Source: Octopus vulgaris
Lineage: Eukaryota
Direction: 5' to 3'
Length of the DNA: 64,000 bases
Assembly: GCA_951406725.2 (NCBI GenBank)
Contig: OX597826.1
Coordinates: 46,562,001-46,626,000, forward strand
Shown here: positions 1 through 64,000 of the stretch, piece by piece
How the letters are laid out: every line of letters starts with the position of its first letter
How positions within the stretch are numbered: the first letter of the stretch is position 1
The notes under the pieces: generated by a model
The model's database searches: none
What the model was told of the DNA's origin: nothing
Seen by the model: the letters and a program-made list of their open reading frames with translations, nothing else
Position numbers and translations under genes: made by a program

Positions 1-100
1 GATCTTTCCCTTTACTGCAGACTATTTTTCTTATGTTCAGATCGCCATCCGTTGATGTTCAGTGCGAAATATTCGCAATTCTGCGTTTGTTTCCATGTAC
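1..100 (-). mobile_element. Possible start of a LINE APE endonuclease (frameshifted remnant)
   Basis: Minus strand reads METNAELRIF / ALNINGWRSEHKKNSLQ across a frameshift, resembling the APE N-terminal 'lriatlNinGl' motif; short and runs toward the window edge. Confidence 0.3.
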
Positions 101-176
101 TTCAGTTTGTCTTTTGTGAAATTTCTGTTTTAATTACGTTACACATACACATGCCCAAACCCACTCCTCTACACAT

Positions 177-409
177 AAGGCGGCGAGCTGACAGAAACGT
201 TAGCACGCCGGGCGAAATGCTTAGCTGTATTTCGTCTGCCGCTACGTTCTGAGTTCAAATTCCGCCGATGTCGACTTTGCCTTTCATCCTTTCGGAGTCG
301 ATTAAATAAGTACCAGTTACGCACTGGGGTCGATATAATCGACTTAATCCGTTTGTCTGTCCTTGTTTGTCCCCTCTGTGTTTAGCCCCTTGTGGGTAGT
401 AAAGAAATA
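177..409 (+). mobile_element. SINE family A, full length
   Basis: Head AAGGCGGCGAGCTG..., B-box-like GAGTTCAAATTCC, central GACTTTGCCTTTCATCCTTTCGG.GTCGAT.AA.TAAGTACCAG, tail ...GTAGTAAAGAAATA; more than 20 related copies in the window. Confidence 0.9.
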
Positions 410-421
410 CATATGGATGTT

Positions 422-422
<1 letters not shown>

Positions 423-453
<31 letters not shown>

Positions 454-830
454 TGTATGTATGTATGTATGTATGTATGTATGTATGTATGTATGTATGT
501 ATGTATGTATGTGTGTATGTATGTATGTCTTTATTCACTTTATTTCAAGATTTCTTGCAAATAGAGAAAGAATTGGTTTCTAACCTAGATCTAAGATTCC
601 TTCATTGGAATTTCAACATCAACAACAGGGTATTTATGTATGCATTTATACATGTATGTATGCATGTATGTATGTATGCATGTACGTATGTATGTATGTA
701 TGCATGTATGTATGTATGTATGTATGTATGTATGTATGTATGTATGTATGTATGTATGTATGTATGTATGTATGTATGTATGTATGCATGTATGTATGTA
801 TGTACGTACACATGTATGTATTGTATGTGC
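423..830. repeat. (ATGT)n microsatellite tracts
   Basis: Two long ATGT runs; source of the spurious MYVC/HTYI ORFs. Confidence 0.95.
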
Positions 831-845
831 AGATTTGTATGTTTT

Positions 846-1123
846 ACAGACACCTGTACCCTTTACGTAGTTCTCGGGGAGATTCAGCGTGACACAGAGT
901 GTGACAAGGCTGGCCCTTTTAAATATAGATACAACAGAAACAGGAAGAAAGAGTGAGAGAAATTTGTGGTGGGAGAGTACAGCAGGATTCGCCATCACCC
1001 CCTGCCGGAGCCTCATGGAGTTTTAGGTGTTTTCACTCAATAAACACTCACAAGCCCCGGTCTCGAAACCGCGATTCTACGACCGCGAGTCCGCTGCCCT
1101 AACTACTGGACCATTGCGCCTCC
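846..1123 (-). mobile_element. SINE family C (tRNA head), tail type 2, 3'-truncated
   Basis: Reverse complement starts GGAGGCGCAATGGTCCAGTAGTTAGGGCAGCGG; matches the copy at 48428-48815. Confidence 0.85.
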
Positions 1124-1213
1124 ACACACAAACACACACACGACGACGGTGAGCTAGCAGAATCGCTACCGCGCCGAAATTACTGGCCCTATACCAAAAT
1201 TTGAAACCATTAC

Positions 1214-1440
<227 letters not shown>

Positions 1441-1599
1441 TAGGAGTGGTTGTGTGATAAGTAGCTTGCTTAAGAACCACATGGTTCCGGGTTCAGTCCC
1501 ACTGCGTGGCACCTTGGACATGTGTCTTCTACTATAGCCTCAAGCCGACCAAAGCCTTGTGGGTGGAATTGGTAGACGGAAACTGAAAGAAGCCCGTCG

Positions 1600-1665
<66 letters not shown>

Positions 1666-1873
1666 TGTGTCTATGTTTGTCCCCCCCAACATCGCTTGAC
1701 AACCGATGCTGGCGTGTTTACGTCCCCGTAACCTAGCGGCTCGGCAAAAGAGGCCGATAGAATAAGTACTAAGTTTACAAAGAATAAGTCCTGGGGTCGA
1801 ATTGCTCGGCTAAAGGCGGTGCTCCAGCATGGCCACAGTCAAATGACTGAAACAAGTAAAAGAGTAAAAGAGT
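1441..1873 (+). mobile_element. SINE family B (tRNA head, internal (TA)/(GT)n, CR1-like tail)
   Basis: GGAGTGG.TGTGTG.TAAG head, GGTTCAGTCCC B box, 3' GGCGGTGCTCCAGCATGGCCACAGTC..TGACTGAAAC plus (AGTAAAAG)n; another full copy at 57880-58298. Confidence 0.88.
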
Positions 1874-2281
1874 ATTTATGTGCGCGTGTGAGTCTCCCCT
1901 CTCTCTCTCACTCTCTCTCTCCACACACACACGCACAAACACACACACACACACATTTGGGATGGTCTAGATAACAAACTCTGCTACGAGCAAGGTTTGC
2001 ATACAACGCATTACATTACGATTCAGTAGAAAGATTTATTTTTTCACGCATTAAATGCCACTGCAAAAATCTAGTGACATGCACCGGTTTTATAGGCTTC
2101 TCTTTACTCGAACAGACATCGCCGCCGCCATCAATACCATTGTTACCATTAACGTAATTATGCCCAAGATTACAAGAAAGAGAATCTCATTTCCATTTGC
2201 CACATTTCCCTGGCGTTATTTATTAACATTCCATTCTACGGTTTTTGTTCTTTGTTATGAAACCCAATGCAAATATTAGGC

Positions 2282-2773
2282 AATTATCTTTTCTTCTTCT
2301 TCTTCTTCTTCTTCTTCTTCTCCTTCTTCTTCTTCTTCTTCTTCTTTTTCTCCTTCTCCTCCTTCTTCTCCTTCTCCTTCTTCTTCTTCTTCTTCTTCTT
2401 CTTCTCCTTCTCCTTCTTCTTCTCCTTCTTCTTCTTTTTTCTTCTTCTTCTTCATCTTCTCCTTCTTCTTCTTCTTCTTCTTCTTCTTCTCTCGCTCCCC
2501 TCACATTCTCTCTTACTTGTTCCCCCCTCTCTCAATAGCCAACCAAACGGCATTCATTAGTACCGAATTATCTTTTCTTCTTCTTCTTCTTCTTCTTCTT
2601 TTTCTTCTTCTTCTTCTTCTTCTCCTCCTCCTTCTCCTTCTTCTTCTTCTTCTTCTCCTTCTCCTTCTCCTTCTCCTTCTTCTTCTTCTTCTTTTTCTCT
2701 CGCTCCCCTCACATTCTCTCTTACTTTTTTCCCCTCTCTCAATAGCCAACCAAACGGCATTCATTAGTACCGA
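2282..2773. repeat. Tandem duplication of a (CTT)n tract plus an ~80-bp unique block
   Basis: AATTATCTTTT-(CTT)n-CTCTCGCTCCCCTCACATTC...CATTAGTACCGA occurs twice (2282-2565, 2566-2773). Confidence 0.85.
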
Positions 2774-3558
2774 TAAGAACTAACATTCTCCCCCAGCACA
2801 ACCACAACCACCACAACCACAGCCCCAATCCCCCCCAACAACAACAACAACGACAATATTGATCATAAAAAAAACAATAAAGATACAAATAACAAGGCAT
2901 TTCACAGTTAAATACAAAGAAAAGTCAAGAACCAAAACAAAAAAAAAAAACACAAATAAAATAAGATATAGAAATGTCACAAAGAGAAAAAAAACAAAAA
3001 CAGCATGAAAAAACAAAAAACAGAAAATATGAAAATTAATCTTTCGTATAGCTTTTGTAGTGGTTGTTATTCTTGTTGCTGTTGTTACGGCATCTTTCAA
3101 GTGTTTGATGCGAATCTTTGATGTGATGATATTTTCGCACTCCTTACATAAAGACCAAATCAAACAATTGGTTTAGTGTTATGATGTTATCTGCGTTGGC
3201 ACTGAACTTCTTCTGTCTTCTTTTGCATTCTTCCATCCATCCATCCATCCATGCTGTAATCTGAACTAAGCTATCATATTTAAGTGAAAGATAATCACCA
3301 AAAGAGAAAGGAAAAGAAAAACAAAAACAAAAAAAGAAAACGAAAAAGCAAAAAAACAAAAAAAAAATCCAAAAGAAAACCCCAACAGCAGTAACAGCAA
3401 CAACAACAACAACAACAACAACAACAAGTAAAAAAACAATATAGGATTAATACAATCAAGTTTTTTTGAAGACGGGCTTCAATGTTCTGTGAAAACTCAC
3501 TGTTTGAAATTAATAAATAAATATTAATGAATAATAAATAGCAACGACGAAAACAACA

Positions 3559-3611
<53 letters not shown>

Positions 3612-3630
3612 TATAATAATAATAATAATG

Positions 3631-4358
<728 letters not shown>

Positions 4359-5476
4359 CTCCCGTTTCATTTTATTTTTTCATTTCTTTCTCTCTCCTTT
4401 TCCCAATTTTTGTCTTTTTTTTTATTAGTGCCGGGGTGCTGAGGGCAATTGAACACCCATCACTTATGAAATACTCCAGTGACCTGTGCAAGACGTATTT
4501 CCTGACACTTAAGCCCTACTCCTTCGCCAAACAAACTGGAGAAGAATGGGAAAAGGAGAGTATCTGACGCCTTCAAATAACCAGTGCTTCGAGCAGGGTG
4601 TCCTCGTTAGCTTTGGGTGGCAAGCAGCCTAGGAGAAGGACCACTCTGAGTTTAAAACCAGGGGAGCAAGGCCACTGCTATCATGGTGGACTAACTTGAT
4701 AGAGATGGTGTAAAAATGCTGGTTTGTAGTAACCTAAAAACACACCTCATTTGTGGGTGAAATTGCTAAGCAAAATAGATGTCGATAACGGTGAGAACGG
4801 TACTGGAACCAATGATGAGTGAAGGTGCCGCACCCGGCAGATGCCCCACTGTGCAGCAGGGTGGGCCCGGTCGAAATCCAGCTACTGCTAGCCATGCTAG
4901 AAGACATAAGTGGAGTAAACAAGTAAACATGATGGTCACGGAGTGTTACAATAGGAGCACCCCAGCGGATGCGAATGGCGTGCCTGTTAGAGGGTACAGA
5001 AAAACGAATGCACAGTGAATAGAAGGCAATGGTTCTGTTTGAAATTAATGAACAGAAATAATGTGACCAAAGCAAGAGCAATATGAAAGAATGGATGGTT
5101 AACAGAGTAGGGACTAGAATCTATTGAAAGAAGGATATTGGGTGATGCTGGGCAAGCGAGAAACGAAAGTGGTATAGTGGAAGAGATGGACAAATGTTCG
5201 CAAGAATATACTACTGTGAATTGTGAAAGGAATGAGACCAGTGACTACTCAAACAATGACGATCGATTAATAATAGACAGAATTTCGGATTTATTAAAGC
5301 GGGTTCTTTGGTGAATACGGTCCACTGTTTTAGTACTGATTTTAGAATGAAGATAATTCGCTACTTCCCCTCCCCAAGCTTTCAGTCATACTGTAACATC
5401 TCTTATCCTTCACTCACCCACAGGACACTGGGTATGTCTCGGTAAGTGACTGTAACAAACATGCAGATTAAAATTA

Positions 5477-5477
<1 letters not shown>
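4359..5477 (+). mobile_element. R4/Dong non-LTR element: 5' UTR and N-terminal ORF joined to a probable 3' end (internally deleted)
   Basis: RRHKWSKQVNMMVTECYNRSTP...GYRKRMH...EQK*CDQARAI*KNGWLT is the typical R4/Dong N-terminal domain; no RT follows; (AAT)n on both sides. Confidence 0.75.
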
Positions 5478-5538
<61 letters not shown>

Positions 5539-5875
5539 GTGGGGGAGCATCATAGCCATGTGTTGAGAGGGATTCTTTGGGGTTTGAATAATTCACTTCT
5601 GGAAACATGGGTGTTTTGTTCAACATCCTTAAACAACCTTTATTCAGGGACCATTTGAACAGGATGGGTTACTTGACCAGAAGAAAATTCTAACTGGGCC
5701 CCACCTGCAAGGTCATGTGCTGTTTATCTTGATATGAAATCACCAAGTCGCGCACATATGGTTGTGATGCATGTGCCTAGTGTACCCTTATCAGACGGGT
5801 AGTCATGATGGGTATACTGGGCTTCGTATATTTTACCCCAGTGTCACTTTGATGGCATGCACTGCTCTCTCACTC
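5539..5875 (+). mobile_element. Non-coding element in (AAT)n, probably the 3' UTR of an R4/Dong family
   Basis: Complex 337-bp block bounded by (AAT)n on both sides, lying between two Dong fragments; class assigned from context only. Confidence 0.5.
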
Positions 5876-5943
<68 letters not shown>

Positions 5944-6003
5944 TAACAACAACAACAATAATAATAATAACAATAATGACGATGACGACGACGATGATGA
6001 TGA

Positions 6004-6944
6004 AGAAGAAAGGCATGGACAATTGGCTCTTAGATGGGAGCAGAAACGTCTGCATGGCAAATATGTGGCCTTTTGCAGACAATGTGGTGTTAACCAGAAG
6101 CACACACATTAGTAGGGTTAAAGGCAGAGAGCGAAGGCTTCATCTTAATTGCTCAAGATCAAAGTTTCTTGACCCACAACTACGAAACCAATTAGATGAA
6201 AGATGGAGAAGATCCAAAGTACCGATCCTGCAGCGATGAGTCTGAAACAGTGAACTACTTAAAGTTTTAGCACCAGTAGAGTATAAATCAAGACATGACA
6301 GAGTTGACCAATATCTACACTGGTTAATATGACGGCATTATAAAATCAAATCAGTTGACAAGTGGTATAAGCACCACCCTGAGGCTGCAGCTGAAGGAGA
6401 AAATGTAACGATTCTTTGTGACTTTCCAGTACATACAGACAGAACCATGAAAGCTAATAAACCGCATATTGTTGAAAAAGAACAAAATAATAAAATCTGT
6501 TTATTGATCGACATGAGTATTTCTTGTGATCATAATACCTCGGCGAAAGAATATGACAAGCTCAGAAAATATAAAGATCTGCTCATTGAAATAAAAAAAA
6601 ATGTGGAATCTCATGGCAATTACAATGTCAGTGATTGTACTAGCGCTTTGAATGATCTAAAAAGGAACTGAAAATTATTTGAGAATGATGCCTGACTTAC
6701 CGTTCATGCGAGAAGTGCAAAAGACTGTTTAACTAGGATATCACACGTATTGAAAAGAGCATTGTCCGCTGTGAGAACGATTACTACCCATGCAAATATA
6801 TGTTTTGCTTTTACGTAGCTTCATTTTGTAAATGAATAATCCGGTGTGTTTTTTTCAACGTTGTATCAATGTTTACAGTGAGTATCTTTATCCTAGGTAT
6901 TAGAAAGACATTTGGCAAGAAATGGAAACAAAATTGAAAGAAGA
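6004..6944 (+). mobile_element. R4/Dong 3' fragment (zinc knuckle plus restriction-like endonuclease), decayed
   Basis: WEQKRLHGKY, EGFILIAQDQS, EYKSRHDRV..YLHW, DFPVHTDRTMKANKPHIV..CLLIDMSI..KEYDKLRKYKDL. Confidence 0.85.
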
Positions 6945-7113
6945 ATCCTTTCTACTATTAGCAATAGGCCTGAAATTTTGGAGGAGGGGATAGTCGACAA
7001 TCGACCCCAGTACTCAACTGGTACTTAATTTATCGACCCCGTAAGGATGAAAGGCAAAGTCGACCTAGGCGGAATTTGAACTCAGAACGTAAAGACGGAC
7101 GAAATATCGCTAA
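6945..7113 (-). mobile_element. SINE family A, partial
   Basis: Family A central domain in reverse orientation. Confidence 0.85.
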
Positions 7114-7129
7114 ACGAGCAAAAGGGCAA

Positions 7130-8630
7130 AAGCTCGCTCGATCTCGATTTTCAGTAGGACTAAGCATGTTTTCGAGGCTTACGCACCCCACCTTCCTATC
7201 CGCTAGCCCCACCCAATCCACATATGCATCCAAAATAGCGTTCCAATGGACCACTAACACTAAAGAATGAGACGTTCTTAGAAAGGCCTTCAGGCGTCTG
7301 AAGAACCCGGCTGCCCCGTTCCAGTCGGTGCGTACACTGCAACCAGTTTGAAATTACTGCCTTCGTTATCGTTCACGTCTAGGACCATCGACTTATCTTC
7401 CGGGTCCAGGAAAACTGACCGTATGTCTAAATCCAGGCCTTTTCTGAACCCCCCCCCCCCCATTCCCGGTCGACTAAGAGATCCGAAAATCTCAAAGTCA
7501 TCGAAAATGGGAGCCAAGGCCCGTGTGACTACGATTCTGGTCTCACTGACGGCTATTACATCCAGACTTAGCCACCTGAGATCGTTGTGCAAGCGTCTTT
7601 GCTTCCATGACGGCCCCAGGCCACGTACGTTTAAACAACTTACTTTAAGAACCGTCATACTGGCCAGGAAGTAAGGAAAGGAAAAATGGAGTGTCATTTA
7701 CCCTCCTGGTGCTGTTTGTGGTGGAGTGATTCTCCCTTCCTGTCTGTTTTGTTGGGTTCCTTTGGAAACCCACTTAAAAGCCATCTGCTGGCCGTTACAC
7801 TGCGAGATCGAATGCCATACGGGTAGCTCCGCTTAATGCTCGTATAAGTCTCTAATGTCATTCGCACCATCATTAGTCTCTCTGGTACGCTAAAAGTGCT
7901 GGGGCTGCAGATCACCCAACTCTTTTTCAAAATTCTCGCTTTATGCTATGTGAGCCATTAGCTTTTCATTGGCCCTCCTCAGTCGCACGAAATTCCTACT
8001 ACTGCATGGATGGTTGTTGTTGTTGTTGTAGTAGTGTCATTTTTCTTTTTAAAATTTGCTGTTTCTGATTCTGTTGTGCGTGTTCGTGATGGTATTGGTG
8101 ATTGTGGTGTTTGTAATGTTGTTGTTGTCATTAGTGTCTGTGTTTGCCGTTTCTTAGATTTCTCCCTTTTTTCTGCGTCTCATTCTATTTTTTTTTGTTT
8201 TTTTTTGCCTTTTGGGCTTCCCCTTCATCATCACTTGGATACGTGGAGGAATCCGTGTCTTGTATGTTTTCTTCTGGTGTTGTTTGTTCTGGTTCTCTTG
8301 TAGTAGTTGTTGTTGTTTCTCTTGCTAGTGCAGCTTCCGCTGCTGGTGCTACTCCCACTGCCATCTTCACTGTAACACCTGCTTGTTTTGTCTCCTTTGG
8401 TTCAATTTCTGGTTCTATTCCCCTGCCTTTCTGTTGTTGTTGTAGTTGATGTTTTTGTTGACTCGTGGGTTGTGGTGCTTTCGTTTGCACATTTTCTTTC
8501 TGCCCTTTTATTCTAGTTCTATGGGCAGAAAAACCGTTAGTGGTCCGTTGAACCACAATCATCACACCTCCGCCTCCTGTCCTCCACGTTCATTCATAGT
8601 TCTACTTCAACACCTGAAGAAGTTTTCCAG
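7130..8630 (-). mobile_element. Tx1/L1-clade LINE fragment: ORF1 C-terminal half (CCHC knuckle) plus APE N-terminus
   Basis: RCDDCGSTDH*RFFCP knuckle near 8520-8570; LKVSCLNVRGL..DVIAVSETR..LVAVYAP..VHWNAILD (7150-7660). Confidence 0.85.
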
Positions 8631-9062
8631 CTCCTGTCGGAGACCACCAGTCTAAAGGCTCCACATTCGCTACCATTCACATCTAGGACCACCAACCTGC
8701 TGCCCGGGTTCAAGAATATCGTCTTTATTTCGAGATCTAAGGATTTTCGGAATAGCACTGCTAGCTCGACGCCAGCTCCCAAAAGACCACATGATGAGAA
8801 TATCTTAAAGTCATCGAAAATGGGCGCTAATGCTTGCGCATTAGAAATCTCTGTCTCGCTAATTGCGGCCACTTCTAATTGGAGCGACCTGAGGTCGTTT
8901 AGCAAGTGACCTTGTATCCAAGCTGACCCCAGGCCACGAACATTCATACACCCTACGCTGAAAACGACCATGGTTATCGGAGAAACATAATGGAAGATGG
9001 TCACTTACCTTGGATTTTGAGAGGGTCGGCTGATTCAGCTGCCTCGTCTGATGCATTATCAT
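8631..9062 (-). mobile_element. Second Tx1/L1 APE N-terminal fragment (diverged paralog)
   Basis: FSVGCMNVRGL..LNDLRSLQLEVAAISET..LAPIFDDF..FRKSLDL..VVLDVN, homologous to 7290-7697. Confidence 0.85.
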
Positions 9063-9109
9063 TAATGAAGGGATTTCCTAAAGTCCTCTTATCCGGCTTT
9101 ACCCTAAAA

Positions 9110-10455
9110 GGCCCAATGTCCAGCATCTGAATACAGGCCCAAAACCAGCTGCCTTGAGGACCGCCGCCAGGTATAGAAGGTCGCCCCGATCGAAAGCTGT
9201 AGACTGATCTAAATTGACCAGGGCTCCAGCCGTGCCAGGTTCTTTAGCCACATTTTCAATGATGTATTGTATGAGGTGGAGGTTGTGATGGATGGGTTTT
9301 TTTGGGATAGCATATGTCTGTGCCTACCCTACCAGATCCCGGACGATAAGCGCCAACCTCGTAGCTAATACCTTGGCCAAAATTTTGAACTCAACAGATT
9401 TATGGGCCAAAAGTTGTCAAAACAATCCTCTTTGTTCGGGTCTTTTCTCAGCAACGCCACCGCTCCTCGGTTCACAAAACTAGGAATTCTCCCATTCAGT
9501 TGCCAGTTATAGTAAACGTTTGTTAAGAGGTCACCGAAGGCCTTTATGGCCAATATAATGAAATAAAGATGTCACCGAACAAGTCTGGTATACAAGTGTA
9601 AAGTTCGTAGGGCACACCATCCAAACCAGGCGGTTTACCCCTCGTGCAGCTAGCCATTGCTTTCCGTATTTTAAAGGCTGTTATCGGCCTTTCGCAGCGC
9701 TACGCCTCCGATGCCGAGAGCTGTGGCAACCCGTCGAAGTAGGACGTAAAATCCATCTTACGACCCAGTTCACCTCTGCTCTCGAACGGTTGAGTGAAGC
9801 GCCGCTGAAAGGCCTTACACATCTGTCCCAGATCAGTTACCATTTGCCCTTCGTGGTTCGGCAAGGATCGGATCGTGGATTTATTGCCTTGCCGTACTTC
9901 TGTCACTCGGACCTACAGAACGTCTTTCGTCACTTCGTGTCTAAGTGCTCGCGCTTGTCTTTCTGACAACGCAAGCTTCGTGTTTCGCGTTGAAGAATTG
10001 GTCGAATGCCAGTCTCGCAGCGAGCACATCAGTCGTGATGCCTTTTCTCAAAGCCTCGACTAACTTCTTGATTAGCTCTGTCTCTACTCTGTTTCGTTCT
10101 ACTGCAAGTCCTTTGCTAAACCTTATAGATTCTATTCTATTCACCCTTTTAAGGGTGAACTGCCATTTCTTGTTGATTATTACTCCCGTAACGCCCCCTT
10201 AACTAGTTCCCTAATCCGGTTTCTGAATCTTTACACACTGGCAACGATGTGTTCAGTTTCCAGTAACCGGGTCTCTGTCTATGAAACCTGTCTAAGTCGA
10301 CTGTACAGATCATGAATTAGTGGTCTGTATAGTCGTCTACTTTAACCTGTGGACAACCTATGCTATCATTATCTCCTATTCTACAAAATACCCTATCTAG
10401 ATATGATCTGGATGACCCGATGCGGTTTGACCAAATAGAGTTCTCACAAATTCCG
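9110..10455 (-). mobile_element. Tx1/L1 ORF2 fragment: APE C-terminus, linker and RT N-terminus, decayed
   Basis: WSNRIGSSRSYLDRV..TDH; GKPPGLDGVPYELY; GAVALLRKDPNK..NFWPINLL; VNLDQSTAFDR. Confidence 0.85.
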
Positions 10456-10464
10456 ATCAAGAAC

Positions 10465-11360
10465 AGCCAACGAGAGAGAAGAAACCCTATTCCGCGTGGA
10501 TTTACATGGTCAGTTCCACCGTGAAACTAACAAATTAAAAGACCAGGAAGCATCATAGATGTAGCTCAGCAAGAGTGACCTAAAAAAGAATACTGAAAGC
10601 CTAATCATCGCTGGCCCAAGATCAGACGTTGAATACCAACTCAGTGAAAAGGGATATATATCACACAAGTGCAGCGAACTTCTGTAGAATGTGAGGGAAG
10701 AGGGTCGAAACGTGACTCACATTGTTAGTGCTTGTGAAAGTCTTGCGCAGAAAGAGTACAAGTGTAGACACGACAAGGTAGTCCAAAACCTTCACTGGCT
10801 ACTATGCTGGAGGTATGAATATGAGGTAACGGGTGCTTGGTACCAACATACACCGGAAAAGGTAATGGATGAAAAATGGAAAGCAAAAATCCATTGGAAC
10901 TTTGACTTCCAGACAGACAAGGTGTTAGAGCACCGAAGGCCGGATATAGTAATCGCTAGGAAGGATAAATAAGAGTGCCTAATAATCGACGTGGCAGTGC
11001 CAGACGATCAACATATTATTATGAAAGAAAGAAAGAAAGAAAAGAGAATGATAAATATAGAGACCTCAAAATTGAGATCGTTAAGATGTGGGGCTACGAG
11101 AGTCAAACATAAAGGTTGTCGCTGTTGCCATCGGAGCAATGGGTTCAATACCACTCAACGGGAAAAAAACATTTGGAAACTTTAGAAATACCCTACAACT
11201 TAGGTGTATTGCAAAAATTGGCATTACAGGGAACAGCACGCAAATTGCGTAAAGTACTGTCTGAGGTCCTTGTTGTGACTTGACAGACAGTACAAACCCC
11301 CGGTACATACAGTATCTTCAATCAACAACATCACGATATTGTATACTGTGCAAAGTCTTA
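10465..11360 (+). mobile_element. R4/Dong 3' fragment ending in (AAT)n
   Basis: LHGQF, THIVSACESLAQKEYKCRHDKV..LHW, FQTDKVLEHRRPDIV..LIIDVAVPDD, AIGAMG; followed by (AAT)n at 11360-11520. Confidence 0.9.
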
Positions 11361-11433
<73 letters not shown>

Positions 11434-11436
11434 GTA

Positions 11437-11484
<48 letters not shown>

Positions 11485-11520
11485 GTAATAATAGTAATAA
11501 TAATAATAATAATAATAATA

Positions 11521-11734
11521 GTTTCAAATTTTGCCACAGGCGCAGACATTTTGCGGGAGGGGATAAGTCGATTACATCGACCCTAGTCTTTCACTGGTAC
11601 TGAATTTATCGACCCCGAAAGGATGAAAGGCAAAGACGACCTCGGCGGAATTTGAACTCAGAACGTAAAGACAGACGAAATGCCGCTAAGCATTTTGCCC
11701 GGCGTGCTAACGATTCTGCCAGAACGCCACCTTA
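11521..11734 (-). mobile_element. SINE family A, full length
   Basis: Reverse-orientation family A copy flanked by AAT/AAC repeats. Confidence 0.88.
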
Positions 11735-12450
11735 AAAAACAACAACAACAACAACAATAATAATAATAATAATAATAAAAACAACAATAGCAATAACTAC
11801 AGTAACAACAACGACAGCATTATTTTAAAAGAAGCATTAGGCGTTACAAATGACCCGTGTCACGCTATCAAAACAAGTTTATGTACCAGAACAAAATTAT
11901 TGTTGATTTCATGCTTTGAACTCGTCACTATTTTTCTTTTTTTCTTTTTTGGAAGACGAAAACATTGTTTTAGTATGTGACAGTAGGGGTTTATATCAAA
12001 GACTTTCTCTCAAGCAACATGGAGCTGGCTGTTGGTTGGCTGGCTGGGTGGGTGGTTGGTTTTTGTTTTTATCATTGGTTAAAGAAAGAAATGGTATTAA
12101 CATATATTCATTTCATTGTTCTCACAGTTATTCTAACAAAAGAGAACTGAGTAAGACGAGCGTCGTCTGTTCCACAATCAATCTGCCTTTTCTTTGTTCT
12201 CTTCTCATATGGGACATGTTTTATGGTTGTTGTTTTTGGGGGTTTTTTGCTCGACATTGCGTTATTCTTTGTAGTCTTGAGGAACTTTTACGGTTCCGTT
12301 TGAGGTATTTTCCAAATGTAAAATTCTAACAAGAAATGAGTTCAAACAATATTTTCCACATCGCTGCATTCATTTTTTTCTTCTATGCCGATATCGACGT
12401 GTGTGGCACTCGCGATAGTGGGTGATTTGAAAATACTAATATGCGTGGTG

Positions 12451-12532
<82 letters not shown>

Positions 12533-12974
12533 TATGTATGTATGTATGTATGTATGTATGTATGTATGTTGTCAAGATTCTCCAAAGAATAATAATTTTG
12601 TGCCTGAAAAAATGAAAAAGTACCATATTTTGGAAACTAGATTTCCTCAAAACAGGGTAATTTAAAATTGTCAAAAAATATGTTTTAAAGGCTATCTAAA
12701 CTTTGATATCTTTGTGTGCCAAGGAAGCATCGAAAATACGTTTTTATTCCCGATAAACAAAATTTCCACAAATCTCTCTATTAAGAAACTAAATTTCCCG
12801 CTGAACATTCTAAATTTTGCATTAAACATTCTAAATTTTCCACTAAACATTCTTAAAAATTGCCCTTTTCAAGACTTTCCTGGCATCGGTATCTTTATGT
12901 ACCGGTACGGCATCAAAATTGACCTGATTTTAGAAACTAAAATGTCACTTAAACCGTTCGCATTTATAATATTG

Positions 12975-13190
12975 ATTTCATATTTTGGCACAGGGCCAGA
13001 TTTTTCAGGGGGGTGGGGTAAACTGATTCCATCAACCCCAGTGTTCAACTGGTACTTATTTCATCGATTTCGAAAGGATGAAATGCAAAAAAAAAACAAC
13101 CTCGCCGCAATTTGAACTCAGAATGTGATGACGGACGAAATGCCGCTAAACATTTCGCCCAGTGTGCTAACGATCCTCCAGCTCACCTTT
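12975..13190 (-). mobile_element. SINE family A
   Basis: Diverged family A copy. Confidence 0.8.
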
Positions 13191-13399
13191 TTTTTTTCAT
13201 TTATAATATTGAAGCCTATGTATGGTTATTGTGTAATTTCGATTCAGTGGATATATTTTAAATTTAAGGAGCACTTTAAATGAAAAAAAAAATCCTGTAG
13301 TAATAGAATGGATATCTGTTATAAAATTTAAACTCCCTACGATTTTAAGTTTCACCTGGTGGCTTTTTATGGTTTCATAAACAGCCAATCAAAACTTCT

Positions 13400-14220
13400 A
13401 AATCAAACGTCCCAATCAACAGCAATTGTTTATGAATTTGATTTTACTTTCGGGACTGAGTTCCCTTATCAATAAATATTTTCTTGGTATTCTTAAAATC
13501 AATGCTTTCAAGAGAATATTTACGAGCATATTCTCTCCTTCGGGTGTAGGGACGAGGATATTTTCATCCCTCTGTCTTGCTTCAGGAGACTTTGAGATCA
13601 AGATAAATGCCATAACATAGAACATCATGGACAGGGACCCTCCTAACTCATCTGAAGTTGATAACTTTCAATTCTGCCTGCGCAGGAAACTTCATATGCT
13701 CCGGCTGCCGGCAGCATCCAATAATAGGAAAATCGACCTTATCCTATTGCCGTTACCAGAGATATTTTCCGTTAATGAACTTCAAGCTATTAGTCGATGA
13801 TATTCCTAGGCATAGTTGACACACGAACAATGGGAGAGCATATAATCCCTGCCATTCTTCGTGAGATTGTTGCCTAATCGACATATTTTGAGTATCACCT
13901 ATTACCACTCGGACAGTATATATACTAACTACCACACAAACTGTTACGTAATCTTACACCACCAAAAGTGCTGTTCTACCATATGAACATGTAGTTAAAA
14001 AACTGATGTTGCTGGCTGGCTAAAGCATCCACTTGACATCATCTGACCAATGGGGGCCTAAATACTCTTACCTCGAAACCATTGAAAAATTTCTTTTGAA
14101 TTCTCTCCTGAAACTATACGTCTGTTGATGTGGACATGCTCTGAGCTCGTAAAAGTTTAAATAATATGGAACTGAGTTAAGCCATTATTAAATACTTCTA
14201 ACTCCAGTTAAATGTAATGA
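13400..14220 (-). mobile_element. Highly decayed LINE APE endonuclease remnant
   Basis: Ordered APE-like motifs on the minus strand: TDV*FQE, VVSIY, VVIGD, HEEW; many stops and frameshifts. Confidence 0.45.
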
Positions 14221-14399
14221 GTGCTGATGTCTTTCGTCTGTTTACTCACTCGTTTAAAACAATAAATTCAATATAACATTAAAACAGAAAGCTATATATT
14301 TTACAGAAGAAAAAAAAAAGAATTGATTCTACAAGCGAACAGAAGAATAAGGGACTGTAGCAATAGCAGTAGCAGCATCAGCAACAACAATAACAGCAA

Positions 14400-15480
14400 T
14401 AATATGTATTATTTGAACTGAACTGGATCAAAGAAGAGATAAAGAATTTGGATAAGGTAACACAAAAGAAAATGGTTGACAAGGGTGCATTACACCGAAA
14501 TGCAAATGTCATAAGGTTATATACACCGCGGAGCGTAGAAGGATAAGGTCTTATAAGTGTGAAAGCTTGAGTGGACCGTGAATGCAGATTTTTAGATTTA
14601 TATTTTGGCCAGTAGTAGAGAAGGATATGTTACTAAAAGGGAGGTTTATGAAGTAAAACTATTGAAAGTAAAGAAAATTACAAACGGAGTTTGCTAGCTG
14701 ACAAATTGAACACGAGTAGGGTATGGAATTACATGGTCAATTAGAAAGACATGAAAAAATTGGTTGATGAAAGGTAATCTTAAGAGAGATGCCGAAAGTT
14801 TGTTGGTGACTGCTCAGGATCAAGCACTAAACACGAACTCGATAAAGAATATATATAACCCAGATAAAACAAATGTGAGTAGGTTATGCTGGAAGAAAGT
14901 GTGAGGCACATCATGAGTGCTTGTGATTCACTTGCGCAGAAAGAACGTTATGGGAGTCACGATAAAGTGTGCATATACCTCCACTGGTCTTTATGCAAGA
15001 AATACGGATTCCGACCACTGAGAAATATCAGCAGAAAACAGAGAAGGTCCGAGGAAATCAGAGTGTGAAAATCTTGTGGGACTGTACAATCCAGACAGAT
15101 ACATTTCTTGAACATATAAGGCTAGACAGAACTTTTTTGAAGAAAGTGTTATGAGGTGTTCGTTGATCAATGAAGCTATCACAGGAGATTATTATATTAA
15201 TGGTAAACAAAACGGGAAAAATCGTAAAATATGCAGACTTGAAAAATAGATGTCAAGAGACTGGAATATGAAATTAAACCTGGTACCAATTGCGACTAGA
15301 GCACTTGATTTAGGTGACGAAAAAAATTTTCTTAAACACTTTGGCACAGTTGGAATCTTTCCCAGCATTCAGGTATTGTAAAAGACAACACTTTGCGGAG
15401 TAACAAATATTCGCTGGAAAGTTGAATATATCACAGGTCATACAACTTGATAGGAGTCAGTCAAAAATCCGGTGTTAACA
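14400..15480 (+). mobile_element. Old R4/Dong 3' fragment
   Basis: GALHRNANVIRLYTPR, ELHGQ, ESLLVTAQDQALNTN, HIMSACDSLAQKE..HDKV..LHWSLCKKYG, ILWDCTIQTD. Confidence 0.85.
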
Positions 15481-16224
15481 AGATCGTCATATGCAAATGA
15501 ACGATATATTTTCTTATTCAGTACAATAAATATCATGCTTTCAATTTAACGGATCTATTTATCATTACTAAAGGTATTTTAATTATTCAGTTTGCATGAT
15601 GAAAATCACAGCCAAACAGGTCAAGGTGTCCCACAGCAAAACATGTAAATTTTCCTATTTCAGTCGGGCTTGCTGCAAAATAACTACATAGGAGTATTAT
15701 ACATATGATAAATAATAAATTGGTACAGACACAGCGATCTGAGTTCAAATTCTGACGAACTCCCCTTTTTCCTTTACACAGTTTGAAGATCAATAAAGAA
15801 CCAATCTAGGAAGGTGGAATTGGGTGATTGGTAACCAATTAGATGGGATGTCTTGAGGCGAGTGTTGTATTGTCTTTAGCGTTTTAATGAGTCTATTGGA
15901 TCTTGGCTTTTCCTTGGAGAGCATTGAGTGTGTGGATAGAAGAGACATGCATGCATGGGAAAGTGGCTGGCGGCCCATGCTTTACTCTTGAAGAATATTG
16001 GTGGTGCAGAGAAGAGAGACTTCAGGTAACCATCGATGTACCCTCAGAGAGCAACGGAGGTGTAAGGAGGGAAGAATTGTTTCTCGATTTACCCTTCAAG
16101 AATATCGGAGAGGTGTAGAGAATAGTGACTTGGGTGTAAAGGCAACTGCTAGTGACCCTGGATAAAACCTTTCCGAGGCCCGGTATATGTAGTGGAACTT
16201 ACCATATGCACACTCATGCACCCA

Positions 16225-17006
16225 TGCTCCTTTGTGCTGATCTTCAAGCCAGACTCAATGAAGTGTGGATCCCTGACATTTCCATCAGTCGCCAACGGCT
16301 CCAAATTCCATCAGGGAGGTAAGATTCTTAGTCTCAAACACAACGGGGACATCAGAAGGGCTGTATGCAATCACACAAGAATTTCTGCGATTCACATCAG
16401 CGTCCACAGTGAACATCTTCTCATCCACAAACACAAGAGCTTTTCCTGCACTTTAATACTTGATGAATGACAGAAGCTTTGGGCATCTCTCAGCTCTGAC
16501 TGCTTTGGCCTTGGCTGTTAAGAGGTGATAACTAGTCGAGCGTAACTAGTCATTCCAAGATTCCTGTTCATAACTCTGGACTACTGTGGAAAGGGACACA
16601 TTGCATTTCTTTGCAAGTGTTGTCATCAATGTGGTTTGGCTTCAATCGACCGTTTGAGGCCAGCGAAAATCTTTGGATTGCGCTTAGAATCACTTCGAAT
16701 CTTTAATTCTTTTTCTATCAATTTTTCCCTCTTGTTTAAATTGTTTATACACACGATAAACTGTTTCTTTTGAAAGTTTCGTCAACTTAACAATTTATTG
16801 GCAGTGTGCCTCGTGCGCGCCAAACAACAATGGCGGAACGGTTCTGTTGTTCCATGACTTTCTGCTGTCGAATCAGTTCGCTATCTACTTGAAAAGTAAA
16901 GAGGAGGATTAGATTTTCAAGCAAGCAAGGTTTTGTCAGAAAATAAAATATTAAACCCACAAAGTCAACTGTTTAAAATTGATCACGATTTATCTGCAAG
17001 ACTCTA
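16225..17006 (-). mobile_element. Tc1/mariner (maT/DD37D-like) transposon 5' part, pseudogenised transposase
   Basis: ATG at 16855; LSKETVYRV (HTH), HLLTAKAKAVRAERC, LVFVDEKMFTV..NRRNS..VFETKNLTSLMEFGAV..PHFIESGLKIST; TIR-like TAGAGTCTTGCAGATAAATCG near 17006. Confidence 0.85.
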
Positions 17007-17339
17007 AACATGTATATGTATGCACACACACACACGTGTGCGCGTGTGTGAGTGCACGTATTTGTGCATGTACGTTTGTGTGTCTGTGTTTGTGCATGTG
17101 CCTTTGTGTTTGTCCTCTTCACTGCTTGAGGAGTGGTGTCGGTTTGTTTACGCCCCCTAGCAAACCAGTTAGGCAAAGATGCCGATATAAGAAGTAACGT
17201 TAAGCTTGACCCTAAAGAACTGGGGTGGATTTTGTTCGACTAACCTTGTAAATCAGAGTTCGCAGCATTGCCGTACTCCAATGACTGACACAAGACAGCT
17301 AAATCGTAGCTTTAAAACCCCACACGAAAGATACCACAT

Positions 17340-17496
<157 letters not shown>

Positions 17497-17667
17497 AGGT
17501 GTGTTTTGTAAACGTATATTTTGTAAGTCAGTAACTATTTATAAATCAATAGTCACAGAAATATCGGTTCATAACAATTCGAAGACTTCATTGTCTGAGA
17601 CTGTGAATGTCTTCTCCCTCTTTTCTTTTCTTTTTTTTTTTTTTACCTTTTATTGCTTTTGTATCAG

Positions 17668-17760
17668 AATTCTTCCATCGTCGCGAAGATTCCTTCTTCT
17701 ACAACAACAACTCCAGATATCTCTTTTACCATGGTGTTCTTACAGTGAAGCATTTTACTG
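17668..17760 (+). other. Candidate 93-nt exon
   Basis: Long polypyrimidine tract plus TATCAG acceptor, CTG|GTAGGT donor, length divisible by 3; no recognisable protein. Confidence 0.3.
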
Positions 17761-18860
17761 GTAGGTCAACCTGCAGAGTGAAAAGTAACGGCTAACTTTG
17801 GAACCTGTTCGGTGAATACAAGAAAAACATAAACAATTACAACAAAAAACAACAACTACAACAACAACAACAACAACACCATACACACACACACACGTAC
17901 ACACACACACACACACACATACACACGCATATACATACCAAAAAAAAAAAGAAAAAGAGAGACAGAAAAAGGTAAAAGCTTGTCATATGAATAAAGTAAT
18001 TCCTCGCTATTCTTTACTGATTCCTCCAAGTTTACTGGGTTACCTGGAAGGAAATAAAGAGATGTAAAACCCTTTGTATAACTTAGATCTTCATTCACTG
18101 TAAACCTAAATCGATTTTGCGCCAACAAAAGCAATTGAAGTGTACTCTATTAAAATATTTGTATGACTGTCGGCCGTTCTGTTGTGTAATTATTCTCCGA
18201 AGAAAGTAGTTTATTGATGCGAATTCCCATACGTCATACATTCGGTTCAATGTTACTTTCTGTCCATTATGAAGAGTTGCAGAAAAGAAGAATGAATGAA
18301 TAAATAAAGAAATAAATAAATAAAAAGAACAGAAATAAAAAAAAGCAAAAAAAAGAAAAAAAAAGAAACGCACACACGCACACACACACACATGCATGCA
18401 TACGCACGCACAAACTAAAAACAAAATTGAAATATCTGTTCACAATGTCCTCTTCAAAAACGTTGAACAAATGGTTAAAAAGAATTGTCTTTTAGTTCTT
18501 ACAATACACTCGACGGGACGTTGTTGGTAGCTTAGAGCGTGACATTGCTTTCTCTTATGTTGATTGTCATTGGAACGCACACAATCACGTCTCTCTCTCA
18601 CACACACGCACTCACACACATACACACACAGAGTGGACACAAACACACACACACACACACAAACACACACATATAGAGATACATATATACACATATACAC
18701 GAGTGTGTGTGTACAAATATATGTCGAAGCACATCTGCAGACACAGCACATATAAAGGCACAGACAAACATCGACACATATGCCGTACTCTATCACACAC
18801 ACACACACACACACAGACACACACACACAGACACACGCACACACACACACGTATGTATAG

Positions 18861-18929
<69 letters not shown>

Positions 18930-19939
18930 AATATAAATATATAAATATGTATGTATATGTATGTGCGTCTGTGTGAAGGCACGTGGCTTAGTACTTAGGG
19001 GTATTCAGCTCGCAATCGTAAGGTCGTGTGTTCGATCCCAGCGGAGCGTTTTGTCCTTGAGCAAAGCTCTTTATTTCACGTTGCAAGCTATATATGTCTA
19101 TATTTACTTCTACATTTACTATAAATGTTTATAAAAAGCAAATTTGCTGTGTAATTCACCTACAAACAACATCTCTTATCGACGTACCGTATTTAAAAAT
19201 GCAGTTTATATTGGAGGGAGATGAAAAATTGTCCCAGCAGCGGCGAGCAGGAAGGCTAAATGCATTTTGGTCTCATGGGCTCTTGAGAACGGTGTGTCCT
19301 CATAACCAGCCGCATGCTTAAACAAAATTCGTCGCCTCAGATATGTAAGAAAACAGTAAAGAAACATTTATTGATACTGAGAATAACCTTTCAACGATAT
19401 ATTTGCTATAAGAATGGTAGAAGTGTCATTGAATAATAGGAGAGGGGTCTAAGTGTGACACATTGACACACAGAAATTAGTTTTCACATTTATTATCTTA
19501 TCTTATCTTATCTTATCTTATATTATATTATATTATATTGTAATATATTATATTTTTTTATATATTTATATATATATATAGCAATAAGAAAATGGAGGTG
19601 GTTCATCAACTTTTAGACATTATATTATGTTAACTTATTTATTTATTTACTCAACTGCTCTTTTCTCTCTCTTTTACTCTTTTACTTGTTTCAGTCATTT
19701 GACTGCGGCCATACTGGAGCACCGCCTTTAAAACAAGCGTGTGAGACAGCGCCAGTGGTTTCAAGGTAGGAAGAATTCACAGAGTTCAGTTTAACGAAGC
19801 AACCACACGGCTAAGCCCAATTACAATAATATACATACATATAACATATTATGCTTTACATATAAGATATAGAATATAGTAATATATAAGGATACTAGTA
19901 ATTATTATAAAATAACAAGCATATATATATATCTACATA

Positions 19940-21995
19940 AACCTAAAGCACATCAAAAGCTACATAAGAGACGATATAGACATGCTTAACCACCTCCCCA
20001 AAACAGTCAATGAGAAAACCCTACTAGTATCCTTCGACGTAATTAACCTTTATTCAAACATCCCTCACACCCTAGGAATAGAAGCGATCACTTTCTGGCT
20101 AAACAACTACTCCTTTGAACTCCCAACTCGCATAAATAAAGAACTCATAATAGAAGGACTTTATTTTTGATAATAATTTCTACAGACAAAGATCGGGAAC
20201 AGCGATGGGTACGCGTACTGCGCCTTCTTTTGCCAACCTAGTGATGGGATGCCTCGAGAAAATACTCTACCAGAAAACACTCGAGAAATATGGAAACACT
20301 TTCTCCACCTATATCCAGAACAACTGGAAAATATATCTCGACGACTGCTTCATCCTCTGGGATGAAAGTATAGAAAAACTTGAGGAATTTAAAATACTAT
20401 TAAATGGAATAAATGAAAATATTCACGATAGATCATAACGAAGAACAGTTGCCATTTTTAGACATCCTCATTAAGAAAGTCGGCAACAAAATAGAGACAG
20501 ATATCTATTATAAACCGACAGACTCCAAGCAGTACCTACCCTTTGATTCATGCCACCCAAGACACACTAGAATAAATGTCCCTTTCTGTTTAGCCAGAAG
20601 GATTTGCACCATAATATCAGACACAAACACCCGACACACACGTCTCCAGGAACTCAGGACTACACTCATAAATAGAAATAACCCACAGCCCCTAATAGAC
20701 AGTGCAATCCAACGAGTACTTAAATTAAATATAAAAGACATGAGACAAACAAAACCAAAAAAGAAAGAAAAATGAAAAACCCTACCCTACATCTCTACAC
20801 ACAACCCACTTAACAATGAGGCCTTCAATACCATACTAGAAAACACAGCCCTACTAAAGGGAGACCCAAAGATGAACCGGATCCTCGAAACACACACCAT
20901 CATTAAAAGTAAACGGCAACCAAAATCCTTAAAAAAGATTTTAACCCAAGCTAAACTGCACTAAACAACAACCACAAAATCAGCAGTTAGAAAATGTGGA
21001 AAGACCAACTGCGGAATCTGTGTCATCTTGGTAGAAGGTTCAGAATTCACATTAGAACAAGACCATCAGTTTACCATCAGAACAAACTTCACCTGTGCAT
21101 CAGAAAACTTAATTTACGTCTTAACATGCGCAGGGTGCAATAGGCAGTATATAGGCCATACAAAAAACAGCTTACGAAAAAGGATGGCGGTGTATAAATC
21201 CCAAATTAGAAATCCTGAATACAGGAAAATACCAGTCAGCGGACACATAGATAGATGTGCTTCAAATAAAAATCCCAAATTCACAACTTGCCCACTTTAC
21301 AAATTCAGTGACAGCGTAACCTTCACTCAACGCCAAAATAAAGAACTTTATTTCATTAGAAAATTCGGACCAAGTTTGAACACCCTGGGTCAGCAATATT
21401 AAAACAATACATTGGTCTTCCGAAAAGAAAAAAGAAATTCTACCACAACCACCACGATCACTACGACTGCTACGACTATCACTACTACTACAACCACCAT
21501 GGTCACTACTATTACTACTACGATCAACAGTCCTTCACTACTGCTGCTGCTGCTACTGCCACAACCAATGAGCTGCTACAACCCCAACCACCACCACGGT
21601 TACTACTACTACTACGACTAACAGTCACTGTTGCTACTGCCATTTCAGCCACTGGCCATTCGGACACATAAGACAGCTAAAAACAACCACGTGGATTCTG
21701 TTGAGACCAGTAAGAAACAATTATGAACTTTTTTATTACACTCAACTTTAAATTTACAGCTATTATGCTTACTCCCCATTAAACACCACTACGTGGATTC
21801 TGTTGAGACCAGTAAGAAACAAAGATGAACTTTTTTTATTACACTTAACTTTTTAAAATATTTTTAATAAGGTTCGTTTTTTCAAGAACCGAAACATGTA
21901 AAATTTCTAAGAAAATTAAAATTTATCTTATATAGTGGCGTTTTCAAATTTCTTTTTATAAACATATACCCACTCGTATACGATCTACACTTATC

Positions 21996-21999
<4 letters not shown>
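19940..21999 (+). mobile_element. Penelope-like element (Neptune/Nematis type: RT, Cys linker, C-terminal GIY-YIG), 5'-truncated and decayed
   Basis: LVSFDVINLYSNIP, GTAMGTRTAPSFANL, YLDD, LPFLDI, YYKPT..SCHP, CGKTNCGIC linker, NLIYVLTCAGC..YIGHT..R..E..LN; 3' non-coding region with hammerhead-like motifs; (TA)n on both sides. Confidence 0.92.
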
Positions 22000-22050
<51 letters not shown>

Positions 22051-22058
22051 TTATATAA

Positions 22059-22092
<34 letters not shown>

Positions 22093-22226
22093 GGAGAGAG
22101 GGAGTAGATGATACCAGATAACAGACGGAGAGTAGACAGATAGTGGATAGATAGTTAGATAAATAGATAGATGGGCATATGTATATATATATATATAGAG
22201 AGAGAGATAGATAGATAGATAGAAAT

Positions 22227-22307
<81 letters not shown>

Positions 22308-22689
22308 CAGATTTATCATAAGCGCCACTGCCGCAGCTACCATCCCACCAATCCCTGTTGTTGAACAAATGGAATATAGTTTTGTTCCAGGTGTTTAAAA
22401 TTTCTGCAAGAGATATGGGACAATGATTTTTATGCTGGACGTTTCTTGTCTTGTCTTGTATTTCTTTCTTTCTTTCTTTCTTTCTTTCATTTTTTTCTTT
22501 CTTTCTTGCTTTCTTTTTCCTTTCTTTTTTCCTTTAGCTTCTTCTTCCTACCTTCTCATCTTTCTCCTTTTCTCTTTCCTTCCTTTCTTTCTCCCTACTT
22601 TTTCTCTTTTCTTCATTCATTCATCCATTCATTCTTTTTTCTTTATTCTCCCTTCCAAAAGCTTATTCTTTTCGCACCCAGTTAATAAT

Positions 22690-23140
22690 TGATTTCAAAT
22701 TTTGGCGCAAAGGCAGCAAATTCGGGTATAAGGGCTAAGTCGATTGCATCAACTCCAGTGCTCAACTGGTACTTATTTTATCGACCCCGAAAGAAATGAA
22801 AAGCAAAGTGGACCTCAGCAGGATTTGAACCCAGAACGTAAAGACGAAGTTCAGCTAAGCATTTTTCCCGGTGCAGTTATAATTCAACCGACTCTCCGCC
22901 CTAACAACAACAACAATGATAATAATAATGGTTTCGAATAATGGCACATGGCCAGCAATTTTGGGGGAGGGGTAAGTCGATTATATCTACCCCAGTGTTT
23001 GACTGGGACTTATTTTATCAACTCCGAAAGGTATGAAGAGCAAAGTCGACCTCAGCGGAATTCGAACGCAGAACGTAAAGACGGTCGAAATGCTACTGAG
23101 TATTTTTGGGCGGCATGCTAACGGTTCTCCCAACTCGTCA
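22690..23140 (-). mobile_element. Two adjacent SINE family A copies
   Basis: 22690-22902 and 22930-23140, separated by an AAC/AAT repeat. Confidence 0.8.
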
Positions 23141-23597
23141 CCCTGCGCCTAGTGCATATTACAATCTTCAGCTATTTCCTGTGTCTTTTTACATTACGTC
23201 GACACAGAAGCAGAACCAGGAACGGCTTATAGAACCGAATCTCGATGATCACTTCACCATAGAGCCATGTGTATTTGTATGTGTTTGTGTGCATGAGTGT
23301 GCATGCGTGTGCATGTGTGCACATAAGATGATGATGAAGATGATGATGATGATGATGATGATGACGGTGATGATTATAATGACGTGTGTGTAATTTTATG
23401 AATATGCCTGCTGGTTGCATATCTTATTTTAACTACGTGCTCAAAAGTATGTGTTTGGGTCTACGTGTGTGTGTGTGTGGTATGTGTGTGGATCTATGAA
23501 TATGTGTTTATGCATGTATATATATATATATATGTATACACACACACATATATATATATGTGTGCGTGTGTGTATACATATATATATATACACACCC

Positions 23598-23650
<53 letters not shown>

Positions 23651-24389
23651 AAAGATAGAGAAAGGGAAAGCTAGGGCAGAAAGAAAGCAAAAAAAGAACA
23701 CATGTTTTGTTGAGTTGCGAGATTCGAATATGAAAAGGGAGAAAGATATTGTTGCCCTTAGGGGCCTGAATGTTTATGCTGAGGTTACTGATGAAACAAT
23801 CATCGTAATATTTGCCTTTTAGGGAGCTGAAAGTATTTGCTACTTAAACTGATGGAATTTAAGGAACGAAACCCCTCTTAAAAAGGTAATTTTATGTAAA
23901 ATAATAACAAAATTGTTTCTTTCTTCAAAAAAAAACAAACAAAAAAACATTGAAAAGAGACGAATGATAATTCAAAATAGCTATTAGTGTTGACAGAATA
24001 AAAAACTGCAAAATTCAATCACAGTTTTTATATTTATAACTCGGGAACTCGTTAGGTGGAATGAAACCTATTTCCTTTTTTGGAATGCTACAGTTGAATT
24101 TGTTTTGATAATTCTAGGCTAATTTCTTGTGCAAGACGGGGCAAAACGACAAGAGAAAACATGGCGGCGTAGTTGTCAACAAACCCTCGCAGGCATCCAA
24201 ACATCATGCATATATATATACACACGTCACATACACACACACACACACACACATGTGTAGTAGAATGTTTATTAACATTTTTTTCTACTTTTTAAATGAA
24301 ATGAAATAAAATAAAAAAAAAATTGCACTTCTGACATTGAAATATTTTAACAAAGGGATCGATTTTCCAGAAGGTTGAAAAAAAATAAA

Positions 24390-24427
24390 GGTGGTGTTGA
24401 TGCTGTGGATAGTGGTGGTAGTGGTGG

Positions 24428-24458
<31 letters not shown>

Positions 24459-24466
24459 GGTGATAG

Positions 24467-24497
<31 letters not shown>

Positions 24498-24587
24498 ACT
24501 AGATGCAGAAAGTTATAGCGGTTGTGGGGCCATGCAAAGACGAGGATTATGCTAACGATGGTGACGGCGACGATGATGACGGCTACA

Positions 24588-24618
<31 letters not shown>

Positions 24619-25280
24619 CGACGACAACGTCAACGCCGACAATTACAATGACGATGACGATGACGACGACGACGACGACGATGATGATGATGATGATGAT
24701 GACGACGACGACGATGATGATGAAGATGATGATGAGGAAAAACGACGACAATAACGCCGATGACAACGATGATGATAAAGAGGTGGATGGCGATGCTGAC
24801 GACGACGATGATGAAGATGGGGAGGAGGAAGAGGAGACTGAAGTGGAAGGATAGAAGAGAAGAAAGAGGATGATGGTCATGACGGTGACGACAGTGTTGT
24901 TGTTGTTGATGTTGATGATGATGATGATGACGACGACGACGAGGACGACGGCGCCGTCGATGATGATGGCGACGACGACGACAATGATGATGATGATGTT
25001 GAGGATGAGGGGAAGGCGACGTCGATAACGATGTTCATGATGAGGATGATGACGTTAATGGTAATGATGATGATGATGATAAAGAGGGGGAGATGGACGA
25101 GACAACGACGATGATGGTGACGACAACGATAGTGTTGATGATGCGTATGATGATGATGATGAGCAAGAGGATGATGATGTCAACGACGACGCCAAAATCC
25201 GGTAAAGGAGATCGGTAATGAGGAAGTTAGTGCGGGAAATTCAGAGAATGATGAGATGACGATGATGACAACAAGAGGTG
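24390..25280. repeat. Degenerate (GAT/GAC/GGT)n low-complexity tract
   Basis: About 0.9 kb of mixed trinucleotide repeats with frame changes and stops. Confidence 0.9.
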
Positions 25281-25659
25281 TGAAGAAGGTTTGATGAGAA
25301 GGGCAGAGAGCAAGGTAAAAAGAGAATGGAAGACAACACTATGAACATAATTTCGTTATCCATGTTTGAGTCAAAGGTCCGTAGACATTTCTTTGAAATC
25401 CTGAAGTTTTTACAGCAATCATTCTACGAAAGAGGAACACCACCAACACGGAGGCCTCTTCAGAGATAAAGGAATCTAGCCCGCTTTTTTTTTTTGTTTC
25501 TTTTAGAAGAATTTCTTACAAGACAGTCTTGCAATAAAGAAACAATAACAAAATGAATACAAATAACATTTAAAATTCCAACGCAAACAAGGAAAAAGAC
25601 TAAAATATTCAGTAAATAGAAATATGAGCATAATGAAGGCTGCCATTTAAATATCGGCC

Positions 25660-26190
25660 TCAGATTTTGGCACAAGGCTGGCAAGTATGGGAAAGGAGTA
25701 AGTTGGTTACATAGACATCAGTAATTAACTGGTACTTATTTTATCGACTCCGAAAGGACGAAAGGCAAAGTCGACCTCGCTGGAATTTGAACTCAGAACG
25801 TAAAGACGGACGAAATACTACTAAGCATTTTGTCTGGCGTGTAAACGAATCACCCAGCTCGCCGCCTTTTCTATCAGCTCTCCAGTTAAATAATATTGAT
25901 TTTAAATTTTGGAGCAAGGCCAATATTTTGGAGGAGGGAGTAAGCCATTTATATCGACCCCAGTACTCAAGTGGTACTTATTTTATTGACCTCCGAAAGG
26001 ATGCAAGGCAAAGTTGACAGCGGCGGAATTTGAACTCAGAACGTAAAGTCTGACGAAATGTCGCTAAGCATTTTGCCCGACGCGGTAACGATTCAGCCTG
26101 CTCTCCGCCCTAACAACAACAACAGCAATGATAATATGCCATGAAGCATCTTGCCCGGTGTGCTAACGATTCTATTAGCTCGCTGCCTTT
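25660..26190 (-). mobile_element. SINE family A cluster (two near-full copies plus a head fragment)
   Basis: Family A motifs at 25660-25870, 25900-26112 and 26140-26190. Confidence 0.8.
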
Positions 26191-27318
26191 TCTACCAGCT
26201 TGCTACTCTTCTACCAGCTGGCTGCCTTTTCTACCAGCTTGCTGCCTTTTCTACCAGCTCGCCAGCTAAATATAAATAAGAATGAATGTATTTTCTACAA
26301 TTTTCTCTCTCTGACGAAGATTTATTACTTGAAACGTTCGTATTTTCGAAATGATCCCTCACATACCAATCTCTGGCCATGTGCCAAACTTTGAAACCAC
26401 TGTTAAACGCGTTGTCCAACTTCAAGTATTGATGAATTGTAAGTCAAGGCGCTTGCTTGGTTGGGGATGGAAGATATTCCAGCCGTGGCAATCCAATATT
26501 TCTTTAGTAGTGGTAGTGGTAAGGTCTGTGTAAGGCTATATTATCTAATTTGTCCCTATGTCCCTTTCGTATATTAGACGGTTGAGCGGGGGTTGAAGGT
26601 GCATATTTGTTATTTCTAACAACTTAAGCGACTACATAAAAGACTCCTTTCGATTCTCAGTTGTATAATGAGGTTGAAGATATTCCACACGTAAACATCC
26701 CATACATTTTTGGTAGCAGTTGTAGTAGGGACTAGTTATGACCATACAGGATGTTCATAAACTATCTTTACAATAGAAACTGAACATCGTCTAAATGTGT
26801 TGCTTGCAACCAATAGATCCCACGTGGAATAGTTCAGATATTTTTTATGAAAATTTATCTCTTTTGTGTAATGTTTATCGCCACATCAATATGGCTGTTC
26901 AAAGTTACTTCCGTTTAATGAATAGGCCGAAACAGTTCGGTCTAGTAATCTCGTCGAATGCTAGAAAATGATAGGGGTTTGCTCCCCTGCTTGCAATGTA
27001 TACAAGATGCGGCTTGCACCAATAACCAGTTGGCAAAGGCTCTGCCTGGGATTAAACAGTAGTAATGTTGAATAGCCTTATTAATGTGGCGACAAACATT
27101 ACTTCTCAATAGAGTTACTACCTTTATCTTTATTGAGATTTTTCTAACTAGCTATTTTGCTTTATCTCTGCCTGTTTTCCCATAATTTCTACCTGTTTTA
27201 TTTTGCTTTATCTCTGCCTGTTTTTCCATTATCTCTGCCTGTTTTCCTAAATATTATCCATATTTTTCAAATTTTTTCTGAATTTTTAAAAAAGTGTAAT
27301 AACCTATACTATCCAATA

Positions 27319-27585
27319 CAGTGGTTCCCAACCGGGATTCTTATAACTCCTGGGGGTTCACATAAGATATTTTTGTTAAAATTTATCTGCAATAAACTGG
27401 TTAAAAAGTCCTACAATACACAATATTTTAACAATGTCTTTTTTCTATACAATTCCCAATAGTATTTAATTATAAAAATCTAATTGGATTTAAAAAAAAA
27501 AACATCGAATAACAATGGATGATCAGTAGCGCAAAATTGAAAGCAAAGGGGTCCATAGGTAAAAAAAAATGGCTGAGAACTCTTG
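27319..27585. mobile_element. hAT (Charlie-like) MITE
   Basis: TIR CAGTGGTTCCCAACC / GGCTGAGAACTCTTG; 8-bp TSD ATCCAATA / ATCTAATA. Confidence 0.8.
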
Positions 27586-28625
27586 ATCTAATATATCCCT
27601 TTCGTGTTCAAGACGGTAGGGCGACATTTGAGGGAAGATTTTTATGCGCTATTTCTAACAACCTGAGCAACCAGGTAGAGATTTCCCGCGTTGTCGACAA
27701 TATAACGGTTGGTTTGGTTGTTTTTAATGACTGACTATAAGGGAGACCTCTTTATATCTAATTAATATAAGACAGAATCTGGTGCCGAGACTTCTAAGAG
27801 AATTCAATAGAAAAAAAACTTAAGTAGATGTTAAGTTGTAATGTTTCGTTTTAGTACAGCTTTCCAAATATTAGCTTTAATGAACTATAATAATATATTT
27901 TCAACTGTTTACATTTAATTACATGATCTGGTGTTATCGATCTAGAAAGAAGAAAAAATATTGGATGTAGCATATTGAACTGCCGCGCTCTTTACATTAT
28001 GTGTATGCACACATGTGCACACGCGAACACACACACTTACAGATATGTGTGTGTGTATATATAAAACATACACACAGCTACATACACATATTCATACATA
28101 CGGACATATATACAAACGCACACATGTAGTGATTTATTTAAGCATTCGTACATGCACACACACATATACAAACAAAACACACACATATATACACAAATAA
28201 ATACACATACACATATACATATATACACACATATATTTACATATACGTGCTTATATACATACCCATACTAGCAATTCATTTCTCTATAATTACTTTCTAA
28301 TATTGATTTCTCTCGACTAATTACAATGCGGATATTCATATGGAAGGTGTTACAGTCAATTATGTCAAGACTCTTTCATTGCTGGTATTAATTGTAGCGG
28401 CCCTGGTTGGATTAAAAATAATATCGATCACAACTCTGTTTGAACTTAGAAGACGAAGTGTTAAATACCACAGTACTCCCGGTGCAGCGCTACTCCTTTC
28501 AAACATGCTTCTTTCCTATCAGCTATCAAACCTAATTCGTATATTCGTATATCCACGCTTCGGCAATACTCCTGTTAGTAACGGTCTCACTCCTGGCTTA
28601 TTGTTTACATCAAGATATATCCACC

Positions 28626-28892
<267 letters not shown>

Positions 28893-28899
28893 ATAGCAT

Positions 28900-28951
28900 A
28901 ATCCCCTGCGTTTTATACTGAAGTGCGGACTATACTCTAGAATTTACGGTA
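28900..28951. mobile_element. Solo pogo/Tc2-type TIR end
   Basis: GTGCGGACTATACTCTAGAATTTACGG|TA is the reverse complement of a CCGTA-type TIR with a TA target. Confidence 0.55.
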
Positions 28952-29137
28952 TATCCACTAAGAAATGTGATAAAATCAAAGGCAAATTGTAATTATTGCA
29001 TGTATGCCATATTTCCTGACAGTACACATGGAAGAAAAAGTATACTTCTAAAGTTACCCGTCACATGACTCTTATATAGAATAATGTCCGCCGAATAGTT
29101 GTCTGTCATAACACTTTAGTATAGAATAACATATATA

Positions 29138-29372
29138 TATTTCTTTACTACCCACAAGGGGCTAAACATAGAGGGGACAAACAAGGACAGACAAAGGGAT
29201 TAAGTCGATTACATCGAACCCAGTGGGTAACTGGCACTTAATTTATCGACCCCGAAAGGATGAAAGGCAAAGTCGACCTCGGCGGAATTTGAACTCACAA
29301 CGTAACGACAGACGAAATACCGCTAAGCATTTCGCCCGGCGCGCTAACGTTTCTGCCAGCTCGCCGCCTTAT
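29138..29372 (-). mobile_element. SINE family A, full length, young
   Basis: Near-consensus copy flanked by an ATAACATATATA duplication. Confidence 0.9.
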
Positions 29373-29433
29373 ATATAACATATATAATTTACTGATACTC
29401 TATAAAATAACCAGCATCAATTTGCAGGATTTA

Positions 29434-29663
29434 CAGTCATGGATTAAGGTGGAGATTGATGTTAGGAACTAGTAGAACTTTAGGGTCTCAGGGGCTGAAG
29501 CTGGTAAGGTGGATGAAAACGCTGTAAGCCGAGCCACTCTAAGAAGTTCATAAATTAGGGAAACATCATACAATTGCGTAGCCCTGCGTAGCCCTGCGTA
29601 GCCCTGCGTAGCCCTGCGTAGCCCTACATAACCCTGCCTACCCTCATCTCATTTCCATCACTG
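29434..29663. mobile_element. Possible MITE with an internal 10-bp tandem (GCCCTGCGTA)n
   Basis: CAGTCATGGA...TCCATCACTG short inverted ends; about 5 decamer repeats at 29576-29640; TSD not clear. Confidence 0.35.
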
Positions 29664-30039
29664 ACTACGATATTGCAATGTCTTTGCTATTATTCATCCT
29701 TCTTGGATTAAGGGACTTACGTTGAGTTATTACTGCTAATGAAGTTAATTGAGAGTGTTAATAAAGACTCCATAAACAACAAGCACTGTTTTAAGTGAAT
29801 CGAACAACCAGACACGCACACATACACACGCACACATACACTCACAAACACACACACACACACACACGCATACACACATAGCACTCGCACTCTCCACACT
29901 TCACCTGACACAAGTGCACTTACTAATGTCTCTTAATAAAGTAGCCACATAATTGATGCATTTACACAGCTCTTCAGCTACCGCTGTGTCTACTCTTCTT
30001 CTTCTTTTTCTTCTTCTCATTATTATTATTATTGTTATT

Positions 30040-30086
<47 letters not shown>

Positions 30087-31006
30087 CATCATCCTTTTAC
30101 GTTGAATTACATTGGAATAATTGATATAACAACATATAATAATACTTCCAACCATTTTATCAACACAGTTCTCTGAAATGGCCACCTTTCAGATAATTTT
30201 TAGTTGTTCTTTTTAGACTTCTCTAGAAAAAAAAAGAAAAGTGAATTAAGAATCATTCCTCGCCAACATGTGGTAGCAATCATAGAGTTCTCTTTATTAG
30301 CTGTTTGCCACTCCATTGTTATCGCTAAATTTCTAATTGCTTCGAGTAGATAAATACGACTACTATAGAGCTAAGAGAAACGAAAACGATTTATGAGTAA
30401 AAAAAAAAAAAAAAAAAACTTAATGCCGGTGAAAAGATAAAATTTTAGTTCTAGATTACACTAAATACCCTACTTGTTGTGTCTACCATCTTAAATTGTC
30501 TTCCCTCTCCTTTATAACAAACGAGCAAAACAAACAAACAAACAAATCATTTTACGTGATATTTGCTTCAAGACGTTTCCATATGTGAGGTGGAAGCTTA
30601 TTACACTTGATTTAGTATTTTATCATCCAAGAGGTCTGCAGAGGTGACTAAGACAGTTAGTTGAAAAGCCAAGCTAAGTAGTGTATAATATTTAATTTCA
30701 ACTCCACTAGAAAACTGCCTAAAATAATACATTTTGTGTGTCATATAAACGTTTTTATTATTGCAGTAATTATACTGAAAAACAAAATAAAGCAAAAAAA
30801 AAAAATACAAATTTTTTTTTTAATGGTTTGGTTAGGGTGTAAGGTAGTTCAAACACTACACCCGGTCGTGTTATATGCAGATTCTGTAATGTAGGGTACG
30901 CCAATCTGGCTGAGTCTTGGATCTAGTTACTCAAGATTTTTCATTCATTGTTATTGATTCCAATACCACTGTGGTGGTGAAAGAATTTTCAATTATACAA
31001 CGAAAT

Positions 31007-31375
31007 AAGGCGGCGAGCTGGCAGAAACGTTAGCGCGCCGGGCGAAATGCTTAGCAGTATTTCGTCTGCTGCTACATTTTGAGTTCAAATTCCGCCGAGG
31101 TTGACCTTGCCTTTCATCCTTTCGGGGTCGATTAAATAAGTACCAGTTACGCACTGGAGTCGATATAATCGACTTAATCCGTTTGTCTGTCCTTGTTTGT
31201 TTGTCCCCTCTGTGTTTAGCCCCTTGTGGACAGTAAAGAAATAAGAAATGTCAGCACGCCGGGCGAAATGCGTAGCCGTATTTCGTCTGCCGTTACGTTC
31301 TGAGTTCAAATTCCGCCGAGGTCGACTTGACCTATCATCCTTTCGGGGTCGATTAAATAAGTACCAGTTACGCAC
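31007..31375 (+). mobile_element. SINE family A, full copy plus partial tandem copy
   Basis: Full copy 31007-31245 followed by a re-initiated partial copy. Confidence 0.88.
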
Positions 31376-31957
31376 CAATAAGTATCCGAACTGTTACCAT
31401 AGGAACAAGCTAGTCGAGAACGATAAAAACTTTTTCGAAAACTTCGCGTAGGCCTCTGAGCAGGTATCGCCAAGCTTTTGGCAAAATTTGATGCAGATTC
31501 TCTGCTCAACTTTCTCTGTCATGTTCAATGCGTCGATTACACGCTACACATCTTTCTTTCACGTACAGCTATAAACAGCGGAAGTGAGTTACAATGTTAA
31601 AACTTAGTGTGCCTGCACAGCAGAGTTCATGGTCAATTTGTGCCAAGAGGTTTCACTCTGCGTGCTTTAGCTTCGTTACTATGGCAACAGTCCGGATACT
31701 TATTGATCAGACCACGTATATATATCATATCTACACACACACACACACACACATACATTCACTTGTTTAAATATTGTTTTCGTTTGAAAGGTGCTTCGGC
31801 ACGAAACTATAAGCCTTTGTGTCAGTTATGTTGCTTTACAGCTAATAAAAACATACACACACATTCGCCTTTGTACATTAAGCACTATTTATCTCGTTTG
31901 TAAAAGCAAACTTATGTCCCCACACATGAGTATGTATGCATATACATACATACAATC

Positions 31958-31988
<31 letters not shown>

Positions 31989-32138
31989 CGCTCACATATG
32001 TGACATTTATATCACATAATGATACATGTTTATATATATATGTGTTTGTGTGTATAATATAAATATACATATATGTGTAAATATATGTCTATCTATCTAT
32101 CCATTTATCTATCTATCTATCTATCCATCCATCCGTCC

Positions 32139-32203
<65 letters not shown>

Positions 32204-32265
32204 TCTATCTCTCTCTCTCTCTATCTATCTATCTCTCTCTCTCTCTCTATCTATATATCTCTCTC

Positions 32266-32304
<39 letters not shown>

Positions 32305-32384
32305 CTATCTCTCTATCTATCTATCTATATATATAAATATATATATATATATACGTGTTCATGTGTTTTTATTTGTTGGTGACT

Positions 32385-32997
32385 AATGAATGTTGCCAGC
32401 GTGTTTGTTTTAGAATTGTGCCGCCGTGTGAAGACCAATATTTTCATAATTAATCCTCTATTTTTGTGTATAATCTCGCAGATTATAGATGCGTTGTCCA
32501 TTAATTTTTCCTGTTTGCTTTTGTATTTTGTTCCGTAATGCATTTTGTGTTTCATTTTATGAGTTTCCTTTTAATTATCTATTCAACTATTCCATCTATA
32601 GTTAGTAAGTATTACAATCATACGTTACATTTTATATTTGCCTTGTCTATATTAAATAGGTGTCATGTCTAATGTATTTGTCAAGTCGTATTTGTATTTG
32701 CATTGTTCTACGGCTTGTTCTATTAGTTTATTAGAATAACCATTGTTGATCAGTGTTTGCTTTATTCTGCAGATTTCTTTATCTAGTATTTCTTTTGTGA
32801 AAGGGAATCTAAATTGAGTTCTATATAGGGATTTTATCACTGAAAGATTGAGTCTGTGTGGACATTAGTCCCCTCTATATAAGTATATAAATATATTTGT
32901 GTCATTGGTTGTAAACGAGTCTGATATATCTGCCGTAAACTATATTGTTCTATATTGTAATCCTTACTCTGTGTTTCTAACGATATTTCCTCACACA
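32385..32997 (-). mobile_element. Penelope/Poseidon-type PLE fragment (RT thumb plus GIY-YIG C-terminus), decayed
   Basis: CPHRLNLSVIKSLYR..EICRIKQTLINNGYSNKLIEQ thumb motif; downstream NASII-like endonuclease tail. Confidence 0.7.
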
Positions 32998-32998
32998 T

Positions 32999-33975
32999 AA
33001 GGCGGCGAGCTGGCAGAAACGTTAGCACGCCGGGGCGAAATGCTTAGCAGTATTTCGTCTGCCGCTACGTTCTGAGTTCAAATTCCGCCGAGGTCGACTT
33101 TGCCTTTCATCCTTTCGGGGTCGATTAAATAAGTACCATTTACGCACTGGGGTCGATATAATCGACTTAATCCGTTTGTCTGTCCTTGTTTGTCCTCTCT
33201 GTGTTTAGCCCCTTGTGGGTAGTAAAGAAATAGGTATTTCGTCTGCCGCTACGTTCTGAGTTCAAATTCCGCCGAGGTCGACTTTGCCTTTCATCCTTCC
33301 GGGGTCGATTGAATAAGTACCAGTTATGCACTGGAGTCGATATAATCGACTTCATCCGTTTGTCTGTTCTTGTTTGTCCTCTTTGTGTTTAGCCTCTTGT
33401 GGGTAGTAAAGAAACAGGTATTTCGTCTGCCGCTACGTTCTGAGTTCAAATTCCGCCGAGGTCGACTTTGCCTTTCATCCTTTCGGGGTCGATTAAATAA
33501 GTACCATTTACGCACTGGGGTCGATATAATCGACTTAATCCGTTTGTCTGTCCTTGTTTGTCTTCTCTGTGTTTAGCCCCTTGTGGGTAGTAAAGAAACA
33601 GGTATTTCGTCAGCCGCTACGTTCTGAGTTCAAATTCCGCCGAGGTCGACTTTGCCTCTGATCCTTCCGGGGTCGATTGAATAAGTACCAGTTATGCACT
33701 GGAGTCGATATAATCGACTTCATCCGTTTGTCTGTCCTTGTTTGTCCTCTTTGTGTTTAGCCTCTTGTGGGTAGTAAAGAAATAGGTATTTCGTCTGCCG
33801 CAACGTTCTGAGTTCAAATTCCGCCGAGGTCGACTTTGCCTCTCATCCTTTCGGGGTCGATTAAATAAGTACCAGTTATGCACTGGGGTCGATATAATCG
33901 ACTTAATCCGTTTGTCTGTCCTTGTTTGTCCTCTCTGTGTTTAGCCCCGTGTGGGTAGTAAAGAAATAGATATTT

Positions 33976-33976
<1 letters not shown>
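32999..33976 (+). repeat. SINE family A tandem array: one head plus five 184-bp body units
   Basis: Unit starts at 33233, 33417, 33601 and 33785 (exact 184-bp period). Confidence 0.92.
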
Positions 33977-34011
<35 letters not shown>

Positions 34012-34018
34012 GCACGCC

Positions 34019-34052
<34 letters not shown>

Positions 34053-34595
34053 TGAACACTGGAATGAAATTTCGCCAAAGCATAGCGGTCATTTTATAGT
34101 GTTTATTTGTCCTACTCGTACTTTCTTCGCATTTGACCGTACTCTAAATATACAATTATCTGAGCTATTGCATTTAGTACTCGATTTATTTACACTGCCC
34201 TGTGCATTTTATTTAACGGTCAGCATCCTTAATAATTTTTGTGTAGTGTGCTCAAATAAGATGTTACAAATGAACTCCTGGTATATTTCTGTCCACTTTA
34301 AGCCTCATTCTTGCTTGTCCAGATTCTCCTATTACGATGTGTGTATGTATGTATGTATGTATGTATGTATGTGTGTGTATGTATGTATGTATGTATGTGT
34401 GTGTGTGTGTGTGTGTTTGTCCCCAACCACTGCTTGACAACCGGCATTGCCGTATTTATATCTCCGTAACGTAGCGGATCAGCCAAAGATACCAATAGAA
34501 TAAGTACCACACTCAAAAAGTACTGGGGTCAATTTGTTAGGATATTCCTCCAGCATGGCCGCAGACAAATGACTGACAGAAGTAAAAGAATAAAA

Positions 34596-34976
<381 letters not shown>

Positions 34977-36418
34977 AAACATACTTGCACACATGCATAC
35001 ACACACACAAACACACACACACATATATGTCCGTGTGTGTATGTATGTATGAGTGTGTATGTATGTTTCTATGTACGCATACTTAGACTGTACACCATCC
35101 ACAAGTTGTGCTTTTGCAAACCTATGATGAGAAAGACTTTTGATTAAAGTCAATTCGGCTGTGATCACCTTGTATTTCTCTTTTCAGGCGTAGTGCACCT
35201 TGGAGTACATCATACAATATCAATGGAGTAGTAAATATTCTGAGGCACCCTTGAAAGGATGAAAGTCAAAATCGATATCTTCAACAGTTGACTTCAGAAT
35301 GTAAAGAGCCGGAACAAATGCTGCTAAGCATTTTTTCCGGATCGGTGATGATTCTGCTAGCTCACCGTCTTCTTTTGCAAAGTTTGGCCCTAGGCCATCA
35401 ATTTTAGGGGAGGGAATAAGTCGATAACATCGACTCCAATGTTCAACTGGTATTAATTTTGTCGACCTCTAAACGCTGAAAGGCAAAGTTAACCTCAGCG
35501 GAATTTGAACCCAGAGTCGGTACAGCTAGAGTTAATTAACTTGTACGATAAGTCAGAAAATTTTGGATCTTTCACACTCGGGTCCGAGTTGGACTATTCC
35601 CCGCTCTTATTCATTGGTGCTCTCTTGCTAAGCCTCTGAAAAATATGTCCTTCATTTTCGGAGAGTATATTATGCTTTTAGAGAGATTAGGTTCCTATTT
35701 CTAGAAGTGTTATTAAATGCTTTCTTGTTTAATAATCAGAAACAACAATGTTTGATGTCTTTTAGAAGAAAAGGTAGAAAAAAAAAAGAAAGAACAAAAC
35801 ACAAAAGCAAACAAAAATACACACAAAAAACCAACAAAATACAAAACTGGAAGATGTGCTTGATTTTTAGCAAGATTTTAATTTATTACGTAAAGTTAGT
35901 CAGATTACGTAACATCTGATGTTTAGTTAGCGTAAGTGTTTGAGAATTCTTTAATGTAAAGAATCAGTCATAGAATTGTACACTTTTGATGCTGGAATCT
36001 AGAAATATTTATAAGGAAATCAATATTCGATGAAAGTAGATAAATAAATAACTATTAAAGTGTGTTTGAAAATATTGATTTCTAACATGAAACGAGACCA
36101 CACATTTGTAGGATGAGAGCTATAGTTGATTATATCGATTCTAGCATTTAACTCACACGGATTTTAATAACAACTCTGGAAAGAAGAAAGAAAAACAAAT
36201 CTACATTGGTTGGATTTGAACTTGGTATGTAATGGGTTGAAACTAAATACTGCAAGGTATTTTTATGTAGCGCACTATCGATATCTGACGATATACCGCT
36301 TGAATAATAATTTTATGATTTTGAATCTATTACTATATTTAACTGCTACTTATATTGTCAAATTCGAAAGCAGTATGAAAAGCAAGGTCTACACACACAC
36401 ATACGTATATGTGTGTAT

Positions 36419-36870
<452 letters not shown>

Positions 36871-36950
36871 TATATATATACACATACATATGCGTACGTG
36901 TACATATGTGTCTATAATCTTTTACGAGCTTCAGTGATTGGAATACGGCC

Positions 36951-37168
36951 AAGGCGATGAGCTGGCAGAATCGCTAACGCGCTGGACGAAAATGTTTAGC
37001 GGCATTTCGCCCGTCGTTACATTCTGAGTTCAAATTCCGCTGAGGTCGATTTCGCTTTTCATCCTTTCGGGGTCGATAAATTAAGTACCAGCGAAACACT
37101 GGGGTCGATATAATCGACTAGTCCCAACACCACAAATTTGAGGCCTTGCTCATCCAGTACAAAGGATT
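36951..37168 (+). mobile_element. SINE family A
   Basis: Head, central domain and ...GGCCTTG..CAGTA.AAAGGATT tail variant. Confidence 0.85.
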
Positions 37169-37430
37169 GGAATATGGCCATGAAACGGCACTGCCTTGAA
37201 GGATTTTAGTCGAACAGACTTTTATTTTTTTTTAGCCTGAGACATTCTGTCGGTTTCTTTGCCCGAACCAATAAGTTACAGAGACGCAAACAAACCAAAT
37301 CCGGTTGTCAAGTCGTGGCGGTGGTGGTGGTGGTGGTGGGGGACAAACACATGTTAAAACACACACTCATAGAATCCTAGATATATAAATACATATACGT
37401 ACACACGCATATGTGTGTATGTGTGAGAAT

Positions 37431-37840
<410 letters not shown>

Positions 37841-38093
37841 TACGTACTCGACGGTCTTTCAGTTTTCGTCTACCAAATCCACTCAGAAGGGTTTAGTCAG
37901 CTCAAAGTGCCACGCAATGGAATTGTGAACCCGGCAATTTCGTTGGGAAGCTAACTTCTTAACACACAGCTGCAAAGTAATTAAATGGGTCTCCGTCAGA
38001 TTCGATGATGAGTATTCATTTGTACGATCAATTGCATTACATGCCTTTGAATTAACATGTAGTTGAATATTTCACAGATATGTAGGCCTTTAA

Positions 38094-38628
38094 CCTTTAG
38101 GTATTCTGTTAAATGTAATGCTTAATTATTCGCATAGTTTCGAATTAAACATATATTATCTTGCAGTTTTGGGGATTTGAATGTGGTTAGCACGTCGGGT
38201 TCAAAATCATGAAATAGTGAGTTCCATTCCTGGACAAGGCTGTGTGTTATGTTCTTGTGCAAGACACTTTATTTCACGTTGCTCCAGTTCACTCAGCTGT
38301 AGAAATGAGTTGCGACATCACGGGTGCCAAGCTGCATCGGCCTCTCTACCTTTCCTTTGGATAACTTCGGTGCCGTGGAGAGGGGAGGTTGGTATGCGTG
38401 GGTGACTGCTGGTCTTCTAGAGATAACCTTGTTCGGACTTGTGCCTCGGAGGGTAACGTTCTAGGTGCAATTCCATGGTCATTCATGACCGAAGGGGTGG
38501 TCTGTTTTTGTATATTATTAGAAAAACATTGCAGGGTAAGTATGAGAGAGGTCTGATCTGCCCAGTTTGAACAAAAAAACAGGTGGAATATTTGGGCGTG
38601 ATATGGCCAGTTTGAATGCCCTAAAGGG
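38094..38628. mobile_element. piggyBac-type MITE with a nested SINE D (38180-38500)
   Basis: TTAA|CCTTTAGG...CCCTAAAGGG|TTAA; related sequence at 47500-47705. Confidence 0.75.
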
Positions 38629-39056
38629 TTAACGTTCTTCTCAACTAGAAAAATTATGATAGAGCAAGTGAGAAGACTGAGATCTAGGATTATAGGCACA
38701 GTATATCTGATAAGCTGCTAAGCGGTTTTCTTTCACGCAATTTCACTGATAACGATTGTTTTGATTCGAGATTACAAAAAATCAGACACTTGCACAACAT
38801 GCCCGATATGCTGGTGTGATGGAATCTGGGACCATGTGATTTTGAACGAAACCTCTTAAACATTTCCACCCACATACATACATGCACACACACATACCTT
38901 ACTTAAAAAAGTATGTCTGTGTGTTTATATATATATGTATGTATGTATAAATTCATAACTACATCTACACGCATATACACTCACATGTACACACCTACAC
39001 ACACGCAAACACATTGTCATATAGATGCATATGTACATGTATGTCTACCTACCTAC

Positions 39057-39112
<56 letters not shown>

Positions 39113-39140
39113 TGTGTTTTTTGTGCTTTCATGTTTGGAT

Positions 39141-39199
<59 letters not shown>

Positions 39200-39203
<4 letters not shown>

Positions 39204-39456
39204 TATCAGGGTAATAAAGATTTAAACATTTTTTACTACCAGTGGCCTAGCGTATTGTAAAATTAGTCGATAGACTATATATTATTCATATAAAACAGTG
39301 TACATTTAGACATATTAAGAGGTTTGCATCATAGGAATCCCTTACGCTAGAAAGAACAGATAAAGTCCTAATTAGTAGTTTGGAGTTTAGCTGCTCTTTC
39401 TAGCTTAAAGGATTCCTATGATGGAAACCTTTTAATGTGTTTAAGTGTACACTGTG

Positions 39457-39460
<4 letters not shown>
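39200..39460. mobile_element. Palindromic PLE-type terminal cassette in (TA)n
   Basis: Imperfect inverted arms 39295-39368 / 39382-39455 containing TAGAAAGA.CAG.TAAA; (TA)n flanks. Confidence 0.65.
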
Positions 39461-39496
<36 letters not shown>

Positions 39497-39555
39497 GGAA
39501 CAGGTGATGCTGAAGCACTGTATTTAACTATCTAATAGATTGTATCTAGTATTGT

Positions 39556-39835
39556 ACATGACTCAGTGGTTAGAGCGCCGATCTTCCAATCATGAGATAG
39601 TGAGTTCGATTCCCGGACTGTGTTGTGTGTTGTGTTCTTGAGCAAGGCTCTTTATTCTGCGTTGCTCCAGTTCATTCAGCTGCAGAAATGAGTTGCGACA
39701 TCACTGGTGCCAAGCTGTATCAACCTTTGATTTCTCTTGGATAACATCTTCCATAAACAACTCTGCCCTGACTTGTGCCTTGGAGAGGAACTTTCTAAGT
39801 GCAATCCGATGGTCATTCATGATCGAAGGGGTCAT
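39556..39835 (+). mobile_element. SINE family D
   Basis: TGACTCAGTGGTTAGAGCG A box, GTTCGATTCC B box, body and tail as in 59526-59860. Confidence 0.85.
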
Positions 39836-39909
39836 TCTCACCCTTGACATAATGCATAAAATACATACATACAGGCACACATACATACACACACACACAC
39901 ACACACACT

Positions 39910-39964
<55 letters not shown>

Positions 39965-40109
39965 AATGTATGTGTGCTTTTTCAGTGTTTACGAATAATA
40001 CGGGGAAAAAATAGTCACCAAGGTAGCAAAAATTCACACAAGTACCAAGGATGTAACAGCCTACCTATAAAGGTAGAAACTCCAGGTTTAGGTGAAATGG
40101 TTTTTTATA

Positions 40110-40201
40110 ATATAGATAAATAAATAAATGGAGTTAAACGCAGGTGTTATTCAAATTTGAATAACACCTGCGTTTAACTCCATTTATTTATTTATCTATA
40201 T
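40110..40201. repeat. Perfect 92-bp palindrome (46-bp arms, no spacer)
   Basis: ATATAGATAAAT...GTTATTCAAA|TTTGAATAAC...ATTTATCTATAT, centre at 40155/40156. Confidence 0.95.
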
Positions 40202-40523
40202 ATTTATGTATGTATGTATGTATGTATCATGTATACACATGCACAGACGGACACATTCACACATACGTATATTATATATGTGAGTGCATGTGTGTTTACG
40301 TCTGTTTGCATATAACACGATCTTCAGATCAAGATCACAGTTCATGTCTTCTAAGGATTAATACTCCGAACGTTTCTAAAAGAAATCTACGAGTGTATTC
40401 TTCTATTGAATTTTTAAATGATTAGAGCAATCAACAACTTTGATGACAATTTCAAAGTTCTGAATTCCCCAGAATGTAAAAACAAAATATTTAGAGTAGA
40501 ACATTATTATTAGAAAATGAAGT

Positions 40524-40745
40524 TAAGGCGGCGAGCTGGCAGACACGTTAGCACGCTGGACGAAAATGTTTAGCGGTATTTCGCCCGTCGCTACATTCTG
40601 AGTTCAAATTGTGGCGAGGTCGACTTTGCCTTTCCTCCTTTCGGGTTCGATAAATTAAGAATCAGTGAAACACTGGGATCGATGTAATCGACTAGTCCCC
40701 TCCCCACAAGTTTCAGGACTTGTGCCTATAGTAGAAAGGATTATA
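40524..40745 (+). mobile_element. SINE family A
   Basis: Full-length copy with the ...GTAGAAAGGATT tail. Confidence 0.88.
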
Positions 40746-43310
40746 AGACGACTTTCATAATCAATGAGTTAAAGTAGACACTGTAGTCACAACTGGACCA
40801 AAGTGCAAGATAAAATAACCAAACGTTTTGAATTATATGATGCAGGTTATTGTCTTTGAGATTAATAAGGCGTTATTTTGAAAGTGAGCCAAAGTGCAGA
40901 CTGAAATGATAAAACGTTTAAAACATACTGAAAATGGAAGTTGCTCTGTATGATATAAAGAAGGTATTATATTCGAAATTTGCCAATGTGCAAGACAATG
41001 CAACCAAGCATTTAGAATGAATTCAGGAGAATATGTCAGAAGATAGAAATTTATTACGAGGTAATTTGCTAAATAATGAGAACGCAGAAATGCAGAAGAA
41101 TGTTTGTAATGTAGGAAGCTGTGTAGAATTAATCGATGTTTAGTTACTGAGGAATTCAGGTGTTTGTGTGCTACAAAAAAAAAAAAAAAAAAAGAAGTGG
41201 GTGGGGATTCGAAAATTGTATTGCTAAGGACATTTAGAGATTAAGAATCTACTTTCCAAGCATATTTACTTCCAGCATCGATGATAATGATTGAATATAT
41301 CCTAAAAATATTCCACCAGACTTTGGTGGCCTGTTCTTAGAGTTAGAATCTCCTACAAGGTTATGTTCTGTATTAGAATTCTATGAAAGAAAGAAATATT
41401 TTTTATATGTCGCCATAATATTTTATAAAAAAATACTCCAGCCATTCTCCTGCTAATCCAGCAGGCGGTTTTGCTTGACTTAAACATAATACAGAATGGC
41501 AAATCACCACGCACGATTACATTGGCTGTCAATAAGTGCCATTTTTGTGTAATACGCATCGTTTGAGCCACCGATTTTCGGTCTTCGAGATTTATTTCAT
41601 TCTTATTTTTTCCCCATAATATTGCTACAATATCAATAGCATTAGCCGCACAAGCCTAAAATCCAATAATCATCCGATTAGCTATGCTTAATATCCGATA
41701 AATCTCTGCTTTATACAAGAAATCTATTGTATACCTCTCTAAGAAAAGAAGAAAAAAAAATTAAATCCTTACTTTTCATTCCTTCCTTCTCGCATCAAAT
41801 TTATTTGATATGTTTGATTTTTTTTTTCCCTCTTACTTTCTTTCATAAATGTTTTCTGATTCTTTGTCTATTTAACCAACATATATCAGTCCCGATTTTA
41901 ATCTAATAAAGCGTAAAATGGAAAAGACTGAAAAATACACAAAAAGAAAATAAAAAAAACAAAACAACAACAACCTACATCGCCGCTATCACCAGTAGCA
42001 CCAACGCAACAAAAACCACCACCATAACAAAATATAATGTTTTCAATGAAATTATCGAATTTCTAAATCTGTATTTAAGAAAAACTATTGAAAAACACAA
42101 CTTAATAGCTTTAGTTTATCAATATAAACCAAGAAAGAGGTCACAGTACCAGGTAATCTTCAATAACTGAAAGATGGTTGTCAGAGGATTCTTAAGCTGA
42201 TAGAGAACGCCAAACAAGAAACGGTGAAAAATAATTCTTCTCGTGTAAGGATTTGCTGTTTTTCTATGATTTTCTTTCCCTTTTTCTCTTTTGATAATGT
42301 TCTTATTTATATTCAAATCTAAAATCTTTTAAAATCTTAAAGTCATTGTCAGAACTTAAGGCTTTATGTGTTGCTTCAGTAGAACGACCTTGTTGAGGAA
42401 GATAAAATGTCAGCTGTTTGGTAAATGTATTTTGGAAGTTTCTTCTTTCCTCTAAACTTTACTACAAAAACACAGCAACTTCGTATTGTATGAATACTTA
42501 TTCATATCTAGGAAGCAACAAATTTTCCTTTCTAATGTTTAGTTTTTTAATGAATATGATGGAAAACAAATAAATTTGATAGTAGACAGCTTTAAGTCGA
42601 TTTGTTTATTTGAATTCATAACATAAAGCAAAATTTACTTAAATATGGACAAAGAACATAATCTTTATTAATAGAATAATTAGCTACAGATATCACTAAT
42701 TAAAATATCTTTCAAACAACAGAAAGTTATTTGACGTTTTTTTTGTTGTAATTTTTACTGTTAAATAGTCTTATTTTATCACTCTGGTTTATTAATATTA
42801 AGAAGCAATATTTCATACCGTATGGAATCAATCGTAGACGCTTAAGATACCCAGTTCACTTTGGATACTTTATGGTTGGAATACGAATTGGCAGTGTTGT
42901 TAGTGCATTGCATAGAACGCTTCGTAGTACTTATTCCAACTCCTTTTTTTTCTGTGAATTCAAATCCTACTGAGGCCAACATTGCCTGTCATCTTTTCAA
43001 GGTCTTTGAAAAAGTATAGGGGTTTAGGGGTTGGCATTACCTTTGCGTTTGGACAGCGGCCCCTGCGATGATAGCGGTATCAATCTGTATCGCTGCAAGA
43101 CATGTATTACATACAGGGCAGGCCAAAAGTCATGCACAAAATAAGCTCAATACATTCCGGAATTGTCAAGGACATGCAACAATTTTTTTAAAGTTGAATA
43201 AAGTAAATAAAACAAGAGCACCCAGAGAGCGCACCCCCCCCACCAAGGTGACACCAACGTTCTTAGTTTTTTTATCACCCACAGGGGCTTAAAAATAGAG
43301 GTTATACATT

Positions 43311-43890
43311 ATTTCAAATTTTTGCCACAATGGCAGCTTGGGGGAGGGGACTAAGTCGATTACATCGACTCCAGTGCCTAACTGCTGCTTATTTAATCGA
43401 CCCAGAAAAGAATGAAAGACAAAGTCGACCTCGGCGGAATTTGAACTGAGAACGTAGCGGCAGACGAAATACTTATTTCTTTACTACCCGCAAGGGGTTA
43501 AACACAGAGAGGACAAACAAGGACAGACAAACGGATTAAGTCGATTATATCGACTCCGTTGCGTAACTGGTACTTATTTAATCGACCTCGAAAGGATGAA
43601 AGGCAAAGTCGACCTCGGCGGAATTTGAACTCACAACGTAGCAGCAGACGAAATACCTATTTCTTTACTACACACAGGGGGCTAAACACAGAGAGGACAA
43701 ACAAGGGCAGACAAAGGGATTAAGTCGATTATATCGACCCCAGTGCGTAACTGGCACTTAATTTATTGACCCCGAAAGGATGAAAGGCAAAGTCGACCTC
43801 GGCGGAATTTGAACTCAGAACGTAACGGCAGACGAAATACCGCAAAGAATTTCGCCCGGCGTGCTAACGTTTCTGCCAGCTCGCTGCCTT
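43311..43890 (-). repeat. SINE family A tandem array (three units, 184-bp period)
   Basis: GAATTTGAACT at 43437, 43621 and 43805. Confidence 0.9.
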
Positions 43891-43923
43891 ACTACTAATA
43901 ATAGCCTAATATAAATAAAATTT

Positions 43924-44338
43924 GAATCTTTTCGGTTTGAACGGCAGTTTTTTCTTGCGGTGTCATATGAAATTGTCACCCATAATTATGACCCTATTAT
44001 CGATCTATTGCATTTCAATTTGTTTTAGGATTAGGGTTAGGGTGGGGGGAAGGGTATCTTTTTTTTTCACAAATGTAACTAAAATCAATCTGTTTCTTAA
44101 ACGAGGGACATATTCATACGGCACAGAATGTTTTTTACCTCAATAGACGTCACTGATTGGTTGAAATTGCAGAAATTGAAGAAAAAAACAACAAATATCT
44201 TACAAACTATAGAATTTTCTCAATAAAGCCAAGAGAAAAAGATGTTTTATAAACACATTCTACCAGTATACGAAGTTTAAAATTTTTTTAGTTACTTAGA
44301 AATTATGTTAAAAACTGCCGTTCAAACCGAAAAGATCC
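43924..44338. mobile_element. MITE with ~28-bp TIRs and 8-bp TSD (Merlin/Mutator-like)
   Basis: G(A/G)ATCTTTTCGGTTTGAACGGCAGTTTT inverted at both ends; exact TSD TAAAATTT; internal TTAGGG repeats. Confidence 0.88.
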
Positions 44339-45286
44339 TAAAATTTTAGCACGTAACTTGTGGCCCACCCTATTTAATAAATTCATATAATTCATGACAA
44401 ATTCATTTTACCTGTTAACATTTCGTTCCAAAATAACGGTAATATTATTCTTATTATTATTTTTAAACGGCCGAGATTCGAAACCTGAACGGTTTAGTTT
44501 CTATTCGGAAGTTTTACCAGCAGACAAAACATCCGGTGTTTTTTAAATGCTTAAAGTTAATTAATTTCTGGCATGCTTCTTTCCTTTCCTTTGCTCTTTT
44601 CTTTCCTTGTTTTTTTTTGTTTTTGTTTTTTTGTTTTCTTTTTCTTAATTTCATACAGTCATTCATTTACTTGTTGTTGGCGTCGTTGTTGATAACGATT
44701 ATGTTGTTGACCGGAAATGAAGAGACCTTTTTTCTTCTTTCCCTGGATATTTTTTTTTGTTAGTTTTTGTTTTTGTTTAGGCCTTGTTTGTGAAGTTTTG
44801 GCAATTAACTTAAATTTTTTTCTACACAAAGCTTTACTCGTTCTGGTAATATTTTTTTTTTTCTTTCCAAAAGGAGTTGTTTATTAATTTGTTACTAACA
44901 CGATGGAATCAAGTGCACTGACCGTTCCTAATTCGCCATCCACTTGTGTGCAGCATCACAAGCAAAGTTGGAGCAAGCAACTTCAGTTGTGTCACATCGA
45001 AAAATTTCGACTATCTCAAGTAGTTATCGCTGATGTGTTGTTTTTTTTTTCATATATTTTCATTTTCAGTTTATTATTGTTATTATTTTCTTGTTAATTG
45101 TCAGTCAATTTCTTATAACGTGGCAAGCTACCGCCCACCCTCACTTTCTTTTGTTTCTTTCTGTCTTTTCTCTGTCTTCCGATTTGTGTGTGTGTGTGTG
45201 TGTGTGTGCATGCATTTATATGTGCGAGTATTTATATGTGAAAAAACGAGATTAAGAGATATAAGTATACAGATATAGATATATGT

Positions 45287-45597
45287 GGAGGCGCAATGGC
45301 CTAGTGGTTAGGGCAGCGGACTCGCGGTCGTAGGATCGCGGTTTCGATTCCCAGACCGGGCGTTGTGAGTGTTTATTGAGCGAAAACACCTAAAGCTCCA
45401 CGAGGCTCCGGCAGGGGGTGGTAGCGATCCCTGCTGTACTCTTTCACCACAACTTTCTCTCACTCTTTCTTCTGTTGGCCTGCTCGCTTAGCCAGCGGGG
45501 TGGCGTTATTTGAAGGCTAAAACAATGCGAAGCGCATTGTGACCAGCGATGTGTAACAACATCTGATAGCCTGGTCGGTCACGGTGATCAACGTGAT
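45287..45597 (+). mobile_element. SINE family C, tail type 1 (RTE-derived)
   Basis: tRNA head GGAGGCGCAATGGCCTAGTGG...GGTTTCGATTCC; tail TGTGACCAGCG...CTGGTCGGTCACGGTGAT. Confidence 0.9.
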
Positions 45598-45639
45598 ATA
45601 GATATATATGTACACACACACACACACACACATATATCG

Positions 45640-45965
45640 TAGCACTCACTCGGTTACGATGACGAGGGTTCCACCTGATCCGATCAACGGAACAGCCTGC
45701 TCGTTTTCCTTGGCGTATGGGTTCCCCACCTGGACGAGACGCCGGTCCGTCGCAGCTGAGCTGCAAGATGCAGAAAGAAAGAAACAGTGAGAGAAAGTTG
45801 TGGTGAAAGAGTCAGCAGAAGTTTGCCATTACCTTCTGCCGGAGCCGCGTGGAGCTTTAGGTTGTTTCGCTCATAAATACACACACATCGCCCGGTCTGA
45901 GATTCGAATCCGCGATCCCTCGACTTCGCGTTCGCTGCTGTAACCACTAGGCCATGTGCCTCCGC
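45640..45965 (-). mobile_element. SINE family C variant, tail-to-tail with the previous copy
   Basis: Reverse head GGAGGCACATGGCCTAGTGG; ends with the tail type 2 terminus GAACCCTCGTCATCGTAACCGA. Confidence 0.85.
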
Positions 45966-46024
45966 ATATATACATATATACACACACATATATATGCATA
46001 TTAAACGCCATTAAACCATTAATG

Positions 46025-46521
46025 GCATAAGGGATGTACTCAAGGGAAGTTTGGACAGGACCACCCGCGCCAACCTCATTAACAGTGCAGTTCTGCCTGC
46101 AATGTTATATGGTAGTGAAACATGGGCTACCACAAAGAGAGAAGAGCAAAGACTGGTAACGGCTCAAAGAGCCATGGAAAGGTCAATGCTTGGTATCTCG
46201 TTGAGAGAGCACATAAGTAGCAAGATCATCAGAAAGAAGTCCGGCGTGAGAGATATCATCGCAGAGTATACACGCAGCAAGTATAGATGGGCTGGACACG
46301 TCGCCCGGCTCACCGATAATCGGCGGACGCACGCAGTTGTCGAGTGGTACCCGTGTGAGCGGAAAAGACCACCCGGAAGACCTCCACGACGGTGGAGTTA
46401 CGATTTCAGGAGGACGATTGGGATCACGTGGATGAGAAAGGCGCGATCCAGAGAGGAGTGGACAGCGTGCTGTGACCAGCGGTGTCAAATGGAGGCCTGA
46501 CGGACTGGTCGGTCAAGGTGA
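46025..46521 (+). mobile_element. RTE-clade LINE 3' end, reading frame still open
   Basis: VLPAMLYGSETW..QRAMERSMLG..RWAGHVAR..D.R..EW.P...KRPPGRPPRRW; 5'-truncated. Confidence 0.92.
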
Positions 46522-46599
46522 TATATGCATATATATATATATACTTACACACACACACACACACACACATATATGTATATATATACATATACATATATA

Positions 46600-46655
<56 letters not shown>

Positions 46656-46770
46656 ACATCCATTTGATATATATTATGCTATACCTTGATACAGTTGGCA
46701 GGCCCCTGGTATGTGTGGTTACGTTGGATTGTAGGTAAATGGATATGTATCAATTCGTTTATTTGAATTG

Positions 46771-46816
<46 letters not shown>

Positions 46817-47294
46817 TTCTTTTATTCTTTTACTTGTTTCAGTCATCTGGCTGCGGCCATGCTGGAGCACCGCCTTTAGTCGAACAAATCGACCCCAGGA
46901 CTTATTCTCTGTAATCCTAGGACTTATTCTATCGGTTTCTTGCCGAACAGCTGGGTTACGGCAAAATTCTCTGGTTTATGACAAATTTAGGAACAGTTAC
47001 TATGAAGGGATGTTGAATGGCCCAGTCGTTGGAGAGAAGGACAATTGGCCATATAGTGTTTCGAATCCAGCAAATACCAACTCAGTCTTTTGTTCTTCCG
47101 GTATTGCTAGATTAAAGCGCCAGTCAAGCAGTGGGGTGGGGTGGGGTATGGAATCGACTCATTCCCCATCTCTGATTATCACAGCTAAAAAGAATTCAGG
47201 CCCTATCAATGCTGGAAGCAACCAGAGAATGGAATTGGCAGAATTTGTGGAGGCGTGTGGCTTAGTGGTTAGGGTGTTTGACTCATAATCATAC

Positions 47295-47705
47295 GAAGAC
47301 ACATGCTCAAAGTGTCACGCAGAGGAACTAAACCCAGAACCATGTGGTTGGGAAGCAAACTTCTTACCACATAGCCGCAAATTAAGTAAATTGGTCCCCC
47401 ATCAGTTTCGACGACGAGTACTCAGTTGTCCGATCAGTTGCATTACATGCACTTGAATTAACATGTAGCTGAATATTTCACAATCATGTGGGCCCTTAAC
47501 TCTTTTGCGTTCAGATTATTCTGTCAAACGCAATGCTCATTTATTCGCATTGTTTTGGATTAATCATAGATTATCTTGCAGCTTTGAGATTTCAATGGAG
47601 TGCTTGTATATTTTTAGAAAGACATTGCAGGGTAGGTGTTAGAGAGGTCTGATCCGGTTAGTTTGAACTCAAAACAGGTAGAATATTTGGACATGATATG
47701 ACCAG
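47295..47705. mobile_element. Composite (SINE B head + SINE C tail + piggyBac MITE), paralogous to 37880-38610
   Basis: Same order of components and same junction sequence, e.g. TTGCATTACATGC..TTGAATTAACATGTAG.TGAATATTTCACA. Confidence 0.65.
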
Positions 47706-48121
47706 GCAACGCATTGAGATCTTGAGCAAAACACTTCATTTCATGTTGCTCCAATCCACTCAGCTGGCAAAAATGAATAAACCTGAGATGGACTGACGTC
47801 CCATCCAGGTGGGGAATTTACACGCCATGGAAACCGACCCTTATGAACTGGTATGACTCGAGAAGGTAACTTTAAATTTACTCTTTTTATTGGCAGGATC
47901 TGTAGTGTCAGAGAAAATGATTTGCGCCTTATCTTCTACATGTTATATTCGATGTTCAAACATCATCGAAGTCAGCTTTTCTGTTTATCCCTCTGAGGTA
48001 ATAAAATAAGTACCAGCCAAATGTTAGGGTTGATTTAATCAACTAACCCCTTTTTCTTCAGAAAATTATTAGCCTTCTGCCGAAATTAGAAATATTTTGC
48101 CGGAATTGACTGTAAGATAGT

Positions 48122-48410
48122 ATCTTTTACTTGATTCAGTCATTAGACCACGGCTGTGCTGGGGAACCAGCTTGTAGAATTTTAGTCGAACGAATGGTAC
48201 TTAGTCTATCGGCCTCTTTTGCTGAACCGCTAAGTTACAGGGATGTAAACACACCAACACAAGTTGTCAAGCGGTGGATTCTACCAAATCCACTCACAAG
48301 GATTTAGTTGGCCCGAGGTTACAGTAGAAAATACTTGCTCAAGGTACCATGCAGTGGGACAGAACTCGGAACCATGGGGTTAGGAAGTAAACTTCTTACC
48401 ATGCCCGCGT
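48122..48410 (-). mobile_element. SINE family B, internally deleted
   Basis: Reverse tail and head motifs of family B. Confidence 0.75.
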
Positions 48411-48427
48411 CTCGGTAGTATTTATTT

Positions 48428-48815
48428 GTGGAGGCGCAATGGCCCAGTGGTTAGGGCAGCGGACTCGCGGTCGTAGGATCGCGGTTTCGATTCCCAGACC
48501 GGGCGTTGTGAGTGTTTATTAAGCGAAAACACCTAAAGCTCCACGAGGCTCAGGCAGGGGATGGTGGTGATCCCTGCTGTACTCTTTCACCACAACTTTC
48601 TCTCATTCTTACTTCCTGTTTCTGTTGTACCTGTATTTCAAAGAGCCGACCTTGTCACTCTCTGTGTCACGCTGAATATCCCCGAGAACTACGTTAAGGG
48701 TACACGTATCTGTGGAGTGCTCAGCCACTTACGCGTTAATTTCACGAGCAGGCTGTTCCGTTGATTCGGATCAACCGGAACCCTCATCGTCGTAACCGAC
48801 GGAGTGCTTCCATCC
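48428..48815 (+). mobile_element. SINE family C, tail type 2, full length
   Basis: 11-bp TSD AGTATTTATTT (48417-48427 / 48816-48826). Confidence 0.92.
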
Positions 48816-49079
48816 AGTATTTATTTACGATTCTTTACGTTCTGAGTTAAATTTTCTCGAAAGTTAACTTTTCATCGACAATGCATAACACCTGTCAAAG
48901 ATCGGAAACTATGTAATGGACGACTAACCTCTTCCTTAATTAGAAACAATAAGACTTGCAGAATCTTTAGGGCGTCGGGAAATATACTTTGCAGCATCCT
49001 TTCCAGGTCTCTCCTGTTCTGAGTGTGGGATACTGCAATCTCTTGCTTGAAGAAACACGAGACACCATCGGAATAGTGT

Positions 49080-49410
49080 AAAGTTGAGTCACAAATGACT
49101 ATGGGACTGTACCTAAAAAGTTATTCTCTGAGGCACACGTCTGGGCAAGGTCGGTCGTTTATGGAAGACCTGCAACCGCCCATGCATATCAGCTTCCCCT
49201 CTCCACGCTACCGATTTTATCCAAGGGAAAAGTTAAAGGCCAATACAACTTGGAACCACTGACGTCGCAACTCATATCTACAGCTGAGTGAACTGGAGTC
49301 AAGCGAAATAGAGTATCTTGCTCAAGACCACGACACACGGTCTGGTCCGGGAATCGAACTCACTACCTCACGGTTGTGAGCTCGACGCTCTAACCACTGA
49401 GACATGCGCT
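49080..49410 (-). mobile_element. SINE family D
   Basis: Reverse complement of the 59526-59860 family. Confidence 0.8.
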
Positions 49411-49599
49411 AAACTGATATTAAATATATATATGCACGTGTGTATGTTAGTGTGTGTTCATCCATCCATCCATCCATCCATCCATCCATTATTATACTAT
49501 ACATACATACATATGTGTATGTGTGTATCTATATGTCTCAAACTATTTCTGTGTGTGTCTACGTTCAAGTTTATATAAATATATATATATATATATATA

Positions 49600-50966
<1,367 letters not shown>

Positions 50967-50969
<3 letters not shown>

Positions 50970-51176
50970 GGTGCGGCAGAAGTAACGCCCTTTTTTAATA
51001 ACTTTTATAGTATATAAATGTTTATTAAGTAATTTTTTATTGAACACAAATTTATTGCGTTAGTTAGAGAAACGAATAATATACTACTAATGAAAGAATC
51101 GCAGAAGTTTTAGGAAATAAAAAAACTCAATTAGAAACAAGAAAACTCAAATAGAAAAGACCATTACTTCTGCCGA

Positions 51177-51181
<5 letters not shown>
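50967..51181. mobile_element. Tc1/mariner MITE in (TA)n
   Basis: TA|CAGGGTGCGGCAGAAGTAA ... TTACTTCTGCCGAACCT with TA flanks. Confidence 0.75.
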
Positions 51182-51250
<69 letters not shown>

Positions 51251-51732
51251 CATATATATATATATATACATGTGCGCGTGCGTGCTTGTAGTACCAACGG
51301 GTACCATACAACATTGTACTTCACTGTTCAGACTGGAAGGAATCTAAAGAGAAATTATTCTTCGGGTTTTAATTTAGCCGGGAATGAGAACGGCTCGGTA
51401 TCGTAATGACTCAATGTTTATGTGATTCATCGTTACCATTATAGTTCTAGTAAAATATGTGAGTGGCAAAGGTTTCGAGATCTCATCTCTCAGACCACTT
51501 GTGATGAGTGTCTGCGTACCTTGTCATTACTGCTGCTTTCTAATAAGCAAATTAATAAATTGAAAATTCACAAAATACTTTGTCTTGTTTCATTTTATTT
51601 GTTATCATTAAGAAAAGCGAATGTTGTTACAAAGATATTTCGCAGAGATTGTCGTGTAAATCAGTGACAAGAGCCACATCTCATTCCTTAAGATAAACAG
51701 TATTTATCACTGTATCACTATATCAATCAGAT

Positions 51733-52033
51733 TATCACGTGATCACGTGACCGACCAGACCATCAGATGTTTTACACATCGCTGGTTACAATGCGTTCGC
51801 ATTCTTTTAGCCTTCGAATGACACCACCCCGCTGGCTAAGCGAGCAGGTCAACAGAAGAAAGAGAGAGAGAAAGAGTGGTGAAAGAGTACAGCAGGGATC
51901 CCCCCCCTGCCGGAGCCTCGTGGAGCTTTTAGGTGTTTTCGCTCAATAAACACTCACAACGCCCGGTCTGGGAATCGAAACCGCGATCCTTCGACCGCGA
52001 GTCCGCTGCCCTAACCTCTAGGCCATTGCGCCT
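51733..52033 (-). mobile_element. SINE family C, tail type 1
   Basis: Reverse copy of 45287-45597; ATCAGATTAT flanking duplication. Confidence 0.9.
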
Positions 52034-52063
52034 ATCAGATTATACTATCAGATTATACTATAT

Positions 52064-52284
52064 TTATTTCTTTATTACCCAAGGGGCTAAACACAGAGGG
52101 GACAAAGAAAAGGTTTAAGTCGATTGCATCGACCCCAGTGCGTAACTGGTACTTATTTTATCGACCCCGAAAGGATGAAAGGCAAAGTCGACCTCGGCGA
52201 AATTTGAACTCAGAACGTCACAACAGACGAAATACCGCTAAGCATTTCCCCCGGCGTGCTAACGTTTCTGCCAGCTCGCCGCCA
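52064..52284 (-). mobile_element. SINE family A
   Basis: Near-consensus; flanked by CAGA(T/C)TATACTATATT duplication. Confidence 0.88.
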
Positions 52285-52399
52285 TCCAGACTATACTATA
52301 TTGTTATAATCTGCTTGGTTAGAATGCGCTTTCTGGCATTGTTGTAGCATTAATTTGATACCACCTCGCTGGTTAAGCACTGTACTGTGTTTTGTTTTG

Positions 52400-52476
52400 T
52401 GCATAATCCGCCGATGAGCTGGAAAATTGTCTTGCATGAAACCGGTTCGTGATGTAAAAAAGGTTGGAGACCACTG
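52400..52476. mobile_element. hAT MITE right end
   Basis: AAAAAGGTTGGAGACCACTG Charlie-type TIR. Confidence 0.55.
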
Positions 52477-53356
52477 CTGTAAAGGATCATGCGCGTTGAC
52501 CTTCCCTTCTACCTCAAAGACTAAACTATAGCTGTGACTTAATAAATAGTATAAGTGATGATCGATCAATGTCGGCTTCACTTTCATATAAATATTAAGA
52601 ATATCAGATACAGTTCCTATAACAACCATTAATGTGAATCTGTCCGTAGTTATGAGTATATTTAGCTGAAGGTAATGCTAACTGCTAAACGTTTTAATAT
52701 AAGTTATAATCAACAGCAACAATTTTCGATCGATTACTCGTAGCTACATTTGTTTACTTTTGCCCTCAAAGCTTGCTTTTTGTTTGGATTAATTTTTGCC
52801 TCGTCTTGCTTCTTCTGTCAGACTTTTGTAGCGGAACCATCCATCTTTATACTATATTTTTATATTTTTCCCAGAGTCATGTGTCTAGAATCCACGAAAA
52901 TTTTGATAAGTAGAGGAAGGCGAAAAATGTTTATCAACAAATTGAATATCGATCTGTTTAAATATTTGGAACACAGTGATTATTGATTTGATAAATTATG
53001 ATGTCAAAGTTTAAAGTGTTTGAAGCGGAGCATTTGTACTCTATGAATAGATGTTAATTTGATATTGTTTTAGGGAGCACAACATCTACTAAGAGGTCAT
53101 GATGAGTTACAGTCCTTTGTTATGGTAACATTCATCACTTCATTCTCTGATAACCATCAATGGTAGTGATGGTTATTGTCGTTGGCATTGCTGCTACTGC
53201 TGTTGTTGTTGTTATTGTTGTTGATAATGATAATGATAGTGATGATGATAATGATGATGATAGAGTCTCTGGAACGCAGAATGAAAATTTTATTATAAAA
53301 GCAAGAATGTGTTTATAAGTGTGTGCATGCGTGTGTGCGTGCGCGCGCGCGTGTGT

Positions 53357-53391
<35 letters not shown>

Positions 53392-54224
53392 GGGAGAGGG
53401 GAAAGAAAAATAGAAGTGAGAAAAAGGAAAGAGAGTAAGTTTCAATGCAAGACATGTTTACTGAGATGTGAGTGTGTTAATTTAGAGGACCGAAATTAAG
53501 TAAATTTCAATAAACAACCACTAAATTAAAGAGGAAATCAAAGAAAGGGTCAATGGGAAGAGACAAAGTATGAGAAAGAATGAGAGAGAAGGGATATATA
53601 TACATGAGTGTGCGTGTGTGTGTTTGCATGTATGTACATAACTTGCCTTAACGCGGATTAGCAGACAGTGTTTTACAAGGAGTATCATACATAACTACTA
53701 GTAACACGTGTATTAAATGCACTCGAAATATAAACCCTTGCTTTTGTGTATATTCTGATAAACAAACACACACACATACACACACATTCACACACACTTA
53801 CAGACACACGCACGTACGCGCACACACACCACATACCACACACACACACGCACATATACAATTTGTGTGTACGTGGTGGTGGTGGCTCCTTAAGACTTGG
53901 TGGAATAGCAGGAGCGCCATCAGTTCCTTCGGGTATTTATTTAAGACCTGATGAGGCCGATCGCTCTTCAAATCTAAGCATTGCTGATTTCTTTCACACT
54001 GTATAGAAATGAAAGCGATTCAACTTCAGAAGAAAAATCAACTTTATTGGTATTGTATTTATCGACCCCGCCAAGATGAATGGCAAAGACGACCGTCATG
54101 ATTTGAGCTCTAAACTCGAAAAGAGGAATAGTATGCAAAGATATTGTCTGACGATCTAATGATTCTACCAATTCGCCCATGCGTATGTATGCATGCATGC
54201 ATGCATTTCTGTCTGTTTGTCTGG

Positions 54225-54468
<244 letters not shown>

Positions 54469-54509
54469 GTCTGTTTGTCTGTCTGTGTGTATAGACGTAT
54501 TTAAGATTT

Positions 54510-54950
54510 AGTGATAGTATGTTGTCAACTTAATGTGACAGTCCCATGAAAGGGAAGAATGCTACTGTTATTTAGCTCTGAGAGATTTAGAAATGTATTA
54601 TTGCTATTTTTAAAAGTCAGTGAATGTATTTCACTTGAAATATATATGTTTCCAAAGGCGAATAGGCATCGACAGCTAGCAAACCATGCTATTCCAGACT
54701 AATGGTGAGCAATGACTCTGAAAATAGTCTCTAGATGCTGGCTTTGCTTGGTGGAAAAGCTTGTCTCCCTTTTGAAAACATAAGGACACATGAAACGTCA
54801 AGCCCAACAGTAAACGGTGTTTCTTAGGGCTAAATAACAGTAGCATTCTTCCCTTTCATGGGACTGTCACATTAAGTTGACAACATACTATCACTTTATC
54901 ATGCTGTTACTGTATAAATCTCTCTGAGAGATTTAGAAATGTATTATTTC
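54510..54950. mobile_element. Non-coding element with PLE-style inverted plus partial-tandem structure
   Basis: Perfect 67-bp inverted repeat 54510-54576 / 54829-54895; direct repeat CTCTGAGAGATTTAGAAATGTATTATT at 54576 and 54922 (346-bp period). Confidence 0.75.
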
Positions 54951-55053
54951 TAATTAAGATTCAGTTGAATTAGGTACTTATGTTGGAGCACCAAGTCAGT
55001 CCATTATTATCAGCACAGCTCGAAGGCGAATAAAATTAAAATATCTTGGATAT

Positions 55054-55110
<57 letters not shown>

Positions 55111-55112
55111 AT

Positions 55113-55227
<115 letters not shown>

Positions 55228-55231
55228 TGTA

Positions 55232-55311
<80 letters not shown>

Positions 55312-55322
55312 TATATATATAT

Positions 55323-55396
<74 letters not shown>

Positions 55397-55398
<2 letters not shown>

Positions 55399-56240
55399 TT
55401 CAACAATTGAGGGTAAAATTAATTAATTAATCAATTTCACCAAGTATTCAGTATACAAAGGGACCATTTAAGGCGAATTCAAATTATTACATTATATAAA
55501 AGGGCTTAGTAAAATAAATTACTTTGCCGCATACTGAACTCATTAGAAATAGCAGCTAAAAAAACTTTTTTAAAAACTTTCTTTAAGTATTGGAGATAGT
55601 TTTAAAAAGTTTTTTTTAGCTGCTATTTCTAATGAGTTCAGTATGCGGCAAAGTAATTTATTTTACTAAGCCCTTTTATATAATGTAATAATTTGAATTC
55701 GCCTTAAATGGTCCCTTTGTATACTGAATACTTGGTGAAATTGATTAATTAATTAATTTTACCCTCAATTGTTGAAATTATAATTCATCTCTCTCTATAT
55801 AATGCCTCGGATTTTACCGAAAAAAGCATAATGTTTGCTGATTTTAACCCACGCTGGTGGAAAGGGGAGAGCAGAAATTCTTCGTTTGCATATTTGAATT
55901 TGCTAACACTGTTAGTTTTGAACAGATCTTCAGAAGCGATAACAGGCCGAAAGGGTATGTTCCCGCTTTCAGTGTTTTCAAATCCAAACCAGGGAGTTCT
56001 GAGCTGATGATAGAAGTGTCGATTTGACTAATCTTGAAACGTACGTTCTCAAATAACCTTTGCATTTGATTTTTTAATGTCTCTACCCTCATACTTTCGT
56101 GAGTTGAATTGAGCAAACACTATACGAGAGAGATTTTCTTTAAGTATTGGAGATAGTTTTAAAAAAGTTTTTTTAGCTGCTATTTCTAATGAGTTCAGTA
56201 TGCGGCAAAGTAATTTATTTTACTAAGCCCTTTTATATAA
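55397..56240 (+). mobile_element. Non-autonomous PLE/retrozyme-like element: inverted arm + 557-bp monomer + partial tandem, in (TA)n
   Basis: About 180-bp near-perfect inverted arms 55397-55577 / 55598-55778; direct repeat at 55578 and 56135; internal hammerhead. Confidence 0.8.
56000..56051 (+). ncRNA. Minimal type I hammerhead ribozyme
   Basis: Stem I UGAG/CUCA, intact core CUGAUGA, stem II AGA..GUC/GAC..UCU, GAAA, palindromic stem III C-GUAC-G, GUU cleavage triplet. Confidence 0.7.
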
Positions 56241-57507
56241 TATATATATATACATATATTCATCAATATGTTTACATACCTATCTATAAGTGTGTGTGAG
56301 TATGCATATATGGAAAGGGAAGAGGGACAGAGGGAAGGAGACAAAGAATAGAAGAGAAAATAATGGGTGAATAAAAAGGAACAAATCCTCGATGGCGTTT
56401 ACGTATGTTTTATATATACGCAACAGTGTGGTTTTGTTATAAGTGCGTGACGTGTCTTCCATTGCTAAACATTCCAGCAACATATGTTGTACACAAAATG
56501 GCCGCCGCTCAAGTAAATTCTCCCCTTCCACCATTTTTATCATAAGGTGTTATAGTTGTTACTTTTGTTGCCGGACTCCCCATTTACTTAACAAGATATG
56601 ACACTTCCCGCTGGGGATACTGTATTCTACAGCCATCCAATCGTACGGCTGGCTGTCGGGATAAGTTAATTCCACTCCTATTTTTAAATTGTATGAAAAT
56701 TGTTTGTGACGCTGACTGTAAAAAATATAGAAGAAAAGAGGGGAGAAACGCTGATCAGACGGATATCGTTCAAACTTCCTTTATGCGCCAGATCCTTTTA
56801 TAGACTTAAAGACATTCTTTTACATTCCATAATCCACGACATAACAAATAGAAAAAAAAAAGGAACAAAAAGGAAGAGAAAGTAACAGAGACAAATATAA
56901 CTTTTTTTTCTTTGTTTTACGATTGTATTGTTTCTATTTTCAATAATTTCTTTTCTTTTCTTTGTATTTGCTTAAGCACACTCCTTGTTGTAAACTTATT
57001 CAAATGCTGTTTATTACATGTTGCAAAATAAACTTCCTTACAAGGCGCCGTAGAAATGGCTTGAAGGTAAACAATATTTAGCAAACGGATTACGGTCTTA
57101 ATTAACAATTGGAATTTTTTTTCAAATAAACAGCGATGTTTCCTCCCACCTCTCACTTTCATTCTCCAGAAAATTGTTTTATAATAATAAAAAAATAATA
57201 ACAAAACAAAGCGAAACAAAAAAGAAATGCCGTATAATGCGGTATATGTATCGGTTTTCTGTCTTACACTTCAACATTACAGGGTGGAAAGTCTTTCATG
57301 TAACGACACTAAATTTAGCGACAAAAAATGTAAGACATAACTTGGCATTAAATTGCCAAACAAGAGGGTCGGTAGGAGGTACAAAACAATTATAGATGAT
57401 AATTAGTCTAAGGATTTGAATTAATAAGCAATTAGACAACTGACATTGCGTTTGGAAGTCAATGGCGGAATTAACATCAGCAGAGTTCGTACTGACGCCA
57501 AATTCAT

Positions 57508-57551
<44 letters not shown>

Positions 57552-57554
<3 letters not shown>

Positions 57555-57750
57555 CAATATAGGGTAGCAAAAAATTCAATAGAAATTTTTTCGCCACCAG
57601 TGGTCTAGTGAGAAAGAGAAAATAGTCAGACTATGTATATAAATTCAACAACAATTGAGGAACGGCCTCAATAGGCCATTCGACCCACTAGAAAGAGCAG
57701 CCAGGACTCAAACCACCAAGTAGTAGTAATTCAGAAATTAAAGGAAAATT
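57552..57750 (-). mobile_element. PLE-type terminal cassette fragment next to (TA)n
   Basis: AGGGTA...CACCAGTGG.CTAG...TAGAAAGAGCAGCC, homologous to 39200-39370. Confidence 0.6.
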
Positions 57751-57879
57751 AAAAAACATTTACCTTGTATGTATGTATGTATGTATGTATGTATGTATGT
57801 ATGTATGTATGTATGTATGTATGTGTGTGTGTATGGCTATATGTATACATACATACATACATACATATATATATATATA

Positions 57880-58023
57880 GGCGCAGGCGAGGCTGTGTGG
57901 CAAGAAGTTTGTTTCCCAGCCACATGCTTCCAGGCTCAGTAACACTACACACCACCTTGAGCAAATGTCTTTTACTATAACCTCGGACCGAGGAACCTGA
58001 AAATATCCCATCGTATATGTATG

Positions 58024-58061
<38 letters not shown>

Positions 58062-58297
58062 AATAAGTAAATATATGTATATGTATATGTGTGCGTGTGT
58101 GTGTGTGTGTAATTGTCCCCCACCCCACTATGCTGTTGTGCTTATGTCCCTGTAACTTAGTGGTTTGGCAAAAGAGACCCATAGAATAAGTACTAGTCTT
58201 ACAAAGAATAAGTCCCGGGTCGATTTCTTCGACTAAAGTGCTTTAAGACAGTGCTCCAACATGGCCGCAATCAAATGATTGAAACAAATAAAAGAAT

Positions 58298-58298
<1 letters not shown>
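57880..58298 (+). mobile_element. SINE family B, full length, diverged
   Basis: Same head, body and CR1-like tail as 1441-1873. Confidence 0.82.
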
Positions 58299-58379
<81 letters not shown>

Positions 58380-58532
58380 TGTGTGTTCGACGAAGAGCCA
58401 TGTTCCAAACGTCAAACTCTCTCCTTTCACCGGGCATCAACATTATTTTATTATAGCGCATTGTTGTACTTTTCAAAACTTTTATTCTTTACAAACAATA
58501 CACAATGCTTCAAGCGAACTACAATACTATCC

Positions 58533-58600
<68 letters not shown>

Positions 58601-58601
<1 letters not shown>

Positions 58602-58999
58602 CTTTATATATAAAAGAGAAGTAGTGAGTCTGTCTCCTACGATTTAGATTCCTAACTACTCCCACATTTTGCGGTGCAGTTTAACCCAAACCGGGTATCT
58701 TATAGTCGTGATTCATATCGAGCTCTTCTGGGTATTAGCGCGCGTCTACGATGAGTCTACGATTTAAAAAAATATTTAGCATCATTTCTTTCCATTTTAA
58801 TGCATTTTTTTCGCTATTATATACGGGAAGTAACTCTCTAAAAATGTCTACGATGAGTCAACGATTTAAAAAAAAATTTACCATAATTTTTTTTCCATTT
58901 TTAATGCATTTTTTTGCTATTTTGTGGCTATAACTCTCTAAAAATGCTTATATAGTTATTTCCCTTACAAACACGAGCAACGCCGGGCGATACTGCTAG
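58601..58999 (+). mobile_element. Non-autonomous Helitron
   Basis: A|TC 5' end, subterminal GC-rich hairpin CGAGCAACGCCGGG, CTAG|T 3' end, no TSD; internal ~100-bp duplication starting GTCTACGATGAGTC. Confidence 0.85.
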
Positions 59000-59004
59000 T
59001 ACTT

Positions 59005-59210
59005 AATAAAAAGGGTTCAGCAAAGATTTGCTTTATCACATACCGAAGTTTAGAAACAGCAGCCAAAAATCTTAGCTATTTCTTCTACTTTAAAAAGAGA
59101 CTTAAGTATTACTTAAGTTTACCGTGAAATGGTCCTTTTTTCATACCGAATTCTACTTGGTGAAATTATTGATTACTTCTTAATTAATTAATTTTACCCT
59201 TTGTTTTATA
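59005..59210. mobile_element. Diverged relative of the 55397-56240 element
   Basis: TTAGAAACAGCAGCCAAAA arm plus AAATGGTCC..TACTTGGTGAAATT..AATTAATTAATTTTACCCT terminus before (TA)n. Confidence 0.65.
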
Positions 59211-59525
59211 TATATATATAGCGTACTGTTTACCTCTTTGTAGAATCAGTAAAATCGTGCATCATGTGTATGTGTATTTGTGTGTGTGTGTGTGTGTGAG
59301 TGTGTGTGTGTGTGTGTGTGTTGTGCAGGTTAAGGTGTGTTTGTGTGTATGTTTTCGTGTAAGAGTGTATCCTGAAGCCAATGATGTAAAAAGGATTAAA
59401 TAAAAGTATGTTTCAAAATGATCAGAAAACATACATATGTCCTGTGTATATAAGACACAGAATGAAAAAGTGCAAAAAAACTGAATAAATTAATGACCTG
59501 ATTGAACATTTGTTAATTACGTGAT

Positions 59526-59860
59526 GAAGGCGCGTGGCTCAGTGGTTAGAGCGTCGAGCTTACGATCGTGAGGTTGTGAGCTCGAATCCCGGACCGGGCT
59601 GAGTGTTGTGTTCTTGAGCAAGACACTTTATTTCACGTTGCTCCAGTTCACTCAGCTGTAGAAATGAGTTGCGACGTCACAGGTGCCAAGCTGTATCGGC
59701 CCTTGCCTTTCCCTTGGACAACATCGTGGAGAGGGGAGGCCGGTATGCATGGGCGACTGCTGGTCTTCCATAAAAAAAAAACCTTGCCCAGACTTGTGCC
59801 TCAGAGGGTAACTCTCTAGGTGCAAACCCATGGTCAGTGTCTGACCGAAGGGGGTCACAC
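59526..59860 (+). mobile_element. SINE family D, full length
   Basis: A box TGGCTCAGTGG, B-box-like CTCGAATCC; 11-bp TSD AATTA(C/T)GTGAT. Confidence 0.9.
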
Positions 59861-60624
59861 AATTATGTGATAATATTGTCGTTGTTAACTCCAATTCTCC
59901 CAGCTGCAGCTCTTAACCTCTCACTATTCTTAAATGTACATCGCTTTATTCTTTTCGGATACTGTTGCTGTCAGAAGTGTCATTTCATTCTTATTTAGGC
60001 AGCAAAAGAATTAATTAATTTAGTCACATCTCAGCACATAAAACACTTCCAGCTTCAAAGTTAGTTTCTCTTCAGAGGAAATTGATGATTCTTGAAAAAT
60101 AATGGCCAGAATTTTTATTTTATGTTTACGTCTTGGAGAAACGTTATGCATTTTAGTTTCCTAAGAACTATAATTATGTGGGGGGGGGCAACTCTAAGAG
60201 ATGATGCAGCCTGGTAGAGCCAATCTTAGAATACGATGGCATGCTTCGTACGCTGAAAATTTTTGTGTTTAGCTTAATAGATGTTAACAAACTTTTTGAC
60301 AGCTGTTGACTTTCTCTTACGTCAGACACAATGTCTTTTAAAGAAAATAATACTTAAAGTAACTGTTACTCACAGAAATACTGTGGTCATTGGGTTTTAC
60401 CCATTCAAGAGTCCGTAAAGCACAATTAGTACTGAGGATATTCAATCAGGGCTCTTAGGTGTAGTCTGTTGCTTAAAAAAGCATGAGAAACATTGTCAAG
60501 TTGATGAAATCGACTCAACTACTTGAATAGGACTTGGTTTATTGCCCCTGTACAGATGAAAGACATTGCTGATCGCTGCATCACTTGAGCTCAGAATGTA
60601 AAGCGCCGAAACTAAATATCGGTT

Positions 60625-60838
60625 TCCAATCAAATTTTGGCACAAGGCCAGAAATTTCAGAGGAAGAGTAAGTTGATTACACCGACTCTAGTGCTCAGGT
60701 GGTACTTATTTTATCGGTTTGAAAGGATGAAAGTCCAAGTCGGCTTCAAAGACATTTGAACTCAGAACTTAAAGTGGGGAAAAAAATCATCGCTAAGCAT
60801 TTTGCCTAGTACCGTAACAACCCTGCTAGTTCGCCGTT
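60625..60838 (-). mobile_element. SINE family A, diverged
   Basis: Family A motifs in reverse; an older copy precedes it at about 60500-60620. Confidence 0.75.
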
Positions 60839-60936
60839 GCAAGGCATCTTGTTTGACTCTAACAATTTTGCCAATATTTTACTAAAATAAATCCTAGGAT
60901 CACTCTCACGTTGTAGATAAGCTCTGGTGATGCTGT

Positions 60937-61335
60937 TGCCACTGTTGCTGTTGAGCGAAGCGGTCGTCGTCCCAGAGCTCGCAAGATCGCGCCTCTGTAG
61001 TGGGAGAAGTCCGAAACGTGGTCCTTTGCTATTCGTAAGACCCGCAGAAGAGAAAGCAGGTCAACCTCCCGACACCGAGAGCATCGACAGATGGATGAAT
61101 GCGCATCCAGGTTCAGCGGTTGCGTAGGCAGTCGGGGACAAGAAACAGGAAGAAAGAGTGAGAGAAAGTTGGGGCGAAAGAGTACAACAGGGGTCGCCAC
61201 CAACCCCTACTGGAGCCACGTGGAGCTTTAGGTGTTTTCGCTCAATAAACACACACAACGCCCGGTTTGGGAATCGAAACCGCGATCCTCCGACCGCGAG
61301 TCCGTTGCCCTAACCATTGGGCCATTGCGCCTCCA
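60937..61335 (-). mobile_element. SINE family C, tail type 3
   Basis: Family C head and body with a distinct GC-rich tail ending in CAACAG repeats; 13-bp TSD CTGGTGATGCTGT. Confidence 0.9.
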
Positions 61336-62061
61336 CTGGTGATGCTGTATGGTTTGCAGGAAGAAATGAAAAATCATAACGCATTTAGTAATGTAAAAGT
61401 GATTAACCAAGAGAGACAAATGAGTATTGTCTCGAGTCCTAGGACAGCTAGGACCAGTCAACCGGTTTCCATGGGGTATTAGTAACCGAGATCACCATAG
61501 TCTCCCTGGACGGGGAGCCTGTCCAGCGCAGGGTTTCCCATTTACAGATTAGAAGAATGAAGCAACGCTGAATGAATTGTTTTTACCCATGAACACAACA
61601 TACTACCCGATCCGAGAATCGAAATCACGATTTCAAGATCATGATCTTCTTAACTATACGGCCTGTGCCATTCAGTGGGACTGAACTCGAACGCACGCGG
61701 TTACTAAACCAGCTTAATCTCATAGTTATGCATGGATTAGACAGGTTTCTGTGTTATTAAACGGCTAAAATGAATCTCTGGTGATGTAATGTAGCAACGG
61801 TTTTGCTGAGTCTACATATGGTAATCAGTCGTTGTCAAAGCTACGATATATTTCACTTGCGAAATGGCATAATCTCTTCTCTGACTTAATAAAAATAAAA
61901 TAGATAAACATATAAACAAACAAAATCTAATTTAAGCTGTGATGTTAGCTGAGGTGAACTAAAATAAAACAAGTTATTTTTATTTTCTAATTTTACACAC
62001 TTGAAAAATCCTTGACAAATAAACGATAAAGAGGGAAATACGAACATGGCATAACAAAAAA

Positions 62062-62522
62062 ACTACTACTACTACTACTACTACTAACTCTACCACCACC
62101 ACCACCATCATCACTCCCACTGCCACCACCACTATACTACAACTACTATCACTACACCTACAACTACTACCACCATCACCACCACACCACACCACTGTCA
62201 CTACTACTACCACCACTATCACCACTACTACTACTACTACCACCACCACTAACACTACCACCACCACTATACTACAACTACTACCACCATCACCACTACT
62301 CCACCACACCACATCACTATCACTACTACCACTACCATCACCACCACCACTACTACCACCACCACCACCACCAACAACAACACCACTATACTACAATTAC
62401 TACCACCATCACCACTACACCACCACACCACATCACTATCTCTACTACCACTACCATCACCACCACCACCACCACCAGCAACAACAACACTACTACTTCT
62501 ACTACTGTTGATAATACTAAAC

Positions 62523-62587
<65 letters not shown>

Positions 62588-62614
62588 GGTAATAACAATA
62601 ATAATAATAATAAC

Positions 62615-62657
<43 letters not shown>

Positions 62658-62675
62658 GTAATGATAATAATAATT
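62062..62675. repeat. (ACC/ACT)n and (AAT)n low-complexity tract
   Basis: Trinucleotide repeats. Confidence 0.93.
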
Positions 62676-63569
62676 AAATGATCAAAAAGAAGCCGAAGAA
62701 AACAGAATTCTTCAAAAATGGAAATCGTGGGAGAGCTTGAAGGTGTGTAGCGGTGGTTACTGAAAAAATTTAAACAAACACATTACGGCTAGAAATGATT
62801 GCGCAATAGCTGGGAAACTTGTTTTTTAGGAAGAGGCCAAGGGTTGTGCTTAATGCTTTACTTTGTGTTTAGCACTTAGATCAAACACTGCTCGTTTTAT
62901 TTTTCAAGTTGGCTCTCGACGCTTCCTAATTTACTATTAAGCTATCGTTAAGTATACTTGACATTTGTCATATTCAGTTCGTTTACTGTCGAAAAACTAT
63001 CCTTCGAACGCTCATTATGTGTAATTAGTCGGTGATTTGCTATTCTTTCAACATTCTTCTCAGTCGATAAGTTTATATTTGTAAAAGTGTTTGTGTCTTC
63101 TTGTGGAGTGAGTAATAAGAGTGAAATTTGTTGTAAAAAAAACGATTGAAGTAACGGAGACGAGGTATTTACAAATGTTTTTTTCGAGGATATTTATAAC
63201 TAAAGCTAACAAGAATAAATTCATTGAAGAAAGAGGCAGTGGGAGGCAGGGAGAGATAAAGCCTTTATGTGAACGCTGAATGTGCTAGAAATAGCAACCA
63301 AATTTCTCTAAAATATAATCTTATCGACATAAGAATGAAAGCTTGCTGATGTTACTATATCCACCTATTATTATGCAACGGCCCCACGTCGAATTATGAT
63401 CTGTGGTAATGTTACCCTCATTTAATGCTTCTGTGGAAAATTAAACAAATCATCATCAGCATAATCATCATCCTCATCCTCATCCTCATCATCCTCATCA
63501 TCATCATCATCATCATCATTGTCGTCGTCATCATCGTCGTCGTCCTCGACATCATTATCATCGATCGTT

Positions 63570-63972
63570 AGAACGTTAGAAAAAAATCCATGCGACATAT
63601 CTTGCGGCTATTGACGTTCTGGGTTCAAAACCTACTGAAGTCAACTTTGCTTTTTATTCCTTTAGGGTCGATAACACGTGAAATATTGAGATCGATGTAA
63701 TCGACTAACAACCTCTCGCAAAATTTAGGGCCTTGTGCTTATAGTAGAAATAATAATAATTATTATTATTAAGTATTATTAAGGCGGTGATCTAGTAGAA
63801 TCGTTAGCACGCCGGGCAAAATGCTGCGTGGCATTTAATCTGTCTTTCCGTTCTGAGTTCAAATGCTGCCGTGGTCGACTTTGCCTTTCATCTTCTCGGG
63901 GCCAGTTGAGAACTGGAATCAATGTAATCGATTTATCCCTCAATTGCTGGCCATGTGCCAAAATTTGAAACC
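63570..63972 (+). mobile_element. Two SINE family A copies around an (ATT)n tract
   Basis: 63570-63750 and 63781-63972. Confidence 0.8.
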
Positions 63973-64000
63973 ATCATTATTAAGTAAACTGACAACGCAG

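Follow-up and report, generated by a model that had tools for sequence, protein, structure and literature searches.

Organization of the Element

The 64-kb window, by which we mean the whole stretch of Octopus vulgaris DNA analysed here (64,000 nucleotides), harbors at positions 55397–56240 a short element that is enclosed by two (TA)n runs and consists of an inverted arm, a truncated copy and one 557-bp unit. The left target microsatellite, a (TA)n tract with a (CA)n block, spans 55113–55396 and is directly followed by a 5′-truncated copy in minus-strand orientation (55397–55578), which is the reverse complement of 55598–55778. On the plus strand, a 106-bp 5′-truncated upstream copy (55578–55683), which repeats 56135–56240 and is the equivalent of a pseudo-LTR (pLTR), precedes the full non-coding unit (55684–56240, ∼34% GC), whose 3′ end merges into the right target microsatellite, again (TA)n (56241–56256). 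All 180 aligned bases of the inverted arm have been found identical to those of 55598–55778 (3 gap letters), and 105/105 aligned bases agree between 56135–56240 and 55578–55683 at a spacing of 557 (2 gap letters). The gap letters of both alignments fall into the same A/T homopolymer patch, and substitutions amount to 0 in 285 aligned bases. Accordingly, the insertion is regarded as recent, and with a rate at which a JC distance of 0.09 equals 25 My (PMC13282606), it may be younger than ∼1.5 My, unless the arms have been homogenised. At one end only, the inverted arm projects past the point where the direct arm has its 3′ end, and this results in a tail of 95 nt (55397–55491). A target-site duplication is not discernible in the (TA)n that flanks the element on both sides.

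Within the element, stop-to-stop frames reach at most 80–91 aa, none of which is credible, and 0/3 have matched Pfam. ORF, Pfam and similarity checks have likewise revealed no RT plus GIY-YIG ORF of an autonomous Penelope-like element (PLE) in the 557-bp unit, and a bacterial-type promoter scan of the DNA has remained at chance level (2 found vs. 2.7 expected). A preliminary description of the locus had named an ∼180-bp inverted arm between (TA)n runs and a 557-bp monomer without credible ORF, both of which are borne out by these data. It had further placed a partial second monomer behind the first; the 557 repeat stands, but the order has to be reversed, as PLE convention puts the truncated copy before the unit at 55684–56240. 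The PLE-type insertion anatomy that it had recognized is present in all its parts, namely the partial tandem, the inverted copy, the one-sided tail and the (TA)n target.

The Hammerhead Motif

On the plus strand of the unit, a type I hammerhead motif with intact core and a weak, interrupted stem II is located at 56000–56051. Stem I comprises 4 bp formed by UGAG (56000–56003) and CUCA (56048–56051), the core boxes are CUGAUGA (56004–56010) and GAAA (56036–56039), and stem III is reduced to 2 bp with a palindromic loop, where the 8-nt palindrome ACGUACGU (56039–56046) yields a computed duplex energy of −9.8 kcal/mol. The triplet GUU (56045–56047) places the predicted cut after 56047, exactly where cleavage had been expected beforehand. 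These features agree with the traits of PLE minimal type I hammerheads, i.e., a CUGANGA/GAAA core, an NUH triplet, a helix I of 4–5 bp and a palindromic 15.2–16.2/loop 3. In contrast, the helix II of 7–8 bp with G10.1–C11.1 that is typical of PLE minimal hammerheads (PMC4209133), and which lies outside the search descriptor, is absent: stem II consists of 3+3 interrupted bp closed by U·U (−2.8 kcal/mol, z −0.35). A U·U base of helix II has been reported for HHR_Amex2 of the axolotl. The minimal type I hammerhead of the preliminary description is thus retained with regard to stem I, core, stem III and GUU but not with regard to stem II, and 56000–56051 is assigned to this type with the reservation that it is atypical.

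A scan with hammerhead models, which had been proposed along with the motif, has given a divided answer. The type I descriptor matches 56000–56051 as the sole site on both strands of the window and has been matched in just 2/5000 dinucleotide shuffles of the unit, whereas Rfam hammerhead models account for 0/97 matches in one search and 0/2 in another; the Rfam matches of the element belong to hairpin and microsatellite families only, all below the gathering score. One may hence suspect that the hammerhead is a chance match and the inverted and tandem layout an assembly artefact beside a long microsatellite, all the more as the arms are identical save for homopolymer lengths. The rarity of the descriptor in shuffled sequence, the recurrence of the 557 period in independent sequencing runs and an older relative with the same layout (see below) argue against such a reading, which we hold to be very improbable.

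The insertion contains one hammerhead only. Within the folded unit, the hammerhead pairs checked have probabilities of 0.22–0.46, and free co-folding of two hammerhead stretches has paired their 3′ halves, including the palindrome, without catalytic geometry, a result that is uninformative on activity. Cleavage by minimal hammerheads is poor even in dimeric form, and pairs of them have been described at distances of 100–700 bp, located on opposite strands (PMC4209133). As the 5′ ends at the internal junction of the element (55578 and 55598) lie 87–107 nt downstream of the cut-site equivalent, cleavage has left no footprint in the junctions. Elsewhere in the window, the core words CTGACGA and GAAAC have been noticed at 26311–26345; they lack stem I, fail the descriptor and are probably due to chance.

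Predicted Fold and Sequence Variation

Fold prediction has suggested a rod-like RNA domain at 55787–56134 on the plus strand, from which the hammerhead emerges as a side branch. The rod would be held together by helices such as 55787–55795/56126–56134 (9 bp, mean pair probability 0.97) and 55832–55839/56112–56119 (8 bp, 0.97). The predicted fold of the unit has a z of −4.7, with 0/100 shuffles as good, and reaches z −7.4 against 40 shuffles when the unit is folded as a circle; the minus strand folds almost equally well (z −4.4). Among 32 control stretches (of 58 candidates) two are at least as low in fold z, one of them MITE-like. Introducing the 9 near-fixed letters of the family has given a fold energy of −148.9 vs. 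a null of −139.7 ± 4.9, and 9/244 random changes were as good. Two stretches of the window deserve mention for their own folds. A MITE-like sequence at 54505–54900 lies ∼500 bp upstream of the element and is bounded by terminal inverted repeats of 79 bp that agree at 95%; its fold z is ∼−18. A non-microsatellite stretch at 38432–38988, in which a search for long inverted repeats has been negative, has a fold z of −5.9 against 10 shuffles.

Variation within the family has been assessed on 40 of 44 variant rows (5% level). None of these 40 variants falls on the 38 constrained hammerhead positions (P = 0.053), and those inside the hammerhead are restricted to N7 (56008) and the stem II loop (56022–56023). 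The variant-poor core is suggestive of constraint, as distinct from covariation: no covariation has been seen in the hammerhead stems, and since these rows hold no stem variant, there is nothing to covary. On the predicted fold, 19/40 variants break a pair vs. 17.1 expected (P = 0.81), which gives no hint of conserved pairing, and no compensatory pair occurs among the 40. The longest runs free of these variants, 55630–55718 and 55730–55785, include both arm ends.

An Older Relative and Other Repeats in the Window

The 3′ domain of the unit has an older relative at 58997–59214, which is composed of an inverted arm (58997–59069, 73% identity, E 7e-7) and a direct arm (59108–59214, 71% identity, E 1.4e-8) that ends in (TA)n. 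It shares the inverted-plus-direct layout of the element, and its arms end at approximately the same two sites, although swapped (n = 2 insertions). It is adjoined at ∼58600–59000 by another short element, which contains two internal repeats of ∼100 bp, ends in a small hairpin plus CTAGT and by its look may be a non-autonomous Helitron.

The two insertions of the window are short and occur dispersed; of their four outer ends, three border immediately on (TA)n. These properties bear on the possibility that the family is a PLE-derived satellite with a vestigial hammerhead, amplified mainly at the DNA level by unequal crossover, in which the inverted arm has originated from self-priming or fold-back rather than from two-strand priming. 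Local tandem amplification of PLE ends has indeed been proposed, and cleavage has been reported for 1/9 tested dimers from Xenopus (Li et al., 2026; bioRxiv 10.64898/2026.07.22.740005), head-to-head arms have been explained by self-priming on an antisense template (Arkhipova et al., 2013; PMC3846280), and stem II is weak. Dispersed short insertions that abut (TA)n and a core that is unchanged among the listed variants, N7 excepted, speak against a satellite of this kind, and we consider it quite improbable.

A broken PLE at ∼19970–22000 has retained GIY-YIG (E 3.4e-6) and a trace of RVT_1 (E 0.0013, below cut-off), carries a CxxxxCxxC linker and ends in (TA)n. The linker is a mark of Neptune/Nematis (PMC8557442). 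Read from these remains, the relic shows that such elements strike the same (TA)n targets in the window. Its 3′ non-coding part contains a short duplicated block and GAAAC half-hammerhead-like words, with no intact core. A comparison of the relic with the element has yielded AT-rich noise only (best E 0.014), its homolog P0001, one among 68 candidates, has no tblastn match to the element, and the 3′ end of the unit finds no counterpart in this relic, the one PLE relic of the window. From the (TA)n target and the relic, the partner would probably be Neptune-type. Naiads prefer (TA)n as well, but they have no canonical hammerheads, and only remnants are described from cephalopods (PMC8557442). 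In O. vulgaris, 190 families of PLEs are known, and recent insertions have been recorded for 31 of these; hammerheads and non-autonomous PLEs find no mention in the part of that text considered here (PMC13282606).

Several unrelated repeats accompany the element. One short interspersed repeat occurs in many copies, e.g., at 255–380, 6974–7150, 31085–31260, 33814–33980 and 52015–52250, and gives rise to near-identical spurious peptides. Such a peptide matches a UniRef entry from Octopus bimaculoides at 81% (1 match in 260 candidates), in support of an octopus as the host, and this "uncharacterized protein" is probably the repeat mis-annotated as a gene. Two frames on the minus strand (7290–7697 and 8594–9004) presumably represent remnants of APE endonucleases from L1/Tx1-type LINEs.

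A Multi-Copy Family in Sequencing Contigs

The unit or a part of it is present in 20/21 runs among those listed, which bear 4 organism labels and originate from 9 studies; none of the listed runs with the unit is marked as RNA. Four runs have been compared with a one-period stretch (55630–56186) divided into 30 bins. The DNA run X1, read to ∼80% and perhaps obtained from the very sample that the window comes from, contributes 3985 matching contigs, and X5, a DNA run that has another organism label and study, contributes 2681; 30/30 bins are covered in each. X3 adds 7 contigs at a depth of 2.5–7, which have been used as sequence only, as its RNA nature is a guess, and X17 has been excluded as too thin (2 pieces, depth 2, 18/30 bins). 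The 16 X1 and X5 pieces among those listed differ from the unit by 3–13 letters at depths of 21–1434. Throughout these pieces, the path leads from the tail over the hammerhead to the 3′ end as in the unit, and even diverged copies (7–13 letters per ∼95 away) keep the same path of 557 nt. A joint that goes back by 557 has been found in 11 X1 contigs, 11 X5 contigs and one 315-nt contig of X3. These observations support a multi-copy family over a one-off sequence, as judged from contigs of at most ∼115 nt (X1, X5), with 26 of 6752 pieces shown and no piece among them spanning the unit; positions 55779–55785, 55839–55851 and 56021–56028 are bridged by overlapping pieces, where no single listed piece has 31 letters on each side.

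Does the 557-bp unit propagate on its own? According to the main competing view, an autonomous PLE has the unit as its 3′ module, which is tandemly repeated and bears the hammerhead, and the insertion has been 5′-truncated before the ORF. Most PLE insertions are 5′-truncated, and genomic minimal hammerheads are mostly lone motifs of truncated PLEs (PMC4209133). The relic in the window has a duplicated block in the corresponding 3′ non-coding part, and short contigs are compatible with an ORF further upstream of the tandem units. On the other hand, the share of contigs that continue into unlike sequence is 0 in 4/4 runs, where branches are under-detected because only 128 and 121 contigs were partly placed. 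The 12 loose ends shown (of 165) all appear by eye to be unit variants, two or three short ones being ambiguous, and no branch into an ORF occurs among the contig joints and loose ends listed. As the path moreover closes at 557 in diverged copies and the unit is devoid of any ORF remnant, we rate the truncated module as unlikely. With the 557-nt path kept in diverged copies and no ORF branch listed, the short unit instead looks independently amplified.

Summed contig depth, which is not a copy number, dips to 14 and 7% of its maximum. A deletion junction or a truncation gradient has been considered as the origin of these dips and rejected, because they follow the density at which the copy differs from the family (rho −0.56 and −0.71; 27 of 30 bins, 3 edge bins dropped). 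On average, the copy departs from the family by ∼3% (40 listed sites). Nine differences are near-fixed, and two of these lie in duplicated parts and are common to both copies, for which reason they have been inherited from the source copy. Exact-pattern scans have returned 0 stretches in viral_contigs, metagenome_contigs and genome_contigs. The preliminary description had called the element young. This holds for the insertion, with its arms free of substitutions, but not for the family, which, from its ∼3% spread, the relative of 71–73% identity nearby and the 4 organism labels, is to be seen as diversified rather than young.

Proposed Mechanism of Insertion

Taken as a whole, the element is probably best described as a non-autonomous, retrozyme-like passenger of PLEs, copied in trans from an RNA that was longer than one unit and crossed the cut site. 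Transcription of a tandem source locus would provide such an RNA. A PLE protein with RT and GIY-YIG domains would then bind the conserved 3′ domain and nick both strands of the (TA)n site, and from each nick, cDNA synthesis would be primed at either of two internal start sites that correspond to the 55683-equivalent and 55778 and are separated by 95 nt. One of the cDNAs would pass over the hammerhead cut site and attain 663 nt, the second would attain ∼180 nt, and their ends would be joined head to head. If both arms were copied from one RNA, the template would have comprised at least 758 nt across 56047/56048. Several precedents are known for these steps. The PLE layout has been described as a partial tandem with an inverted 5′-truncated copy, a one-sided tail and a (TA)n bias (Craig et al., 2021; PMC8557442). 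For an Anolis PLE, the protein has been reported to nick and extend both strands of AT-rich DNA, with RT starting at two internal sites whose spacing equals the tail and with hammerhead cleavage being unneeded for insertion in vitro (Frangieh et al.; PMC11167929). In a rotifer, pLTR sequences alone have supported trans-integration (PMC3846280). By analogy, a two-site, two-strand model accounts for both insertions of the window, in each of which every arm would end at one of the two sites.

Since the 663-nt long arm crosses the cut site, the template is expected to have been either an uncleaved multimer or a ligated circle. Provided that both arms stem from one RNA, we lean towards the multimer, because minimal hammerheads cleave poorly, cleavage was found in one of nine Xenopus dimers and stem II is weak; seen together with the published low activity of PLE hammerheads, the single hammerhead and the weak stem II give an uncleaved multimer no worse odds as the template than a circle. 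Under the same premise, the ligated circle has somewhat less than an even chance, and the rod fold, the conserved core and the abundant circles of mussel retrozymes (PMC7229834) speak in its favor. A more far-reaching version, in which the unit forms an abundant viroid-like circular RNA through cleavage by dimeric minimal hammerheads and serves a Neptune-type PLE as template for rolling-circle, two-strand TPRT from start sites 95 nt apart, appears rather doubtful to us. If true, it would define a cephalopod retrozyme whose insertions retain the full PLE footprint and would offer a ready system for testing the copying of RNA circles by PLE proteins.

Comparison With Known Systems

That animal retrozymes are PLE derivatives has already been proposed, mainly for vertebrates, and their mobilisation by PLEs has been put forward for vertebrates only, on the grounds of co-occurrence and of similarity to pLTRs (Li et al., 2026); non-autonomous PLEs such as MRC1 are known (PMC8557442). 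As the concept is already in print, the element constitutes a clean extension and no new class. The genome paper on the giant squid merely counts 235 hammerhead-1 matches in the part considered here (PMC6962438), and a cephalopod family of the hammerhead-bearing non-autonomous PLE type has no description in the literature searched, although Repbase, Dfam or the O. vulgaris library may already catalogue it. The contribution of the octopus locus lies in the footprint of PLE insertion, which is here borne by a molluscan hammerhead unit that is itself short and non-coding, and in a cDNA that would have crossed the cut site; the choice between circle and uncleaved multimer thereby becomes a direct test on a high-copy family.

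Animal non-LTR retrozymes resemble the element in their short, low-GC, non-coding, self-paired head-to-tail units with a type I hammerhead, and their mobilisation by PLEs has been proposed (PMC7229834; bioRxiv 10.64898/2026.07.22.740005). The unit is non-coding and highly self-paired, has less than 45% GC and contains a type I hammerhead. Its 557 nt exceed the 170–400 nt of invertebrate circles (PMC7229834) but fall within the 51–972 bp given by Li et al. Retrozymes possess two consecutive hammerheads, whereas the insertion has one, and the two or more successive units, each bearing a complete hammerhead, by which Li et al. recognize an "active" retrozyme are not found within it. For this reason, we class the insertion among non-autonomous elements of PLE type that carry a hammerhead motif; by analogy, it works like a non-LTR retrozyme, with no membership being claimed. 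Conversely, the inverted arm, tail and (TA)n target seen here do not figure as evidence in the sections of the retrozyme papers considered here (PMC7229834; Li et al., 2026).

EN+ PLEs (Neptune, Penelope/Poseidon) share the partial tandem, the inverted 5′-truncated copy, the one-sided tail and the AT-rich target (PMC4209133, PMC8557442, PMC11167929, PMC3846280), and the minimal hammerheads of their pLTRs share the 4-bp helix I and the palindromic helix III (PMC4209133). They differ in carrying an RT/GIY-YIG ORF at a period of ∼3 kb, in contrast to the ORF-less 557 bp of the unit, in tails of 30–40 nt (PMC8557442) compared with 95 nt, and in a helix II of canonical length and closure, compared with the weak one of the octopus motif. 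The traits of non-autonomous EN+ PLEs are found in the truncated tandem copy, the adjacent 5′ inverted copy, the one-ended tail and the (TA)n target, and also in the non-coding character and the amplification as a short unit, the latter read from short contigs that are compatible with an upstream ORF. A parallel in this respect is provided by Chlamys elements such as MRC1 of Chlamydomonas, which are likewise non-autonomous PLE derivatives with pLTRs and head-to-tail copies (PMC8557442). MRC1-type Chlamys elements have 3′ ends in common with a known partner and belong to a mostly hammerhead-less clade (PMC8557442), whereas the octopus element, for which no partner has been found, carries a hammerhead.
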